Below, one piece after another: positions 1 through 64,000 of a stretch of 64,000 nt of DNA (position 1 is its first letter; the number at the start of each line of letters is the position of its first letter). Source of the DNA: Hyphomicrobiales bacterium (GTDB lineage: Bacteria; Pseudomonadota; Alphaproteobacteria; Rhizobiales; Beijerinckiaceae). The position numbers and the translations under genes are program-made. The DNA is taken from NCBI GenBank assembly GCA_031428455.1, contig JANPPJ010000098.1, forward strand, positions 9,304 to 73,303. The letters are read 5' to 3'. Under the pieces are notes generated by a model that was not told the origin of the DNA, ran no database searches, and saw nothing but the letters and a program-made list of their open reading frames with translations.

Positions 1-1
1 C

Positions 2-355
2 TGGCCGATCTGGATCGGCGCTGTCGTTGGGGCGGGTCTGGGCGACTGGGTCTCTTACTGGCTGGGCCTGCATTATCATGAGCAGATCGCGCGCATGTGG
101 CCCATACGCAAACATCCCACACTCGTGCCGCGCGCCCGGACGTTTTTTGAAAAGTGGGGCGCGCTCGGCGTTTTCGGCGGTCGATTCAGCGGCCCCCTGC
201 GGGCCGTTATGCCGCTGGTCGCCGGGGCTTGCGAGATGCCTCGCATACCGTTCCAGATCGCCAACTGGACCTCGGCGATTCTTTGGGCGTCCTTGACGCT
301 AGGCCCCGGCGCCGTGGGCGCCGAGATGCTCGCGAGACAATTCGGCTGGTCCTGA
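2..355 (+). CDS. DedA family membrane protein, 5' end outside window
   Basis: Frame 2 is open from the window edge (WPIWIGAVVGAGLGDWVSYWLGLHYHEQIARMWPIRKHP...FFEKWGALGVFGGRFSGPLRAVMPLVAG...). This resembles the conserved C-terminal half of DedA/SNARE-associated proteins. Stop at 353-355. Confidence 0.6.
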   Translation, partial: WPIWIGAVVGAGLGDWVSYWLGLHYHEQIARMWPIRKHPTLVPRARTFFEKWGALGVFGGRFSGPLRAVMPLVAGACEMPRIPFQIANWTSAILWASLTLGPGAVGAEMLARQFGWS

Positions 356-362
356 AAACTCC

Positions 363-683
363 CTAGCGCAAGAAGAACCCGCGCAGTAGCCAGCCCCACA
401 AGATGATGCACGCGAGCGGCACGCCCCAGCCCAGCCACATCGGCAAATTGCGCGTTTTCGTGAAGGGCAGGGCGGCGAGGCTGGCGACGAGCGCGGCGAC
501 AAAGCCCGTCGCGAGGGCGCCGTACCAGTGCATCACCGGGCCGCCTCTGGAGGCCTGCTGGCCCCAGCCAAATTCGCCCGTGCGCGGATGGTAGCTGAAT
601 AGCTCCCAATGCCATTCAAAGGCGATGGTGTAGGCGATGGCGAAGACAGCCGCGAAGAGGCCGAAAACTTTCGTGACGCTCAT
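363..683 (-). CDS. small polytopic membrane protein, family not recognised
   Basis: ORF 363..770 trimmed to the internal ATG (MSVTKVFGLFAAVFAIAY...). That ATG overlaps the stop of the upstream ORF (ATGA at 680-683), which suggests translational coupling. Three hydrophobic segments. Confidence 0.5.
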   Translation of the reverse strand: MSVTKVFGLFAAVFAIAYTIAFEWHWELFSYHPRTGEFGWGQQASRGGPVMHWYGALATGFVAALVASLAALPFTKTRNLPMWLGWGVPLACIILWGWLLRGFFLR

Positions 684-1144
684 TGCCCGAAAAGCCCCCG
701 CACGTTGTTGACGATGTGCCCGGCGACAAAGGAATACCAGACGATGACGCACAGAATGGCGGTCGTCCATTTGCGCGCGCTGGCCGTCGCCTGTTCCTTT
801 GGGTCACGCCAGACGAGCCAGAAAAACGGCAGCATGGCGAGGCCGATGGCGAGCGCCTGCTCCTTGTATTCAAACAGGCCGCTGATGTGCCACAGCCGCG
901 CCCTCTCAATCCAGGTGCGCACCGCGATGCGGTAAGGCGGATAGATGACTGCTCCCAGCACGAAGGTCATGACATAGAAGGCGATGTTCGCGTTTGTGAA
1001 CCGCGCTGCCGACACAGCGCGGTATGCGCTGGTGAAGCCGCCTGCCGCCCGCGCTGGCCACAGGATTGCAAATGCCTGATGGGTGAGCCCTCCCAGCAGC
1101 GCAACGGCCATAAGCCCATGCATGATGAGCAGAAAAGTCGTCAA
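680..1144 (-). CDS. polytopic membrane protein, family not recognised
   Basis: 154-aa ORF with 4-5 hydrophobic helices (MTTFLLIMHGLMAVALLGG, FYVMTFVLGAVIY, IGLAMLPFFWLVW, AILCVIVWYSFVAGH). Host-like codon usage. Confidence 0.55.
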   Translation of the reverse strand: MTTFLLIMHGLMAVALLGGLTHQAFAILWPARAAGGFTSAYRAVSAARFTNANIAFYVMTFVLGAVIYPPYRIAVRTWIERARLWHISGLFEYKEQALAIGLAMLPFFWLVWRDPKEQATASARKWTTAILCVIVWYSFVAGHIVNNVRGLFGQ

Positions 1145-1290
1145 TACATCCTCCCGGTCACGTTGGCTTTGGCCGTCTGTGACGCCAGTCGCGCCTTGAC
1201 CATAGTTTCCTTTGCGCAGAAAGCCAGCGCAAGGCCGCCCCTGTTCGATTGCGCGTATATCAACTATGATTAATACCGGAGGAGTAGATC

Positions 1291-1692
1291 ATGCCGGCAC
1301 GTCTCGCCCTCGCCATCGCCGTTGCGCTGTCTGTTTCCTGCGCGCTCATCACGCTGCAGGCGCGCGCAGGCGGGGCTGATCTTGAAGCCATCATGGGCGA
1401 CACGGAAAATGGCGCGCCGTTTTTTGGCGAAGCGGTGGACGTTAAAGGCCTGAAGCCCATTGAGGGCGTGCGCATTCGCGCGCAATTGAAGGGCAAGCCA
1501 TTGCCTGTGTTTGTCGACACGAACGATCAGGGCCGTTTCAGCCTGCGCGGCTTTGGCAAGGGCATCGATCCAGCGGATGTGGACGTGAAGTGCGAGATGA
1601 CTGGCTACAAGCTGATCGATATGTCGCGCCGCCGCGTGTCGAAAGCGTCTGACGCTGCAACGGAGATCGAGTGTCTCTTCGAAAAGCCATAA
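1291..1692 (+). CDS. secreted protein with carboxypeptidase-regulatory-like (Ig-like) domain
   Basis: ATG preceded by GGAGGAG. Signal peptide MPARLALAIAVALSVSCALITLQARA. The stretch GVRIRAQLKGKPLPVFVDTNDQGRFSLRGF is typical of CarboxypepD_reg-like folds. Confidence 0.5.
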   Translation: MPARLALAIAVALSVSCALITLQARAGGADLEAIMGDTENGAPFFGEAVDVKGLKPIEGVRIRAQLKGKPLPVFVDTNDQGRFSLRGFGKGIDPADVDVKCEMTGYKLIDMSRRRVSKASDAATEIECLFEKP

Positions 1693-3329
1693 GTGCGTTT
1701 GCGCCTGCGCTGGCGGCCTTTTTGGCGAACGCGCTGCCCGTGTGCGCCCAGCACGCGGACACAGTCATCTTCAACGCCAACGTCATAACGCTGGATCGGA
1801 GCCGGCCAAACGCGAGCGCGCTTGCCATCATTGGTGACAAGATTGCCAGCGTCTTCGACGACGCCCCGCCAGACGCATTGACGGGGCCAGCAACGCGCCG
1901 CATCGACGGGCAGGGCCGAACAATCATTCCCGGCCTCATCGACTCGCATGTTCACGCCATTCGGGCCGGTCTCACATTTGATGATGAAGTCAGCTTTGAA
2001 GGCGCACGCACGCTTGCAGATGCGATGGCGCGCCTGCGCGACAGGGCCGCACGCGCACAGCCCAATCAGTGGATCGTCGTTGCTGGCGGATGGACGCCGC
2101 AGCAATTTGTCGAAGGGCGCAGACCCACGCAAGTCGAGATCGAGGCGGCTGCGCCGGGCCACCTTGTGTATGTGCAATTGTTCTATCGCGCCGCCTTTTT
2201 GTCCGGCGCCGCGCAACGCGCATTGCGCATGAGTGCAGAAAGCTCGCCAGCGGGCGTAACGTTTGAACGCGACGAGGCGGGCGCGCTTAACGGTTGGCTG
2301 ACTGGCGATATTGACGCCATCACCGCCCTGTGGGAGCGCCTGCCAAAGCCCGGACTGGAGGCTTCAAAGGCTGGAACGCGCGCGTTCTTCTCGACGCTGA
2401 ACGCCTATGGCGTGACGGGCGTCATCGATCCGGGCGGACATAATCTGGCGCCTGCAGAATACGCCGCCGTGCGAGAATTGGCGCGGGCGCAGCAATTGAG
2501 CATGCGCGTGAATTATTTCATCAGCGCGCCCCGGCGCAGCGGCGAACTTGATTTCTTCAAGGCGTATCTCGCGCAACATCCGATTGGCGCAGGCGACGCC
2601 TACTTCCGGTTCAGCGGCATTGGCGAGCGAGTCACGTTTGGAGTGTACAATAACGACGCGCCTGCCGAGATGGACAAGGCAGACTTCGAAACAGTCGCGC
2701 GCTGGGCGCTTGCGTCAAATATTCCCCTCACCGTGCACTGGAACAGCGCGCGTTCGGCCTCTCATCTGCTTGAAGCGATTGCGCGCGTTGGCGGCGCTGA
2801 TGATCGTGCGCGCCTGCGCTGGTCCATCGCTCATCTTCACGATGCCGAACCCGACATGATGCACGCTCTGCATAACCTTGGTCTTGGATGGCTGACGCAG
2901 AATGCGATTTATTTCGCGGCCCCAGCGTTTATTCGCAACATGCCCGCCGCGCGACGAGCGGCCGCTCCGCCATTGGCAAGCGCCTTGCGCGCGGGTCTCA
3001 AGGTCGCCGCTGGTACCGACGCCACGCGCGTCATGTCACACAATCCCTTCGTCGCGATGCAATGGATGCTTGATGGGCGCACCGTCGATGGTCAGGAAAC
3101 GCGCGCGGAAGCCGAACGCCCATCCCGCGAAGACGTTCTGCGCATGTGGACGGAAGGCGGCGCGTGGTTTGCGTTTGCGGAAAATAAGCGCGGGCGCATC
3201 GCGCCAGGCATGCTTGCCGACATCGCCATGCTCGACGCCGATTACATGGGCGCGCCGGTCGAAAAGATCGGAGCGATCAAATCAGTGCTTACGATGGTCG
3301 GTGGACGTGTGGTCCACGACGCACGCTAG
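1671..3329 (+). CDS. amidohydrolase family protein (metal-dependent hydrolase, secreted)
   Basis: 552 aa, GTG start overlapping the upstream ORF by 22 nt. N-terminal signal peptide, HxH metal motif (GLIDSHVHAIRAG), and C-terminal GMLADIAMLDAD typical of Amidohydro_3 enzymes. Confidence 0.8.
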   Translation: MSLRKAISAFAPALAAFLANALPVCAQHADTVIFNANVITLDRSRPNASALAIIGDKIASVFDDAPPDALTGPATRRIDGQGRTIIPGLIDSHVHAIRAGLTFDDEVSFEGARTLADAMARLRDRAARAQPNQWIVVAGGWTPQQFVEGRRPTQVEIEAAAPGHLVYVQLFYRAAFLSGAAQRALRMSAESSPAGVTFERDEAGALNGWLTGDIDAITALWERLPKPGLEASKAGTRAFFSTLNAYGVTGVIDPGGHNLAPAEYAAVRELARAQQLSMRVNYFISAPRRSGELDFFKAYLAQHPIGAGDAYFRFSGIGERVTFGVYNNDAPAEMDKADFETVARWALASNIPLTVHWNSARSASHLLEAIARVGGADDRARLRWSIAHLHDAEPDMMHALHNLGLGWLTQNAIYFAAPAFIRNMPAARRAAAPPLASALRAGLKVAAGTDATRVMSHNPFVAMQWMLDGRTVDGQETRAEAERPSREDVLRMWTEGGAWFAFAENKRGRIAPGMLADIAMLDADYMGAPVEKIGAIKSVLTMVGGRVVHDAR

Positions 3330-3349
3330 GTGAATAAGCGTGCGCTCTT

Positions 3350-3373
3350 CCCTCTCCCCGCAAGGGGAGAGGG
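3350..3373. repeat. GC-rich REP-type hairpin between convergent genes
   Basis: CCCTCTCCCC-GCAA-GGGGAGAGGG: perfect 10-bp stem with a GNRA-type loop. Same hairpin type as hairpin 3 of the composite repeat at 46.9-47.2 kb. No T-run. Confidence 0.6.
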
Positions 3374-3594
3374 GCGCCAGCGATCAGCAACTCACTCTGG
3401 GTCTTGGTTAGCGCGTTACTTAAGAAGTCTCACTTGGCCAGCGGATTGGGACGCAGCTGGAAGTGCGCGGCGAGCGGCTTCGCGCCCTTGCCGCCTTCGA
3501 TGAGCCATGGCGTGCGGTCGCCATTGGCGGCCCACAATCCACGGCCTTTCCAGCCGGCGCTCGCATCGTCGATGCGACCGTCAAAGCCCTTGGC

Positions 3595-5571
3595 CTAGAA
3601 GCCCATGGGGTAGGGCACACGCAGGGTTATTGGCTTGCCGTCCTTGAAGGCGATCAACCCGTCGTTGAGGTTGCCCGTCGACATGGGAATGTTTTCGCCC
3701 AGCCCGAATGTATTGTGATGATCGACCCATGTGTAATAGCTCGATTCAGCGCTGTTATCGCCGAGCCCGTCGAAGCCCGGGCCGGGATATTTGATGAACG
3801 TCCAGCCCTCGGGGCAATGGTTGCCGGTGGCCTTCGGACCATTCAGCGGACCTTTGCACTTCGTGCGATCAAACGCGCCGATGTGGCCGCTGGCGAGCGA
3901 CACCCATGCGACGCCGTTCTTGTCGATGTCGCCGCCGCGCACGCCAAAGCCTGGCATGGGGACGTTGTAGATTTCAGCAAGCGCGGTTTCTGATGGATTG
4001 TCGCCGGGAACGACGCGCACAACGGAGCCGGGATTGGCGCGGATCGAGCCCCAGATCGAGCCGTCGGTGGGATGCGGCATGATGGCGTAGAAGGCCGCCT
4101 GAATACGGCGATCTTTGCCCTCTTCCTGCGGCTGGCCGATTTCGGTGTAAGCGTCGCGCTTGCCGTTGCCGTTGGTGTCGAGAACGATGGGCGTCCAGCC
4201 CTGCGCCTTCTGGATGTCGCCGGTCTCATCCCAGACCCGCGTGTTGACGTATCCGAGCACAGGCCCGCCGCCTGACAGCCACAAAGTATTGTCCTTGTCG
4301 TAGCCAAATTGCGGATGATGCGCGCCAAAACACGTCTGCAACGCGACGTATTTCTGCGTCTTGGGGTCGAACATCGTCACGCGCCGATTGGCGCGATCGA
4401 GCGGCACAACTTTCGCCGAAGGATGATCCGAGCCCTTCTTGCAGAAGTCAGGATTTTGCGGCGCATGGCCCGTGGCGGCCATCCACAAGCGGCCCTTGTC
4501 GTCGAACATGGCGTTGTGGTTGTTGGCCTTCGAGTTCCAAAGCCGTTCCTCGCCCCAATAGGCCGAGGGCATCAAATTGTCCTTGCTCGCGGCATGGCCG
4601 GGGCCGAGCGCTTCGGGCGTGTCGGGCGCAACAGGCATGCGGAACTTTGTCGCCGTATTTTTGACCACGTCGAGGATCGGCATGTCGTCGGATGAATACT
4701 CCGGCGATCCGTAAAGCGGACCGTAGGCGTTGACTGTCGGATTGCGCCTGTCGCTTGCGATCAGGTCGTGGAGATAATGCTTTTCATCCATCCAGTCGCG
4801 CAGCGTCACGACGATGTTGCGCTCTTCGCCTTGCGGGCGGGTGGGCTTGCTTTTCGGCAGTTCGCCTTTCGCAACGCGCTCCGTCCAGTCCCCAAAATAC
4901 TTGATTGGCACGGAGTTGAGCTGTCCCGCGATGATGTTGACCATCGATTCGCCGGACTGCCCCGACTGGATGCGGCGCAGCCAGCCCTCTTCGTGACTGG
5001 CGAAAGCGCCGAACGCCGTCGGGATCGTGCGCGTCGAAAGCTGGCCCAGCTGGTGGCAACCCACGCAGCCGTTGTTCTTCATCAGGTTGAGCCAGTCGGT
5101 CTGCGTGATTTTTTCCGGAATGTCGCTCTTGCCGCCAAACTGGTCGGCGCCCGGGATTTTCATCATCGCGTACCAGTATATGGCCGGATAGTAATGTGCG
5201 GCCGCCGCCTCGCTGGGCGCCACTTTCGCCGCCAGGTCAAGGGTTTTGCCGGGCTCGGATTTTACCTTGTCGGAATCCACAAGGCCATAGCCGCGCACCC
5301 AGACGTCGTAGTTCGCCTTCGGCAGGTCGGGCACCACGAACCGGCCTTGATCGTCCGTCACCACAATGCGGATGAAGCGCACGGGCAGGTCGCGCGTTTC
5401 CGCGATCACCCATACGCCAGCTTCGGGACCGTTGGGGCCGCGCACCACGCCGCCAATATCATCAGTATCAATAGCGGGGGCCTGTTGGGCCTGAGCGCTC
5501 ATGGCTGTCGCGAGCGCGATGAGCGATGCCGCAGCCAGCGCAAGGCGCGCCTGGCGAATCTTGCTCTTCAT
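3595..5571 (-). CDS. secreted protein: CarboxypepD_reg-like domain, single c-type haem motif, large C-terminal domain
   Basis: 658 aa. Signal peptide ending AMSAQAQQ. GVWVIAETRDLPVRFIRIVVTDDQGRFVVPDLP is an Ig-like regulatory fold. CVGCH at 5053-5067. Long Gly/Trp/Asp-rich C-terminal region, possibly a beta-propeller. Confidence 0.7.
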   Translation of the reverse strand: MKSKIRQARLALAAASLIALATAMSAQAQQAPAIDTDDIGGVVRGPNGPEAGVWVIAETRDLPVRFIRIVVTDDQGRFVVPDLPKANYDVWVRGYGLVDSDKVKSEPGKTLDLAAKVAPSEAAAAHYYPAIYWYAMMKIPGADQFGGKSDIPEKITQTDWLNLMKNNGCVGCHQLGQLSTRTIPTAFGAFASHEEGWLRRIQSGQSGESMVNIIAGQLNSVPIKYFGDWTERVAKGELPKSKPTRPQGEERNIVVTLRDWMDEKHYLHDLIASDRRNPTVNAYGPLYGSPEYSSDDMPILDVVKNTATKFRMPVAPDTPEALGPGHAASKDNLMPSAYWGEERLWNSKANNHNAMFDDKGRLWMAATGHAPQNPDFCKKGSDHPSAKVVPLDRANRRVTMFDPKTQKYVALQTCFGAHHPQFGYDKDNTLWLSGGGPVLGYVNTRVWDETGDIQKAQGWTPIVLDTNGNGKRDAYTEIGQPQEEGKDRRIQAAFYAIMPHPTDGSIWGSIRANPGSVVRVVPGDNPSETALAEIYNVPMPGFGVRGGDIDKNGVAWVSLASGHIGAFDRTKCKGPLNGPKATGNHCPEGWTFIKYPGPGFDGLGDNSAESSYYTWVDHHNTFGLGENIPMSTGNLNDGLIAFKDGKPITLRVPYPMGF

Positions 5572-5832
5572 GATTGTGCCTCTCCCTGAAGACCGCTGTG
5601 GCGCGATTCACTTGAAAGACTATCGCAGGAAAATCTGTCCGTACAGAGCCGGGTGAAGCTTTACGGTGGCCGGTTCGGCAAGACTGGCGGGCCTTTGGCG
5701 ACGGCGCCTTGGGTAGGGCGTTTGGACGCCTTGGCCTTTTCGCAAAATGACCTACCTCAATGCCTGCCTGCACGGACCAGCGTACCTGAGACCATCTGCC
5801 TCTCGCGCCTCGACGTCAGAATGGATATGTGA

Positions 5833-5849
5833 TTTATGAAAGTTCTAAA
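5833..5849 (+). promoter_or_regulatory. candidate Irr-binding iron control element (ICE) upstream of hemA
   Basis: TTTATGAAAGTTCTAAA matches the Bradyrhizobium ICE consensus TTTAGAA-N3-TTCTAAA at 12 of 14 specified positions, with a perfect right half. It lies 80 nt upstream of the hemA ATG. Confidence 0.45.
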
Positions 5850-5928
5850 CAGGCCGCGTACATCCCGACTGTACCGGTCCCGGGCGGCCCCGATAGCCAC
5901 CCCCGGCGCAGGCGAGAGCGGCTCGAAG

Positions 5929-7206
5929 ATGGAATACAGGCGGTATTTCGGCCAGGCGGTTGAGCGCCTTCGTGATGAGCGTCGATACCGTGTTTTCGCG
6001 GATCTCGAGCGCGACGCCTCGCGTTTTCCTGTCGCCACATGGCGACCAGACGGCATCAACGACGCTGCGGCGAGCGCGCGTGACGTCGTCATCTGGTGCT
6101 CCAACGATTATCTGGCGATGGGCCAGCACCCGGACGTTATCGCCGCGATGACGCAGGCCGCGCAAAAGCATGGCGCGGGCGCGGGCGGCACGCGCAACAT
6201 CTCTGGCACCACGCATCCCCTCGTCCGGCTGGAAGCTGAACTCGCAGATCTTCATGGCAAGCAGGCGGCTCTGGCCTTCACATCGGGCTGGGTTTCCAAC
6301 CTTGCCGCGATCTCGACCATCGCGCAGCTTCTGCCCAATTGCCTCATCATCTCCGACGCGCTGAACCACAATTCGATGATTGAGGGCGTACGTCGCTCAG
6401 GCGCAGAGAAGACTGTTTTCCGGCACAACGACATGGATCATCTGGAACAGGCGCTGAAGGCGGCAGGGCGCGAGCGCGCCAAGCTGATCGTCTTTGAGAG
6501 CCTCTACTCCATGGATGGCGACATCGCCCCCGTCGGGCGGATCGTCGATCTGGCCGAGCATTATGGCGCCATGACCTATGTCGACGAGGTCCACGCGGTT
6601 GGCATGTATGGCCCGCGCGGCGGCGGCATTTGCGAACGCGATGGCGTGATGGACCGCATCGACGTGATCGAGGGCACGCTGGCGAAGGGCTTTGGCACGC
6701 TGGGCGGATACATCGCCGCTGACGATGTCATTGTGGACGCGGTGCGCAGCTATGCGCCATCGTTTATCTTCACGACAGCGCTGCCTCCATCCGTGGCTGC
6801 AGCGGCGCACGCTGCCGTTTGCCGCCTCAAGAATTCCAGCGCTGAACGAGAATTGCAGCAAAGACAGGTCGCACGCACCAAGGTGGCGCTGGAAGCAGCG
6901 AACATCCCTGTCATGCCAAACCCGTCGCACATCGTGCCGGTGTTCGTCGGCGATGCAGAATTGTGCAAGACCGCGAGCGACATGCTGCTGGAGCGCCACA
7001 GCATCTACATCCAGCCGATCAATTATCCCACAGTGGCGCGCGGCTCCGAGCGTCTGCGGATCACGCCCACGCCCGCTCACACCGACGCGCACATCGTCGC
7101 TTTGGTGGAGGCCATGTCGGACGTATGGCATCGTTTGGGTCTGCCCCGGCAGGCGCCTCGCACAGCGACGGTTCAGGGGCAGTACAAGGCCGTCGCGGCA
7201 GAGTAA
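5929..7206 (+). CDS. hemA: 5-aminolevulinate synthase
   Basis: [28 protein letters not shown]... is collinear with alphaproteobacterial ALAS as I remember it (B. japonicum HemA starts [28 protein letters not shown]). The PLP-enzyme core is present. 425 aa from the internal ATG; the upstream ATG at 5836 adds a non-conserved Arg/Pro-rich extension. Confidence 0.95.
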
Positions 7207-7216
7207 TTGCTGCGCC

Positions 7217-8278
7217 TCATTCCTTCTTCGGCATCAGCCACGTCTGCACGATCACCGGCATCGCAATGTTCAGCAGCAGGAAGCGCGCAAGGTGATGCAC
7301 GCCGACATAAAGCGCGTCGAAACCAAGCGCGAAGGCGAGCATGGTCATGGCTTCGAGCGCGCCGGGCGCAAAGCCCACCATCGCCGCGCCGAAGGACACG
7401 CCCAGCAGGCTTGACGCAAGAAACGCGAAGGCCGCCGACGTGGCGAGCCCTACCCCGATCGAGCCCGCCGCCGCGCCCAGAATGCCCGGCAGCCGCGTCC
7501 AGTCAAAACCCACAAAGCGCGAGCCGGTCCAGCAACCAATTAGCACCTGACCGAACAATGCGACCGGCGCAGGCGCCCGTCCCGGCGCAATGCCTGTGCC
7601 GTGGAACACAGCCGAAACAATCATCGCGCCAAAGAAAATCCCGCCCGCAAGCTTGAACCGCTCCATCAGCAGCCCGCCAGCGGCGCCAAGTGCAAGCATC
7701 ACGCCCACCAGCCAGTAGGGGTCGAGCACGGGCGGGGGACCGGACACGATGGGCGGACCGAACTCCACGACGAGGATCGGTAAAACCGCCATCAAAACCA
7801 GGACGCGAAACATCTGCACCACGACGATGCGGGGCACATCCCCGCCCACCGCAGGCGAAACGGCAAGAATATAAGCGAAGGCGCCCGGACTGGAGGCGAG
7901 AAAGGCGGTCGATTTCGACCAACCGGCGACAAACATCAAAAACGCCATTCCCGCCAGCGTCGTCGCCGCAATGCTGACGCTCATGATGAGCAGGCTCGCG
8001 GGGTACGTGACCACGCCGCGCAGCGTTTCCGGATTGACCGCGGCTCCAATGGTGACGCCAGAAGCGATCATCGCCGCTACGCGCAAGCCCCCTTCGATGC
8101 GATGGGCGAGGCCAAACACCGTCAAGAGGGTGACGGCGACCATGGCGCCCGAAATGGCGCCGCCTGGAATACCGAGCCAAAGAAAAGCCGCCGAGCCGAC
8201 GCAGCCGAACGCGACGGTCTGTAACTGCCGCAGAATGGGCGGTTTGCGAAAAGCTTGAGAGGGAGTGGGAGTTGCCAT
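7217..8278 (-). CDS. AbrB-duplication family membrane protein (putative ammonia-monooxygenase-like family)
   Basis: About 10 hydrophobic helices with internal duplication. The N terminus ...ILRQLQTVAFGCVGSAAFLWLGIPGGAISGAMVAV is typical of this family. Start is uncertain (8278 ATG vs 8311). Confidence 0.7.
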   Translation of the reverse strand: MATPTPSQAFRKPPILRQLQTVAFGCVGSAAFLWLGIPGGAISGAMVAVTLLTVFGLAHRIEGGLRVAAMIASGVTIGAAVNPETLRGVVTYPASLLIMSVSIAATTLAGMAFLMFVAGWSKSTAFLASSPGAFAYILAVSPAVGGDVPRIVVVQMFRVLVLMAVLPILVVEFGPPIVSGPPPVLDPYWLVGVMLALGAAGGLLMERFKLAGGIFFGAMIVSAVFHGTGIAPGRAPAPVALFGQVLIGCWTGSRFVGFDWTRLPGILGAAAGSIGVGLATSAAFAFLASSLLGVSFGAAMVGFAPGALEAMTMLAFALGFDALYVGVHHLARFLLLNIAMPVIVQTWLMPKKE

Positions 8279-8347
8279 GACCTTGCGAGCGCCAAGCAAG
8301 GCGCACGCCATAAATCACGCTGATCCCATCCCCTGCAAGCGTGGCGG

Positions 8348-8764
8348 CTACTTCTTGGCCAGAAGGTCGCGGATTTCCTCAAGCAGCACTTCATCGCGCG
8401 GCGGGGCCGCCGGAACCGCATGAGCCGCCGCTTCGCTGCGTCGCAGGTGGTTGATGGCGCGAATGATGAGGAAGAGCACGAACGCGATGATGACGAAATT
8501 GACCGCAATCGTCAGAAAGTTGCCAAAGGCGAGCACGGCGCCCTGCTTCTTGGCGTCTGCGAGGGACGTGGCGTTAACAGCGGACGACAGACCCAGGAAA
8601 TAATTTGAAAAATCGAGGCCGCCTGCGATCGCGCCGATGACCGGCATGATGATATCGGCGACGAGCGAATCAACGATCTTGCTGAAAGCCGCGCCTATGA
8701 TCACGCCAATCGCGAGATCCACGACGTTGCCACGCATGGCGAATTCTTTGAATTCCTTAAGCAT
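8348..8764 (-). CDS. mscL: large-conductance mechanosensitive channel
   Basis: [44 protein letters not shown] is the canonical MscL N terminus. 138 aa from the internal ATG. Confidence 0.95.
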
Positions 8765-8915
8765 TATGCCCTCCTGCAGCAAAGGGGGGCAAAAGAGCCC
8801 CCGCGGGGAGGCTATCTTAGCGTCAACTTCGCTTTATGAAACGCCTGCCCTGCTTGTCCTTGCGCGTGCTATAGAAGCGTCAACTGCCCGGAGTACGCCA
8901 AGGGATGAGTGCGTC

Positions 8916-11900
8916 ATGAGTTTCGGCGGCATCGCGATCCTCAGCGCGCTGGTCTACCTGTGCGGTCTGTTTGCCGTGGCTCACTATGGCGACACGTCCG
9001 GGCGCAAATTCATGCAGTCGCGCGCCCGCCCGGTGATCTACGCGCTCACCCTCGCGGTCTACTGCACGTCCTGGACGTTCTTCGGCTCGGTCGGTGTCGC
9101 CTCGGTCAACGGCCTTGATTTTCTGCCCATCTATATCGGACCGATCGTTGTCATCGGCCTCTTCTTTCCGCTCGTGCTGCGCATCGTGCGTATCGCCAAG
9201 GCGCAAAACATCACGTCTGTCGCCGACTTCGTAGCTGCCCGCTACGGCAAGTCCGAGCAGGTGGCGGCGCTGGTCGCCATCATCTGCGTGATTGGCGCAG
9301 TCCCCTACATCGCGCTACAGCTTAAAGCGATCTCGACCTCCGTCGCGACGGTTCTGGATTCGCTCAATGCGGGGCGCACAATCGCGCTGTCATCGAGCGC
9401 CGGCAATCTTTCCTTCATCGTCGCTGTCATGCTCGCCGGGTTTGCCATGGCGTTTGGCACACGCAACATCGACGCGACCGAACATCAGGACGGGCTCGTT
9501 CTGTCCATTGCCATGGAGTCGCTGGTCAAGCTGGTCGCGTTCATCGCGGTCGGCGTTTATGTGACGTGGTGGATGTTCGACGGCCTCGGCGATCTGACGG
9601 AGCGCGCAGCGGCGGACCCGTCGATCAGCAGCGTGCTGGCGCGCATGCCCAACGCCTCCACCTGGATCGCGACAACCCTGCTGGCGGCTTGCTCCATCAT
9701 TCTTCTGCCGCGCCAGTTCCATGTGACCGTCGTGGAAAACCGCGATGAACGGGACGTGCGCACTGCTGCGTGGCTGTTTCCGCTCTATCTGGTTGCGATC
9801 AACATTTTCGTCATTCCGCTGGCGATTGCAGGCCGCCTGACCTTCCCGGAAGGAACGATTGACCGCGACATGACCGTGCTTGCGCTGCCGCTTGAGGCGG
9901 GCGCCAACACGCTGGCGGTTTTTGTGATGATTGGCGGGCTCTCCGCCGCAACAGCGATGGTGATTGTGGCCTGCGTCGCCTTGTCGATCATGGCGTCAAA
10001 CCATCTGTTCATGCCGCTGATGCTGCGCGTTTCGCGTCTGCGTCGACGTATTGAGGCGGGCGATCCCGGATCGCTCATTCTGTATGTCAGGCGTCTTGCG
10101 ATCGTCGTAATGCTCGCCATGGGCTACGCCTACTTCCATTATTCGGCGGAAGCGGCATTGGCGGCCATTGGTCTGCTGTCTTTCGCAGCCATCGCTCAGG
10201 TGGCCCCCGCATTCTTCGGCGGTCTTTTCTGGCGCCGCGCGACGGCGCGAGGCGCGATGGCAGGGCTTCTCGTCGGCATCACGCTCTGGGCCTACACGCT
10301 GCTTCTTCCCTCGCTTGCTATCGATTCCCAAAGCGTTGCGGATATCGTCAAATATGGCCCGCTCGGCCTGCGTGCGCTCAAGCCCACTGCACTTTTTGGC
10401 GTCGATTGGAGCCCGCTTGTTCACGGCGTGGTTTGGTCGCTATCGGCCAATTTGCTCGCCTACGTCGGCTTCTCGTTGGCGCGTCTGCCGACGGCCATCG
10501 AGCGCTTGCAAGCGTCTGCGTTCGTGGGCTCCGAACCGGGCGTAATTGGCCAGGCCATGCGCATGAGTGGCGCGAGCGTCACGCTGAGCGAGCTGGAAGG
10601 CGCTGTCGGGCGGTATCTTGGATCAGAGCACGCGCGGCGGTCGTTTCGTGACTTCATGAAGTCGCGCGGTTCAGTTCTGACGCCCGCTGACGAAGCGGAC
10701 GTTCAGCTCCTGCGCTTTGCAGAACATTTGCTTGCATCGGCAATCGGCGCATCGTCATCGCGTCTTGTGCTTTCGCTCCTTCTGCGCCGCCGGAATCTTT
10801 CGCGCGAAGCCGCGCTCAAACTCATCGACGACGCCTCGGCAACCCTGCAATACAATCGCGATCTGTTGCAGCATGCGCTTGATTTCGCGCGCCAGGGCAT
10901 CACCGTATTCGATCGCGATCTGCGCCTCATGGCGTGGAACCGCGAGTTTCGCGACCTGTTCGACATGCCGGGCGAATTTTTGCACGTCGGTCTCGAGCTT
11001 GAAGAATTGCTTCGCTACAACGCCGCACGAGGCATTTATGGCCCTGGCGTGCCAGCGCAGCAAGTGATGAGCAGGCTGGAATTGCTCGTCAACGAACCAG
11101 CCCCGACGCGGTTGCGACTTGAGAGCGGCATCGCAATTGAAATTCGCTCCGCCCGCATGCCGGACGGCGGTCTGGTCACCACATACACAGATGTAACGCA
11201 GACCGTGCGCGCCGAGGAAGCGCTGGAAGCGACCAACGAAACGCTGGAGCAGCGCGTCCGCGAGCGGACCGAAGAACTTGTCCGGCTGAATGGCGAACTT
11301 GCCAAGGCGAAGGTTGTTGCAGAGGCCGCAGATCAATCAAAAACGCGTTTTCTTGCAGCCGCCAGCCACGACATTCTGCAACCGCTCAACGCAGCGCGTC
11401 TTTACGCGACAACCTTGCTTGAACGCTCACGTGAAAGCGACGCCGACGCCGCCCAGCTCATCAACAATCTGGATCTCTCGCTTGAAGCCGTCGAAGAGAT
11501 TCTGACAACGCTTCTGGAGATTTCACGCCTCGATGCGGGAAAGATGAAGGCCGAGCCCAGCGTCTTCTCTTTGGGCGACATGCTCAGCCAGTTGCGTGTC
11601 GAGTTCGAGCCGCTTGCCAAGGAGAAGAACCTGCAACTGTATTTCGCCAAATGCGCGCGCAACGTCCGCTCTGACAAGCGCATGTTGCGCCGCCTGTTGC
11701 AGAACCTGATCTCGAACGCGATCAAGTATACGCCCAAGGGACGGGTGCTTGTTGGCGTGCGCCATCGCGGTGAAAACCTTGTGGTTGAGGTCTGGGATAC
11801 AGGCCTTGGCATCCCGAAAGATAAGCAGAAAGCAGTGTTCCGCGAATTCGAGCGTCTGGCCCCCGCCGCAAAGACAGCGCGCGGTCTCGGTCTCGGTCTG

Positions 11901-12449
11901 TCCATCGTGGAGCGCCTGAGCCGTGTGCTGCGCCACCGCGTAAGTCTTGCTTCAGAGCCTGGGCGTGGAACGGTGTTTCGCGTTGAAGTGCCGTGCGCGG
12001 CTGCGATTGCTGTCGAGAGCGGCTTTGAAGATGCGCACGTATCAGCCGCGCAGCATTTGCCGCTGAGCGGCATGGTTGTTCTCGCCATCGACAATGAGGA
12101 GCGAATTCTCGATGGCATGCGCGGTCTTTTGTCGGGCTGGGGATGCACCGTCATCACGGCTGACAGCATCGAGACTGCGGAGCGCGAATTGTCGGCGCGC
12201 AATCTCGCGCCGCAGGCCATTGTCGCCGATTATCATTTGGACGACGGCGACGGCGTGGACGCCGTCATTCACTTGCGCCGCGTGTTCGGGCTGGAAACGC
12301 CATCGGTTCTCGTGACCGCCGACCGCACGCCGGAAGTGCGCGCCCTGGCGGAGGCCAATGATATACGCGTGCTCAACAAGCCGCTGCGCCCCGCCGCGCT
12401 GCGCTCGCTGCTCAGCCAATGGCTGGTGACGCAACGCGCCGCTGAATAA
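8916..12449 (+). CDS. hybrid sensor histidine kinase with N-terminal SLC5 (sodium:solute symporter-like) domain, PAS, HisKA/HATPase and receiver (CbrA/CrbS type)
   Basis: 1177 aa from the ATG at 8916; the upstream part of the ORF is antisense to mscL. About 13 TM helices, a PAS region (GITVFDRDLRLMAWNREF), H-box SHDILQPLN, G-boxes (DTGLGIP, GLGLGLSIV) and a C-terminal receiver (VLAIDNEE...VADYHLDDGDG...KPL). Confidence 0.85.
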   Translation: MSFGGIAILSALVYLCGLFAVAHYGDTSGRKFMQSRARPVIYALTLAVYCTSWTFFGSVGVASVNGLDFLPIYIGPIVVIGLFFPLVLRIVRIAKAQNITSVADFVAARYGKSEQVAALVAIICVIGAVPYIALQLKAISTSVATVLDSLNAGRTIALSSSAGNLSFIVAVMLAGFAMAFGTRNIDATEHQDGLVLSIAMESLVKLVAFIAVGVYVTWWMFDGLGDLTERAAADPSISSVLARMPNASTWIATTLLAACSIILLPRQFHVTVVENRDERDVRTAAWLFPLYLVAINIFVIPLAIAGRLTFPEGTIDRDMTVLALPLEAGANTLAVFVMIGGLSAATAMVIVACVALSIMASNHLFMPLMLRVSRLRRRIEAGDPGSLILYVRRLAIVVMLAMGYAYFHYSAEAALAAIGLLSFAAIAQVAPAFFGGLFWRRATARGAMAGLLVGITLWAYTLLLPSLAIDSQSVADIVKYGPLGLRALKPTALFGVDWSPLVHGVVWSLSANLLAYVGFSLARLPTAIERLQASAFVGSEPGVIGQAMRMSGASVTLSELEGAVGRYLGSEHARRSFRDFMKSRGSVLTPADEADVQLLRFAEHLLASAIGASSSRLVLSLLLRRRNLSREAALKLIDDASATLQYNRDLLQHALDFARQGITVFDRDLRLMAWNREFRDLFDMPGEFLHVGLELEELLRYNAARGIYGPGVPAQQVMSRLELLVNEPAPTRLRLESGIAIEIRSARMPDGGLVTTYTDVTQTVRAEEALEATNETLEQRVRERTEELVRLNGELAKAKVVAEAADQSKTRFLAAASHDILQPLNAARLYATTLLERSRESDADAAQLINNLDLSLEAVEEILTTLLEISRLDAGKMKAEPSVFSLGDMLSQLRVEFEPLAKEKNLQLYFAKCARNVRSDKRMLRRLLQNLISNAIKYTPKGRVLVGVRHRGENLVVEVWDTGLGIPKDKQKAVFREFERLAPAAKTARGLGLGLSIVERLSRVLRHRVSLASEPGRGTVFRVEVPCAAAIAVESGFEDAHVSAAQHLPLSGMVVLAIDNEERILDGMRGLLSGWGCTVITADSIETAERELSARNLAPQAIVADYHLDDGDGVDAVIHLRRVFGLETPSVLVTADRTPEVRALAEANDIRVLNKPLRPAALRSLLSQWLVTQRAAE

Positions 12450-12476
12450 AAAAAAGCCCCGACTGGCGGGGCTTTC
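12450..12476. terminator. bidirectional rho-independent terminator
   Basis: A-run, GCCCCG-ACTGG-CGGGGC, then TTT. It sits between the convergent kinase and Bug genes. Confidence 0.7.
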
Positions 12477-12495
12477 TGTCTTCTGGATTGTTGGT

Positions 12496-13629
12496 TCAGG
12501 GCAGGGTGGCCTTCTTGGCTTCCTCAACGATCGCCGCCGGCGTCGAAATGAACTCAGCCCACATGCGCGTCAGAACCTCGCCATTCATGGCGCTGATGTC
12601 GATGCCTGTCTTCGTCGCGTCGGACAGAAAGTCCTTGTCCGACATCGTGTCCATGAAAGCCTTGCGCAGCGCAGTGACGCGCTCAACGGGCGTCTCGGGC
12701 GGGGCGGCGTAAACGCGGCCCAGTTCCTGCACGCCGAAGAGCAGGCCCGACAACGCGCGATCCCGATCGGTTTTGATGAAGTCGCGCGCATGCGGGATGT
12801 TGCCAACCTCGCTCGTCTTTTCGCCGCTGATCTGGATGATCGGCTTGAACTCGCCAGATTCCAGCTCGGTCTTCCAGAACGATTTCACCGTGGACCATGG
12901 CAGGCCGCAAATACCCTGCACTTCGCCGCGATTCATGGCGAGCTTTACGTCTGCCGAACCCTTGTATCCGCCGATCACCTTGATTTGCGCCCCAAGCAGG
13001 TTCTTCACTGCCAGCGATGATTTCACCAGCGGACCTGTGGCGCCGGTCGCGCCCATCAGCACTTCGCGCTTGCGCATGTCCTCGAAGCTCTGAATGCCAG
13101 AGGCTTTCGTGACGCCGCAAATCGCGATGCTCGACTCCATATTGCCGATCCACACCAGCCGACTGGCTTCGTAGCGCGCCATCTGGTTGCCGAAAAGCGG
13201 CTCCAGCGGAACGGTTTGCGCAAATGTCCCCATCACCGTGCCGTCTTTGGGCGCCACGTTGTAAAGCCAGTTGGCGGACGTCACGCCGCTCGCGCCCAGC
13301 ATGTTCTGAACGATCATGTTCGGGTTGCCGGGGATGTAGCGGCCCATGTGGCGGATCAGCACGCGGGAGTAAACATCAAACCCCGTGCCGACCTCGTGCC
13401 CGACCACAATGTTAACAGTCTTGCCCTTGTAAAAATTGGCGACGGCGTCGGCTTTGGCCGCTGTTGCTCCTGCTAAGAGTCCAAGCGTCGCCCCAAGCGT
13501 CGCCCCAAGCGTCGTTCGAAGCGTCGTTCGAAGCGTCGTTCGAAGCGTCGTTCGAAGCGTCGTTCGAAGCGTCGTTCGAAGCGTCGTTCGAAGCGCCAGG
13601 AATGTGCAAAGCGCAGCTGCGTGTCTCAC
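12496..13629 (-). CDS. Bug/TctC family tripartite tricarboxylate transporter substrate-binding protein
   Basis: The mature part ...FYKGKTVNIVVGHEVGTGFDVYSRVLIRHMGRYIPGNPNMIVQNMLGASG... is typical Bug family. GTG start with GGGAG 6 nt upstream. The N terminus contains the 12-bp tandem repeat. Confidence 0.85.
   Translation of the reverse strand: MRHAAALCTFLALRTTLRTTLRTTLRTTLRTTLRTTLRTTLGATLGATLGLLAGATAAKADAVANFYKGKTVNIVVGHEVGTGFDVYSRVLIRHMGRYIPGNPNMIVQNMLGASGVTSANWLYNVAPKDGTVMGTFAQTVPLEPLFGNQMARYEASRLVWIGNMESSIAICGVTKASGIQSFEDMRKREVLMGATGATGPLVKSSLAVKNLLGAQIKVIGGYKGSADVKLAMNRGEVQGICGLPWSTVKSFWKTELESGEFKPIIQISGEKTSEVGNIPHARDFIKTDRDRALSGLLFGVQELGRVYAAPPETPVERVTALRKAFMDTMSDKDFLSDATKTGIDISAMNGEVLTRMWAEFISTPAAIVEEAKKATLP
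13483..13590 (-). repeat. 12-bp tandem repeat, 7 perfect + 2 variant units, in frame within the Bug N terminus
   Basis: Plus strand: (AAGCGTCGCCCC)x2 followed by (AAGCGTCGTTCG)x7. On the coding strand this encodes (RTTL)7(GATL)2. Coordinates were verified against the ORF frame. Confidence 0.95.
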
Positions 13630-13794
13630 GATCCACTCCCACGTTCTTCAGCCGTCGTCCCGTCTGATTTTCTCGCGTCTGGTTCTAGCACCGAGCACCC
13701 TTGAGGCCAACACGGGCCGCAAACGCAGGCCAAGGCGGAACCAATCGCATGCGCACGTATTGTCTGGGTGGTAAAACAAAGGAGTAGTGGACAA

Positions 13795-14088
13795 ATGGTT
13801 GAAAGAATCGAACGTGAACGGGGCGGATCCATGGGGATCGTCGGCGTTATCGTCGGCGCTCTTCTTGTGATCGCAATAGCGTTTTTCCTCCTTTCAGGCG
13901 GCGTTTCTGATAGGGGAACCTCGAGCACCACGATCAACAACACGGCGCCGTCAGCGCCTGCAATTACGACCGCGCCGTCCGGCGCCGGGTCAAGCACCGG
14001 CGCCGCTGCGCCCGCGCGGCCGGCCGCTCCTGCAGCGCCCGCAGCGCCTTCAGCTCCCGCCGGAACCACTGGCGGCGGAACTCGATAA
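13795..14088 (+). CDS. small single-pass membrane protein with Ser/Thr/Pro/Ala-rich tail
   Basis: AAGGAG lies upstream of the ATG at 13795. One TM segment (GIVGVIVGALLVIAIAFFLL), then a low-complexity APAAP tail. Followed by a terminator. Start is uncertain. Confidence 0.45.
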   Translation: MVERIERERGGSMGIVGVIVGALLVIAIAFFLLSGGVSDRGTSSTTINNTAPSAPAITTAPSGAGSSTGAAAPARPAAPAAPAAPSAPAGTTGGGTR

Positions 14089-14109
14089 TACAGTAGTTTT
14101 ACTGCGGGA

Positions 14110-14136
14110 AAGGCCGGCTCCCTGGGCCGGCCTTTT
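14110..14136 (+). terminator. rho-independent terminator
   Basis: AGGCCGGC-TCCCTGG-GCCGGCCT followed by TTT. Confidence 0.7.
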
Positions 14137-14247
14137 GCGTGCGCTTGTGCATTCCAGCGGTCATTGTCGCCGAGCCGCTTGCGGACGTCATCGGGCTGCG
14201 TAAACTGCCCCGCGGTTCATCAGGGACCTGAACGACAAGGGGATTAC

Positions 14248-14826
14248 ATGAGCGGGTTTGCACCAAGTCTGATCACACGCCGATCCGCATTGGCGGGCGC
14301 AGCGGCCTTGGCAGGCGCTACGGCGTTAGTCGGCTCCACCTCGGCCATCGCACAAAGCCCGCCCTTGCAGGCGACAAATCCTGATTGGCTCTACGTACCA
14401 ACGCCCGACGACGTCGTCGAAAAAATGCTGGATCTGGCGAAGGTCACCAAGGACGACATCGTGATCGATCTTGGTTCTGGCGACGGCCGCATTCCCATTG
14501 CTGCAGCGAAGAAATTTGGTTGCCGCGCACGCGGGGTCGATATCAATCCGGTTCGCGTTGAAGAGGCAAACGCCAATCTGAAAGGCTCAGGCGTTGAGAA
14601 CCTTGTCACCTTCGTGGAAGGCGACGTGTTTGTAGTTCCCATCGCTGACGCTACCGTCGTCACGCTTTATCTGTTTCCGCATGTCATGCTGAAGCTGCGC
14701 GACCGTTTGAAGGCCGAGTTGAAGCCCGGCACCCGCATTGTCGCCCATGAGTTCATGATGGGCGATTGGGAGCCAAAGGTGACTGAGCGCGTGCGCAACG
14801 CACGTGTCCATCTGTGGGTCCTCTGA
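14248..14826 (+). CDS. class I SAM-dependent methyltransferase with N-terminal export signal
   Basis: MSGFAPSLITRRSALAGAAALAGATALVGSTSAIAQ looks like a Tat/Sec signal. The VIDLGSGDGRIPIAAAKKFG motif I and RGVDINP motif II indicate a methyltransferase fold. Confidence 0.7.
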   Translation: MSGFAPSLITRRSALAGAAALAGATALVGSTSAIAQSPPLQATNPDWLYVPTPDDVVEKMLDLAKVTKDDIVIDLGSGDGRIPIAAAKKFGCRARGVDINPVRVEEANANLKGSGVENLVTFVEGDVFVVPIADATVVTLYLFPHVMLKLRDRLKAELKPGTRIVAHEFMMGDWEPKVTERVRNARVHLWVL

Positions 14827-14844
14827 TCGGCGCTATGATGTATT

Positions 14845-14869
14845 GGCCGGGCATTTCGCCCGGCCTTTT
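14845..14869. terminator. hairpin terminator between convergent genes
   Basis: GGCCGGGC-ATTTC-GCCCGGCC followed by TTTT. Confidence 0.7.
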
Positions 14870-14895
14870 CATGAGCGGATTTTGAAAGTTGTTTT

Positions 14896-15264
14896 CTAGG
14901 CTGCCTTGCGCGGACCGGCGGTCTTTGCCCATAGGGCCGCTGCTTCCGCGCCAATGTCAGTTGTCAAAAACTGTACCTCAAGACTGAATTCAGAGACCAT
15001 ATAAGCAAGGTGAGCGGCGACCGCGTAGGAGCCGTACTTCTCCATCACCATCTGCGTCGCCTTTGCGCCGCGCGCATCAAACCGCGGGTCGCAATGCCCA
15101 TGAATCTGCAGCTCGGGCTCGAACTCGTTGCCGCGATGCGCCCATGCTTGCGCCGTGGTTGCGCGCGGCATCCATTTCTCTAGTTGCACTGCAAAGCCGG
15201 GCAGGGCAGCTTTCAGCGCGTCTGTGGCGCTTGGCGCCTGCGCTATCGTGTCGGGTTTTGCCAT
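14896..15264 (-). CDS. hypothetical protein
   Basis: 122-aa ORF with host-like codon usage and no recognisable motif. Confidence 0.45.
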   Translation of the reverse strand: MAKPDTIAQAPSATDALKAALPGFAVQLEKWMPRATTAQAWAHRGNEFEPELQIHGHCDPRFDARGAKATQMVMEKYGSYAVAAHLAYMVSEFSLEVQFLTTDIGAEAAALWAKTAGPRKAA

Positions 15265-15339
15265 GGCGCGCTCCCGCGATCTGATCTGCAGAGTCCATCA
15301 GATAGCTGATTCGAGCGTGCGCGCGAAAGAGTCCGGCGA

Positions 15340-15807
15340 TCAATCAATCGCCGCGATGCCTTCAACCTCGACCGAGGCGTTGCCCGGCAATCCGCTGACG
15401 CCGATTGCTGTGCGCGCATGGCGTCCCGCTTCGCCAAACACATCGACGAAGAGTTGCGTTGCGCCATTGATGACAAGTGGCGACCATGCGAAGCCGGACA
15501 CGCAATTGACGTATCCAGTCAGGCGCGCAATGGCGCGCACGCGGTCAAGGTCGCCGTCGCAGGCGAGCTTCAGTGCGTAAAGCAGCCGGATGGCGCAAAC
15601 ACGCGCCGCTTGCGCCCCCGCTTCAATGCTGACGCCGCCATCGCCCACGGGCCCTTCGCAGGTCACCGCGCCATTCCACTCGCAAATCTGGCCCGACAGG
15701 AAAACCATGGAGCCTTCGCGCCGGAATGGCAGAAAATTGCCCCGTGGTATCGTGGGTTCAGGAAATTCGATCCCGAGTTCTTTCAACCTCGCTTCGATTC
15801 TGCCCAT
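15340..15807 (-). CDS. RidA/YjgF family protein
   Basis: MGRIEARLKELGIEFPEPTIPRGNFLPFRREGSMVFLSGQ...GRHARTAIGVSGLPGNASVEVEGIAAID is the typical RidA-like pattern. Confidence 0.8.
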   Translation of the reverse strand: MGRIEARLKELGIEFPEPTIPRGNFLPFRREGSMVFLSGQICEWNGAVTCEGPVGDGGVSIEAGAQAARVCAIRLLYALKLACDGDLDRVRAIARLTGYVNCVSGFAWSPLVINGATQLFVDVFGEAGRHARTAIGVSGLPGNASVEVEGIAAID

Positions 15808-15917
15808 GTCGTCACCTTGATCCTGGTTGGGCGCATCGTTTCACGGGCGCCAGCCGCCACCCTGTTATTACCGCACTCTGCGTTGTATGCTCAAACTTAT
15901 GCCTCAACGCGTGGATC

Positions 15918-16697
15918 ATGCTTGAAAATTTTCTGATCTTCCTCCTCGTAGGGTTCCTCGCGCAACTCGTCGATGGCGCGCTGGGCATGGCCTATGGAGT
16001 GATCGCTACGACCACGCTGCTGACGTTCGGCGTGCCGCCCGCGCACGCGTCCGCAGCCACCCATGCGGCGGAGGTCTTCACGACAGCAGCTTCCGGCGGC
16101 TCGCACATCGTCCATCGCAACGTTGACTGGCGATTATTCTGGCGTCTCGCGCCAGCCGGCATGCTGGGCGGGGCCCTCGGCGTTTACGTACTGACCGGCC
16201 TGGATGCTCAAATCCTGCGGCCTCTCATCTTTACTTATCTCGGCGCAATGGGCGTCTACATCCTGTGGCGGCTGCGAAAAACCCCAGTGGAATCCCCGCC
16301 GCTTTCGCCGCGCGTCATCGCTCCGCTGGGTATCGTGGGCGGTTTTATGGACGCCACCGGCGGCGGTGGATGGGGACCGATTGTCACAACAACCCTGCTG
16401 GGCGCCGGGCAGAAACCACGCTCCAGCATCGGCACCGTCAACACTGTCGAATTTCTCGTCACCTGTACGATTTCGGTCAGCTTTGTCGTTGCGCTTCTGA
16501 CTGGCCATTGGAACGATGCAGGCGAGTTGATGGTGCACGCGCCCGCCGTCGCGGGGCTTGTCGCCGGCGGCATTGTGGCCGCGCCGCTGGCGGGCTACGT
16601 GGTCAAAGTTTTCCCGCCGCGTGTGCTTGGCGCCATTGTCGGCGTTCTCATCGTCAGCCTCTCGCTGTGGCAGTTGGTGTCCTGGCTGCGCAGTTGA
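15918..16697 (+). CDS. TauE/SafE family anion (sulfite) exporter
   Basis: MLENFLIFLLVGFLAQLVDGALGMAYGV... with 7-8 TM helices and an internal repeat, as in TauE/SafE. Trimmed to the internal ATG. Confidence 0.8.
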   Translation: MLENFLIFLLVGFLAQLVDGALGMAYGVIATTTLLTFGVPPAHASAATHAAEVFTTAASGGSHIVHRNVDWRLFWRLAPAGMLGGALGVYVLTGLDAQILRPLIFTYLGAMGVYILWRLRKTPVESPPLSPRVIAPLGIVGGFMDATGGGGWGPIVTTTLLGAGQKPRSSIGTVNTVEFLVTCTISVSFVVALLTGHWNDAGELMVHAPAVAGLVAGGIVAAPLAGYVVKVFPPRVLGAIVGVLIVSLSLWQLVSWLRS

Positions 16698-16833
16698 CCG
16701 GCCATGCCACGCATGAAAAAGCGAGCGCCCGACCGCCAGAAGTCGGCGGCCTGTCGCTTGGTGACGTATTTCCACATCGAAGCGGGGCCCGTGACCACGA
16801 GGGGGAAATCCAGCGACAAGGCTGAAAGTCGGA

Positions 16834-16908
16834 TGGTGCTGCGAGAGAGGATTGAACTCTCGACCTCTCCATTACCAATGGAGTGCTCTACCACTGAGCT
16901 ACCGCAGC
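16834..16908 (-). tRNA. tRNA-Thr (anticodon GGU), CCA encoded
   Basis: Reverse complement GCTGCGGTAGCTCAGTGGTAGAGCACTCCATTGGTAATGGAGAGGTCGAGAGTTCAATCCTCTCTCGCAGCACCA folds as a cloverleaf. The anticodon loop TTGGTAA gives GGT. Confidence 0.9.
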
Positions 16909-17136
16909 GTCGTCAGGCGCGTGAAGGATTGCGCCGCGGACGGGGGGCTTGTGCCACAGGGGCGTTGCATGCGCAAGCGTTGCCCGCGTTAAACGGTTTG
17001 CTGCGGTAGCGTTACCTTGCATGAATGGGTCGCTGCGGTTGCGCGGGGGCCGCCTTCTGCCTAAAAGGCGCTGGCGCGCGGCGCGGGGATCTTCTCTCGC
17101 GGAGGATTCGCCGGGGAAATTCCGGGGAGTTTCACC

Positions 17137-17370
17137 TTGGCTGGACAGAACGATACAGACCTAACTGGCGCTCGGTCGCCCCGGCAGGAGCGGTCGGCGC
17201 CCGCTGGCCCCGCTGCAGATGCGCGGGCGGAGCGGCTGGCTGCCGCGCTTCGGGAAAATTTGAAGCGTCGCAAGACGCAGGCCCGCGGCCGTCAGTCGGA
17301 CGCTTCAGGGCAGTCAGAGGCCGTACACGGCGACGTCGTGTCTGGGCCTGTTGATAAGAGCAGCACTTAA
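17137..17370 (+). CDS. small basic hypothetical protein upstream of murA
   Basis: 77-aa ORF containing [22 protein letters not shown] recall similar small ORFs preceding murA in related genomes but cannot verify this here. Confidence 0.35.
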
Positions 17371-17398
17371 GGCGCATCGCCGCCTGAGAGGACATGGC

Positions 17399-18694
17399 AT
17401 GGATCGCATCCGCATCACTGGCGGCCAGACGCTGAAGGGCGCCATCCCGATTTCGGGGGCCAAGAACGCCGCGCTGCCGCTCATGATAGCCTCGCTCATG
17501 ACGTCCGAGGGCCTGACGCTGGAGAATGTGCCGCGCCTGGCCGACGTGCGGATGCTCATCCGCATTCTCGAGAACCACGGCGTTGACCACGCCATCGACG
17601 GCAAACGGCCCGGCGACTCGCCGAACGCTGGCCAGACCATCCATTTCAGCGCCAAGAATATCGTCGACACGCTGGCGCCCTATGATCTGGTGTCGCGCAT
17701 GCGCGCCAGCTTCTGGGTGCTGGCGCCGCTCATCGCGCGCATGGGCGAGGCGCGCGTGTCGCTGCCGGGCGGTTGCGCCATCGGCACGCGCCCGGTGGAC
17801 CTGCTGCTCATGGCGCTTGAGAAGCTAGGCGCCAACATCGAGATCGAGGCGGGTTATGTTGTCGCGACCGCGCCCAAAGGCCTGCGCGGCGCGCAAATCC
17901 ATTTCGACAAGGTGACCGTGGGCGGCACGCACACCGCGCTGATGGCGGCGGCCATCGCCCATGGCGACACTGTGATCCACAACGCCGCCTGCGAGCCCGA
18001 GGTGGTGGATCTGGCCGCCTGCCTCACGGCGATGGGCGCGAAAATCGCTGGCGCGGGCACATCGACCATCGAAGTGCAGGGGGTCACCTCGCTGCACGGC
18101 GCGCGCCATTCGGTTCTGCCGGATCGCATCGAGGCCGGCACATACGCCATGGCGGTAGCCATGACCGGCGGCGACGTAATGCTCGAAGGCGCCCGGCCCG
18201 ACCTGCTGCAGGCGGCGCTCGACTCTCTCGCGCTGACGGGGACGGTCGTCACCGCCACCAGCGAGGGCCTGCGCGTTTATCGCAACGGCGGCGGCATCGC
18301 GCCCGTGAATGTTTCGACGGCGCCATTCCCGGGCTTCCCGACGGACCTGCAAGCGCAATTCATGGGCCTGATGACCCGCTCGGGGGGCACATCGCGCATC
18401 ACCGAGACCATCTTTGAGAACCGCTTCATGCACGTGCAGGAGCTGGCGCGACTTGGCGCGCGCATCAGGCTCGATGGCGACACCGCCATCGTCGAGGGCG
18501 TGACGCGCCTCAAGGGCGCCCCGGTCATGGCGACGGACCTTCGCGCTTCGGTCTCCCTCGTCATCGCAGGGCTGGCGGCGGAGGGGGACACGACCGTCCA
18601 CCGCGTCTACCATCTCGACCGTGGTTTCGAGCGGCTCGAGCAAAAGCTCGTGGCTTGCGGGGCGCAGATCGAACGCATCTCCGATCCAGGTTAA
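17399..18694 (+). CDS. murA: UDP-N-acetylglucosamine 1-carboxyvinyltransferase
   Basis: [35 protein letters not shown]... is the canonical MurA N terminus. 431 aa. Confidence 0.95.
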
Positions 18695-18832
18695 CGCAAA
18701 AGCAAGGCCGCACGCCTCGTATTTTCGCAGGCGCGATCCTAAGTTCAGGCTGCGCGCCGTCCGGGGGCGGGGCGCGCTTTGTTCAACATTGTCACGCCGT
18801 CATGCGGCGGATAAGCGTTTACGGGATCGCCC

Positions 18833-19321
18833 ATGCAAACCAGCGCAAACACTCCCGCCACTCCCTGTCCTGACTGCGAAGTCCTGCGCCTTGTGGCGCT
18901 CGATCGCGAGGATCTCGAAGTCGTCTCCTGCCACATGCAGGACGCGGTCATCCGCGTCGGCGACATGGCGTTCCTGCCCACGGCCCATCGCTTCGCCTTT
19001 GTGGCGGCGCGCTTTGACTGGTGCGAAAGCGCCAAAAGCGGCAAGGTCGAGCGGGCGCGCACTGGCGTCCATTTCGACTGCGTCCGCCGTGTCAAGCGCA
19101 CAGGCTTCGATCCCGCGCAGCCAGACACTGTGCTCAACGTGCTCAGCATCGCATTCGAGGAGGGGGACGCCCCGGCCGGCAATGTGGTCATCACCTTTTC
19201 CGGCGGCGCGGCCCTGCGACTGGACGTCGAATGTCTGGACGCGCAGATGCGCGATATGGGAGAGCGTTGGGAGGCGCGTGGCGCGCCGGTCCACGCCATC
19301 GACGACGCCGCGTCCGGCTGA
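18833..19321 (+). CDS. DUF2948 family protein
   Basis: The motif LRLVALDREDLEVVSCHMQDAVIRVGDMAFLP..RFAFVAARFDW and its position between murA and hisD match the conserved alphaproteobacterial arrangement as I recall it. Confidence 0.7.
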   Translation: MQTSANTPATPCPDCEVLRLVALDREDLEVVSCHMQDAVIRVGDMAFLPTAHRFAFVAARFDWCESAKSGKVERARTGVHFDCVRRVKRTGFDPAQPDTVLNVLSIAFEEGDAPAGNVVITFSGGAALRLDVECLDAQMRDMGERWEARGAPVHAIDDAASG

Positions 19322-19348
19322 CGCGGTCTACACTCGGAGTGTTTTTGA

Positions 19349-20644
19349 ATGCCCCTGCGACTTGATACGCGTGACGCTGATTTCGCCAAGGCCTTTCAGG
19401 CCCTGCTGGCGATGAAGCGCGAAGTCTCGCAGGATGTCGACGACGCCGTGCGCAACATCATCGCCGATGTGGTGGCGCGCGGCGATGCCGCCCTCATCGA
19501 TCTGTCGAAGAAGTTTGATCGTTTCGATCTGGCGGCGCTGGGCATCCGCGTCACCGACGCTGAAATCGATGCGGCGCTTGGCCAGTGCGACCCCATCGCC
19601 CTCGACGCTTTGAAGCTGGCGCACAAGCGCATTGTCGCTTTCCACGAGAGGCAACGCCCGCAGGACCAGCGCTTCACCGATGCGCTGGGCGTTGATCTTG
19701 GCTGGCGCTGGAGCGCGATTGAATCGGTTGGGCTTTACGTGCCCGGCGGCACGGCCAGCTACCCGTCCTCAGTGTTGATGAACTGCGTGCCCGCGAAGGT
19801 CGCAGGCGTGCCGCGCATCGCCATGGTCGCGCCTGCGCCAGAGGGGCGCATCAATCCGCTCGTGCTCGCAGCCGCGCGCATTGCGGGCGTCGATGAAATC
19901 TATCGCGTGGGCGGCGCGCAGGCCGTCGCGGCTCTTGCCTATGGCACGCAGACCATCGCGCCCGTCGCAAAAATTGTCGGCCCCGGCAACGCCTATGTGG
20001 CCGCCGCAAAGCGCCGCGTGTTCGGCACGGTTGGCATCGACATGATTGCTGGCCCTTCCGAAGTGCTCGTGATCGCCGACGCCGCGGCGAACCCGGACTG
20101 GATCGCCGCCGATCTTCTCGCGCAGGCCGAGCATGATACGGCGGCGCAGGCCATCCTCATCACCGATGACGCGCCGCTTGCGGACGCTGTGGCGCAGGCG
20201 GTGGAGCGACAGCTTCTCACCCTGCCGCGCAAGGATATCGCAGGCGCCAGCTGGCGCGACTTTGGCTGTATCATCCTGGTGGAGCAGCTCAGCGCCTGCA
20301 TCCCGCTCGTTGACCGTCTCGCGCCGGAGCATCTCGAAGTGATGTGCGAAGACGCCGAAGATCTGTCCGCGCGCGTGCGCAACGCAGGCGCTATCTTTAT
20401 CGGCGGACACACGCCGGAAGCGATTGGCGATTACGTCGGCGGCTCGAACCACGTTCTGCCCACTGCGCGCTCGGCGCGTTTTTCGTCCGGTTTGGGCGTG
20501 CTCGATTTCATGAAGCGCACGTCCATCCTCAAGTGCTCGCCGGACTCGCTGCGCGAGATCGGGCCTGCTGCGATTGCGCTGGGGGAAGCCGAGGGCCTCA
20601 GCGCTCATGCGCGTTCCGTCGCCATTCGCATGAATCTGCGCTGA
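19349..20644 (+). CDS. hisD: histidinol dehydrogenase
   Basis: 431 aa. Contains ...[17 protein letters not shown]...[12 protein letters not shown]...AEHD... and C-terminal GLSAHARSV. Confidence 0.95.
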
Positions 20645-20648
20645 TGCA

Positions 20649-21134
20649 ATGAGCGACGCCGCCAGCTTCCGACGGCGCCTCGTCTCGGTCCTTCTCGATG
20701 AAACGTCCATTGGCCGGGGCAATCTGGATCAGGAGCACGAGCGGCTCGTCGCGATCTACGATCTTGTTGAGATCAATTCATTCGCGCTGCCGGGTCACGA
20801 CGGCGGGCCCTATGCGCTGCACGTCTCGCTTCACGACAAGAAATTGTGCTTTGACGTGCGGGCGCAAGATGGCGAGCCGATCATCCGGCACATCATGTCG
20901 CTGACGCCCTTCCGCAGGCTGCTGAAGGATTATTTCCTTGTCTGCGAGAGTTATTACGCAGCCATCCGCACCGCGACGCCCGCGCAGATCGAGGCCATCG
21001 ACATGGGGCGGCGCGGACTGCACAATGAAGGCGCGACGCTTCTGTCCGAGCGCCTTGATGGCAAGATCGAGTGCGATTTCGACACCTCGCGGCGCTTGTT
21101 CACCCTCATCACCGCTCTGCACTGGAAAGGCTGA
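20649..21134 (+). CDS. UPF0262 family protein
   Basis: [36 protein letters not shown]. Conserved partner gene downstream of hisD in alphaproteobacteria. Confidence 0.8.
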
Positions 21135-21165
21135 AAGCCATGAACCGGGGCGGGGGAGGGGTTTC

Positions 21166-21630
21166 ATGACGGCCCCGACGCGCCGGCCGCAATCACTGTT
21201 GTTCGCCTGCACGACAAACACTGTGCGCTCCCCCATGGCGGAGGGACTTGCGAAGCATCTCTTCGGGCGTGAGATCTTCATTGCGTCCGCTGGCGTGCGG
21301 CCTATCGAGCCCGATCACTTCGCCATCGCAGTCATGGACGAGATCGGCATCGACATCTCAAAGCACAAGCCGCACACGTTTGCGGAGCTTGAAGACGACA
21401 GCTTCGACGTCATCATCACGCTGTCGCCCGAGGCCCACCACACCGCGCTGGAATACACGCGCACATCAGCGGTTGAAGTGATCTACTGGCCCACCATCGA
21501 CGCCACCGCAGTGCAAGGCTCGCGCGAGCAGATGATGGACGCCTACCGCGGCGTGCGTGACACCCTGCAGAAGCGCATCAAGGAATACCTGGATTGGCGC
21601 CCGATGATGTCGGTGAGCGGCGGGGAGTAA
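21166..21630 (+). CDS. low-molecular-weight phosphatase family protein (LMW-PTP/ArsC-like)
   Basis: LLFACTTNTVRSPMAEGL contains the CX5R(S) P-loop. 154 aa from the internal ATG. Confidence 0.8.
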   Translation: MTAPTRRPQSLLFACTTNTVRSPMAEGLAKHLFGREIFIASAGVRPIEPDHFAIAVMDEIGIDISKHKPHTFAELEDDSFDVIITLSPEAHHTALEYTRTSAVEVIYWPTIDATAVQGSREQMMDAYRGVRDTLQKRIKEYLDWRPMMSVSGGE

Positions 21631-21635
21631 AGTTT

Positions 21636-22787
21636 CTAATCTTCGAAAAGTGACATTAGTTCATTAGCGAAATAAAATTTCTGCCGACCGGAATATGGTG
21701 ACTTCTTTACAATGCCAAGATCCTCTAGTTTTTGAACATTATTTTTTGCAGCAGTGTAGCTAGTTCCAGTTAACTCCCTAACACTACTGACTGTAACATA
21801 AAGTTTTTCGAATAGCTTATCAATTATGGTAAGTAGTAGGGCTGAGGATCGAGCTTGCTGGCATTTCGCTCTATAGCTCTCTTGGAGTTCCATCACCTTA
21901 TGAATTGTGACGATTGTCTTTTCGCACGAGATCGTAAGGCCCTTCAGAAAGAAGAGAACCCAATCTTCCCATTTGCTCTGTCTCGACACGTTCAACATCA
22001 AGTCCACGTATTCGTCTCGATGGTCTTCGAAATATTGGCTCATGTACAGGAGCGGTTGATCCATTAAATTACGAGAGCGTAGTATTAACGGTATCAATAT
22101 GCGGCCAACTCTGCCGTTTCCGTCTGGGAAGGGATGGATCGTTTCAAATTGGTAGTGGAAGAGGGCTACAAACACCAACGGGGGTAACCCTGCCATATCT
22201 TCTAGGTTAATAAATGTCTCCAAGTCAGCCATGCAATCCAAATGCATAGGTGGCGGAGGAGGGTTAAAACGTGATTTTGCTACGTCTTTGGACTTACCAA
22301 TAAAATTCTGTTCTTTGCGATATTCTCCGGGTTCAAAGTAGCCCGTTCGGCTCTTTGGTAGCCGCTTGAGTAATGTCTTATGTATTTCCTGTATTAGGCG
22401 ATTCGAGACAGGAATGTCAGACAATAGTTCGATGCCACGTTGTAGTGCTCGTACATAGTTATAGACTTCTAGGGTGTCGGTGGTTTGACGGGCTTCGTCA
22501 ACTCCTGACTCTAGAATCAACAATTCCGGAAGGGACGTGTAAGTGCCTTCGATATTAGACGAGGCAATAGCTTCCCGTCGCTGCAACGGTCTGATCAATA
22601 GGTAGGGGTTAGGGAGGTAGCGTCCAATTCCGCGAAGTTCCCCAAATTTCTGGTCAGCTTCGGAAAGGGCCTGCTGAACAATGGAAAAGTCGAAGCTTGG
22701 GGGTAGTGAGGCAGGTATAAAAGCTTTCTGTCCAAGAATCGTGGCTACAAGCCGACCGGACGGGGTTGAGAAGCTAGCGGGGTCCAT
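21636..22787 (-). CDS. Fic family protein (class II: N-terminal inhibitory motif, Fic core, C-terminal winged-helix-like region)
   Basis: HPFPDGNGRVGR at 22101-22136 is the canonical HxFx(D/E)GNGRxxR. SSNIEG at 22545-22562 fits the inhibitory [ST]xxxE[GN] motif. AT-rich ORF: hand counts of two 60-nt lines gave 22-23 G+C. Confidence 0.9.
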   Translation of the reverse strand: MDPASFSTPSGRLVATILGQKAFIPASLPPSFDFSIVQQALSEADQKFGELRGIGRYLPNPYLLIRPLQRREAIASSNIEGTYTSLPELLILESGVDEARQTTDTLEVYNYVRALQRGIELLSDIPVSNRLIQEIHKTLLKRLPKSRTGYFEPGEYRKEQNFIGKSKDVAKSRFNPPPPPMHLDCMADLETFINLEDMAGLPPLVFVALFHYQFETIHPFPDGNGRVGRILIPLILRSRNLMDQPLLYMSQYFEDHRDEYVDLMLNVSRQSKWEDWVLFFLKGLTISCEKTIVTIHKVMELQESYRAKCQQARSSALLLTIIDKLFEKLYVTVSSVRELTGTSYTAAKNNVQKLEDLGIVKKSPYSGRQKFYFANELMSLFED

Positions 22788-22801
22788 CTCAATTTACCTG
22801 G

Positions 22802-22848
22802 GTGTGATACAGCGCACGTAATCACACTTTATGGCTCGAAAAGTGTGA
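22802..22848. promoter_or_regulatory. two overlapping palindromes (operator-like) upstream of fic
   Basis: GTGTGAT(22802-08)-N12-ATCACAC(22821-27) and TCACACTT(22822-29)-N11-AAGTGTGA(22841-48). They lie 15-61 nt upstream of the fic ATG (22787). Confidence 0.4.
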
Positions 22849-22889
22849 CTCAACCATTTAAATGACGACTGCTAGCCATTTTTTTGTCT

Positions 22890-24167
22890 TCACATCCCCT
22901 CGGGCCGACCCGCCACGGTCACCAGCAGCGTCTTGCCGTCAAACAAACGCCTCGTCACGCGGCGCACGTCTTCCATCGTCACGGCGGCGATCATGTCGTT
23001 GCGCTTGTCGAGATACTCGACCGGCAAACCATCCGTCTGCATGCTGACGAGATTGCCCGCAATCTTCGTCGATGTGTCGAAGCGCAGCACGTAGGAGCCG
23101 ATGAGATACTTCTTGGCCTTGTCGAGTTCATCGACCGTCGGCCCGTCGGCCACCAGCTTGGCGATCTCTTCTTCGATGACCGAGAGCGATTCCGCGGCGC
23201 GCTCGTTCTTGGTTGATGTGCCGCCCGAGAACAGCGCTGCGTGATCGTAGGCGCCAAGCTGCGAATGCACGGAATACGCAAGACCGCGTTTCTCGCGCAC
23301 TTCCTTGAACAGGCGCGCTGAAAAAACGCCGCCGCCCAGAATGTGGTTGACCACCACGGCGATCATGAAATCCGCATCATCGCGCGCAATGCCCGGCAGG
23401 CCAAAGCGGATTGTTGACTGCGGCACATCCACATCAAGCACGCGCTTCTTGCCAGCCAGCGGCACAACGTCGGCCACGGGCGTCAGTTTGGCCTGCGCAG
23501 GCAGCGCGGCGAATGTCTTGTCCACCAGCGCAGCAAGGCGGGTCGCGTCAATGGCGCCCACCGCGCCGATCTTGAGGTTGCCGCGGGCCAGCGTCGCGCC
23601 GTGCATGGCGGCAATGTCCGCCCGCGTGATCGTGGGCACGGATTCAAGCGTGCCCTGCGAGGGGCGCCCATAGGGATGGTTGGGGAATGCGTCTTCGCGG
23701 AAAGCGCGGGCGGCGACCCGGTTCGGGTCTTTCACTTCATGCTTGAGCCCGGCGACGATTTGCGCGCGCACGCGCTCCATGGCGTCTTCATCAAGACGGG
23801 GCTCGCAAACCGCAAGACGCAGCAATTCAAAGGCGGGGTCGATGTTGCGCGACAGGGTTTTCAGCTGGCCATGAAAATTGTCATGCTCTGCCGAAAACGC
23901 GATCTCGACCGCAAGGTCATCCATGGCGCGATGGAAAGCATCAGCATCATAATCGCCTGCGCCTTCATCCAGCAGGCTTGCAAGCATGCCCGACACGCCC
24001 GGCTTGTCGGCCGGGTCTTGCGCCGCGCCAGCCTTGAAGGCGAAGTCAAACGCGACGAGCGGCACGGCGTAATCTTCGACCAGCCACACTTCTATGCCGC
24101 GAGGCGTAACCACCTTCTGCACGGTCGCGGCGCGCGAGAGCGCAACTTTTTCAATTACGGCTGTCAT
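22890..24167 (-). CDS. M16 family peptidase, non-catalytic-type subunit
   Basis: Pitrilysin-like fold (…LGAYDHAALFSGGTSTKNERAAESLSVIEEEI…) without an HxxEH motif. Paired with the upstream catalytic M16 gene. Confidence 0.85.
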   Translation of the reverse strand: MTAVIEKVALSRAATVQKVVTPRGIEVWLVEDYAVPLVAFDFAFKAGAAQDPADKPGVSGMLASLLDEGAGDYDADAFHRAMDDLAVEIAFSAEHDNFHGQLKTLSRNIDPAFELLRLAVCEPRLDEDAMERVRAQIVAGLKHEVKDPNRVAARAFREDAFPNHPYGRPSQGTLESVPTITRADIAAMHGATLARGNLKIGAVGAIDATRLAALVDKTFAALPAQAKLTPVADVVPLAGKKRVLDVDVPQSTIRFGLPGIARDDADFMIAVVVNHILGGGVFSARLFKEVREKRGLAYSVHSQLGAYDHAALFSGGTSTKNERAAESLSVIEEEIAKLVADGPTVDELDKAKKYLIGSYVLRFDTSTKIAGNLVSMQTDGLPVEYLDKRNDMIAAVTMEDVRRVTRRLFDGKTLLVTVAGRPEGM

Positions 24168-24245
24168 CTGGAAATCCCGGTCTCGCAAAAGCGAACTGAA
24201 TAGGCGCAATCAGGGGCGACTGAGGCCGCCCCCTTCGCTCAGGCG

Positions 24246-25637
24246 TCAAGCGGCTTGCGCGCCTTCTTTCGGCGCGAGCAGGAAACCTGTCACCGCACGG
24301 CGTCGGTCGAGCCATTTTTTTGCCGCCGCCTGCACGTCCTGCGCGGTCACCGCGTCGATGCGCGCAGGCCATTGTTGCACGGCCTCCACAGACTCGCCGG
24401 TTGTCAGCGCCGCGCCGTACCAGCGGGCCAGCGAGGTTTGGCTGTCCTGCGCATAAACGGCGTCGGCGATGAGGCGCGTCTTGGCGCGCGCCAGATCCTG
24501 CGCGTCCGCAGGCTCGCTCGCCATCTGTGCGATCACCTTGCCGACAGCCTCATCAAGCGTCTCAAGCGAAACGTCCGGCGCGGGCAGCGACCACACGTAG
24601 AAGCGCGTGTCGTCAAGCGCGGTGCCAAGGTAGTAGGCGCCGGTTGAAACGGCGACCTTCTGGTTGACGATCAGATCGCGATAGAGCCTGCTTGTAGGCC
24701 CGCTGCCCAGCAGATGGCACAAAACCTCGAGCGCTTCCGCATTGCCCGGCTGTGCGGAGGAGTAAGACGGAACGAGGTAAATCCGCTGCTGGCTCGGCTG
24801 CTCCACCTTCTCATCCGCGAGCGAGACGAGGCGATGGGCGCGGGGCTCAGGCTCGCGCGGACGAAAACGCTTGGGCGCTTCGCCACGGGCGGCAATCTTG
24901 CCGTAGGTGTCTTCCGCCAGAGTGCGAACTTCCGCCTCCGTCACATCGCCTGCGACGATGAGGATGGCGTTCTCGGGCGTGTAAAAGCGCTCGTAATAGG
25001 CGAGCGCATCCTTGCGATCGAGAGTTTCGATCTCGTGCTGCCAGCCGATGATCGGCTTGCCATAGGGATGGTGCGTGAACAGCGCCGCGTGGACAGCTTC
25101 GCTGAGTTGCGACGCCGGATCAGTATCCGTGCGCATGCGGCGTTCTTCGAGCACCACGTCGCGCTCGGGCGCAACGATCTCGTCCGTCAGAACGAGGTTC
25201 GACATGCGGTCGGCCTCATAGGACATCATCACGCGCAGATGCTCTTTGGGCACGCGCTGATAATACGCCGTGTAGTCGTTCGACGTGAATGCGTTTTCCT
25301 GGCCGCCCAGTTCGGCAACCACTTCGGAAAACTCGCCAAGCTTGTGGTTCTTCGTGCCTTTGAACATCAGGTGTTCAAGAAAGTGCGCAATGCCCGACTT
25401 GCCCTGCGGATCATCGGCCGATCCATTCCGGTACCACACCATGTGCGTCACAACCGGCGCGCGATGGTCGGGAATGACGACCACATCCATGCCGTTGCCG
25501 AGGCTAAAGTTTTTCACCGCGCCGCCGCCAATGGTTTCGCCGCCCGGCTGCGGCGTCAGGCCTGCCGGTGCGATCGTCGCAGGGCTCATGGCAGGGCTCA
25601 TGGCAGGGCTCACGGAAGGGCTGGCGGGAGCGTTCAT
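24246..25637 (-). CDS. M16 family zinc peptidase (HxxEH)
   Basis: GIAHFLEHLMFKGT carries the inverted zinc motif HxxEH. ATG at 25637 with GGAGAA upstream. Confidence 0.9.
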   Translation of the reverse strand: MNAPASPSVSPAMSPAMSPATIAPAGLTPQPGGETIGGGAVKNFSLGNGMDVVVIPDHRAPVVTHMVWYRNGSADDPQGKSGIAHFLEHLMFKGTKNHKLGEFSEVVAELGGQENAFTSNDYTAYYQRVPKEHLRVMMSYEADRMSNLVLTDEIVAPERDVVLEERRMRTDTDPASQLSEAVHAALFTHHPYGKPIIGWQHEIETLDRKDALAYYERFYTPENAILIVAGDVTEAEVRTLAEDTYGKIAARGEAPKRFRPREPEPRAHRLVSLADEKVEQPSQQRIYLVPSYSSAQPGNAEALEVLCHLLGSGPTSRLYRDLIVNQKVAVSTGAYYLGTALDDTRFYVWSLPAPDVSLETLDEAVGKVIAQMASEPADAQDLARAKTRLIADAVYAQDSQTSLARWYGAALTTGESVEAVQQWPARIDAVTAQDVQAAAKKWLDRRRAVTGFLLAPKEGAQAA

Positions 25638-25769
25638 GTGCGCGCTTTCTCCGGTTCTATCGTCTTGCCGCCGACGCAAAATAGCGAGGCGACGCGAAAA
25701 GAGGGCGCGAACGCCCTCTCGTTAGTCTCAATATAGGAGGCTTTCGCCCGCGCGCCATGCGACCAGTTT

Positions 25770-26486
25770 TCAGAAGTCCGGGTTTTCACCACGCGCGATG
25801 GCGCGACTACGGCGGTTCTCTTCAAGCTGCTGGGCGCGCGCGTCGCCAATATCGACCTTGCGCTCGACCTCAAACGTGTACCGCTGCGCGGTGGTCTGGG
25901 TGCGGAATCCCGGCGGCGGGTCGGTGAGAGTGCGCCGTGTCGGCTCCTGACCGACTGCGACTTTCTGCTCGCTCTCTTTGCGGTTCGACATGGTCGACCA
26001 GAATTGCTGCGTGTTGCAGAGCCGCTCAAGCGGATCATCGCGGCATTCGCGTGGATCGCGTGCTCCTGCAACCGGGGCCCCCGCAACGCCGTTGGGGGCG
26101 CGACGTCCGCCAAATTCGTCCTCGCGGTCGCGGGGCGCGCGATCACGGGCCTGCGCGCGGCGGTTGCGCTGCTGGTCGAAATCTTGCGGCCAGTTGGCGT
26201 TGCGGGCCGCAACGCCAGATCCCGGCGGGGGCAACTGCTGCGTGTTGGGCGGAAGCACCAGTGGCGCGCGTTCGCGATATTCAATGGTGGGCTTGGCGCT
26301 TTCGCCGCCCAGACCAATGCCAGCGGTCACCAACTGGAAAACGGAGACGAAGACGTTCTCCTGCCCGTCGTCGAGCGCCCTGGCGGGCGTGCTGACGGTA
26401 AGACCCAGAATGAGAGCGCCGCCCACTGCCGCAATCAAGGCCCGGCTTGAACCTGACTGACGGAATGTCACGTGACGAAAGGTCAT
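25770..26486 (-). CDS. hypothetical exported protein
   Basis: MTFRHVTFRQSGSSRALIAAVGGALILGLTVSTPARA is a signal peptide. Arg/Pro/Asp-rich body. AAGGGGA lies upstream of the ATG. Conserved position downstream of lspA. Confidence 0.55.
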   Translation of the reverse strand: MTFRHVTFRQSGSSRALIAAVGGALILGLTVSTPARALDDGQENVFVSVFQLVTAGIGLGGESAKPTIEYRERAPLVLPPNTQQLPPPGSGVAARNANWPQDFDQQRNRRAQARDRAPRDREDEFGGRRAPNGVAGAPVAGARDPRECRDDPLERLCNTQQFWSTMSNRKESEQKVAVGQEPTRRTLTDPPPGFRTQTTAQRYTFEVERKVDIGDARAQQLEENRRSRAIARGENPDF

Positions 26487-26515
26487 GGCCAAATTCCCCT
26501 TAACGAAAACTCGAA

Positions 26516-27088
26516 TCACCCTGCCGCCCCATCTGGGCGATTCGGTGGCGAGCCATCCGGCGTTGCGACCGGAACCTTCCGATCCCCTTCAGGGGAACCT
26601 TCGAAGAGGCTTTGATACAGGAGAAGGGCGACGCCGGCAACGATGGCGACGTCAGCGATGTTGAAGATGTACCAGGACAATCGTCCCCAGCGCTCTGTAT
26701 CGACGTACAGATGGAAGAAGTCGGCAACCGCGCCGTAAGCGTAACGGTCCCAGGCGTTGCCCAGCGCGCCGCCGACAATGCATCCCAGCGCCAGCCCCGT
26801 CAGCCTGTCAGGCGCCCGCCACAGCCAGATGCTCAGCCCAAGCGTGATCGTGAGCGTCACGGCAAGCAGGGTCATCCGGCCCGTCTGCGTCTCCGCGGCG
26901 AAGAGCGAATACGAAATGCCGGGGTTCCACGCCATGACGAGGTCAAGGAACGGCGTCACATGCACCGGCTGCCTCTGGGCGATGTCGTAGACAAACAGCA
27001 TCCAGTGCTTGTGGACCTGGTCCGCCAGCAAAAGGACGCCCGCTACACTCAGGCCGAGGGCGCGCGGACTGAGGCTGCCCAAGCTCAC
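26516..27088 (-). CDS. lspA: lipoprotein signal peptidase (signal peptidase II)
   Basis: 190 aa, 4 TM, with [10 protein letters not shown] and FNIADVAI motifs. GTG start overlaps the ileS stop. Confidence 0.9.
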
Positions 27089-30000
27089 GTGGTAAGCTTC
27101 AGTTCGCGCAGCGCCTTCGCGTCGCGCGCGGTCACGTCCGGGTATTCGGGGTCTGCCGTGGCGGGGTCAAAATAGCGCCAGGACCGCGCGCATTTCACGC
27201 CCTGCGCCCGCGCCACGATGACCGCCACGCCAGGAACCTCCGGCAGCGTGAAGGCGCCGTCCGGAATATCGCCAACGGGTTCGCGGATGATATCCGAAGT
27301 GATGCAGACCTCCGCGAAATCCACACCCTCCAGCGCAACCCGAAGGTTCGCGTCGGAGATGTGAACGATCGGCGTCGCCTCCAGCGACGATCCGATCTTC
27401 TTCTCGGCGCGAGCGATTTCCAGCGCCCCGGTCACCACCGAACGGATGCGGCGGATGACCCGCCAGCGCGCTGCAAGGTCGTCATCGCGCCATTGGGCAG
27501 GCGTGTCGGCAAACGTCGCCAGATGCACGGAATCGGCGTCGGAGGGATAGCGCGCGAGCCACGCCTCTTCGCAGGTGAACGGCAGGATGGGCGCAAACCA
27601 TGTCACGACACGGCGGAAAATTTCGTCGATCACCGTCAACGCGGCGCGGCGCGTCTGGCTGGATGGCGGATCGCAATACAGCGAGTCCTTGCGCACATCG
27701 AAGTAAAACGCCGACAGATCGCTCGTCATGAACGACGACATGGCCGCAATCACGCGCTTGTAATCGAACGCCGCATAAGCGTCGCGCACCTGCACATCGA
27801 GTTCCGACAGACGGTGCAGCATCAGGCGTTCAAGTTCGGGCATATCGGCGAAGGCGACGCGCTCGCTCTCGTTGAAGTGCGCCAGCGAGCCCAGCATCCA
27901 CCGCACGGTGTTGCGCAACTTGCGATACGTCTCGACAAATGTTTTCAGAATTTCCGGCCCGATGCGCAGATCGTCCGAATAGTCAGAGGCAGCGACCCAA
28001 AGGCGCAGGATGTCTGCGCCTGAATCCTTGATGACGGTCTGCGGCGCAACGACATTGCCCAGCGACTTCGACATCTTCTGGCCCTTCTCGTCCAGAACGA
28101 AGCCGTGCGTCAGAACAACATCATAAGGCGCACGCCCACGCGTGCCGCAGCTTTCCAGCAAGGAGGAATGGAACCAGCCGCGATGCTGGTCCGATCCTTC
28201 CAGATACATCACTTCGTCAGCGCCGCCATCGCGCAGACGGTTGATGCCTGCAAGACCGGGAAAGTTCTTGGCGTCTTCCAGCGTGAACGCGTGGGTTGAG
28301 CCAGAATCGAACCATACGTCGAGCACGTCGTCGATCTTCTCGTAGTCGCTCGCGTCATAGTCGGGCCCGAGAAAACGCTGCGCCGCGCCGGCAGCAAACC
28401 ACGCGTCCGCGCCTTCCGCCTCAAAAGCCGCCGCGATGCGCGCATTGACGTTGTCATCAACGAGAATGTCGTGGGTGCCCTTCTTCACAAACACTGCGAT
28501 GGGCACGCCCCACGCGCGCTGGCGCGACACGACCCAGTCGGGCCGGTTGGCGATCATGCCGGTGATGCGGTTTTCACCTGACGCTGGCACCCAGCGTGTT
28601 TCGTCGATCCCCTTCAACGCAAGATCGCGCAGCGTGGCCGCGTTTGCTCCGGCGCCGTCGAGTCCCTTATCCATCGCAATGAACCCGGCAGCTTCCGGCT
28701 TGCCGGAAGCGTTCGCGATGGCCTTGTCCATCGCGATGAACCACTGCGGCGTATTGCGGAAGATGACCGGCTTCTTCGAGCGCCACGAGTGCGGATACTG
28801 ATGCTTGAGGCGCCCGCGCGCCAGGATGTTTCCTGCCGTCAGAAGTTCAGCGATCACCGCTTCGTTGGCGTCGCCCTTCTTGCCCTTATCGTCGATGACG
28901 CGCTTGCCTTCAAAGCCAAAGGCTTCGTTCGTGTAGAAGCCATCAGCGTCGACAGTGTAGGGGATGCGCGTTTCAATTTCACGCGCGATCAGGGCGCGCT
29001 GGTTCGACATCCAGATGTCAAAGTCTTCGCGGCCATGGCTTGGCGCGGTGTGCACAAAGCCCGTGCCCGTATCGTCGGTGACATGGTCGCCGTCGAGCAT
29101 CGGCACATCAAATTCGTAACCCGCCACACGATGCGCGAGCGGATGCGAACACGCCAGAATATCGCGCGGATCGATGCCGCGCACGCGCTCGAAATTCTCG
29201 ACGCGCGCCTGCTTGAAGACGTCCGAAGCAAGCCGGTCAGCCACAATATAAAGCGCGCCAATCTTGGCCCAATTGTCCGCAGGCGCCTGCGTGATGCGAT
29301 AAAGCCCATACTCGATCCTGGTTGAGAACGAGATGGCGCGGTTGGCGGGCAGCGTCCAAGGAGTCGTGGTCCAGATGACAACCGATGCGCCGTTGAGGTC
29401 CGCAAGGAACTCGTCCACGCCCTCAATGTCGAGCATGCTCTCGCCGCTCGACTCCATCGCCGCGCGCGTTGCGTCTTCCCTGCTGCGCGAAATCGTCTCT
29501 ACGGGAAACGCCACCCACACGGTGTCGCTGACGTGATCCTCGTATTCAACTTCCGCTTCCGCCAGAGCGGTTTTTTCAACGACGCTCCACATCACCGGCT
29601 TTGAGCCGCGATAGAGCAGGCCATTGGCCGCAAACTTCATGATCTCGCGGGCGATCTGCGCTTCGGCCGGAAACGCCATCGTGAAATAAGGGTTCGCCCA
29701 GTCGCCGGTCACGCCAAGCCGAATGAATTCGTCGCGCTGCACGTTGAGCCAGTGCGCAGCATAGGCGCGACACTCCTGCCGGAACGCGATCATCGCCGCA
29801 GCGTCCGACAGATCGGGCTTCTGCTTGCCCTTGGAGCGATAATTGTCTTCCTCGATCTTCCATTCGATGGGCAGACCGTGGCAGTCCCAGCCGGGGACGT
29901 AGTTGGAGTCGCGGCCCAGCATCTGCTGGCTGCGCGTCACGATGTCCTTCAGGATCTTGTTCAGCGCGTGGCCGATGTGGATGTTGCCGTTGGCGTAGGG

Positions 30001-30192
30001 AGGGCCATCGTGCAGCACGAACTTGGGCCGCCCGGCGCTCGTCTCGCGCAGCTTGCCGTAGAGGTCGATGGCCTTCCAGCGGGCGAGCAACTCCGGCTCC
30101 TTCTGCGGCAGGCCGGCGCGCATGGGGAAGTCCGTCTGCGGCAGATAAAGCGTCCTGGAATAATCAGGGCCTTTGGCGGGCGTATCGGTCAT
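27085..30192 (-). CDS. ileS: isoleucine--tRNA ligase
   Basis: [16 protein letters not shown] (HIGH) and KMSKSLGN (KMSKS). About 1035 aa from the internal ATG ([12 protein letters not shown]...). Confidence 0.95.
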
Positions 30193-30408
30193 CGGGCGGG
30201 GCCAATCGTTTCGTGCGCCAGCGAGTGGCAGGCGGAGCATGTCAGGTGATTAAGGGATTTGCATGCGAAGCGCCAACGGGCAGGGCCGCAGCAGGCGAAA
30301 GTCTCCCGGCGCGCTCAGTGGCGGGCCGGGTTGGTAATTCGCTGTGTGTGCGCTGTGCAATAAAGCATGGGGCTGTTTAGCAGGAAGCGGCCAGAGCGGC
30401 GAGCCCCC

Positions 30409-31377
30409 TCAGCGCCCGGCCAATACCGCCCGCGCCTCCGCGCAGTCCGTCTCGATTTGCACCGTCAGCGCGTCCAGCCCGTCGAACTTTAGTTCCGGCC
30501 GGAGCCATTCGATGAAATCGACCTCGACATTCTTGCCGTACAGGTCGCCAGCGAAGTCGAACACGTAAACCTCAAGCAGCGGCGCGCCGTTGTCGACCGT
30601 GGGGCGGCGGCCCCAGCTTGCGACGCCGTTATGCGTCGCGCCGTCCACCTTCAGATGCACGGCATAGATGCCAAAGCGCAGGCCCGACGAGGCGTCGATC
30701 CGCAGATTGGCCGTGGGAAAGCCGATGGTGCGGCCAAGCTTCTGGCCGTGGATGATTGGACCCAGCACGAAGAAATCATGCCCCAGCAGCCGACGCGCCT
30801 GCGCAACGTCGCCTTGTTCCAGCGCCGAGCGCACGCCGCTGGAATGTACCGCATCAAGGCTGCCCTGATCGTCGGCGGTGATCTTCTCGACCACCTCGAC
30901 CGCGAAACCATGCCGCAGCCCGGCGTCGACCAAAAATGCGGGCGAGCCGACCCGTCCACGCCCGAAATGAAAGTCGTACCCGATCACCACGCCCGCTACG
31001 CCGAGCCGCCCCAGCAGGATGTCGACGACGAAGCGCTCCGCCTCCAGGCGCGCCAGCTCCGCCCCGAAGGACAGAACGATCATGCCGTCCATGCCAAAGC
31101 GCGACAGGGTCAGCGCCTTGGCGTCTTCCGGCGTCAGGCGATGCACGACGTTCCGCCCGGCGAAAAAGTCGGCCGGATGCGGCTCGAATGTCAGCACGGC
31201 GCAGGGCTTGCCCAGCTTGTCGGCCAGGGCGCGGGCGCGCGCCAGCACGCCCTGATGACCGCGATGCACGCCATCAAAATTGCCAATCGCCACCACAGCG
31301 CCCTCCAGACCCCGGGGCGGGGCGGTGGGATCGCGCGCGATGATAAAGCCGTCTGCGGCGGAAATTGGCTGACCCAT
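30409..31377 (-). CDS. ribF: bifunctional riboflavin kinase/FAD synthetase
   Basis: VVAIGNFDGVHRGHQ is the FAD synthetase motif and GFPTANL the kinase motif. Conserved ribF-ileS-lspA order. Confidence 0.9.
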   Translation of the reverse strand: MGQPISAADGFIIARDPTAPPRGLEGAVVAIGNFDGVHRGHQGVLARARALADKLGKPCAVLTFEPHPADFFAGRNVVHRLTPEDAKALTLSRFGMDGMIVLSFGAELARLEAERFVVDILLGRLGVAGVVIGYDFHFGRGRVGSPAFLVDAGLRHGFAVEVVEKITADDQGSLDAVHSSGVRSALEQGDVAQARRLLGHDFFVLGPIIHGQKLGRTIGFPTANLRIDASSGLRFGIYAVHLKVDGATHNGVASWGRRPTVDNGAPLLEVYVFDFAGDLYGKNVEVDFIEWLRPELKFDGLDALTVQIETDCAEARAVLAGR

Positions 31378-31538
31378 AAAGGAAAGACGCCCGTGCGGGA
31401 GTGCGCCAAGCCCGTGTCCTGCGCAGTCCAGAGACCGCGCAAACACCATGGACCGGCGGCATCGTCAAGCAGCCGACGAGCGATGCGAGGCAATCTTGAC
31501 AGACTAAAACCTGTAAGGTCATTGCGACTCCAAGTCTG

Positions 31539-32465
31539 ATGGAGTGTTCATTGCAGGCGGGGACGAAAAAGACCGAACGCCATCACTGGTGGCCCGAGGC
31601 CGTTTCGAATTTCTGGTGCGGCGAAGATGGCTGCGTAAGCTGGCTATGGCCATGTGGTAAAGTGGTGCGAACAAAGCCGGGAAATTTGGGGGTCATTACA
31701 AACGGTCACTACGTTAAGCTTGGGCGACATCGTGGAGAGGAAACCGCTTGGGATTTCAACTTCGAGCCGGTCTTTGGACGCGTGGACTCGGCCTTCCCTC
31801 ACGTCATCAATTTTCTTAAAGAAGTATGCCGGGAAGCAATAACAGGTCGTCCACAAACATATGATTTCATCCCCGTTGATGTTGCCGAAGAAAGCATCAC
31901 TTCTATTATCGACGGCATTATCTCATTAGCTGTTCGCATACCGATGCACCGAGAATCAGCAGCGTCAGTCGCTCGCCAGCTTCGCCCGCAACTGTCAGGT
32001 GCCGAAGCAGAGAGAATAATCACTGCAACTATAATTCACAGCTTCGAAAGTGCTCGTCGCGCAATTGGCACAAAGGGAAAGATTTGTTTGCTATTTTCAC
32101 CTTACCGCGAGTTCATATACGGCGATGGTTTTTTCAGCAACATACGAGCACCAGTTCAATTATTTCATCGTGCGAGAATGTTGATTCCTTTGACCCCGGA
32201 TATAGCGGTGCTGTTTGTGCAGCCTGAACGGTATATGGAAAAGCCACGAATTTGCGTTCGAGCGCTAAATTCAAACGAAACAGACGATCTAAACTTAGCA
32301 GTGCAGGTTTACTCGCGAAACATGATTTTTTTCCGATCGGAGTTGCCCACAAGGCATCCCGCTTTCCAAGAGCAACGGCACTTAGAGTTCGCGGATAGGG
32401 ACAACAACATTGAAAAAATCATAGAAAGAGTGCCTGGCGTACTCAGGCCGTCTTGGCCGTTTTGA
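31539..32465 (+). CDS. hypothetical protein, possibly DUF4238-like (AT-rich islet)
   Basis: 308-aa ORF; one sampled 60-nt line had 25 G+C against much GC-richer flanks. The N-terminal RHHWWPEAVSNFW resembles the HH-aromatic-x-P-x-F-x-L-x-x-F signature I associate with DUF4238. This is unverified. Confidence 0.6.
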   Translation: MECSLQAGTKKTERHHWWPEAVSNFWCGEDGCVSWLWPCGKVVRTKPGNLGVITNGHYVKLGRHRGEETAWDFNFEPVFGRVDSAFPHVINFLKEVCREAITGRPQTYDFIPVDVAEESITSIIDGIISLAVRIPMHRESAASVARQLRPQLSGAEAERIITATIIHSFESARRAIGTKGKICLLFSPYREFIYGDGFFSNIRAPVQLFHRARMLIPLTPDIAVLFVQPERYMEKPRICVRALNSNETDDLNLAVQVYSRNMIFFRSELPTRHPAFQEQRHLEFADRDNNIEKIIERVPGVLRPSWPF

Positions 32466-32483
32466 TTGCTGCACCTGCCCGCG

Positions 32484-33407
32484 TCACCAAACCAGCGAGG
32501 AGATAGCGGCTTTCGGACGCACCCCTGCCTCGCGCACCATGGCGCGCATCGCGTCCACATCCAGCGGGCCCGGCGCGCCCGGTTGCGCCTGCGGATGCAA
32601 TTCGTCGCGGTGGATGCCGGAGGTCACGAACAGTGCGTCGAGACCTCTGTCGCAGGCGCCTTTGACGTCCGTGCGGATGGCGTCGCCAATCGCGACAACG
32701 CGAGACATGTCAACGGGGCGGCCAAGGCGCGCAGCGGCCATCTCAAGCGCGCGGTCATAAATTGGGGCGAACGGCTTGCCGGCCTGCCGCACAAGTCCGC
32801 CCATCTGCTCATACCGTTCGGCCACAGCGCCCGCGCACCAGAGCATCTGGTCGCCCACATGCACCACAAGGTCCGGGTTGGCGCAGATGAACTCCATGCC
32901 GCGTGCGCGCATCTTCTCAAGTTCGGGGATGTAATGCTCAGGGGCATGATTATCGTCGAACAGGCCCGTGCAGAGCACATACTCGGCTTCATCCAGCCCG
33001 ACGCTTGGCGGGCGATGGCCGATCTGCTGCTCCATGATGGAGAAGAACGTCAGATCACGCGGCGGACCGATGTGATAGACTGGCTTCATTCCATGGGCCG
33101 CCACGAAGTTCAGCGTCACGTCGCCGGACGTCACAACTTCGTCAAAGCAGTCGCGCGGCGCGCCAAGCAGGTCGAGTTGCTCGAGAATGGGCGGAAACGG
33201 ACGCGGCGCGTTCGTCACCAGCACGACGACCCCGCCCTTGTCGCGAAACTTCCGCAGCGCTGCGCATGCTTGCGGAAAATGCTCGCGCCCGTTGTGGACG
33301 ACGCCCCAGATGTCGGAGAGCACCACGTCATAGCTATCGGCAATTTCCGAGAAGCCGGACAAGACAGGCAGGTCGCCGCCCGCGTCGAGATGGGGGATGT
33401 TGGACAT
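32484..33407 (-). CDS. HAD-superfamily class IIA hydrolase (TIGR01459-like)
   Basis: VVLSDIWGVVHNG (DxxG-type motif I), VLVTNAPR, and IGDAIRTDVKGA near the C terminus. Confidence 0.8.
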   Translation of the reverse strand: MSNIPHLDAGGDLPVLSGFSEIADSYDVVLSDIWGVVHNGREHFPQACAALRKFRDKGGVVVLVTNAPRPFPPILEQLDLLGAPRDCFDEVVTSGDVTLNFVAAHGMKPVYHIGPPRDLTFFSIMEQQIGHRPPSVGLDEAEYVLCTGLFDDNHAPEHYIPELEKMRARGMEFICANPDLVVHVGDQMLWCAGAVAERYEQMGGLVRQAGKPFAPIYDRALEMAAARLGRPVDMSRVVAIGDAIRTDVKGACDRGLDALFVTSGIHRDELHPQAQPGAPGPLDVDAMRAMVREAGVRPKAAISSLVW

Positions 33408-33557
33408 GTTTGTGGCGCTAAGGCTCCGGCGGCGTGGTGTCAAGAACTGGCTCGCGAACCTGCATATGGCGCGCATGCGCTGGCCGGGCTAGGTTACGTT
33501 CGCTTTAAGGGCCGAAACGGGCCCACGGCTGCAAGGCCGGCATGGGGAGGAATGGAA

Positions 33558-34592
33558 ATGTTTGGTAAAAAAGTCCACAGCGCGGCATTCACGCTCGCAA
33601 GTCTGGCTTGCATCTATGGCGGCGTCGCTGCCGCGCAGGATGTGTCGTCCTTTTACAAGGGCAAGCAGATGACGATCATCGTCGGCTCGTCAGCAGGCGG
33701 CGGGTATGACACCTACGCGCGCCTCGTTGGCCGCCACATGGGCAAGCACATTCCTGGCAACCCCATCTTCATCGTCCAGAACATGCCGGGCGCGGGCGGC
33801 AACGTGTCGGCGAACTATCTCTACAATGTCGCGCCGAAGGACGGCACCGTCATCGGCGCCTATCAGTCAGGCGTCATTCTGGAGCCGCTGCTGGGCAAGA
33901 CGCCGGTCAAACATGATCCTTCGAAGGCCATCTATCTCGGCAGCGCCAACGACGACGTCTACATCTGCATCGCGCGCGCTGATGCCGCGGCGAAATCGTT
34001 TCAGGATGTGATGAAAACCGAGCTTATTCTCGCCGCGAGCCAGTCCAGTTCGACCGCCGACTATCCGGAAGTGATCAACGCTGTGCTCAAATCGAAGTTC
34101 AAGCCGGTCACCGGCTATGCCGGGAGCCGCGAAATTTCACTCGCCATTGAACGCAGCGAAGCGCAGGGCGCCTGCGGCCTTGCCTGGCCATCCATCAACG
34201 CGACGCAGCCGGGCTGGTTTGATACGGGCCGCATGCGGGTCATTTTGCAGACGCACGCCAAGGGGCACCCGGAACTCAACGCCAAGGGCGTGCCGCTGGC
34301 TCACTCGTTCGCCAAGACCGACGAAGATCGCGCCATGCTGGATTTGTTCTTCAGCCAGTCGCGCTTTGGTCGCCCCTTCGTCATCTCCCCCGACGTTCCC
34401 AAGGATCGCGCGGACGCTTTGCGCAAGGCGTTCGCCGAGACGATGAAAGACCCGGAAGCGCGGGCGGAGGCCGCGAAGTTCCGTCTCGATATGGACCCGG
34501 TTTCGGCGCAGGATGTGCAGGAGGAAGTGCGCAAGGTTTATGCGTCGCCTCCCGCCATCATCGCGAAAGTGAAGGCGGCTCTGGGCAATTGA
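33558..34592 (+). CDS. Bug/TctC family substrate-binding protein
   Basis: GGAGG lies 7 nt upstream of the second ATG (MFGKKVHSAAFTLASLACIYGGVAAAQD signal). FYKGKQMTIIVGSSAGGGYDTYARLVGRHMGKHIPGNPIFIVQNMPGAGG. The upstream 1.1 kb of ORF 32466..34592 is antisense to the HAD gene. Confidence 0.85.
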   Translation: MFGKKVHSAAFTLASLACIYGGVAAAQDVSSFYKGKQMTIIVGSSAGGGYDTYARLVGRHMGKHIPGNPIFIVQNMPGAGGNVSANYLYNVAPKDGTVIGAYQSGVILEPLLGKTPVKHDPSKAIYLGSANDDVYICIARADAAAKSFQDVMKTELILAASQSSSTADYPEVINAVLKSKFKPVTGYAGSREISLAIERSEAQGACGLAWPSINATQPGWFDTGRMRVILQTHAKGHPELNAKGVPLAHSFAKTDEDRAMLDLFFSQSRFGRPFVISPDVPKDRADALRKAFAETMKDPEARAEAAKFRLDMDPVSAQDVQEEVRKVYASPPAIIAKVKAALGN

Positions 34593-34642
34593 TTTGGCCG
34601 CGCGCGGGTGAAGATATCCGCGCGCCTTTTTTGGAGACAGGC

Positions 34643-35029
34643 ATGCAGTTCATCAATCCCCCCGGCGCGCCCAAACCGACGTCTTCCTATTCGCAGGGCG
34701 TTCTTGTGTCTGCCAGCGCGAGGCGTCTCATCATCTCGGGCCAGGTTGGCGTCACGCCCGAAGGCGTTGTGCTGCAAGGCATGCGCGCGCAGACCGAACA
34801 GCTCTTCGCCAACATGAAGGCGGTGCTGCACGCAGCGGGCATGGATGCTGGCGATGTGGTGAAGATCGTCACCTATTGCACGCGGCCGCAGGAAACCGCC
34901 GTGGTGCGTGAAGTCCGGTCGCAGTTTTTTGGCGCCCACACGCCCGCAAGCACGTTTTTGATCGTGCCCGCTCTTGCAAACCCCGACTTCCTGATCGAAA
35001 TCGAGGCGGAAGCGATCAAGGAAGACTGA
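34643..35029 (+). CDS. RidA family protein
   Basis: MQFINPPGAPKPTSSYSQGVLVSASARRLIISGQVG...LIEIEAEAIK is the classic RidA pattern. Confidence 0.85.
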   Translation: MQFINPPGAPKPTSSYSQGVLVSASARRLIISGQVGVTPEGVVLQGMRAQTEQLFANMKAVLHAAGMDAGDVVKIVTYCTRPQETAVVREVRSQFFGAHTPASTFLIVPALANPDFLIEIEAEAIKED

Positions 35030-35061
35030 GACTCGCGGTTGTAACAAGCTGGAGAGACGAC

Positions 35062-35274
35062 ATGGCTGGGCAGCACGACGTTCATCTTGAAGTGAAGGGC
35101 ATGACCTGTCAGGGCTGCGTGACTGCAGTTACACGTGTCGTGCAGCGCAAGGACCCTTCGGCGCAGGTAAAGATTGATCTTGCGGCAGGACGTCTCGATG
35201 CCGCCACCACAATGGCGCCCGATGATCTGGCCAAAGCGATTTCCGCCGCCGGCTACGAAGCGCGCGTGCTCTAG
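35062..35274 (+). CDS. heavy-metal-associated (HMA) domain protein, CopZ-like
   Basis: 70 aa with GMTCQGCV metal-binding motif. No P-type ATPase is adjacent. Confidence 0.8.
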   Translation: MAGQHDVHLEVKGMTCQGCVTAVTRVVQRKDPSAQVKIDLAAGRLDAATTMAPDDLAKAISAAGYEARVL

Positions 35275-36002
35275 TTTTCGTGCGCGCCAATCGCGGCGAT
35301 GCGCCCGTCCACGATATGCACGCGACGGTCCGCCTTTGCGGCAAGATCAAGATCGTGCGTCACGATGATGATGGCCTTGGCGTGATCCGCACGCGATGAA
35401 TCCACGAGATTGCGCATGATGGACAACACCTGTCCGCTCGAAACGGTGTCGAGGTTGCCGGTCGGCTCGTCGGCGAGGATGACCAGCGGATCATTCGCCA
35501 GCGCGCGTGCGATGGCGACGCGCTGACGCTGTCCACCCGACATCTGGTCCGGCCGTTTGCGCGCATGATCGGCAAGACCCAGCGAAGCCAGGATATCAAG
35601 CGCGCGTGTCTGCATGGCTTTGTCGCTCAGCTTGCCCAGCGCACGCATGGGCAGCATCACGTTGTCCATCGCAGTGAACTCGGGCAGCAGAAAATGAAAC
35701 TGAAAGACAAAGCCGAGCGATGAAAGACGCAGCGCAGCGCGGGCGTCTTCGCTCAGTCCGCTTGTGGACTTGCCATCGACGTAAACTTCGCCAGTGGTTG
35801 GCTTGTCGAGCAGCCCCAGCAAGTAAAGTAGCGACGACTTGCCAGAACCCGAAGGCCCGGTGACCGCGACGAACTCGCCGGGCTGCACGGCAAAATCTAT
35901 TCCCGCGACAAGCGTCGTTGGTATGTCGCCGCCGATCACGCGAGTCACGGCGCGCGTCTCGATCAGCGGCCGCGCGAGAGGCGCGATTTGCGACGCGCTC
36001 AT
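35271..36002 (-). CDS. ABC transporter ATP-binding protein (MacB/LolD/DevA type)
   Basis: Walker A GPSGSGKSS, signature SGGQRQRVAIARAL, Walker B ILADEPTGNLD. Confidence 0.9.
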   Translation of the reverse strand: MSASQIAPLARPLIETRAVTRVIGGDIPTTLVAGIDFAVQPGEFVAVTGPSGSGKSSLLYLLGLLDKPTTGEVYVDGKSTSGLSEDARAALRLSSLGFVFQFHFLLPEFTAMDNVMLPMRALGKLSDKAMQTRALDILASLGLADHARKRPDQMSGGQRQRVAIARALANDPLVILADEPTGNLDTVSSGQVLSIMRNLVDSSRADHAKAIIIVTHDLDLAAKADRRVHIVDGRIAAIGAHEN

Positions 36003-37234
36003 GACGCGCCCCTGATGATGTCAACCGGCTGCAGCGCAGCCGCCTTGCGCGCGGGGAAAAAGCCTGCAATCGCCGACGCGGCGAGCGCCACGGAGCCAGC
36101 GAGAAGATAATGCGCCGGCGAATAGAGGATAGGCAATCGCGTGGCGTCCATGAATGGCGATTTGAATTCAACCTGCCCCATTGCGAGCGACATGGCGTAG
36201 CCGAGCGCCCAACCCGCGAGCACGCCCATTACGCCAATCATCAACGCCTCGATCACGAAGATGCGTCGCACAGTGCGCGCTGGCATGCCGAGTGATTTCA
36301 TGATGGCGATGTCGCGCGTCTTCTCGTGGGTGATGGTTGAGATGATGTTGTAGGTGCCAAACGAGGCGACCAGAAGGATCGCGCCCACCACAGCGAACAT
36401 GATGAAGTTACGTATCTGGAATGCGGCCAGCAAATCCTCGTTCGCCTCCAGCCATGAAACGGACTTGTAGCGCGTCTCCGCTTCAATGCGCTGGGCGATC
36501 TCACGGGCGCCCAGCGCGTCATGGGTGCGCACGCGTATCTCGTTCACAAGGCCCGTCTGTCCCGCCAGAATCTGCGCGGTCTTGATGAGCGTGTGCGCCT
36601 GGTTTTCATCAAGTTGATTGACGCCTGTGCGCGAGAGCGCGACCACGGTCGCCGAGATTGTGCGGCCGTTGCCGCCCACCACTGAAACCGAATTACCCAC
36701 GCGCGCGCCAATGCGTTTGGCAAGGCCCGAACCCAGAATGATCGCGTTGGACGATTTGTAGAGATCGTTCAGCGAGCCAGCCACAATCTGCGTCGCCAGC
36801 TTCGAGACATTGGGCTCGCGTCGCGGATCAATGCCGATGACGCTCGCGGCCGTATCACGGCCCGCAAAGCGCAGCACGGCCTTTGATTGCACCGAGGGCG
36901 CAACCGCGCCCGGCAGCCAGCTTTCGATGGACGCAATGATGGCGTAAGGATTTTTGATGCCGGGGCGAATGACCGGCGTTGTCAGCCCGCGAATTTCAAC
37001 TGCGTCGAATACATCTTCCGCCGGTTGCGGCGGCGGCTCGCGGCGCTGATCGCTGACTGAAATATGGGGCAGGGCGTCGACGAGTTGCGAGACGAAGTCG
37101 CGTTGCGAGCCTTCCATCAACGCGGCCATCATCACGGAAAAGCCGACGCCTGTGGCCACGCCCAGCAGACCCACCATCGTCTGGCGCAAGCGAGCGCGGA
37201 TGTGCGTGGTGGCGATGGAAAGGACGAGGCTCAT
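35999..37234 (-). CDS. ABC transporter permease, FtsX/MacB-type (DevC-like)
   Basis: 411 aa: N-terminal TM, large periplasmic domain, C-terminal FtsX-like 3-TM module. 4-nt overlaps with both neighbours. Confidence 0.85.
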   Translation of the reverse strand: MSLVLSIATTHIRARLRQTMVGLLGVATGVGFSVMMAALMEGSQRDFVSQLVDALPHISVSDQRREPPPQPAEDVFDAVEIRGLTTPVIRPGIKNPYAIIASIESWLPGAVAPSVQSKAVLRFAGRDTAASVIGIDPRREPNVSKLATQIVAGSLNDLYKSSNAIILGSGLAKRIGARVGNSVSVVGGNGRTISATVVALSRTGVNQLDENQAHTLIKTAQILAGQTGLVNEIRVRTHDALGAREIAQRIEAETRYKSVSWLEANEDLLAAFQIRNFIMFAVVGAILLVASFGTYNIISTITHEKTRDIAIMKSLGMPARTVRRIFVIEALMIGVMGVLAGWALGYAMSLAMGQVEFKSPFMDATRLPILYSPAHYLLAGSVALAASAIAGFFPARKAAALQPVDIIRGAS

Positions 37235-38253
37235 GACCCAGCCTCGGTGCGAACGCGTTGCCCCTCGCGCATTTGCGTCGAGATGGGCGAGACGACTTGC
37301 TGCTTATCCTTCAGACCGCTGATGATTTCCACCATACGCGCGCCGCGCAATCCTGCTTCAATCTTGCTGCGCTTCAGGCGACCGTCCACCACTGTGAAGA
37401 CATGGTCCTGCAGCATCGCTTCCGCTGGCAGAAGGAGCACGTCCTTCTTTTCCTGAGTGACGATGTTGGCTTCCACGCTCATGCCAATCAGCAGCGGGGT
37501 CTCGTCCGGCAATGACAGATAGACGCGAAACGTCTTCGTCTGCGGATCGCCCTTGGGCGTAATGTCTCCGACTTTCGCATCGAGAGTCCTGCCGCGAAAA
37601 CCTTCCGAGCGCAGCAGCACGCGCTGGCCCGCCCGCACGCGCGGTATGTCTTCTTCGTTGACGTCCGCGACGATGCGAAGCGGGCGCGGCTGGCCGACCC
37701 AGAAGAGAACATCGTTCGTGCCAGTGCCTGCTATTTCGCCGATCTCGCCATCGCGGCGCAACACCACGCCATCCATCGGCGCGCGCAGAACAAGTTCGTC
37801 GATGCGCTCTTTGGCCAATTCGATGCGCGCTTCAAATTCGCGCAACTGCGTTTGTGTTTGCTCAAGCTGTGTTTGTGGTGAGATATTGCGTCCTACCAGC
37901 CCGCTGATCCGCTCGACGTCCGATTGCAGACGCTTGCGGCGCGCTTCAAGCTCGGAGAGCAGCGCCTGTTCCTGACTGTCGTCAAGGCGCACGAGCACAT
38001 CGCCTGCTTTGACCGGCTTGCCTTCGCAATAGCAGACATCGACGATGCGCTTGCGCGTGAGCGCGATGACCTTGGCCCATCGCGCGGGCTCGACGATGCC
38101 CGTTGCATACACGACCTCCGCCGCGTCGCCCCTGCCGGCCTCGATCAGCTTTACCTCCTGGCTGAAGCCGCCCGCGCGCCAGAAGACAAAGGCGCCAGCG
38201 GCAGCGCCGACGAGCAGGAGGATCAGGACGATGCGTTTGAACATGGGGCTCAT
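37231..38253 (-). CDS. HlyD-family periplasmic adaptor (membrane fusion protein, DevB-like)
   Basis: A TM anchor (MFKRIVLILLLVGAAAGAFVFW), a coiled-coil region and a beta-barrel region. Start is uncertain (38253, 38244 or 38298). Confidence 0.8.
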   Translation of the reverse strand: MSPMFKRIVLILLLVGAAAGAFVFWRAGGFSQEVKLIEAGRGDAAEVVYATGIVEPARWAKVIALTRKRIVDVCYCEGKPVKAGDVLVRLDDSQEQALLSELEARRKRLQSDVERISGLVGRNISPQTQLEQTQTQLREFEARIELAKERIDELVLRAPMDGVVLRRDGEIGEIAGTGTNDVLFWVGQPRPLRIVADVNEEDIPRVRAGQRVLLRSEGFRGRTLDAKVGDITPKGDPQTKTFRVYLSLPDETPLLIGMSVEANIVTQEKKDVLLLPAEAMLQDHVFTVVDGRLKRSKIEAGLRGARMVEIISGLKDKQQVVSPISTQMREGQRVRTEAGS

Positions 38254-38444
38254 TCCGTGGACGTTCTGGCCGTGGACGTTCTGGATATCCCACGCCATGG
38301 TGCGAGGGGCATTGTGCTGGCGCAAGGGCGCCACAAGCGGGGCCGTGGGTATCCTTGTTTCAGCTTCCTGTTGTGCATGGTCGCGGTCTTTGTGAAGATG
38401 CGTAAAGGCGCCCGGCAGCGACGCATAGAGAAATGGTGGAACAC

Positions 38445-39788
38445 ATGTCCCAGGCGACCGCAACGACCGCGCACTTCGCCCCCAATGATCTTGAGGCATA
38501 CTGGATGCCCTTCTCAGGCAATCGCGCGTTCAAGAAAGCGCCGCGCATGATCGTGGGCGCCAAGGATATGCATTATACCTCATCCGACGGGCGCGAGCTG
38601 ATCGACGGATGCGCGGGCCTGTGGTGCGTCAATGCGGGCCACGCGCGCGCGCCCATCGTGGCCGCTATCCAGCAGCAGGCGGGCGATCTCGATTATTCGC
38701 CGCCTTTCCAGTACGGAAATCCGAAGGCGTTTCAAGTCGCGACCCGCGTTGCGGCGCTGGCGCCCGGCGATATGGACCATGTGTTCTTCGCCAATTCCGG
38801 CTCTGAGGCCGTGGACACTGCGCTCAAGATTGCGCTGGCTTTCCATAACGCCAGCGGCGCGGGCGCCCGGCAGCGGCTGATTGGCCGTGTGCGCGGCTAT
38901 CACGGCGTCGGCTTTGGCGGCATCTCGGTGGGCGGCATGGTGGCCAACCGCAAGACGTTCGGCCCCGGCCTGCCGGGCGTCGATCATCTGCCCACCACCT
39001 ACAACAAGGACCAGCACGCCTTCTCGCGCGGCGAGCCTGAGTGGGGGGCGCATCTGGCCGATGATCTGGAAAACATCGTCGCGCTGCATGACGCCTCGAC
39101 CATTGCGGCCGTGATCGTGGAGCCGATGTCGGGCTCCGCCGGCGTGCTGCCCGCGCCCGTTGGCTATCTGCAGAAGCTTCGGCAGATTTGCGACAAGCAC
39201 GGCATCCTGCTCATCTTCGACGAGGTGATCACCGGGTTCGGGCGACTGGGCTATGCGTTCGCAGCCGAGCGTTATGGCGTGATCCCGGACATGATCTGCT
39301 TCGCCAAGGGCGTCACGTCGGGCACCGTGCCCATGGGCGGGGTCATCGCGCGCAAGCATATCTACGACGCCTTCATGACGGGCCCCGATCACATGGTGGA
39401 GCTGTTCCACGGTTATACCTATTCGGCTCATCCGCTGGCCTGCGCCGCCGCGCTTGCAACGCTCAAGGTATATGAGGATGAAAAGCTGTTCGAAAACGCC
39501 CTGCGTCTTGAAGGCGCGTTCGGCGACGCGATCCATGGCCTGAAAGGCCTTCCCAACGTCATCGACATCCGCACCATCGGCATCGCCGCCGCCATCGATC
39601 TTGCCCCTTCGCCCGAGGGCGCAGGCAAGCGCGGATACGCGGCGATGGAGGAAGCCTTCCACCGTCAGGATATTCTGGTGCGCGTGTCCGGCGACACGAT
39701 GGTCCTGTGCCCTCCGCTCATGGTCACGGGGGATCAGATTGGCGAAATCGCCGACAAGACGGCTCGCGTCATTCGGGCCGTCGCCTGA
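38445..39788 (+). CDS. class III aminotransferase (omega-amino acid / beta-alanine--pyruvate type)
   Basis: YWMPFSGNRAFKKAPRMIV..., LIFDEVITGFGRLG, and the PLP-lysine region FAKGVTSG. Confidence 0.85.
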   Translation: MSQATATTAHFAPNDLEAYWMPFSGNRAFKKAPRMIVGAKDMHYTSSDGRELIDGCAGLWCVNAGHARAPIVAAIQQQAGDLDYSPPFQYGNPKAFQVATRVAALAPGDMDHVFFANSGSEAVDTALKIALAFHNASGAGARQRLIGRVRGYHGVGFGGISVGGMVANRKTFGPGLPGVDHLPTTYNKDQHAFSRGEPEWGAHLADDLENIVALHDASTIAAVIVEPMSGSAGVLPAPVGYLQKLRQICDKHGILLIFDEVITGFGRLGYAFAAERYGVIPDMICFAKGVTSGTVPMGGVIARKHIYDAFMTGPDHMVELFHGYTYSAHPLACAAALATLKVYEDEKLFENALRLEGAFGDAIHGLKGLPNVIDIRTIGIAAAIDLAPSPEGAGKRGYAAMEEAFHRQDILVRVSGDTMVLCPPLMVTGDQIGEIADKTARVIRAVA

Positions 39789-39896
39789 GAGCGACGATCT
39801 GTTGTGGCTATCAAAAATCGTCTCATGATCGATTAGACAAAAGCCCTCCTGTGACCCATCTTCAACTCGACAGAAGACGGATCGAAAGGACGGGAT

Positions 39897-40406
39897 ATGA
39901 GCAAGAAAGCTTCAAAGACGAGCGCGGTCTCAAGCCGCACGCGCATCGATCTGGGCGAAAATACCCGCCGGCAGATGAGCGATCTCCTCAACGCGCGGCT
40001 GGCTGACGCACTGGACCTGGCCGGCCAGTGCAAGCAGGCGCACTGGAACGTGAAGGGCCCGAACTTCAGCGCCTTGCACGAATTGTTCGACACCCTGCAC
40101 GCCAACGTCAACCTGCACGTCGACACCATCGCCGAACGGGTTGTGGCGCTGGGCTGCACGGCGTTTGGCACGGCGGCCATCGTCGCGGAAAAGACGACGC
40201 TGCCCGCGTATCCCACGGATATCCGCTCCGGGCGCGACCACGCCGATCGCATGAGCATCGCCTTTGCCGCGTTCGCGAAGGTGACCCGCGCCGCCATCGA
40301 GACTGCGGAGGAGGCGGGCGACGCCGTCACGGCTGACCTGTTTACGGCGGTCGGGGCCCAGACCGACAAGGATCTGTGGATGCTCGACGCTCATCTGGAA
40401 GACTAG
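39897..40406 (+). CDS. dps: DNA starvation/stationary-phase protection protein
   Basis: LNARLADALDLAGQCKQAHWNVKGPNFSALHELFD and C-terminal DKDLWMLDAHLED are typical of Dps. Confidence 0.9.
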   Translation: MSKKASKTSAVSSRTRIDLGENTRRQMSDLLNARLADALDLAGQCKQAHWNVKGPNFSALHELFDTLHANVNLHVDTIAERVVALGCTAFGTAAIVAEKTTLPAYPTDIRSGRDHADRMSIAFAAFAKVTRAAIETAEEAGDAVTADLFTAVGAQTDKDLWMLDAHLED

Positions 40407-40484
40407 CGCAGCTATCGCATCACCGAAGGCGCCAGCGAAGTCATGCGCAACGTCGTTGCCCGGCACGTGCTGAAAGCCTATTAG
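40407..40484 (+). pseudogene. relic of an acyl-CoA dehydrogenase C terminus
   Basis: Translates as RSYRITEGASEVMRNVVARHVLKAY*, which resembles the conserved ACAD C-terminal helix (..IYEGTSEIQRLVIAR..L). It starts directly after, and in frame with, the dps TAG. Confidence 0.55.
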
Positions 40485-40493
40485 AATTATTCC

Positions 40494-40524
40494 TGCGGCG
40501 CAGTTGAAAAAAGGCTGCGCCGCA
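40494..40524. terminator. hairpin between convergent dps and Bug genes
   Basis: TGCGGCGCAG-N11-CTGCGCCGCA, a 10-bp stem. The loop is A/T-rich and there is no strong flanking T-run. Confidence 0.5.
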
Positions 40525-40526
40525 AA

Positions 40527-41537
40527 TTACTTGCCTTCATTCAGGCGGCGGATGGCGTCCAGCGTTGCGGCAGGCGTCGCGTAAAGTTTTTCGACCAGCG
40601 ACTGCAATTCTTCGCCTGTCACGGGATCAATTTCGAGCTTCTCGCGATCCGCCTCTGCAAGCGCGTCCTTGTCCTTCAATATTTGCGCAAACGCAGTGCG
40701 CAGCAACGCCACTCGATCAGCCGGCACGCCCGGCGTCGTGAGCGTGGTCCACGCAAGCGTCGCGTCCGATGTGAGGAATTCCATGATCTGCCGCGCTTCA
40801 TCCGTCTTGGCGAGATCGACGGCGAGCGGCACATCCTTGAGTTCAGGATCGCTCTGCGGCGCAAACTGAACAAGAAAACGTACCTTCTTCTCCGTGTACC
40901 AGTTCATCGCGCGCTGCTTGAGCGAGCCCAGCGCCCACCCGCAATAACCATCAACCTCGCCCTTCTCCAGCGCGAGCGTGATTTCGTTGCCGCCAGGATA
41001 GCCCGAGACAATCTTGAATTTCGTCCCCACCAGCTCATTGAGCGCGCGTGGAAAACTGAGCGTGCGCGACCCCGGCCCTGTCGCGCCGACGCTTGTCTCG
41101 CGCCCGATCACATCCTGAATGGTCTTGATGGGACTGGTGTGCCAGACCAGACACGTGATGTTGTCGCGCGACTTGCCGACAAGCCAGTTGAACTGACGTG
41201 GATCATATTTGGCGCGCGGATTGCCAAGCGCAGCTTCCCACACCGTGCCGCCGCCCAGAACGCCCAGCACAGTGCCATCTCGCGGCGCCGCATTGTACAT
41301 GTGCGTGGCTGCAATGAGGCTGCCCGCGCCCGGCATGTTCTGCACGATCACGTTCGGCTTGCCCGGCAGAAAGCGCGGCAGATGGCGCGCGTAAAACCGC
41401 GCCATCTGATCGTAGGTGCCGCCAGGTGTGAACCCCACGACGATGTTGATCGTCTTGCCCTGATAAAAATCGCTTTGCGCCGCAGCGCCCGTGACGCTCG
41501 CCAACGAAAGAGACGCTGCCCACAAAATCTTTTTCAT
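40527..41537 (-). CDS. Bug/TctC family substrate-binding protein
   Basis: Signal peptide MKKILWAASLSLASVTGAAAQ. FYQGKTINIVVGFTPGGTYDQMARFYARHLPRFLPGKPNVIVQNMPGAGS. Confidence 0.9.
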   Translation of the reverse strand: MKKILWAASLSLASVTGAAAQSDFYQGKTINIVVGFTPGGTYDQMARFYARHLPRFLPGKPNVIVQNMPGAGSLIAATHMYNAAPRDGTVLGVLGGGTVWEAALGNPRAKYDPRQFNWLVGKSRDNITCLVWHTSPIKTIQDVIGRETSVGATGPGSRTLSFPRALNELVGTKFKIVSGYPGGNEITLALEKGEVDGYCGWALGSLKQRAMNWYTEKKVRFLVQFAPQSDPELKDVPLAVDLAKTDEARQIMEFLTSDATLAWTTLTTPGVPADRVALLRTAFAQILKDKDALAEADREKLEIDPVTGEELQSLVEKLYATPAATLDAIRRLNEGK

Positions 41538-41549
41538 TGCACCTCTCCG

Positions 41550-42275
41550 TCAGAGCATCTCGGCCAGCAGGCGACCAAAGCCGGGGACCTTCTGCCTAAG
41601 TCCCAAATGGCGCTGAATATCCCAGCACTGCGATGGCACCGCATGAACAACCGGCACGCCGCAGTCTTGCTCAAGCGCGTCGATAATGTCGAGCGTGCGC
41701 CACCCCGGTCCAAGCATGTAAATAGCTTGCGCGCTGGGATGCTTGCTCATCTCCTCACGAATCCAAGCGTAGATAACGCGGCTCGAATAATCCTGAATCT
41801 TCTGGAACGGCGCATCAAATCCCACCATGTCCAGCACGTTGAAACCAGCGTCCTCAAAATAGCGGCCGTAAATCTTGTTGATCGCGCCCGGAAAATAACT
41901 GAAGCCAACGAACCGTTGAGCGCCGAGCACGCGCAAGGCGTCGACATGCGTGGTGCCGGACGTAAAGACCGGCTTGCCGTAGTTCTTGCGCCACTCGCGA
42001 ATAAGCGCCGCCTCTCCCTCATAGCCCAGCACCATGAACGGTGGAGCGCCGGATGGATTGATGACATCAACGCCAATTTCGGCCAGCTTGGCGACCTTTC
42101 GTCCGTAGCGTTCAAGCGCAATCTTGAACTCGTCCTGCGTGCCGCGCTCAATCTCGGCGAACAGCGGAATAATGCCCACGCCATCCGGCAACATCTTGAT
42201 CAGCTCTTCCATGCCGCCGGGACGATAAGTGGGGCGCACAAGGCCTGCCGTGCCGCGCCATGACCCGAATGGCAT
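41550..42275 (-). CDS. Asp/Glu/hydantoin racemase superfamily protein (maleate isomerase / arylmalonate decarboxylase-like)
   Basis: 241 aa with the pattern ...GLVRPTYRPG...INPSGAPPFMVLG...TSGTTHVDALR...IYMLGPGWRTLDII... as in COG3473-type enzymes. 12 nt upstream of the Bug gene. Confidence 0.7.
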   Translation of the reverse strand: MPFGSWRGTAGLVRPTYRPGGMEELIKMLPDGVGIIPLFAEIERGTQDEFKIALERYGRKVAKLAEIGVDVINPSGAPPFMVLGYEGEAALIREWRKNYGKPVFTSGTTHVDALRVLGAQRFVGFSYFPGAINKIYGRYFEDAGFNVLDMVGFDAPFQKIQDYSSRVIYAWIREEMSKHPSAQAIYMLGPGWRTLDIIDALEQDCGVPVVHAVPSQCWDIQRHLGLRQKVPGFGRLLAEML

Positions 42276-42448
42276 ATTTTACTCCCAAAAATGCATGACA
42301 ACGTGCGCAGGCGATGCACGCCGCGCGCGTCCCTTCATCTGACCATCTGGGATGATCAGAATCAAGCCAACGAGCCGCTGTCAACGCACAATGAGAATGT
42401 CCCCTTGAAAAATGCTCTAGATAAACTCATCCGTGAATTTTCGTGGTC

Positions 42449-42484
42449 CAAAAAAATAAAAGCGCGCCTGCGGGGCGCGCTTTT
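42449..42484 (-). terminator. rho-independent terminator of the M15A lipoprotein gene
   Basis: On the minus strand: AGCGCGCC-loop-GGCGCGCT followed by TTTTATTTTTTT. Confidence 0.75.
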
Positions 42485-42507
42485 CTACATTCTGCTGGTC
42501 GCCTGCT

Positions 42508-43380
42508 TTACCAGCGCCAGGCGAACCGCTCGGCGCGAACATCGATATGGGTCAGGGCCACACGCCGGTAAGTGCCTACGCCGTTTACGCCGGGAATACC
42601 CCGCGCCACCCGCGCCACTTCGCCGGGCGACACGCCAACCACGCGGATGTCTGCCGCCTTGCAGGACCTATGCAGCGAGCCGCGTCTTCCGCGATCGCGC
42701 TTGCCGGAGGTGACAAGGACCTCGCTGTTGAAATGCGTGGCGATCTGATCGAGCGCCCTGCGCAGCGTTTCAGGAAAGCAACTTGTCTGCACGTCGTCGT
42801 AAGCCGCGCGCCATTTCACCCCGCCGGTGCGGCCAATGCTCGGCGCAGCGCCCGTGAGTTCAAACTGCGCCGGCGCATAAGCGATGTTGGTGGCGCGCAG
42901 TCCGCCTTCGGGAAGAGGTGCGCCAGCTGTCTTGAATTCATAAGCGCCAAGTGACGCGGCTTCCGCGCGCCTGGCTGTCTGGGGCGGAGCGTTCGTGATC
43001 AGCGGGATAGCGCCAGTAACATCGACAAGGGCGGGGCGGCTAAGCTCCGCAGTCGCTGCGGACACACCCGGTGCAGAGACGGCGGCGATTTGCACGCGGT
43101 CGCCGAAGTTGGGACGCGCAGGCGGAATGGGCGGATTTTCCGGCGCTTTGAAGTCGCCCGGGATACCAATCACCTCGGCCACCTGAACACGCGGCGCGGG
43201 CGCAAAAAACGCTGCGAAACCGCTTGGGGCAGGCGAAGTCTTTGAAATTTCTGCAACGTGCCAGATGGGCGTCGCCTCGGCCGCATCCGGCGTCTCGGCG
43301 CCCTGCATCGCCATCTGCCCGGTTTGCGTGCACCCGCCAAGCGCGAACGCTGCCGCAAGCAGACATAAAGGTAAACGCAT
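42508..43380 (-). CDS. lipoprotein with C-terminal peptidase M15A (YcbK/DUF882-like) domain
   Basis: Lipobox MRLPLCLLAAAFALGGC. C-terminal TSGKRDRGRRGSLHRSCKAADIRV...GVGTYRRVALTHIDVR carries the H..D..H zinc ligand pattern. The 5' 633 nt of ORF 42508..44013 is a GC-driven extension. Confidence 0.75.
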   Translation of the reverse strand: MRLPLCLLAAAFALGGCTQTGQMAMQGAETPDAAEATPIWHVAEISKTSPAPSGFAAFFAPAPRVQVAEVIGIPGDFKAPENPPIPPARPNFGDRVQIAAVSAPGVSAATAELSRPALVDVTGAIPLITNAPPQTARRAEAASLGAYEFKTAGAPLPEGGLRATNIAYAPAQFELTGAAPSIGRTGGVKWRAAYDDVQTSCFPETLRRALDQIATHFNSEVLVTSGKRDRGRRGSLHRSCKAADIRVVGVSPGEVARVARGIPGVNGVGTYRRVALTHIDVRAERFAWRW

Positions 43381-43554
43381 GCTTAAATAGCCCCGTTGCG
43401 GGCGCGAACGTAGCCGCATGGAGGACTCGGCGTCAAGGCGCCGTGGTACGGGGCCACCCGGTCGTCCTGTCGCCACATTCGCGCGTAAAGACAGTTGTGG
43501 AATTCTCGGCCTTGCGTGCTGGCGTCCCCTGGGCGCGCAGCGGGAGTTTGAACG

Positions 43555-44604
43555 ATGGTGGGCATTCTTTTGGGACGTCAGACGGCTGGCGACGACGTCG
43601 GGAAGGCGCAGGCCGAGCCTGTCAACTGGCTGCCGCGTTCGCGTTTGCGCTCTGGCGGGCGGCGCGATTTCCTGATGACATCGTTGATGGTCGCGACGGT
43701 CAGCCTGATTGCCGCCGCCGCCGGGTTTGCCGCGTGGAGCCGTCACGGAGATGATCCCGCCGCCTTTGCATCCGCCATTCAAAAACCGCCTGAACGGGTG
43801 AGCGTGGCCCGGGCGCCCGTTTTCCCCGCCGCACCAACTGCGCCTTCGGCCCCCGCTGCAGCCCCGGTTCGAAATGTCAGCGCCGCCCCGACAGCGCCGC
43901 CGCCCCCCTCCGAGCCGCGCGCCGCAGGGCAATTGGCCACGGCCCCCTCTTCGACCGTCATCAGTACTGATTCGACAGGCGCCCCCATCGCCCGAGCTTC
44001 GACGCCTGCTCAAGCGGCCCGCATCAAGCCGCGTAGCGAAACTATGCCTCAGCCTGTCTCGCCCCCCCGGCCCGTGGCGGCAGCGCCGCTCACCAATTTC
44101 TCAGCCGGGAGCTTTGAAGTGCTCCCGCCGCTGGCCGGCGTGGCTGACTGGGCGCCCCGGCCTGTCCCCTCGGCGCCAGCGACTCCCCCCGCAGCGCCGC
44201 CGTCATCCCCCTCTCGGACAGACCCGGCGGCGCCTCGCGATCTGTCCAGCGCCGCCCGGTCAGGGCAGGCGCCGCCAGCCGCGAGCCAAGCCGCGAGCCA
44301 AGCCGCAACAAGCCCATCCCCTCCGCCGCAGCGCACGGCGGCGCTCTCGCAGCCTGTTCCTGCCGGAGCCAAAGTCTCCGTTTATCTCGACCAGTACCCC
44401 GATCAAAAAGCCGCCGCCGCCGCCCTGTCGCAAAAGTCCGGCGCCTACGGCAAGGCCATCGGTTCGGCGGGCAAGCTGACCTACACGCGGCGCAATGGCG
44501 ATTCATGGCGCCTGCGCGTCAGCAATCTTGATCAGTCCGCCGCTGAGGCGATGTGCGTTCGCCTGAGAAGCGCGGGCGCGCCATGCTCCATCGGGCCCAA
44601 TTGA
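43555..44604 (+). CDS. SPOR domain-containing protein (membrane-anchored, Pro/Ala-rich linker)
   Basis: GGGAG 8 nt upstream of the ATG. TM segment MTSLMVATVSLIAAAAGFAAW. The C-terminal KVSVYLDQYPDQKAAAAALSQ...WRLRVSNLDQSAAEAMCVRLRSAGAPC is SPOR-like. Confidence 0.75.
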   Translation: MVGILLGRQTAGDDVGKAQAEPVNWLPRSRLRSGGRRDFLMTSLMVATVSLIAAAAGFAAWSRHGDDPAAFASAIQKPPERVSVARAPVFPAAPTAPSAPAAAPVRNVSAAPTAPPPPSEPRAAGQLATAPSSTVISTDSTGAPIARASTPAQAARIKPRSETMPQPVSPPRPVAAAPLTNFSAGSFEVLPPLAGVADWAPRPVPSAPATPPAAPPSSPSRTDPAAPRDLSSAARSGQAPPAASQAASQAATSPSPPPQRTAALSQPVPAGAKVSVYLDQYPDQKAAAAALSQKSGAYGKAIGSAGKLTYTRRNGDSWRLRVSNLDQSAAEAMCVRLRSAGAPCSIGPN

Positions 44605-44687
44605 TCCGGCCTGACGCTCTTTCCTGACGCCGCCTTGCTCCTTGGCGCCTGCGCTCCTAAAAGGCGGCAGCAAGGACTCAGAGCAAA

Positions 44688-46199
44688 ATGACTGATCAGG
44701 CCAACAAGCCCACCCTTACGCAAACCCTCGTGAAGGCGCGCGCGCCGCGCGGGCTGGCGGATCGCGGCCCCGCCGAAATCGCCAGCGCCAGCCGCATGAT
44801 GCAGGCCATACGCGAAATTTACGAACTCTACGGCTTTGAGGCCGTGGAGACGCCGTTCATTGAATACACCGAGGCGCTCGGCAAGTTTTTGCCTGATCTT
44901 GATCGCCCCAACGAGGGCGTGTTTTCGTTTCAGGACGATGACGATCAGTGGCTCTCGCTGCGCTACGATCTCACCGCGCCGCTCGCCCGCTATGTGGCGG
45001 AGAATTTCGACAAGCTGCCAAAGCCCTATCGCAGCTATCGCGCGGGCTTCGTGTTCCGCAATGAAAAGCCCGGCCCGGGCCGCTTCCGCCAGTTCATGCA
45101 GTTCGACGCTGACACGGTAGGCGCAGCCTCCGTCGCGGCGGATGCTGAAATCTGCATGATGGCGGCGGATGCTTTGGAGCGTCTTGGCGTCGCGCGCGGC
45201 GATTACGTCATCAAGGTCAACAACCGCAAGGTGCTCGACGGCGTGCTGGAAGCCGCCGGCCTTGATGGCGAAGGGCGCGGGGCGCAAAAGCTCATCGTGC
45301 TGCGCGCCATCGACAAGCTGGATCGCCTTGGCGCAGAGGGCGTTCGCCTGTTGCTGGGCCCCGGCCGCAAGGATGAATCCGGCGACTTCACCAAGGGCGC
45401 GGACCTCGCGTCCGCCGCCATTGATCGCATCCTCGCGTTCACGTCCGCCAAGGGCGACGACAATTCCACAACACTTCGCCGCCTTGGCGCGGCAGTTGGC
45501 GACAGCGCGCGCGGCGCGCAAGGCGTCGCCGAACTGGCCGAGATGGCCTCGCTGTTCACAGCAGGCGGCTACGACGATGGCCGCGTGATTGTCGACCCCT
45601 CCGTCGTGCGCGGTCTCGAATATTACACAGGCCCCGTCTACGAGGCGGAACTCACCTTCCAGGTGAAGGACGAACATGGCCGCCCTGTGCGCTTTGGCTC
45701 GGTGGGCGGCGGCGGGCGCTACGATGGTCTTGTCGCGCGCTTTCGCGGCGAGCCCGTGCCCGCCACGGGTTTCTCCATCGGCGTTTCGCGCTTGCTCGCT
45801 GCGTTGCAGATGATCAAATCGCCCATCGTGTCCGCCACCGCGCCGCAGGGCCCGGTGGTCGTGCTTGTCATGGATCGCGAGGAGATCGCGCGCTATCAGG
45901 GCTTCGTGGCGACGCTGCGCAAGGCGGGCGTTGCGGCAGAGCTGTATCTTGGATCGGCAGGCATGAACGCGCAGCTGAAATACGCTGATAAGCGCAACAG
46001 CCGCTGCGTCGTTATTCAAGGCTCCAACGAGCGCGACAAGGGCGAGATCATCGTCAAGGATCTGGTGGCAGGCGCAGCGCTCGGCAAAGCCGCCAAGGAC
46101 ATGCCGCGCGAGGAATATCTCGCCCTGAAAGAGCGCGCGCAACTGGCCGTGGGCGAGGCGCATCTCGTGCAGGCCGTGAAGGAAGTGCTGGGGCGCTAG
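44688..46199 (+). CDS. hisS: histidine--tRNA ligase
   Basis: 503 aa. Class II aaRS motifs ([38 protein letters not shown]). Confidence 0.95.
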
Positions 46200-46268
46200 T
46201 CGCTTGCTCAACCGCGTTGCGCGCTGCTAGCCTGCGTGCGCAACAAAGAGCAAACGAGGAAACGTTCC

Positions 46269-46787
46269 ATGGAGTCCAAACCCACTCCCATTCGCCGCAT
46301 CATCACCGGCCACGACGCGGCGGGTTCGGCGATGGTTATCATTGACGGCGAGGCGACGAACACGCGCGGCGGCTCATCGCCCGGCCAGTTCAACACGCTG
46401 ATGTGGGCGACGGATGCGATGCCCTGCACCATGCCCGTGGGCGAAGATGCGCCAGACATGGGCGCGCTGAAACTGGGCACCTATCCGCCCGTCAACGGCA
46501 CGCGCTTCATGATCGCGGAATACCCGCCCGGCAACAAGCCGCGCATGCATCGCACTGAGACCATCGACTACATCATCGTGCTCGACGGCAAGATCGACAT
46601 GGAGCTGGACGAGGGCCGCATGGTGACGCTCAACAAGGGCGACGTCATGATCCAGCGCGGCACCTATCACGCATGGATCAACCGCTACGAAGAAACCTGC
46701 CGCATGGCGTTTGTGCTCATCGACGCGGAGCCGCTGGGGATCGGCAAGCCCATCCCGCGCGGCGGGATTGCGGGCGAGGGGCACTGA
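46269..46787 (+). CDS. cupin domain protein
   Basis: GAGGA 8 nt upstream of the ATG. MHRTETIDYIIVLDGKIDMELDEG..VTLNKGDVMIQRGTYHAW is a cupin barrel pattern. Confidence 0.7.
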   Translation: MESKPTPIRRIITGHDAAGSAMVIIDGEATNTRGGSSPGQFNTLMWATDAMPCTMPVGEDAPDMGALKLGTYPPVNGTRFMIAEYPPGNKPRMHRTETIDYIIVLDGKIDMELDEGRMVTLNKGDVMIQRGTYHAWINRYEETCRMAFVLIDAEPLGIGKPIPRGGIAGEGH

Positions 46788-46855
46788 GGGCAAAGTTTTG
46801 AGGGGAGGGCTGGCGCCGTCATGGTCGGCGAAGGCCGACCATCCACGACAGGCCA

Positions 46856-47190
46856 CACGCGCCAACTAGTGGGCCGTCATAGCCGGACTTGATCCGGCTA
46901 TCCAGGCGTGCAGCTTGACGACTGACGCATGCATCTGGATGCGCGGATCAAGTCCGCGCATGACGGATTTGGGCCTCTTCCCTCTCTCGTGTGCGGGAGA
47001 AGTGAGAGACTTTGACGGGTTACACGCGCCAACTAGTGGGCCGTCATAGCCGGACTTGATCCGGCTATCCAAGGCGTACGGCTTAACGACTGACGCATGC
47101 ATCTGGATGCGCGGGTCAAGTCCGCGCATGACGGATTTGGGCATCTTCCCTCTCCCGTGCACGGGAGAAGGGAAAGTTTCCCGCGCACCT
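46856..47190 (+). repeat. two tandem ~167-bp units of a composite REP-like element (three hairpins per unit)
   Basis: The unit starts CACGCGCCAACTAGTGGGCCGTCAT at 46856 and again at 47023. Each unit has hairpins AGCCGGACTTGATCCGGCT, GCGCGGATCAAGTCCGCGC and CCCTCTC(C/T)CGTG..CGGGAGA. A related mini-hairpin ATGGTCGGC-GAAG-GCCGACCAT lies at 46821-46842. Confidence 0.85.
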
Positions 47191-47266
47191 GTAACGCTGC
47201 CTTTAAACTTCCGTGTCAGACCAACTAGCGATCTAGGACCAGTCACTTTGTCCAGCAAGCGCGACC

Positions 47267-47935
47267 ATGAAGCAAGTCTATATCCTTACGCCGTTACCAA
47301 GATCGGCTAAACCGCCGATGTTGGCCGTAATTGTGCTTTGGATGGGGATCGTTTTCTCGCCGTTTGTAGCTTTCACCGTGAATGGGCGTGTTGATGGTTC
47401 AAACTGGTTGCCGGCTATTTTCACTGCATGCTTCTGTCTTGCAGGCTTGGTTTTCTTGCATGTCCGCGCTGCGCGCGTCTTTCATCAGCTTCCTTCGGAT
47501 GTTCGCGCAGAGTATAATGAAGGCAGATTGTTGCATCCGCTGCCGCGCGAAAATTGCGAGACAAATCCAATCGAGTTTGCACTGGACAAGTCTGGCAAGT
47601 CGGTCGTCGGCTTGACGACGAGCGGCGCCTGGTTCGCGCCTGTGGCAGTCGCTGGCACATCCTGGAACAAAGTTCTTGAGATGGCGGATATCAACTCGAA
47701 GGCCCATCTGGCGGGGGGTGATCACTTGCCAACTCATGCCATTGGGTGGGCGCAGATAGCTGAATGGCAAGTTCGTGACGACAGGGACGGGCCCGCTTAC
47801 TACCGCATGACGCTATTGGACGGCGGCTACATAAATTTGAAACGCCCAAGCGATCCCGCCAAGGAGCAACTTGTCCTGGACTATGTTCGCGCAATTGGTG
47901 GCCGGCCTGTTCGCTTGTTTTGCGACGTGGTCTGA
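47267..47935 (+). CDS. hypothetical membrane protein (2 N-terminal TM helices + soluble domain)
   Basis: 222-aa ORF with lower GC than its flanks (one sampled line had 31/60 G+C). No recognisable motif and no clear SD. Confidence 0.55.
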   Translation: MKQVYILTPLPRSAKPPMLAVIVLWMGIVFSPFVAFTVNGRVDGSNWLPAIFTACFCLAGLVFLHVRAARVFHQLPSDVRAEYNEGRLLHPLPRENCETNPIEFALDKSGKSVVGLTTSGAWFAPVAVAGTSWNKVLEMADINSKAHLAGGDHLPTHAIGWAQIAEWQVRDDRDGPAYYRMTLLDGGYINLKRPSDPAKEQLVLDYVRAIGGRPVRLFCDVV

Positions 47936-47946
47936 ACCGGCGCAAA

Positions 47947-48062
47947 TTACACGCTCAAACGACGGGCCGTCATAGCCGGACTTGATCCGGCTATCCAAGC
48001 GTGCAGCTTAACGACTAACGCATGCGTCTGGATGCGCGGATCAAGTCCGCGCATGACGTAGT
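47947..48062 (+). repeat. third copy of the REP-like element (hairpins 1 and 2 only)
   Basis: TTACACGC..GGGCCGTCATAGCCGGACTTGATCCGGCTATCCAAGCGTGCAGCTTAACGACTAACGCATGCGTCTGGATGCGCGGATCAAGTCCGCGCATGAC, in the same orientation as the units at 46856-47190. Confidence 0.85.
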
Positions 48063-48161
48063 TGGAGGTGGATTATTCACGCGTCCAATCCGCAGCGGCA
48101 GGCCCGGTAGTAAGACTTTGCCTGCTGTGGATGCCGGCCTTCGCCAACATGACGCGCCCCC

Positions 48162-48794
48162 TTAAAACAACCCCCAAACCCATTCCGTAATCGCGACGCC
48201 AAACACCACCAGCGCGATGTTCCACGCAAAGCCAATCGCGGCCAGCACGGCGCCTGCGATGATCGCCAGACCGTCCTTCTCCATGATCCCGAAGGCGAAC
48301 ACCACGACGGCGAACGCCGGGCCCTGATTGCCGAACGGCACCGGCAACAGCAGCGTGGCGCCCATGATCAGCACAAGCAGGCCGACGATGGCAAGCGCCG
48401 AGCCTTCCGTGAGCGCGTGGAGGCGCGGGCGCAGCCTGCGTTCCAGCTTCAGCATCCACGTATCGAGCTTGTTCACGATGGATAGCAGCGCGCCCCGGGG
48501 CAGCGACTGGCGGCGGATCCAGCCCGGAAGGGCGACAGTTTCGCGACCGCGGATCATCTGCACGGCGACCAGCATCAGCGCAACGCCAAACACGAGACCG
48601 GTCGGCAGGCCGGGGATGGGGATGAAAGAGGGCAGGGCGAGCATCAGCAGAACAAGCCCATGGCCGGAGCGGCCAAGCGTGTCCACCATGGAACCGACGG
48701 TAGGGCGATCCATCGCCTCGGTCGCATCAATGAGTCGCCGCAACGCCTTGCGCGTTTCGCCGCCGTCCAGGGCGTCCTGCGCCGGTTCCGACAT
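48162..48794 (-). CDS. ExoD family exopolysaccharide synthesis protein
   Basis: ...DTLGRSGHGLVLLMLALPSFIPIPGLPTGLVFGVALMLVAVQM... is typical ExoD. Trimmed to the internal ATG (MSEPAQ...). Confidence 0.8.
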   Translation of the reverse strand: MSEPAQDALDGGETRKALRRLIDATEAMDRPTVGSMVDTLGRSGHGLVLLMLALPSFIPIPGLPTGLVFGVALMLVAVQMIRGRETVALPGWIRRQSLPRGALLSIVNKLDTWMLKLERRLRPRLHALTEGSALAIVGLLVLIMGATLLLPVPFGNQGPAFAVVVFAFGIMEKDGLAIIAGAVLAAIGFAWNIALVVFGVAITEWVWGLF

Positions 48795-48885
48795 ACTCAA
48801 ACTCCCTAGTGCGCATGCCTTGTACCCGGCAATGTCTCGCCGGGGCAACGATATTGCAAGCGCACACGATCCTGGAGGCGCATCG

Positions 48886-49170
48886 TCAGACGGCTTCAAG
48901 CAATTCGGAGCGCACCAATTGCTCAGTTTGGCCAAGACGTGAGCCGACTTCGCGATTGGTGACGTAGATGCCATTGGCGGCAAAGTCGCCGACGATGCGG
49001 GCGATCATGTCCTGCGGGCCGGGTTCGGCGAGGTCGCTGGCCATGATTTTCCCAGCATAAAGAGCCAGATCGTCGCCCTCATACCCCATAAGCTGACCTG
49101 CCCAGAGGCCCATGGAGAAGTTGCGGCGCTCGATGACGGAGTCGTGTGAAACGTGATCCAGACCGTACAT
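48886..49170 (-). CDS. DUF1476 protein (alphaproteobacterial F1-ATPase inhibitor zeta-subunit-like)
   Basis: RRNFSMGLWAGQLMGYEGDDLALYAGKIMASDLAEPGPQDMIARIV resembles the Paracoccus zeta subunit region RRNRLLGEWAAGLLGKTGDDARAYALTVVTSDFDEPGDEDV as I recall it. GGGAGG 6 nt upstream of the ATG at 49170. Confidence 0.7.
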   Translation of the reverse strand: MYGLDHVSHDSVIERRNFSMGLWAGQLMGYEGDDLALYAGKIMASDLAEPGPQDMIARIVGDFAANGIYVTNREVGSRLGQTEQLVRSELLEAV

Positions 49171-49363
49171 GTGAACCTCCCCCGGCGGCATGCGCCATGG
49201 TGTGAACAACTCATTTACGTGGCGGGACGCCGTTTGGATTGGACCGGGCGGGGGCCTCAGATGGCATTGCCGCCGCTTTCATTCACTTTGCCGGAGGAAA
49301 GCAGTCGCGGCGCCGCCCCGCCCTTGCTAAGAGAACGGCCAGCGTAACGAAGGCAGCAGGATC

Positions 49364-50491
49364 ATGGCGGACATCGGGGAGCGCGGGCTCCAGGGGCTTA
49401 TCGCCCATCTCGTCGAAGCGGGCTACGACCGCGCCGAGCCGGAGATCCTCCAGCCGGCGGGCGTCTTTCTCGATTCCGCAGGCGAGGACATCCGCAGCCG
49501 TCTCTATGTGACGTCCGACGGGGCGGGGGCGGAATTGTGCCTGCGACCCGAGTACACCATTCCCGTGTGCCTCGATTATCTGGCCTCCAGCGCGGCGGGC
49601 CGCCCTGCGGGCTTCTCCTATTTCGGCCGCGTTTTTCGCATTCGCGCCAACGGGCCGGGCGAGTTTTATCAGGCCGGGCTGGAAAGCTTCGGTCGCACGG
49701 ACCGTGAGGCGGCGGACGCCGAAATTCTCTCGCTCAGCCTCGAAGCGGCTGAAAAGAGCGGGGCTGACGCCCTGCAAATCCGCTTTGGCGATGCGGGCCT
49801 GTTTTCGCGCCTGCTTGAGGCGCTCAATCTCTCGCCGGTGTGGCTGCGGCGCATCCGCCGCGCCCATTCGCGGGGCGTTTCGCTGGCTGATCTGGTGAAG
49901 AGCGCGGACAAGGTGGACGGCGCCGATCATTCCGGCGTGCTCGCCGCGCTGGAGGGCGTGGACCGCAAGGGCGCTCGCGCGCTGGTGCAGGATCTTCTCT
50001 CCATCGCCGGCATCTCGTCGGTGGGCGGTCGCAGTTCGGCGGAAATTGCAGAGCGGTTTCTGGAGCAGGCATCGCTGCAGGGCGGGGCGGGCTTCTCGCA
50101 GGAAAAGCGTCAGGTCATCGAAAGCTGGCTCGCTGTGGGCGGCAACCCGGATGCGTCCTCGCGGGCGCTGCGCACGCTGGCGCAGGATGCGGGCCTTGAT
50201 CTGCGCGCGCCGCTGGATGCGTTCGACGAGCGGCTGGGCTTTATCGGGGCGCGTGGGCTCGACGTTAACGGCCTCAATTTCGCGGCAGGCTTTGGTCGCA
50301 ACCTCGATTATTACACGGGCTTCGTTTTCGAAGCCCACGACCCCCGTCGCACAGACGGGCGCCCGGTTGTGGGCGGCGGCCGCTATGACGGCCTGCTGCG
50401 CACGCTCGGCGCGAGCGAAGACATCCCCGCCGTCGGCGCCGCCATCTGGTGCGAACGCCTCACAGACCCCACCGCTGGAGCCGCCGAATGA
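49364..50491 (+). CDS. hisZ: ATP phosphoribosyltransferase regulatory subunit
   Basis: HisS paralogue lacking an anticodon-binding domain ([20 protein letters not shown]). Its stop overlaps the hisG ATG (ATGA). Confidence 0.9.
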
Positions 50492-51465
50492 GCGACGCAC
50501 CCAACGCGGCGCTGACGCTCGCCGTCCCCTCCAAGGGCCGCCTGCAGGAAAACGCCTTCAACTTCTTCGCCCGCGCAGGGCTGAAACTCATGCAGAGTCG
50601 CGGCGCGCGCGATTATCGCGGCGTGCTGCGCGAGATCCCCGGCGTCGAGGTGGCGTTTCTGTCCGCCTCCGAAATCGTCTCGCAGCTGGCCACTGGCGCG
50701 GCGCATCTTGGCGTCACTGGCGAAGATCTCGTGCGCGAAACCATGGCCGACGCTGATCAGAAGGTTGAGTTGCTCACGCCGCTGGGCTTTGGCCACGCCA
50801 ACGTGGTTGTCGCTGTGCCGCAGGCCTGGATTGATGTGCGCACAATGGCGGACCTTGAGGACGTGGCCGCAGCCTTCCACGCGCGGCGCGGCCAGCGCAT
50901 GCGCGTCGCCACAAAATACGTGAACCTGACGCGCCGCTTCTTCGCGCAGATGGGCGTCAGTGATTACCGCATCGTTGAATCTCTGGGCGCCACCGAGGGC
51001 GCGCCCGCCGCAGGACAAGCGGAACTGATCGTCGACATCACCACCACGGGCGCCACGCTGGAAGCCAACGCGCTCAAGGTGCTGGATGATGGAATCATGC
51101 TGCGCTCGCAGGCCAATCTCGTCGCCTCCGTCAACGCGACGTGGAGCCCCCAAACATTATCGCTGGCCCGCGCCATTCTTTCGCGCATCGCGGCTGAAGA
51201 AGAAGCTCGCACCACACGCAGCGTGCGCGCCCGCGTTGCTGATGTGGCGGAGACGGCCCGGCTTGCGGGCGAGACGTTCGGCGCTCGCGCGTTGATGGGC
51301 GTCGATGGTCCCGCGCTTGAACTTGTTTGTCCCGCGGACGAAATAGCGCCACTGGCGGACTGGCTCATCGCGCGCGGCGCGCAACACGTCACGGTGTCGT
51401 CGCTCGATTACGTCTTCAGCGCGCATAACCCGCTGTATGAGAAGCTCGCCGCCCGCGTGGCGTGA
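50488..51465 (+). CDS. hisG: ATP phosphoribosyltransferase (with C-terminal HisG_C-like extension)
   Basis: [24 protein letters not shown], and [16 protein letters not shown] (PRPP loop). 325 aa, including a ~100-aa C-terminal domain. Confidence 0.9.
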
Positions 51466-51508
51466 AGCGGCGGGCCTCGGGCTGGCGAACGCGAATACAC
51501 CCAACGCT

Positions 51509-51538
51509 GTCATGCGCGGGCTTGACCCGCGCATCCAG
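51509..51538 (-). repeat. isolated REP hairpin 2, inverted orientation
   Basis: GTCATGCGCGGGCTTGACCCGCGCATCCAG is the reverse complement of the CTGGATGCGCGG.TCAAG.CCGCGCATGAC module. Confidence 0.75.
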
Positions 51539-51549
51539 ACGCTTCGCGA

Positions 51550-51603
51550 ATGATCGGCAAAGCTGGCCCTTGGCTTCAATGGCTCGACGCCGGAAGCCGC
51601 TGG
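51550..51603 (+). pseudogene. decayed fragment of the GH3 (NagZ-like) gene 5' region
   Basis: ATGATCGGCAAAGCTGGCCCTTGGCTTCAATGGCTCGACGCCGGAAGCCGCTGG aligns to 52978-53033 of the intact gene (ATGATCGGCGAAATGCTGGTTCTTGGCTTCAACGGCTCGACGCCGGAAGCGCCTGG), with a 2-nt deletion and several substitutions. Confidence 0.6.
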
Positions 51604-51663
51604 GGTTTTAGAAGCGCCAACCGCAGAGGCGGCCCCGCACTTGCTCTTGGCCCGCTGACTGAT

Positions 51664-52545
51664 TCAGTTCGGGTTCGGGTAAATGCTTATTCCTATCTCG
51701 CAGGATGAGGTCCGACCTTGTCGGGGCGAAATATAGGTACAAGTGGTTTCGTACCCGTAGCGACGGCTGAAGTGGTTAATTGGTTCACGCTCAGCTCTCC
51801 GAGTACATTCCTGCAAATGTTTTATGATGGTTGGCTTTATGTTTGGGCGGACACCAACAAGGTTCGCGATGTCTTCATAAAAGCTGGCTGGCGGTTTGCA
51901 GGATTTGTAGCTAGCTGTGACATTGATGATTGGTTTAAGCCAAGAGCAGCCAAAGCTTCCATCGCTAATGTCCTCTCCGACATAAGGGAACTTGAAAGCA
52001 ACGATTTCGCTGGTTTGCCTCAAAAGCGTCAGGCCATGAGTATTCGCAAGCCGGACAATTTCGGGGAGACATTGAGAGATCGAGCCCCGCCTTTGCAGGG
52101 ATTCTTCTCCTCCTAGCGCGTAAGCACCCGGAACACCAACTAACGTTCGGCCCAGATACTCACACCGAATATTCCCATTCGGCAAGGCATCGAAATTCTC
52201 AATACGAGAGAATTTTAGTGCCTCTCGCTCCGTTGGCGTAAGTTCTTGGAGTACCGTGTTTCTCTGGAGCTCTTGTCTGTTCACCAGAGCGCGACATGCC
52301 ATTAAGGCATTCGGAGCAACGCCTTCTGACCTAATCATTTTGAAGACAGCAGAAGGATTGATTTCTAGGGCCGCCTTAACCTCTATATTTAGCTCGGCTC
52401 TTCGTATCGTTATGCAGATGCTGCTTACAGGGTTCCGGGTGCAAGCATTATTCTTCTTAACGAGTTCGTCTGCAGAAGGGGCTGCACGGAAAATTGATTC
52501 TATTGAGACTAGAAAAATAAAAACAACCGTCTTTACGTGTTTCAC
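51664..52545 (-). CDS. secreted cysteine-rich hypothetical protein (AT-rich islet)
   Basis: 293 aa. Signal-like N terminus MKHVKTVVFIFLVSIESIFRAAP. 10 Cys. One sampled 60-nt line had 26 G+C. No recognisable family. Confidence 0.65.
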   Translation of the reverse strand: MKHVKTVVFIFLVSIESIFRAAPSADELVKKNNACTRNPVSSICITIRRAELNIEVKAALEINPSAVFKMIRSEGVAPNALMACRALVNRQELQRNTVLQELTPTEREALKFSRIENFDALPNGNIRCEYLGRTLVGVPGAYALGGEESLQRRGSISQCLPEIVRLANTHGLTLLRQTSEIVAFKFPYVGEDISDGSFGCSWLKPIINVTASYKSCKPPASFYEDIANLVGVRPNIKPTIIKHLQECTRRAEREPINHFSRRYGYETTCTYISPRQGRTSSCEIGISIYPNPN

Positions 52546-52662
52546 GTTTTCGTCCCAAAGCTATAATTTCGCTCGCCGGACGAATATTCAAAATCAGCTA
52601 AAATACGTCTGACGATGTAGGGGTCGAATGTAAGCGCAGGAGCCCGTTTGAAGTCAAGGCAG

Positions 52663-52740
52663 GTGACGGTAGCCGCGCTCGATTACGTCTTCAGCGCGCA
52701 TAATCCGCTTTACGAGAAGCTCGCCGCCCGCGTAGCGTAG
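52663..52740 (+). pseudogene. diverged relic of the last 25 codons + stop of hisG
   Basis: Translates [25 protein letters not shown], versus [25 protein letters not shown] at 51388-51465. 67/78 nt are identical by hand alignment. The differences are mostly synonymous third positions and the frame and stop are preserved. Confidence 0.85.
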
Positions 52741-52758
52741 CCACCTCCAGCCGTCACT

Positions 52759-52789
52759 CCTGGATACGCGGGTCGAGCCCGCGTATGAC
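52759..52789 (+). repeat. isolated REP hairpin 2 copy
   Basis: CCTGGATACGCGGGTCGAGCCCGCGTATGAC, in the same orientation as the 46.9-48.1 kb copies. Confidence 0.7.
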
Positions 52790-52887
52790 GAGCCTCTGCG
52801 AGCGCCCCGCATCCTCACGCCTTGCTTGCGCCCCAACCCTTGGGCAGATTGCGCGCGCTGGCATGAGCCGCGTGCAGGAGCCGATTC

Positions 52888-53973
52888 GTGACGACAACCA
52901 TTTCCCGCCGCATGGTGCTGGCTGGCGCGATCGCCGCCCCTTACGTCACGAAGGCTTCTGCCGCGGCTGACGAGAACATGATCGGCGAAATGCTGGTTCT
53001 TGGCTTCAACGGCTCGACGCCGGAAGCGCCTGGCGTGCAGGGCCTTGCGCGACATCTGAATGCGGGGCGCGTCGGCGGCGTGTGCTTTCTTGGCTACAAC
53101 TCCCGCACGCGCGCAGGCATCGAGGGCATCACGAAAGTGTTCCAGTCGAGTGCGTCGCGCACAAAGCCGCTAATCAGCGTCGATCAGGAAGGCGGCGCCG
53201 TGCAGCGCCTTGGCGCGCGCTCAGGGTATGACGCTATTCCCACGGCGCAGGCGCTCGCAACGCGCGGCTCGCCCGAGGAGGCCTATGGCGTGTATCAGCG
53301 CATGGCGCGCACGTTGCGGGCGGCAGGGTTCAATCTCAATCTCGCGCCCGTGGTTGATCTCGGTTTTGAGCCCCGGAACCCCGTCATTGCGAAATGGGGC
53401 CGCGCCTATGGTTCCGACGGCGCAACCGTCGCGCGCTTCGCAACGGAGTTTGTAAAAAGCCATCGCGCTGAGCGTGTGCTGACAGCGGTGAAGCACTTCC
53501 CCGGCCACGGCTCAACGCTTGGCGACAGCCATGAGCGGCCAATTGATCTGACCCCAACATGGCGTCCGGATGAGCTGGAGCCTTTCCGTCGCATGGCGCG
53601 GGCCAGCGCAATCGACATCGTCATGACGGGCCATCTTGCGCATGCCAAACTGACAGGCGGCGAGCCAGCCACGTTGTCGCGCACGGCTATTGAAGGCGTG
53701 CTGCGCCGCGATATTGGCTTTCAGGGCGCGGTGATGACCGACGATCTCGATATGGCGGCGATCCGCTCCAGCTTCGCGCTGCCAGACGCTGTCGTGCGCG
53801 CCATTGCGGCGGGCAACGACATCATCCTGCTGTCTAACTCTCTGAAGCCGGATCCAAATCTGCCGGTCGTTTTGATCGCAGCTGTGAAGGATGCGGCCGC
53901 ATCAGGCCGCATTCCCAAGGGTCGCATCGAACAGTCTGTCGAGCGGATCACGCGCCTCAAGGCGCGGGTTTGA
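52888..53973 (+). CDS. glycoside hydrolase family 3 N-terminal-domain protein (NagZ-like beta-N-acetylhexosaminidase), exported
   Basis: GTG start. Signal MTTTISRRMVLAGAIAAPYVTKASAAA. Contains ISVDQEGGAVQRL, NLAPVVDL, KHFPGHG and VMTDDLDM motifs. Confidence 0.8.
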   Translation: MTTTISRRMVLAGAIAAPYVTKASAAADENMIGEMLVLGFNGSTPEAPGVQGLARHLNAGRVGGVCFLGYNSRTRAGIEGITKVFQSSASRTKPLISVDQEGGAVQRLGARSGYDAIPTAQALATRGSPEEAYGVYQRMARTLRAAGFNLNLAPVVDLGFEPRNPVIAKWGRAYGSDGATVARFATEFVKSHRAERVLTAVKHFPGHGSTLGDSHERPIDLTPTWRPDELEPFRRMARASAIDIVMTGHLAHAKLTGGEPATLSRTAIEGVLRRDIGFQGAVMTDDLDMAAIRSSFALPDAVVRAIAAGNDIILLSNSLKPDPNLPVVLIAAVKDAAASGRIPKGRIEQSVERITRLKARV

Positions 53974-53989
53974 CATTGGCGCGCAGGGA

Positions 53990-54469
53990 TTAACTTTCCA
54001 GCCCGCCCATGTGCTTTTGCGCATAAAGCTGCACGCCGATGGTCTTGATCAGATTGATCTGCGTTTCGAGAAAGTCGATGTGATGTTCCTCGTCGCTCGC
54101 AATCTGCTCGAACAGCATCTTTGACACGCGGTCGTTGACGCTGTCGCAATACTGGGCGGCTTCAAGATAAAGTGCGCGCGCCTCAATTTCATAGGAGAGA
54201 TCGGATTCCATGATCTCCTCGATGGTCTGTCCGATACGCAGCGGGTCGAGGTTCTGCATGTTCGGAAAGCCGTCGAGGAAAAGAATGCGGTCGACGAATT
54301 TGTCCGCGTGGCCCATTTCTTCGATGGATTCTGCGCGCCACTGCTTGCCGAGATCTTTGAAGCCCCAGTTGTCGAGCAGGCGATAGTGCAGCCAGTACTG
54401 GTTGATGGCCGTCAATTCGCTCCGCAGCCCGCGGTTCATGTACTCGAGGACTTTTGGATCGCCGCGCAT
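53990..54469 (-). CDS. bfr: bacterioferritin
   Basis: MRGDPKVLEYMNRGLRSELTAINQYWLHYRLLDNWGFKDLGKQWRAESIEEMGHADKFVDRILFLDG. 159 aa from the internal ATG. Confidence 0.95.
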   Translation of the reverse strand: MRGDPKVLEYMNRGLRSELTAINQYWLHYRLLDNWGFKDLGKQWRAESIEEMGHADKFVDRILFLDGFPNMQNLDPLRIGQTIEEIMESDLSYEIEARALYLEAAQYCDSVNDRVSKMLFEQIASDEEHHIDFLETQINLIKTIGVQLYAQKHMGGLES

Positions 54470-54570
54470 GTGTAACTCCAGAGGCGTAAGGGAAGAAACC
54501 TGAGCTGCGCCACAGCGGCAGCTGCGCTTAAAACAAACCACCGGACGAATGGTTCAGTGCCGAGACAAAT

Positions 54571-54801
54571 TTACGCAGCGCCGGCCAAGACAGCTTCCGG
54601 CAGGGCTTCGTCTGACAGGGCGACTGAGCAGCAAACGCCAGCGTCCTTCATGATGCTGCGAATGGAGCGCGCGCACCGCCCGCACTGGGGCGAACAGCCG
54701 AGGCAGCCGTACACTTCGCTCACCTTGCGGGGCGCATGCGTGTTTTCTACGACGTCGCGCACTTGTTTGTCTGACAGGATGTTGCAGGAACAGACAATCA
54801 T
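54571..54801 (-). CDS. bfd: bacterioferritin-associated ferredoxin
   Basis: MIVCSCNILSDKQVRDVV...CLGCSPQCGRCARSI gives the four-Cys [2Fe-2S] Bfd pattern. It lies upstream of bfr. Confidence 0.85.
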   Translation of the reverse strand: MIVCSCNILSDKQVRDVVENTHAPRKVSEVYGCLGCSPQCGRCARSIRSIMKDAGVCCSVALSDEALPEAVLAGAA

Positions 54802-54814
54802 CGCTCCCCCTCAG

Positions 54815-54831
54815 TTTGTAATCGTTCTAAA
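54815..54831 (-). promoter_or_regulatory. candidate Irr-binding ICE upstream of bfd-bfr
   Basis: The minus strand reads TTTAGAACGATTACAAA: a perfect TTTAGAA half-site and 12/14 overall vs TTTAGAA-N3-TTCTAAA. It lies 14-30 nt upstream of the bfd ATG. Confidence 0.5.
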
Positions 54832-55027
54832 ATTACTTTAATTTCAGTTACTTAGTAGCGCGCGCTGATCGCCCTGTAAAGCTTCATCTCGGGCTCGCCG
54901 AGGGCGTAAATGTCTAATGCCGCCGCCCGTTGTGCGCTGGCGCACATCGGCCTGCGCAAAGGCCGCCTAATCTCCAGTTCATCGGCGGCGGACATCGCGG
55001 CCAGGACGCAGAAGACGGAGAGATCAG

Positions 55028-55309
55028 ATGAACGCTTTGTCAAAGAAGGCCCTCACCGGCGCGATGGGCGCCATTGCTCTTGCTGGCGCCATGGCCGCTT
55101 CTGCGGCTCCTGCTGAAGCGCGCAGCGGTCGCAACGCGGCGTGGATAGCGGGCGGCGTGGCCGCCGGTCTCTTGGGCGCTGCAGTCGTGTCGAACGCCTA
55201 CGCTCACCCCACTTATTCGTACGCGCCGTCCTGCTGGCGCGAGCGGCAGCCGGTTCACAACCGATTCGGCGAGTTCGTGGGCTACCGCAGCGTTCGCGTC
55301 TGCGAGTAA
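55028..55309 (+). CDS. small exported hypothetical protein
   Basis: 93 aa. Signal peptide ...AIALAGAMAASAAPAEA, a Gly/Ala-rich hydrophobic segment, and a C-terminal Cys pair. Followed by a strong terminator. Confidence 0.5.
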   Translation: MNALSKKALTGAMGAIALAGAMAASAAPAEARSGRNAAWIAGGVAAGLLGAAVVSNAYAHPTYSYAPSCWRERQPVHNRFGEFVGYRSVRVCE

Positions 55310-55349
55310 TCGCAGCCGCCCGGACACATAACCTCCAAAGTCCCGAAAG

Positions 55350-55380
55350 CCCTCCGCGTTGCCCCCCGCGGAGGGTTTTT
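55350..55380 (+). terminator. rho-independent terminator
   Basis: CCCTCCGCG-loop-CGCGGAGGG followed by TTTTT. Confidence 0.75.
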
Positions 55381-55443
55381 CGTTGCGCGGCGCGCTTTGC
55401 TCAATAAACTGCGCGCCGACAAGCGAACACCCTGGAGCCTATT

Positions 55444-55932
55444 ATGCAGAGCCTGCGCATCATTCTCGCCCTCGTCGTATCCGGCCCGTTGCTTGTCGAG
55501 CCTGTGTTCGCGCAGCAATCGGTGCAGGACACCGCGCGGGCCCGCGCCAAGCAGATCGAGCAGCAGCGCGAGGAAGAGCGCAAGCGTAGCCTGGAAAAGC
55601 GCTTTCCGGTGGGGATGAGATGGGTGCTGGAAGATATGGGCGGGAAGCGCCCGCCAGCTGGCGTTGACGCTGCGCTCCGCATTGACGCGTCCTACCGCGC
55701 GGCTGGATCTGCTGGCTGCAATACATTCTCGTCGGCGATGTATCCCGCGAAGGAACAGACGCTGATGGCGAGTACGCCCGCGCTGACGCGCCGTACGTGC
55801 CCGGCGCCGGTCATGGCGTTTGAGCGGGCGTTCCTTCAGGCGCTTTATTCGCGCCCGAAGTGGGATCAGGTCGGCGATACGTTGATCCTCAAGTCGCGCG
55901 CGGGCGTTCTGCGCTTTCGTCGGGGTCTCTGA
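55444..55932 (+). CDS. META domain protein (HslJ-like), exported
   Basis: Signal peptide MQSLRIILALVVSGPLLVEPVFAQ. GSAGCNTFSSAMY...RRTCPAPVMAFERAFLQAL fits the META/DUF306 pattern. Confidence 0.7.
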   Translation: MQSLRIILALVVSGPLLVEPVFAQQSVQDTARARAKQIEQQREEERKRSLEKRFPVGMRWVLEDMGGKRPPAGVDAALRIDASYRAAGSAGCNTFSSAMYPAKEQTLMASTPALTRRTCPAPVMAFERAFLQALYSRPKWDQVGDTLILKSRAGVLRFRRGL

Positions 55933-55935
55933 GCG

Positions 55936-58050
55936 TTAGGCGTTCGCAAGATAGCGCGGCGAAGACACCCCGTCGTCCCGCGTGTGCATGTCGATGCGCA
56001 GGTCATGCAATTCTAAGAGCGTGCTGCGGTGGCCAATCGACACGATGGTCGCGCCCGGCAATTCCTGCCGCAGCATCCTGTAAATTTCGCCCTCAAGTTT
56101 CTCATCCAGAGCGGATGTCGCCTCGTCAAGAAACAGCCAGTCGGGCTTGTCGAGCAGGGCGCGCGCAATGGCGAGGCGTTGCTGCTCGCCGCCAGACAAG
56201 CGCTGGCCCCAATTGTCCTCGGCGTCCAGCTGTTCAATGAATGGTTCAAGCTTCGCCGCCTTCAGCGCGCCTGCGATCTCTTCGTCGCTGTAGGCGCCGA
56301 TGAGGCCGGGATATGTGACCGCTGTGCGCAGCGAGCCGGTGGGCACATAAGGCCGCTGCGGGAGAAGCATGACGCGCGCATCGCGCGGCGCTTCAATATG
56401 GCCTGCGCCATAGGGCCAGATGTCGGCAATGGCGCGAAAGAGCGTGGATTTGCCAGAGCCCGATGGGCCCGTGACAAGCGTGGAGCGGCCTGCAGTAAAC
56501 ACAAGTTCGTCGGCCGCGACAATCTGCTTGCCGTTTGGCAGAAGCAGCTTCAGATCGCGCAGCACGAGATCGCGGTCTTTCGATGGGCCATGCTCGATGC
56601 GCGGCGGCTCGCTGCCAAGCGCCTGCGCGCGCGTCATGGCTTCGCCGAAGGTCGACAGACGATCCACAACGGCCTTGTAGCTGGCCAGCGCCTGATAGCG
56701 AGAGATGAAGAACGTCAGCGCGCTTTCAACACGCGAAAACGCCCCGGCGGTTTGCGTCATCACGCCAAGCGTGATTTGCCCGGAGAAATAATAGGGCGCG
56801 ACGATGATGTAGGGGATCACCACGCTGGCCTGAAAGAAACTCTGCGTAAATGTCGTCAGCTTCATGTTGCGCACGACGATGGCGAAGTAGTTCTGCACGA
56901 TCTCGGTGAATCGGTTACCGAGGATTTGCCGCTCTGCCTTTTCGCCGCGCAGCAAAGCAACCTGTTCGGCGTATTCGCGAAGACGCGCCAGCGAGAAGCG
57001 GAAATCGGCCTCGTAGCGCTCCTGCGCGTAATCAAGACGCACCAGCGGCTTGCCGATCTTGTGAGCGATCCAGGTGCCAAGCACTGAATAAAGCAGCGCC
57101 ACCCAGAACGGCAGCCCCGGCACAACGGTGCTGGTGCCCGGGATCACGAAACTGGCCGGGATCATCCAAAGGATGATCGAGAATGAGACAAGATTGGAGA
57201 GCGTCGACAACACGCTCACCGAATACGAATAGGTGAGGTTGATGAAGGCCCGCACGTCTTCCGCGATGCGCTGATCAGGATTGTCCGCGCCTTCGCCGAT
57301 CAGGTTCATGCGATAGAGCCCGCCGCGCGACAACCAGTTCGCCGAATAGCGCTCCGTCAGCCATTCGCGCCATGTGATCTTGAGCAGCGACTCGAGGAAG
57401 TACTCGATCAAGACAGAGAATACGGAAATGGCCGCCCAGAAACAGAAAACGAACAGCAGCAGGTTCCAGAATGCTGTCTCGTTCTTTTCCTGAATGGCGT
57501 TGAAGAAATCGCGATTGAAGAAGGAAAGCCGCACATTGATGGCGACCTGCAACTGATTGATCACGACCAGGACGATGATGAGCGACTTGCCCACCACACG
57601 TTCCGACATGTGCCGCGAGCCCAGCGGACCGAACGAAATCGTGCGAACGCGATCTGTCTCGAAAAAGGGATCAGCGAGATCAGTGATCTGCCGGATGACC
57701 GGGATGAACGAGATCGCGTAGACGACGAGACCAAAAATAGCGATGGTTGCAGGCAGGCTCGCAGGCGGCGCAACAGCGGAAAGAGCTGCAGGCCAGGCGC
57801 CAAGCGTGGACAGCGCAAACGCCAGTCCCAGCAGCACATATTCAACAGCAAAGATGGTCGAGAAAATGCGCAGGAATGTGGAAATCGCGCGGGATCGCGC
57901 GGTAGCCAGCGCCATCAGCGCGCCGGTGACGGCGACGCCGATCAGCGATACGTCGACCTGAAAACCGAGAAATGAAGAACCGCCCTTGAATATGCCGGCG
58001 ATGAAACAAAAAGCGGCTGTGGCCGCGACAAGACCGCTGAGCAACATCAT
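55936..58050 (-). CDS. fused ABC transporter permease/ATP-binding protein (ABCD/YddA-like)
   Basis: 704 aa: N-terminal extra TM helices, an ABC_membrane_2-like TMD, Walker A GPSGSGKST, signature LSGGEQQRLAIARAL, Walker B LFLDEATSALD. Confidence 0.85.
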   Translation of the reverse strand: MMLLSGLVAATAAFCFIAGIFKGGSSFLGFQVDVSLIGVAVTGALMALATARSRAISTFLRIFSTIFAVEYVLLGLAFALSTLGAWPAALSAVAPPASLPATIAIFGLVVYAISFIPVIRQITDLADPFFETDRVRTISFGPLGSRHMSERVVGKSLIIVLVVINQLQVAINVRLSFFNRDFFNAIQEKNETAFWNLLLFVFCFWAAISVFSVLIEYFLESLLKITWREWLTERYSANWLSRGGLYRMNLIGEGADNPDQRIAEDVRAFINLTYSYSVSVLSTLSNLVSFSIILWMIPASFVIPGTSTVVPGLPFWVALLYSVLGTWIAHKIGKPLVRLDYAQERYEADFRFSLARLREYAEQVALLRGEKAERQILGNRFTEIVQNYFAIVVRNMKLTTFTQSFFQASVVIPYIIVAPYYFSGQITLGVMTQTAGAFSRVESALTFFISRYQALASYKAVVDRLSTFGEAMTRAQALGSEPPRIEHGPSKDRDLVLRDLKLLLPNGKQIVAADELVFTAGRSTLVTGPSGSGKSTLFRAIADIWPYGAGHIEAPRDARVMLLPQRPYVPTGSLRTAVTYPGLIGAYSDEEIAGALKAAKLEPFIEQLDAEDNWGQRLSGGEQQRLAIARALLDKPDWLFLDEATSALDEKLEGEIYRMLRQELPGATIVSIGHRSTLLELHDLRIDMHTRDDGVSSPRYLANA

Positions 58051-58098
58051 TGATTAAATCTCATGGCGTTTTCGACGCGTGAGGCGCTTGTGCTCTTG

Positions 58099-58470
58099 CT
58101 AGGGCTGGGATGCCGCGAGAAGAGGGCGCTTGCTCTGTGTCGATGAAGTGAGGTCATCGTCCTCGTCGCTCAGGACTTCACCATTGATGGCGGCCACCAG
58201 GCGCGGCGATGGTTTGAAAGTTAGCACCCGACGCGCCGAGATCGGATATTCGGCGCCGGTCTTTGGGTTGCGACCAACGCGCGGCCGCTTTGAGCGGATG
58301 GAGAATGTGCCGAAGGCGCGCAGCTTAACCGCTTCACTGCGTTCAAGCGCTGCGCAGATCTCTTCCAGCGCCGTTTCGACGATTTGCTTGGCTTCGACGC
58401 GCGAGAGCCCCGGACCAGCGACATAGACCGCATGCAGGAGATCCTGACGGGTGAGTGTTCTATTGGTCAT
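58099..58470 (-). CDS. integration host factor alpha-like protein (HU/IHF family) with acidic C-terminal tail
   Basis: LTRQDLLHAVYVAGPGLSRVEAKQIVETALEEICAALERSEAVKLRAFGTFSIRSKRPRVGRNPKTGAEYPISARRVLTFKPS is collinear with IhfA, followed by SDEDDDLTSS.... Confidence 0.75.
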   Translation of the reverse strand: MTNRTLTRQDLLHAVYVAGPGLSRVEAKQIVETALEEICAALERSEAVKLRAFGTFSIRSKRPRVGRNPKTGAEYPISARRVLTFKPSPRLVAAINGEVLSDEDDDLTSSTQSKRPLLAASQP

Positions 58471-58824
58471 TTTTCTTTGCCGTCCTTCACGTCCCCGAAG
58501 CGTTAATCGACGGGGTCTTTGCAGACCCCCTCACTGACCCTACGCGGAACAATGGCCCCTCAGCGGCTCGTTGGTCGAGCCCCCCGGCTCCTCCGCTTCC
58601 TTTCAAATTGAAGCCCTTTGCACAAGCCGCGTCAAAGAGAAAATGCGTCAAGGCGTCAATTGGCGTCTTTACGGCGGCGCCTGTTGTATTTTGTCACCGG
58701 CGGCAAGTGTTTTTTTCGGGACGTTTTTGCCCCGTTGGGGCACTGAGCCAAAGGATGCAACGCTTCGGGTGATGCACGTCAAAGCGATCGCGCAGCCCCG
58801 CGTTATCTTTGATTCAAACATTCT

Positions 58825-58856
58825 AAAAAAACAGGCCGGGCGTGAGCCCGACCTGT
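58825..58856 (-). terminator. rho-independent terminator of groEL
   Basis: On the minus strand: CAGGTCGGGC-TCAC-GCCCGGCCTG followed by TTTTTTT. Confidence 0.75.
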
Positions 58857-58885
58857 CAGTGTTAAAACGAAGGTATGGAAGTAGC

Positions 58886-60556
<1,671 letters not shown>

Positions 60557-60588
60557 TCAGATCGTCTGGAACGACGGAGCGTCAGGCT

Positions 60589-60876
60589 TCAGCCCACAAC
60601 GCCCATGATGTCGCTTTCCTTCATGATCAGGAGTTCCTGACCGTCGATCTTCACTTCCGTGCCGGACCACTTGCCGAACAGGATGCGGTTGCCGGCCTTC
60701 ACGTCCAGCGGGACGAGCTTGCCGCTTTCGTCGCGGGCGCCGGGGCCCACCGCAACGACTTCACCTTCCTGGGGCTTTTCCTTGGCGGAGTCAGGGATGA
60801 TGATGCCGCCCTTGGTCTTGTCTTCGCCTTCGAGGCGCTTGACCACGACGCGGTCATGCAGGGGACGAAACTTCAT
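60589..60876 (-). CDS. groS: co-chaperonin GroES
   Basis: [46 protein letters not shown]. 95 aa. Confidence 0.97.
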
Positions 60877-60952
60877 GAGATCGTTTCCTGTGGTTGGCGG
60901 ACCCCCTGGCGACTCTCAGCCGGCCTACGGGTCCCCGTGGATTACTTAGTTG

Positions 60953-60979
60953 TTAGCACTCACTGGCTGCAAGTGCTAC
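60953..60979 (-). promoter_or_regulatory. CIRCE (HrcA operator) upstream of groES
   Basis: TTAGCACTC-N9-AAGTGCTAC vs consensus TTAGCACTC-N9-GAGTGCTAA: left arm 9/9, right arm 7/9. It lies 77 nt upstream of the groES ATG. Confidence 0.8.
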
Positions 60980-61163
60980 GAGCCACGAATTAGGGGCAGG
61001 GCGTGTTCCTGTCAAGGCCGACCTGGGGCGTGAACGTGCGTAACCAGCGTTAAAGCCTCTAGTCCCGAACGCGAACTGCAGGAGCCATTCTCCTCCGACA
61101 TTAACCGTCTTGCGATGTTGAAGGCGGAGGTGAGGAGGTCGCAAGTCTCCAGGCGAGGCCGCC

Positions 61164-62150
61164 TCAATCCATCTTGACGCCTGCCGCAGCGACGATCTTT
61201 TCCCACTTTGCGGCTTCGTCTGCGACAAATTTGGTGAACTCATCCGGGCTCATGCTCATGGGCAGGAGGAAAGCCTTGCTGTAGCGCTCCTGCACCTTGG
61301 GGTCTTTGACCCATTCGTTCATGAGCGCGTTCACGCGGGCGATGATGGGCGCGGGCGTTTTGGCTGGCGCGACGAGCCCAAACCACGTTGTTGATTCAAA
61401 GCCCGGCAGTCCCGCTTCTGCGGCTGTCGGCAAATCCGGCAGCGATGCCATGCGCGTCCTGGTGGCCGCAGCCAGCGCGCGCACGTCGCCGGACGCCATC
61501 ACGCCCGCCACGGGCGCTGCGCCAACCGACAAGAACTGTACCTGACCACTCGCCAGATCAGTCACAGCGGGCGCCGCCCCGCGATAGGGCACATGCGTCA
61601 TCTGCACGTCAGCCAGCCGCATGAATTGCACGGCGGCCAGATGGGGCGTGGTGCCGAGCCCCGCTGATGCATAATTCATGCTGTTGGGCTTGGCTTTCAG
61701 CAGCGCGATGAAGTCTTTCAGGTTCTGCGCCGGCACCGTTTTTGACACGACCAGAATCTGCGGCGCTTCCGCGACGATGGCGACGGGCGCCAGATCCTTG
61801 ATCGGATCGTAAGGCAGTGTCTTGAACAGGAATTGGTTGATCGCGAGATTGTTCGTCGTGATGAAACCGAACGTATGGCCGTCGGGCGCGGCGCGCGCGA
61901 CCATGGCCGTGCCGACGTTTCCGCCTGCGCCCGTGTTGTTTTCAATGATGACAGGCTGGCCCAGACGCGAGGTGAGATATTCGCCCGCCACGCGCGCCAG
62001 AAAATCCGTCGTGCCGCCCGCCGCCGAGGGCACGACGATGCGAATCGGCTGCGTAGGCCAGTTGGGAACCTGCGCCAAAGCAATGCCGCCAAGAGCAGGC
62101 ACGCCCGCAAATGCAATGAAGCTGGCAAAGCCAGCGGCGAGCAGTTTCAT
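61164..62150 (-). CDS. Bug/TctC family substrate-binding protein
   Basis: GGGAGG upstream of the ATG. MKLLAAGFASFIAFAGVPALGGIALAQ signal. PIRIVVPSAAGGTTDFLARVAGEYL.... Confidence 0.9.
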   Translation of the reverse strand: MKLLAAGFASFIAFAGVPALGGIALAQVPNWPTQPIRIVVPSAAGGTTDFLARVAGEYLTSRLGQPVIIENNTGAGGNVGTAMVARAAPDGHTFGFITTNNLAINQFLFKTLPYDPIKDLAPVAIVAEAPQILVVSKTVPAQNLKDFIALLKAKPNSMNYASAGLGTTPHLAAVQFMRLADVQMTHVPYRGAAPAVTDLASGQVQFLSVGAAPVAGVMASGDVRALAAATRTRMASLPDLPTAAEAGLPGFESTTWFGLVAPAKTPAPIIARVNALMNEWVKDPKVQERYSKAFLLPMSMSPDEFTKFVADEAAKWEKIVAAAGVKMD

Positions 62151-62242
62151 GAAGCCTCCCTCAGTTTCCTCTGCGCGCGCCCTCCATTTGACCGGGGCTT
62201 GAGCGCGTCCCATCTTGCGTCAACATTCGTCAGGGGGGAAGT

Positions 62243-63340
62243 ATGCAAATCACAGCCGCCGTTTTCCGCGACGCGACGTTGAAGCCATCCTTCGAAACCC
62301 TCGATTTGACGGGGCCCGGCCCCGGCGAGGTGCTCGTGCGCATGGTGGCGACCGGCGTGTGCCATACCGATGCGAAGGCCGCCGGGCCGGAATCCCCGTC
62401 GCCTCGGCCCGTTGTGCTCGGCCACGAAGGCGCAGGGATGGTGCAGGCCGTGGGGCAGGGCGTCACGAAGGTTGCGCCGGGCGACCATGTGGTGATGACC
62501 TTCGGCTCGTGCGGGCGCTGCCGCTCGTGCGAGGAGGCAGAGCCCGCGTATTGCCACCACGCGCTGCCGCTGAGTTTTGGCTGCAAGCGGCCCGATGGTT
62601 CAACCTATCTGCGTGCGGCGGATGGCTCGCCGGTGTTTGGTGATTTCTTTCAGCAGTCATCTTTTGCAACCCATGCCATCGGGCGTGAGCGAAACGTGGT
62701 GAAGGTGCGCAAGGATGCGCCGCTCGAAATGCTTGGGCCGCTGGGCTGCGGCGTGCAGACGGGCGCGGGCGCCGTGCTCAATGATCTGCGCGTGAAGCCG
62801 GGCCGGACGCTGGCGATTTTTGGCGTTGGCGCGCTGGGACTTTCTGCAGTCATGGCGGCTCGGCTGGCTGGCGCTGGCCGCATCATCGCAATTGATCGCC
62901 ATCAGGCCCGGCTCGATCTGGCCCGCGAGCTTGGCGCCCATGATGTCATTCTTGGCGGCGCCGAGCCGCTGCCCGCGCAGATCAAATCCATCGTGCCCAT
63001 TGGCGTTGATTACGCCATCGACACGACGGGCGTGCTCACCGTGATGCGCGCCGCCATCGATTCGCTTGCGCCGCGGGGTGAATGCGCCTTCGTCACCAGT
63101 CCATGGGATGGATCGGAATTGTCGATCTCGCCGCGCCATCTTTTACTTGGGCGCAAGGTGCGTGGGGTGATCGAAGGCAACAGCAACCCTGATGTGTTCA
63201 TTCCCCAGCTGGTGGACTGGTTCATGGACGGGCGTTTTCCGTTTGATCGTCTGGTGAAGTTCTACGCTTTCAGCGAACTCGAGAAAGCTTTCCACGACAG
63301 TGAAACAGGCCTCACGGTCAAACCAGTTCTGCGGATGTGA
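62243..63340 (+). CDS. zinc-dependent alcohol dehydrogenase (MDR family, aryl-alcohol dehydrogenase-like)
   Basis: GVCHTD, GHEGAG, structural zinc CGRCRSCEEAEPAYC, and Rossmann GVGALGLSAVMAA. Confidence 0.85.
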   Translation: MQITAAVFRDATLKPSFETLDLTGPGPGEVLVRMVATGVCHTDAKAAGPESPSPRPVVLGHEGAGMVQAVGQGVTKVAPGDHVVMTFGSCGRCRSCEEAEPAYCHHALPLSFGCKRPDGSTYLRAADGSPVFGDFFQQSSFATHAIGRERNVVKVRKDAPLEMLGPLGCGVQTGAGAVLNDLRVKPGRTLAIFGVGALGLSAVMAARLAGAGRIIAIDRHQARLDLARELGAHDVILGGAEPLPAQIKSIVPIGVDYAIDTTGVLTVMRAAIDSLAPRGECAFVTSPWDGSELSISPRHLLLGRKVRGVIEGNSNPDVFIPQLVDWFMDGRFPFDRLVKFYAFSELEKAFHDSETGLTVKPVLRM

Positions 63341-63710
63341 GTTCGCTGGCCATGTGGCAGCAGCTGAGGCAATTGCCGTCAGGATCGACAAGCGCGAACT
63401 GACGCATGCCCCACGGCGTGCCGCTTACGCGGGACATGCGCGGCACGCCCTCGCCAGGCAATTGCAACGGCGACCACAGGCGATGTAGCGCGTCAGTGTC
63501 AGGCACGCGCAAATGGCATAACGCAGCCGAGGCATGCGGATCGAAATCATCCCAGCGAAAAAAGTGCAGCTCGATTTCGCCCGCGCGCAAGACGAGATAA
63601 TCGTCAGGCCATTCATCCGCGCCGACGCTCGAAAATCCGAGACGTTGATAAAACGCCAGCGTGCGCCGCGTGTCGCGCGACGGCAAAACGGGAATGGCGC
63701 GCCCGTTCAT
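63318..63710 (-). CDS. VOC (glyoxalase/bleomycin-resistance) family protein
   Basis: AIPVLPSRDTRRTLAFYQRLGF...LVLRAGEIELHFF...FALVDPDGNCL. Start is uncertain (63710 or 63761). The 3' end overlaps the convergent ADH gene by 23 nt. Confidence 0.65.
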   Translation of the reverse strand: MNGRAIPVLPSRDTRRTLAFYQRLGFSSVGADEWPDDYLVLRAGEIELHFFRWDDFDPHASAALCHLRVPDTDALHRLWSPLQLPGEGVPRMSRVSGTPWGMRQFALVDPDGNCLSCCHMASELTSAELV

Positions 63711-63803
63711 GGCGTTCGCGCTTTTTTGACGGCGGGCGCGTTGGATAATGCGTTCATTCAAACGGGATGCACGCGCAATGCGACAATTCCGCGGCGCGCG
63801 GGG

Positions 63804-64000
63804 TCAGTCCGCCGCCACAGTCCTCAGATGTGGAGCCACGTCCGCTGCAAAGAAACGCAGACTTTTCTCCGTTTGCTCGGCGGGCTGCGTTGCGATTTGC
63901 ATCATAGCTATGAGATTGCCGAAGCCCATTGTCTTTTGACGATGCAGAAATGTGTCGCGAACGGTGGCGGCGGAGCCGCACACCACCATGCCCAGCTCGA
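63804..64000 (-). CDS. LLM-class flavin-dependent oxidoreductase, C-terminal part (5' end outside window)
   Basis: ...VVCGSAATVRDTFLHRQKTMGFGNLIAMMQIATQPAEQTEKSLRFFAADVAPHLR resembles luciferase-like monooxygenase C termini. The frame is open to the window edge. Confidence 0.5.
   Translation of the reverse strand, partial: ELGMVVCGSAATVRDTFLHRQKTMGFGNLIAMMQIATQPAEQTEKSLRFFAADVAPHLRTVAAD

Follow-up and report, generated by a model that had tools for sequence, protein, structure and literature searches.

Campbell-type insertion-duplication, known from suicide-plasmid mutagenesis and episome integration, leaves direct repeats and intact flanks and can be reversed by recombination between the repeats. 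Homology-facilitated illegitimate recombination (HFIR) has been documented in E. coli (PMC3240628), and orphaned 3' ends are left in Rhs, CDI and T6SS effector-immunity arrays (PMC5361080). In both cases, one border is homologous, the other abrupt, and the donor is a relative. Integrase islands at tRNA, tmRNA and some protein genes carry a direct repeat of the 3' end of the target gene, which stays intact. In S. pneumoniae, transformation-induced merodiploidy follows the uptake of partly repeated DNA and yields duplications of 100-900 kb with an intact and an interrupted copy, bordered by IS copies (PMC3784515). REPINs or REP doublets are inverted pairs of REP elements (PMC3116915, PMC3337134, PMC1525189), and REPs are insertion targets of some IS elements (PMC1525189).

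The locus described here lies in a 64-kb window, the whole stretch of Hyphomicrobiales DNA that was analysed, between hisG and a GH3 (NagZ-like) gene (Table 1). All elements are in direct order: hisG tail, GH3 piece, X, hisG tail, GH3 piece. One contiguous chromosomal segment is repeated on both sides of the insert, each copy lacking a different internal part. Both flanking genes are intact. The islet with its duplicated junction is a recombination scar, tidy but fairly ordinary. It shares direct repeats and intact flanks with Campbell-type integrations, but the insert is one gene without replicon, marker or transfer function, its repeats share 85-87% identity, and no circle was observed in the assemblies. 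As with HFIR and orphaned 3' ends, an in-frame 3' gene end is stranded beside acquired DNA. The Rhs, CDI and T6SS arrays differ from this locus, where the genes affected are a housekeeping biosynthetic gene and the one next to it, where each of the two flanking genes has left a stranded piece, and where polymorphic toxin logic plays no part. Integrase islands likewise show a direct repeat of the 3' end of an intact gene; here, however, the islet is 1 kb long and without integrase, recombinase gene or remnant, and the repeats are not confined to the hisG 3' end but reach the downstream gene with a 57-nt GH3 piece. The capture of a 3'-end-replacing integrative element, offered in the original prediction, would have duplicated the hisG tail only and is not supported. 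Merodiploidy resembles the locus in combining an intact with an interrupted copy, but the duplication here is below 0.5 kb. In contrast to IS insertions targeted to REPs, the DNA that parts the two REP halves is not an IS.

Table 1. Features of the hisG-GH3 junction (positions in the window)
Feature	Position	Strand	Remarks
Live hisG	50488..51465	+	325 aa, intact; Pfam HisG and TIGR00070; length equals that of relatives
A1, left hisG-tail copy	51385-51465		Last 81 nt of live hisG; D1 repeat
Left-copy post-stop spacer	51466..51508	+	First ~30 nt resemble the post-stop sequence of group II relatives
REP1, REP-family palindrome	51509..51538	+	Left half of split REP doublet
C1, decayed GH3 codons 31-49	51550..51606	+	Two 1-nt deletions; without promoter and first 30 codons
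Islet proper	51607..52659	.	1,053 bp, GC 48.8%
X, 293-aa ORFan	51664..52545	-	ORF with 54% identical homolog P0002
A2, hisG-tail relic	52660..52740	+	Last 25 hisG codons and stop (TAG), in-frame
Spacer after relic stop	52741..52759	+	Like group I post-stop sequence and start of their REP1
REP2, REP-family palindrome	52760..52789	-	Right half of REP doublet
GH3 upstream region	52790..52887	+	Box GCCTTGCTTGCGC...CCTTGGGCA.ATTGCGCG conserved in all relatives
Live GH3/NagZ-like gene	52888..53973	+	361 aa, intact; Pfam Glyco_hydro_3 and NF003740
C2, right copy of GH3 piece	52978-53036		Inside live GH3 gene

The repeat-insert-repeat topology of the original prediction is real: pairwise alignment of the two junction copies recovered both repeat pairs, with hisG tail and GH3 piece duplicated in the same order and orientation. 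The repeat search delimited D1 (51385-51463 vs 52660-52738, 79 nt, 87% identity) and D4 (51559-51606 vs 52989-53036, 48 nt, 85%). Beyond the repeat edges, shuffle tests detected no homology (P=0.58 and 0.28). Codon alignment of the hisG tails (51388-51465 vs 52663-52740) reproduced the predicted 67 of 78 identical positions. It comprises nine substitutions over 25 sense codons as well as TGA versus TAG; six codons carry purely synonymous changes, and two replace Ser by Ala. C1 (57 nt) aligns locally to C2 with two 1-nt gaps and is thus frameshifted. It retains GCC GCT like group II, where live GH3 has GCG CCT. The start-to-start spacing amounts to 1275 nt for the hisG-tail pair versus 1430 nt for the GH3-piece pair; hence, the left copy is ~155 nt shorter between hisG tail and GH3 piece. 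Most of the GH3 upstream region is missing from it, and the first ~12 nt after REP2 have a weak, non-significant counterpart (P=0.13) after REP1. The islet borders 51606/51607 and 52659/52660 are abrupt in the sequence as it stands.

REP1 and REP2 belong to the same REP family, a multi-copy imperfect palindrome found five times in the window versus 0 expected, and have opposite orientations. Three islet-free contigs (L086, L104, L105) contain an intact doublet at the orthologous junction, composed of inverted REPs only ~28-30 nt apart. REP1 matches their first REP in position and orientation, REP2 shares 96.7% identity with the second REP of L104 and L105, and the contigs L090-92 break at the REP equivalent to REP2. 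In the window's junction, 1.2 kb separates REP1 from REP2. What had originally been described as inverted REP hairpins corresponds more plausibly to the halves of a REPIN-like doublet that is intact in these relatives, and a simple REP inversion was rejected. Three further REP doublets are located at 46871-48065. At 47.2-47.95 kb, the window contains another islet between direct repeats, in this instance REP doublets, and it shows the same repeat-insert-repeat logic as the X islet.

The islet is foreign in composition. Its GC3 is 48% compared to 72-77% in the flanking genes. The ~43% GC initially assigned to it applies to 200-nt minima (42.5%) and not to the whole islet. Neither transposase, integrase, terminal inverted repeat nor tRNA was found at the islet, a repeat search revealed no inverted repeats at its ends, and no tRNA or Rfam family is near it. 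An IS or transposon was rejected on these grounds and because the duplicated pieces of 57-81 nt are not a short target duplication. In consensus scans, no site resembled a promoter and a single one, within GH3, resembled a terminator, which is no more than expected by chance.

First regarded as plain AT-rich DNA, the islet encodes X, a minus-strand ORFan that had been missed and has a homolog at the same locus elsewhere. X is convergent with hisG and divergent from GH3. It is a conserved gene and the only islet ORF with a homolog; the two longest antisense ORFs have no Pfam, NCBIfam or PHROG match. Its 293 aa include 10 Cys and a signal-like segment at the N-terminus, and X is a putative secreted protein. 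It has essentially one clear homolog, P0002, and a profile search returned only 6 matches in 1.84 billion representatives. No sequence match to X was found in Pfam, NCBIfam, PHROG, PADLOC or PDB, nor in plasmids, phages, IMG/VR or JGI metagenome contigs. The AlphaFold model, built from a 2-sequence alignment, is poor (pLDDT 54). In a second species (L005), this homolog is also situated between hisG and GH3, in the same orientation and without relics.

An assembly artefact was ruled out, as the same structure recurs in nine contigs (L001-L004, L107, L109, L110, L118, L119), drawn from at least seven assemblies, that cross one or both islet borders with 99.8-100% identity. All nine border-crossing contigs carry the islet, and neither excision product nor circle was found among the assemblies; shorter contigs with this strain's GH3 end upstream of GH3, short of the islet. 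Apart from the strain's own contigs, no fetched relative locus is similar to the islet.

In 17 contigs from four related lineages (L086-L089, L093-L105), a single, islet-free hisG-GH3 junction is embedded in the same neighbourhood, hisZ-hisG-GH3-(bfr-bfd)-small-META-ABC. The original prediction would have been undermined by islet-free relatives already carrying both copies; each of them has only one. Between the window lineage and its nearest sampled relatives, nucleotide divergence is ~11-12%. Strings of informative sites showed that the three closest lineages are pervasively mosaic; homologous exchange between relatives is thus frequent in this region.

The relic had been proposed to be a xenolog, i.e. 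an allele from another lineage. In favour of this, its divergence is biased towards synonymous changes, and both amino-acid replacements are at the two most variable (hypervariable) positions of the HisG tail. Among the relic states (VTVAAL...SAH, GTA GCG TAG), VTVAAL is present in live HisG proteins. Simulation of neutral decay gave P values for the synonymous bias of about 0.04-0.14 with a conservative count and of 0.001-0.14 across counts. In addition, the left copy combines TGA with a group-II-like spacer and the right copy TAG with a group-I-like spacer. In global alignments with shuffles, the left spacer yielded P=0.003 versus L100 and P=0.71 versus group I, and the right spacer P=0.012 versus group I. 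Such differences in stop codons and spacers go beyond point mutation alone.

Other observations speak against a xenolog. The best sampled match of the relic is the own tail with 93.7% over a 63-nt core, compared to 92.7, 90.5 and 89.5% for relatives. Derived bases common to both copies (CAT, GAG and CTT (GH3 piece)) are absent from all relatives. Five of the nine relic differences are located within the first 13 nt, and six changes are unique to the relic versus none to the live copy. The search for a donor lineage ended without a donor allele: a degenerate-codon scan of JGI metagenomes for the 16-residue relic peptide gave no match, and the combination of AAL and SAH occurs in none of the 120 best HisG proteins. 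A closest match to the own hisG with random divergence had been considered decisive against a xenolog; the own tail is indeed closest among the sampled sequences, but the divergence is synonymous-biased. A xenolog origin, as judged from sequence comparison, is only suggestive.

Two scenarios, with deletions afterwards, fit the topology: Campbell-type insertion-duplication and a homology-facilitated import in two steps. Insertion-duplication is the explanation we tentatively prefer: a self-contained foreign cassette, composed of X and its own flanking non-coding DNA, may have entered the ancestral single-copy hisG-GH3 junction. Circular DNA would have carried X beside a junction copy from a very close relative, spanning from hisG codon ~300 across the REP-doublet spacer to GH3 codon 49. 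One Campbell-type crossover between this circle and the chromosomal junction would have placed a junction copy on either side of X and left hisG and GH3 intact; as originally predicted, such a crossover formally yields the observed order. Subsequently, the two redundant inner pieces would have decayed: in the left copy, the second REP would have been deleted along with the promoter and codons 1-30 of GH3, and two frameshifts gained; the right copy would have lost the body of the first REP. Circular intermediate, relative as donor and order of deletions are what we infer from the present arrangement. Insertion-duplication is favoured because of the direct order, the 17 single-junction contigs, the foreign GC3 and the lack of mobility genes, and furthermore because of the differing stop codons and spacers, the synonymous bias, the frequent exchange and the second repeat-flanked islet. 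Since derived bases are shared and the own tail is the best match, the donor would have to be sought in a sister lineage that has not been sampled, unless the duplication took place in situ. Several points argue against insertion-duplication. A circle of ~1.4 kb that lacks functions for replication or transfer makes an awkward vehicle, at least two subsequent deletions are required, and no circle, donor or excision product was found among the assemblies. The ratio of 6 to 0 unique changes would be expected if the relic had evolved faster after duplication in situ. Moreover, the L005 order (hisG-X-GH3, no relics) is not convertible into that of the window by circle integration; an L005-type donor was rejected, as it would give the wrong order, hisG-X-GH3 piece-hisG relic.

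It is doubtful, yet worth serious consideration, that the duplication arose locally. In this case, a break in the junction would have been repaired with a ~380-450-bp local duplication, either a long target duplication or a small tandem duplication, and X would have been captured at the joint. The redundant pieces would then have diverged by neutral decay, and the live copies drifted synonymously. This agrees with the shared derived bases and with copy cores that are each other's closest sampled relatives (93.7% and 96.6%), with a long relic branch and a short live branch, and with the clustering of differences at fragment edges. C1 is clearly decaying (two frameshifts and ~176-nt loss), and the divergence of the lineage would have provided enough time. 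The 81-nt relic, by contrast, is synonymous-biased and free of indels or premature stops, with both amino-acid changes at hypervariable positions. Furthermore, differing stop codons and non-homologous post-stop spacers require extra indels, and a complete functional gene caught exactly at the joint would be a coincidence.

A rescue in two steps is unlikely. Here, X would have disrupted GH3 (codon 49/50) or hisG (codon ~300), and a linear fragment from a close relative would have restored the broken gene by HFIR, with a crossover in the intact part of this gene. The other end of the fragment, within the neighbouring gene, would have been joined illegitimately beside X. The relics would then be the native piece left behind and the surplus end of the imported DNA. 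The same order results from ordinary uptake of linear DNA, a circle is unnecessary, and the abrupt, homology-free edges of the islet, the allelic differences in stop codon and spacer and the synonymous bias are accounted for. The region is a recombination mosaic, and there is precedent elsewhere for both HFIR and orphaned 3' gene ends (PMC5361080, PMC3240628). On the other hand, two rare events at one spot and a later deletion are needed, and no disrupted intermediate is known. No specific recombination breakpoint was detected at the hisG tail, only general mosaicism, and the group II bias of GH3 over its 5' third does not exceed that of patches elsewhere.

On a broader scale, X-family genes might be integrase-less 'hitch-hiking' cassettes that spread together with a copy of their landing junction among related alphaproteobacteria, enter by single crossover and leave via the repeats, with the hisG-GH3 REP-doublet junction, occupied in two species, as recurrent landing pad. 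We consider the idea quite improbable. Even less probable is that X was present at this locus in the ancestor of the genus and was repeatedly lost, so that the window would represent the old and L005 a cleaned-up state. Although two species share locus and orientation, and clean junctions would result if recombination of the flanking repeats had removed X precisely, at least four independent losses would be needed, and the X proteins are 54% identical versus 84-90% for the flanking proteins. The two X genes have ~48-50% GC in host genomes of ~62-65% GC, which argues against long residence. Least probable is site-specific integration of a small element whose target was the 3' end of hisG or else the REP-doublet spacer, with the recombinase since lost and the hisG relic as displaced or element-borne att repeat: it agrees with the X homolog in the same intergenic region of L005 and with an insertion between the two REPs of a doublet, REPs being known targets of some IS elements, but neither a recombinase gene or fragment nor terminal repeats are present in the 1,053 bp, a duplicated internal GH3 piece is not predicted by att-site logic, the L005 cassette has different borders and replaces the whole intergenic region, and a third family member adjoins an unrelated truncated vapC gene.

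The X islet does not change the understanding of gene transfer; it is mainly one more well-resolved case. It is a clear natural example of a single foreign gene that was added between housekeeping genes without a dedicated mobility enzyme. Both neighbours were left undamaged by the insertion, and the scar is still legible. In this genome, REP doublets are associated with islets, and the hisG-GH3 junction has received a member of the X family in two species. This family is very rare, cysteine-rich and putatively secreted, and it appears as AT-rich islets in GC-rich genomes.

The stretch between hisG and GH3 carries an imperfect duplication of the hisG tail and the GH3 5' part, as the original prediction had proposed. 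A repeat search of the window recovered two direct repeat pairs: 51385-51463 and 52660-52738 (79 nt, 87%) as well as 51559-51606 and 52989-53036 (48 nt, 85%). Shuffle-controlled alignments detected no homology past the repeat edges (P=0.58 and 0.28). By codon alignment, the hisG tail (51388-51465) and its copy right of the islet, the relic (52663-52740), are identical at 67 of 78 positions. They differ by nine substitutions across 25 sense codons and by TGA vs. TAG. Six codons show a synonymous change only, and two neighbouring Ser codons are replaced by Ala in the relic, as predicted. The left GH3 piece (51550-51606) aligns to 52978-53036 with two 1-nt gaps and is therefore out of frame. In at least seven independent assemblies, contigs run across one islet border or both with 99.8-100% identity, which rules out an assembly error as the source of the structure.

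Features of the hisG-GH3 region (window coordinates)
Feature	Coordinates	Strand	Length	Remarks
hisG	50488-51465		325 aa	intact
First REP	51509-51538	+		left of islet
Islet	51607-52659		1,053 bp	48.8% GC
X	51664-52545	minus	293 aa	sole gene of islet
Relic	52660-52740			hisG-tail copy
Second REP	52760-52789	-		right of islet
GH3 (NagZ-like)	52888-53973		361 aa	intact

The islet is less AT-rich than the ~43% GC first estimated. Nor is it DNA without a gene, since it holds X. The X protein has an N-terminal hydrophobic segment and ten cysteines, and the GC3 of the gene is 48% vs. 72-77% in the genes on either side. X is a real gene: It has a homolog on a Logan contig with 54% identity and 73% similarity across 283 residues, in which the cysteines are conserved. 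A search of 5.8 billion proteins matched two, and a profile search of 1.84 billion representatives yielded six matches. No match was found in Pfam, NCBIfam, PHROGs, PADLOC or PDB sequences, nor in plasmids, phages, IMG/VR or JGI metagenome contigs. To judge from these searches, X is almost an orphan. Its structure model (pLDDT 54) is too poor for use. The next-nearest relative of X, P0123 (E=4e-27), is the third family member and lies on contig L106 (1-1180) in an AT-rich islet (45% GC) with GC-rich flanks, adjoining a truncated PIN/VapC-like ORF.

The only clear X homolog is carried by L005, a contig of 1,217 nt that begins within GH3 and ends within the hisG tail. Here, the hisG tail lies 43 nt past the stop of the X homolog, and, upstream, 180 nt separate its start from the GH3 N-terminus (ISRRGFIAGALAAPYVT). 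Locus and orientation (hisG> <X GH3>) match the window. L005 has no relics; its cassette replaces the whole intergenic region including the conserved box upstream of GH3. Circle integration from an L005-type donor cannot produce the order found in the window, so the two species represent independent events or different stages.

The window genome belongs to an uncultured Hyphomicrobiales/Beijerinckiaceae-like lineage. Among species-representative genomes, the nearest HisG (88% aa identity) is that of L006, where the META-domain gene (window counterpart 55444-55932) directly follows hisG. Protein look-ups yielded closer relatives, whose HisG is 96-98% identical as protein, but only 88-89% as nucleotides: group I (L086, L104, L105), group II (L097-L103) and two further lineages (L087-L089 and L093-L096). 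All 17 relative contigs have the order hisZ-hisG-GH3-(bfr-bfd)-small ORF-META-ABC, and in each the hisG-GH3 junction is single and free of the islet; none carries both copies. Hence, the adjacency is ancestral, and the window holds an insertion. The bfr-bfd pair (window 53990-54801, between GH3 and the small ORF) is also present in L087-L089 and L093-L096. L086 and L097-L102, of the two closest groups, lack it, which makes the neighbourhood variable at more than one point.

Both hairpins at the junction are members of one REP family, of which the window has five copies (none expected by chance); in sequence and arrangement they match REP doublets. At the orthologous junction of group I, both REPs form an inverted pair 28 nt apart, an architecture named REPIN (PMC3116915, PMC3337134). 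In the window, 1.2 kb including the islet separate them. The opposite orientation noted in the original prediction is correct; because group I has the intact pair, it is better read as the two halves of one split doublet. The REP content of this junction is very labile: REPs are missing from it in two lineages, L090 has one, and group II a degenerate copy or two copies.

A second lower-GC islet (46855-48065) contains an ORF (47267-47935, 222 aa, 54% GC) with no family match. It is bounded by direct repeats of a ~100-145-nt REP-doublet unit (46871-46972, 47039-47140, 47964-48065), the last being 94% identical to the first. In relatives such as L088, the cupin and ExoD genes lie only ~195 nt apart at this site, and the segment is missing from L006. 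Low-GC patches at 21000-23000 and 32000-33000 (49-56% GC in 1-kb windows) may be other islets.

Evidence that the relic is a xenolog, as originally claimed, is mixed. The codon pattern and the affinities of stop and spacer speak for it: Four of six relic-unique substitutions are synonymous, three further differences are synonymous states segregating among live group I and II alleles, and both replacements affect the two most variable HisG-tail positions (VTVAAL occurs in live proteins). Over 81 nt, the relic has neither indel nor internal stop. The live copy combines TGA with a group-II-like spacer (P=0.003), the relic TAG with a group-I-like spacer (P=0.012). On the other side, the two copies have bases in common that no relative has (CAT, GAG and, in the GH3 piece, CTT). 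The 63-nt core of the relic is nearest to this genome's own hisG tail (93.7%; L006 92.7%, group II 90.5%, group I 89.5%), five of nine differences fall within the first 13 nt, and the relic branch is long (six unique changes) while the live branch is zero. Simulated neutral decay also counts on this side; it leaves no more than two replacements and no stop with P=0.04-0.14 when six changes are assumed and 0.001-0.017 with nine. A donor allele was found neither among the best HisG proteins nor in a JGI metagenome scan. The HisG tail is polymorphic for His/Arg (SAHNPLY vs. SARNPLY; window 51424-51426 and 52699-52701, L097/L100 tails). The two window copies encode His by CAT; some group II alleles have CAC, and CGC (Arg) occurs elsewhere.

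The window lineage and groups I and II are related in a near-trichotomy, and the signal is mosaic throughout, so exchange between relatives is common. A breakpoint specific to the hisG tail was not seen. The GH3 5' third (52888-53290) is 86-89% identical to group II vs. 80-84% to group I; the remainder is equidistant or slightly nearer to group I. Together with similar patches in the ABC transporter gene, this suggests that the three lineages frequently exchange homologous DNA.

Only an insertion-duplication can give the order hisG tail - GH3 piece - X - hisG tail - GH3 piece, and the structure works like one generated by a single crossover. A Campbell-type crossover with later deletions is the most economical single event, and we favour it tentatively, at somewhat below even chances. 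X would have sat on a circular DNA, next to a junction copy derived from a very close relative, and this circle would have recombined with the chromosomal junction. Later deletions would have removed ~176-230 nt from the left copy, and with them the second REP, the promoter and codons 1-30 of GH3; the right copy would have lost ~55 nt, among them the body of its first REP. The alternative that the duplication arose in situ, captured X at the joint and then decayed fits the shared derived bases and asymmetric branches, but poorly the codon pattern and differing spacers; it is rather doubtful. In a two-step route, X would first have disrupted GH3 or hisG, and homology-facilitated illegitimate recombination (HFIR) with a relative's DNA would then have rescued the broken gene. 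This route yields the same order without a circle and is unlikely. The window relics resemble the 3' gene ends stranded by displacement in Rhs/T6SS arrays, which are attributed to HFIR (PMC5361080, PMC3240628). It is improbable that X cassettes take a copy of their landing junction along as they spread, reusing this REP-doublet site. Ancestral presence of X with repeated loss is a weak explanation. Site-specific integration, which the original prediction had offered as an alternative, is weak too: The structure behaved in tests neither as an integrase island nor as an IS, and neither recombinase nor transposase, terminal inverted repeats, tRNA or known RNA is present in the islet.

The window structure is real: a rare orphan gene enclosed by a recombination scar that is well resolved. 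Every model has the same functional outcome: The insertion harms neither neighbour, as the duplication keeps the hisG 3' end as well as the promoter and 5' end of GH3.
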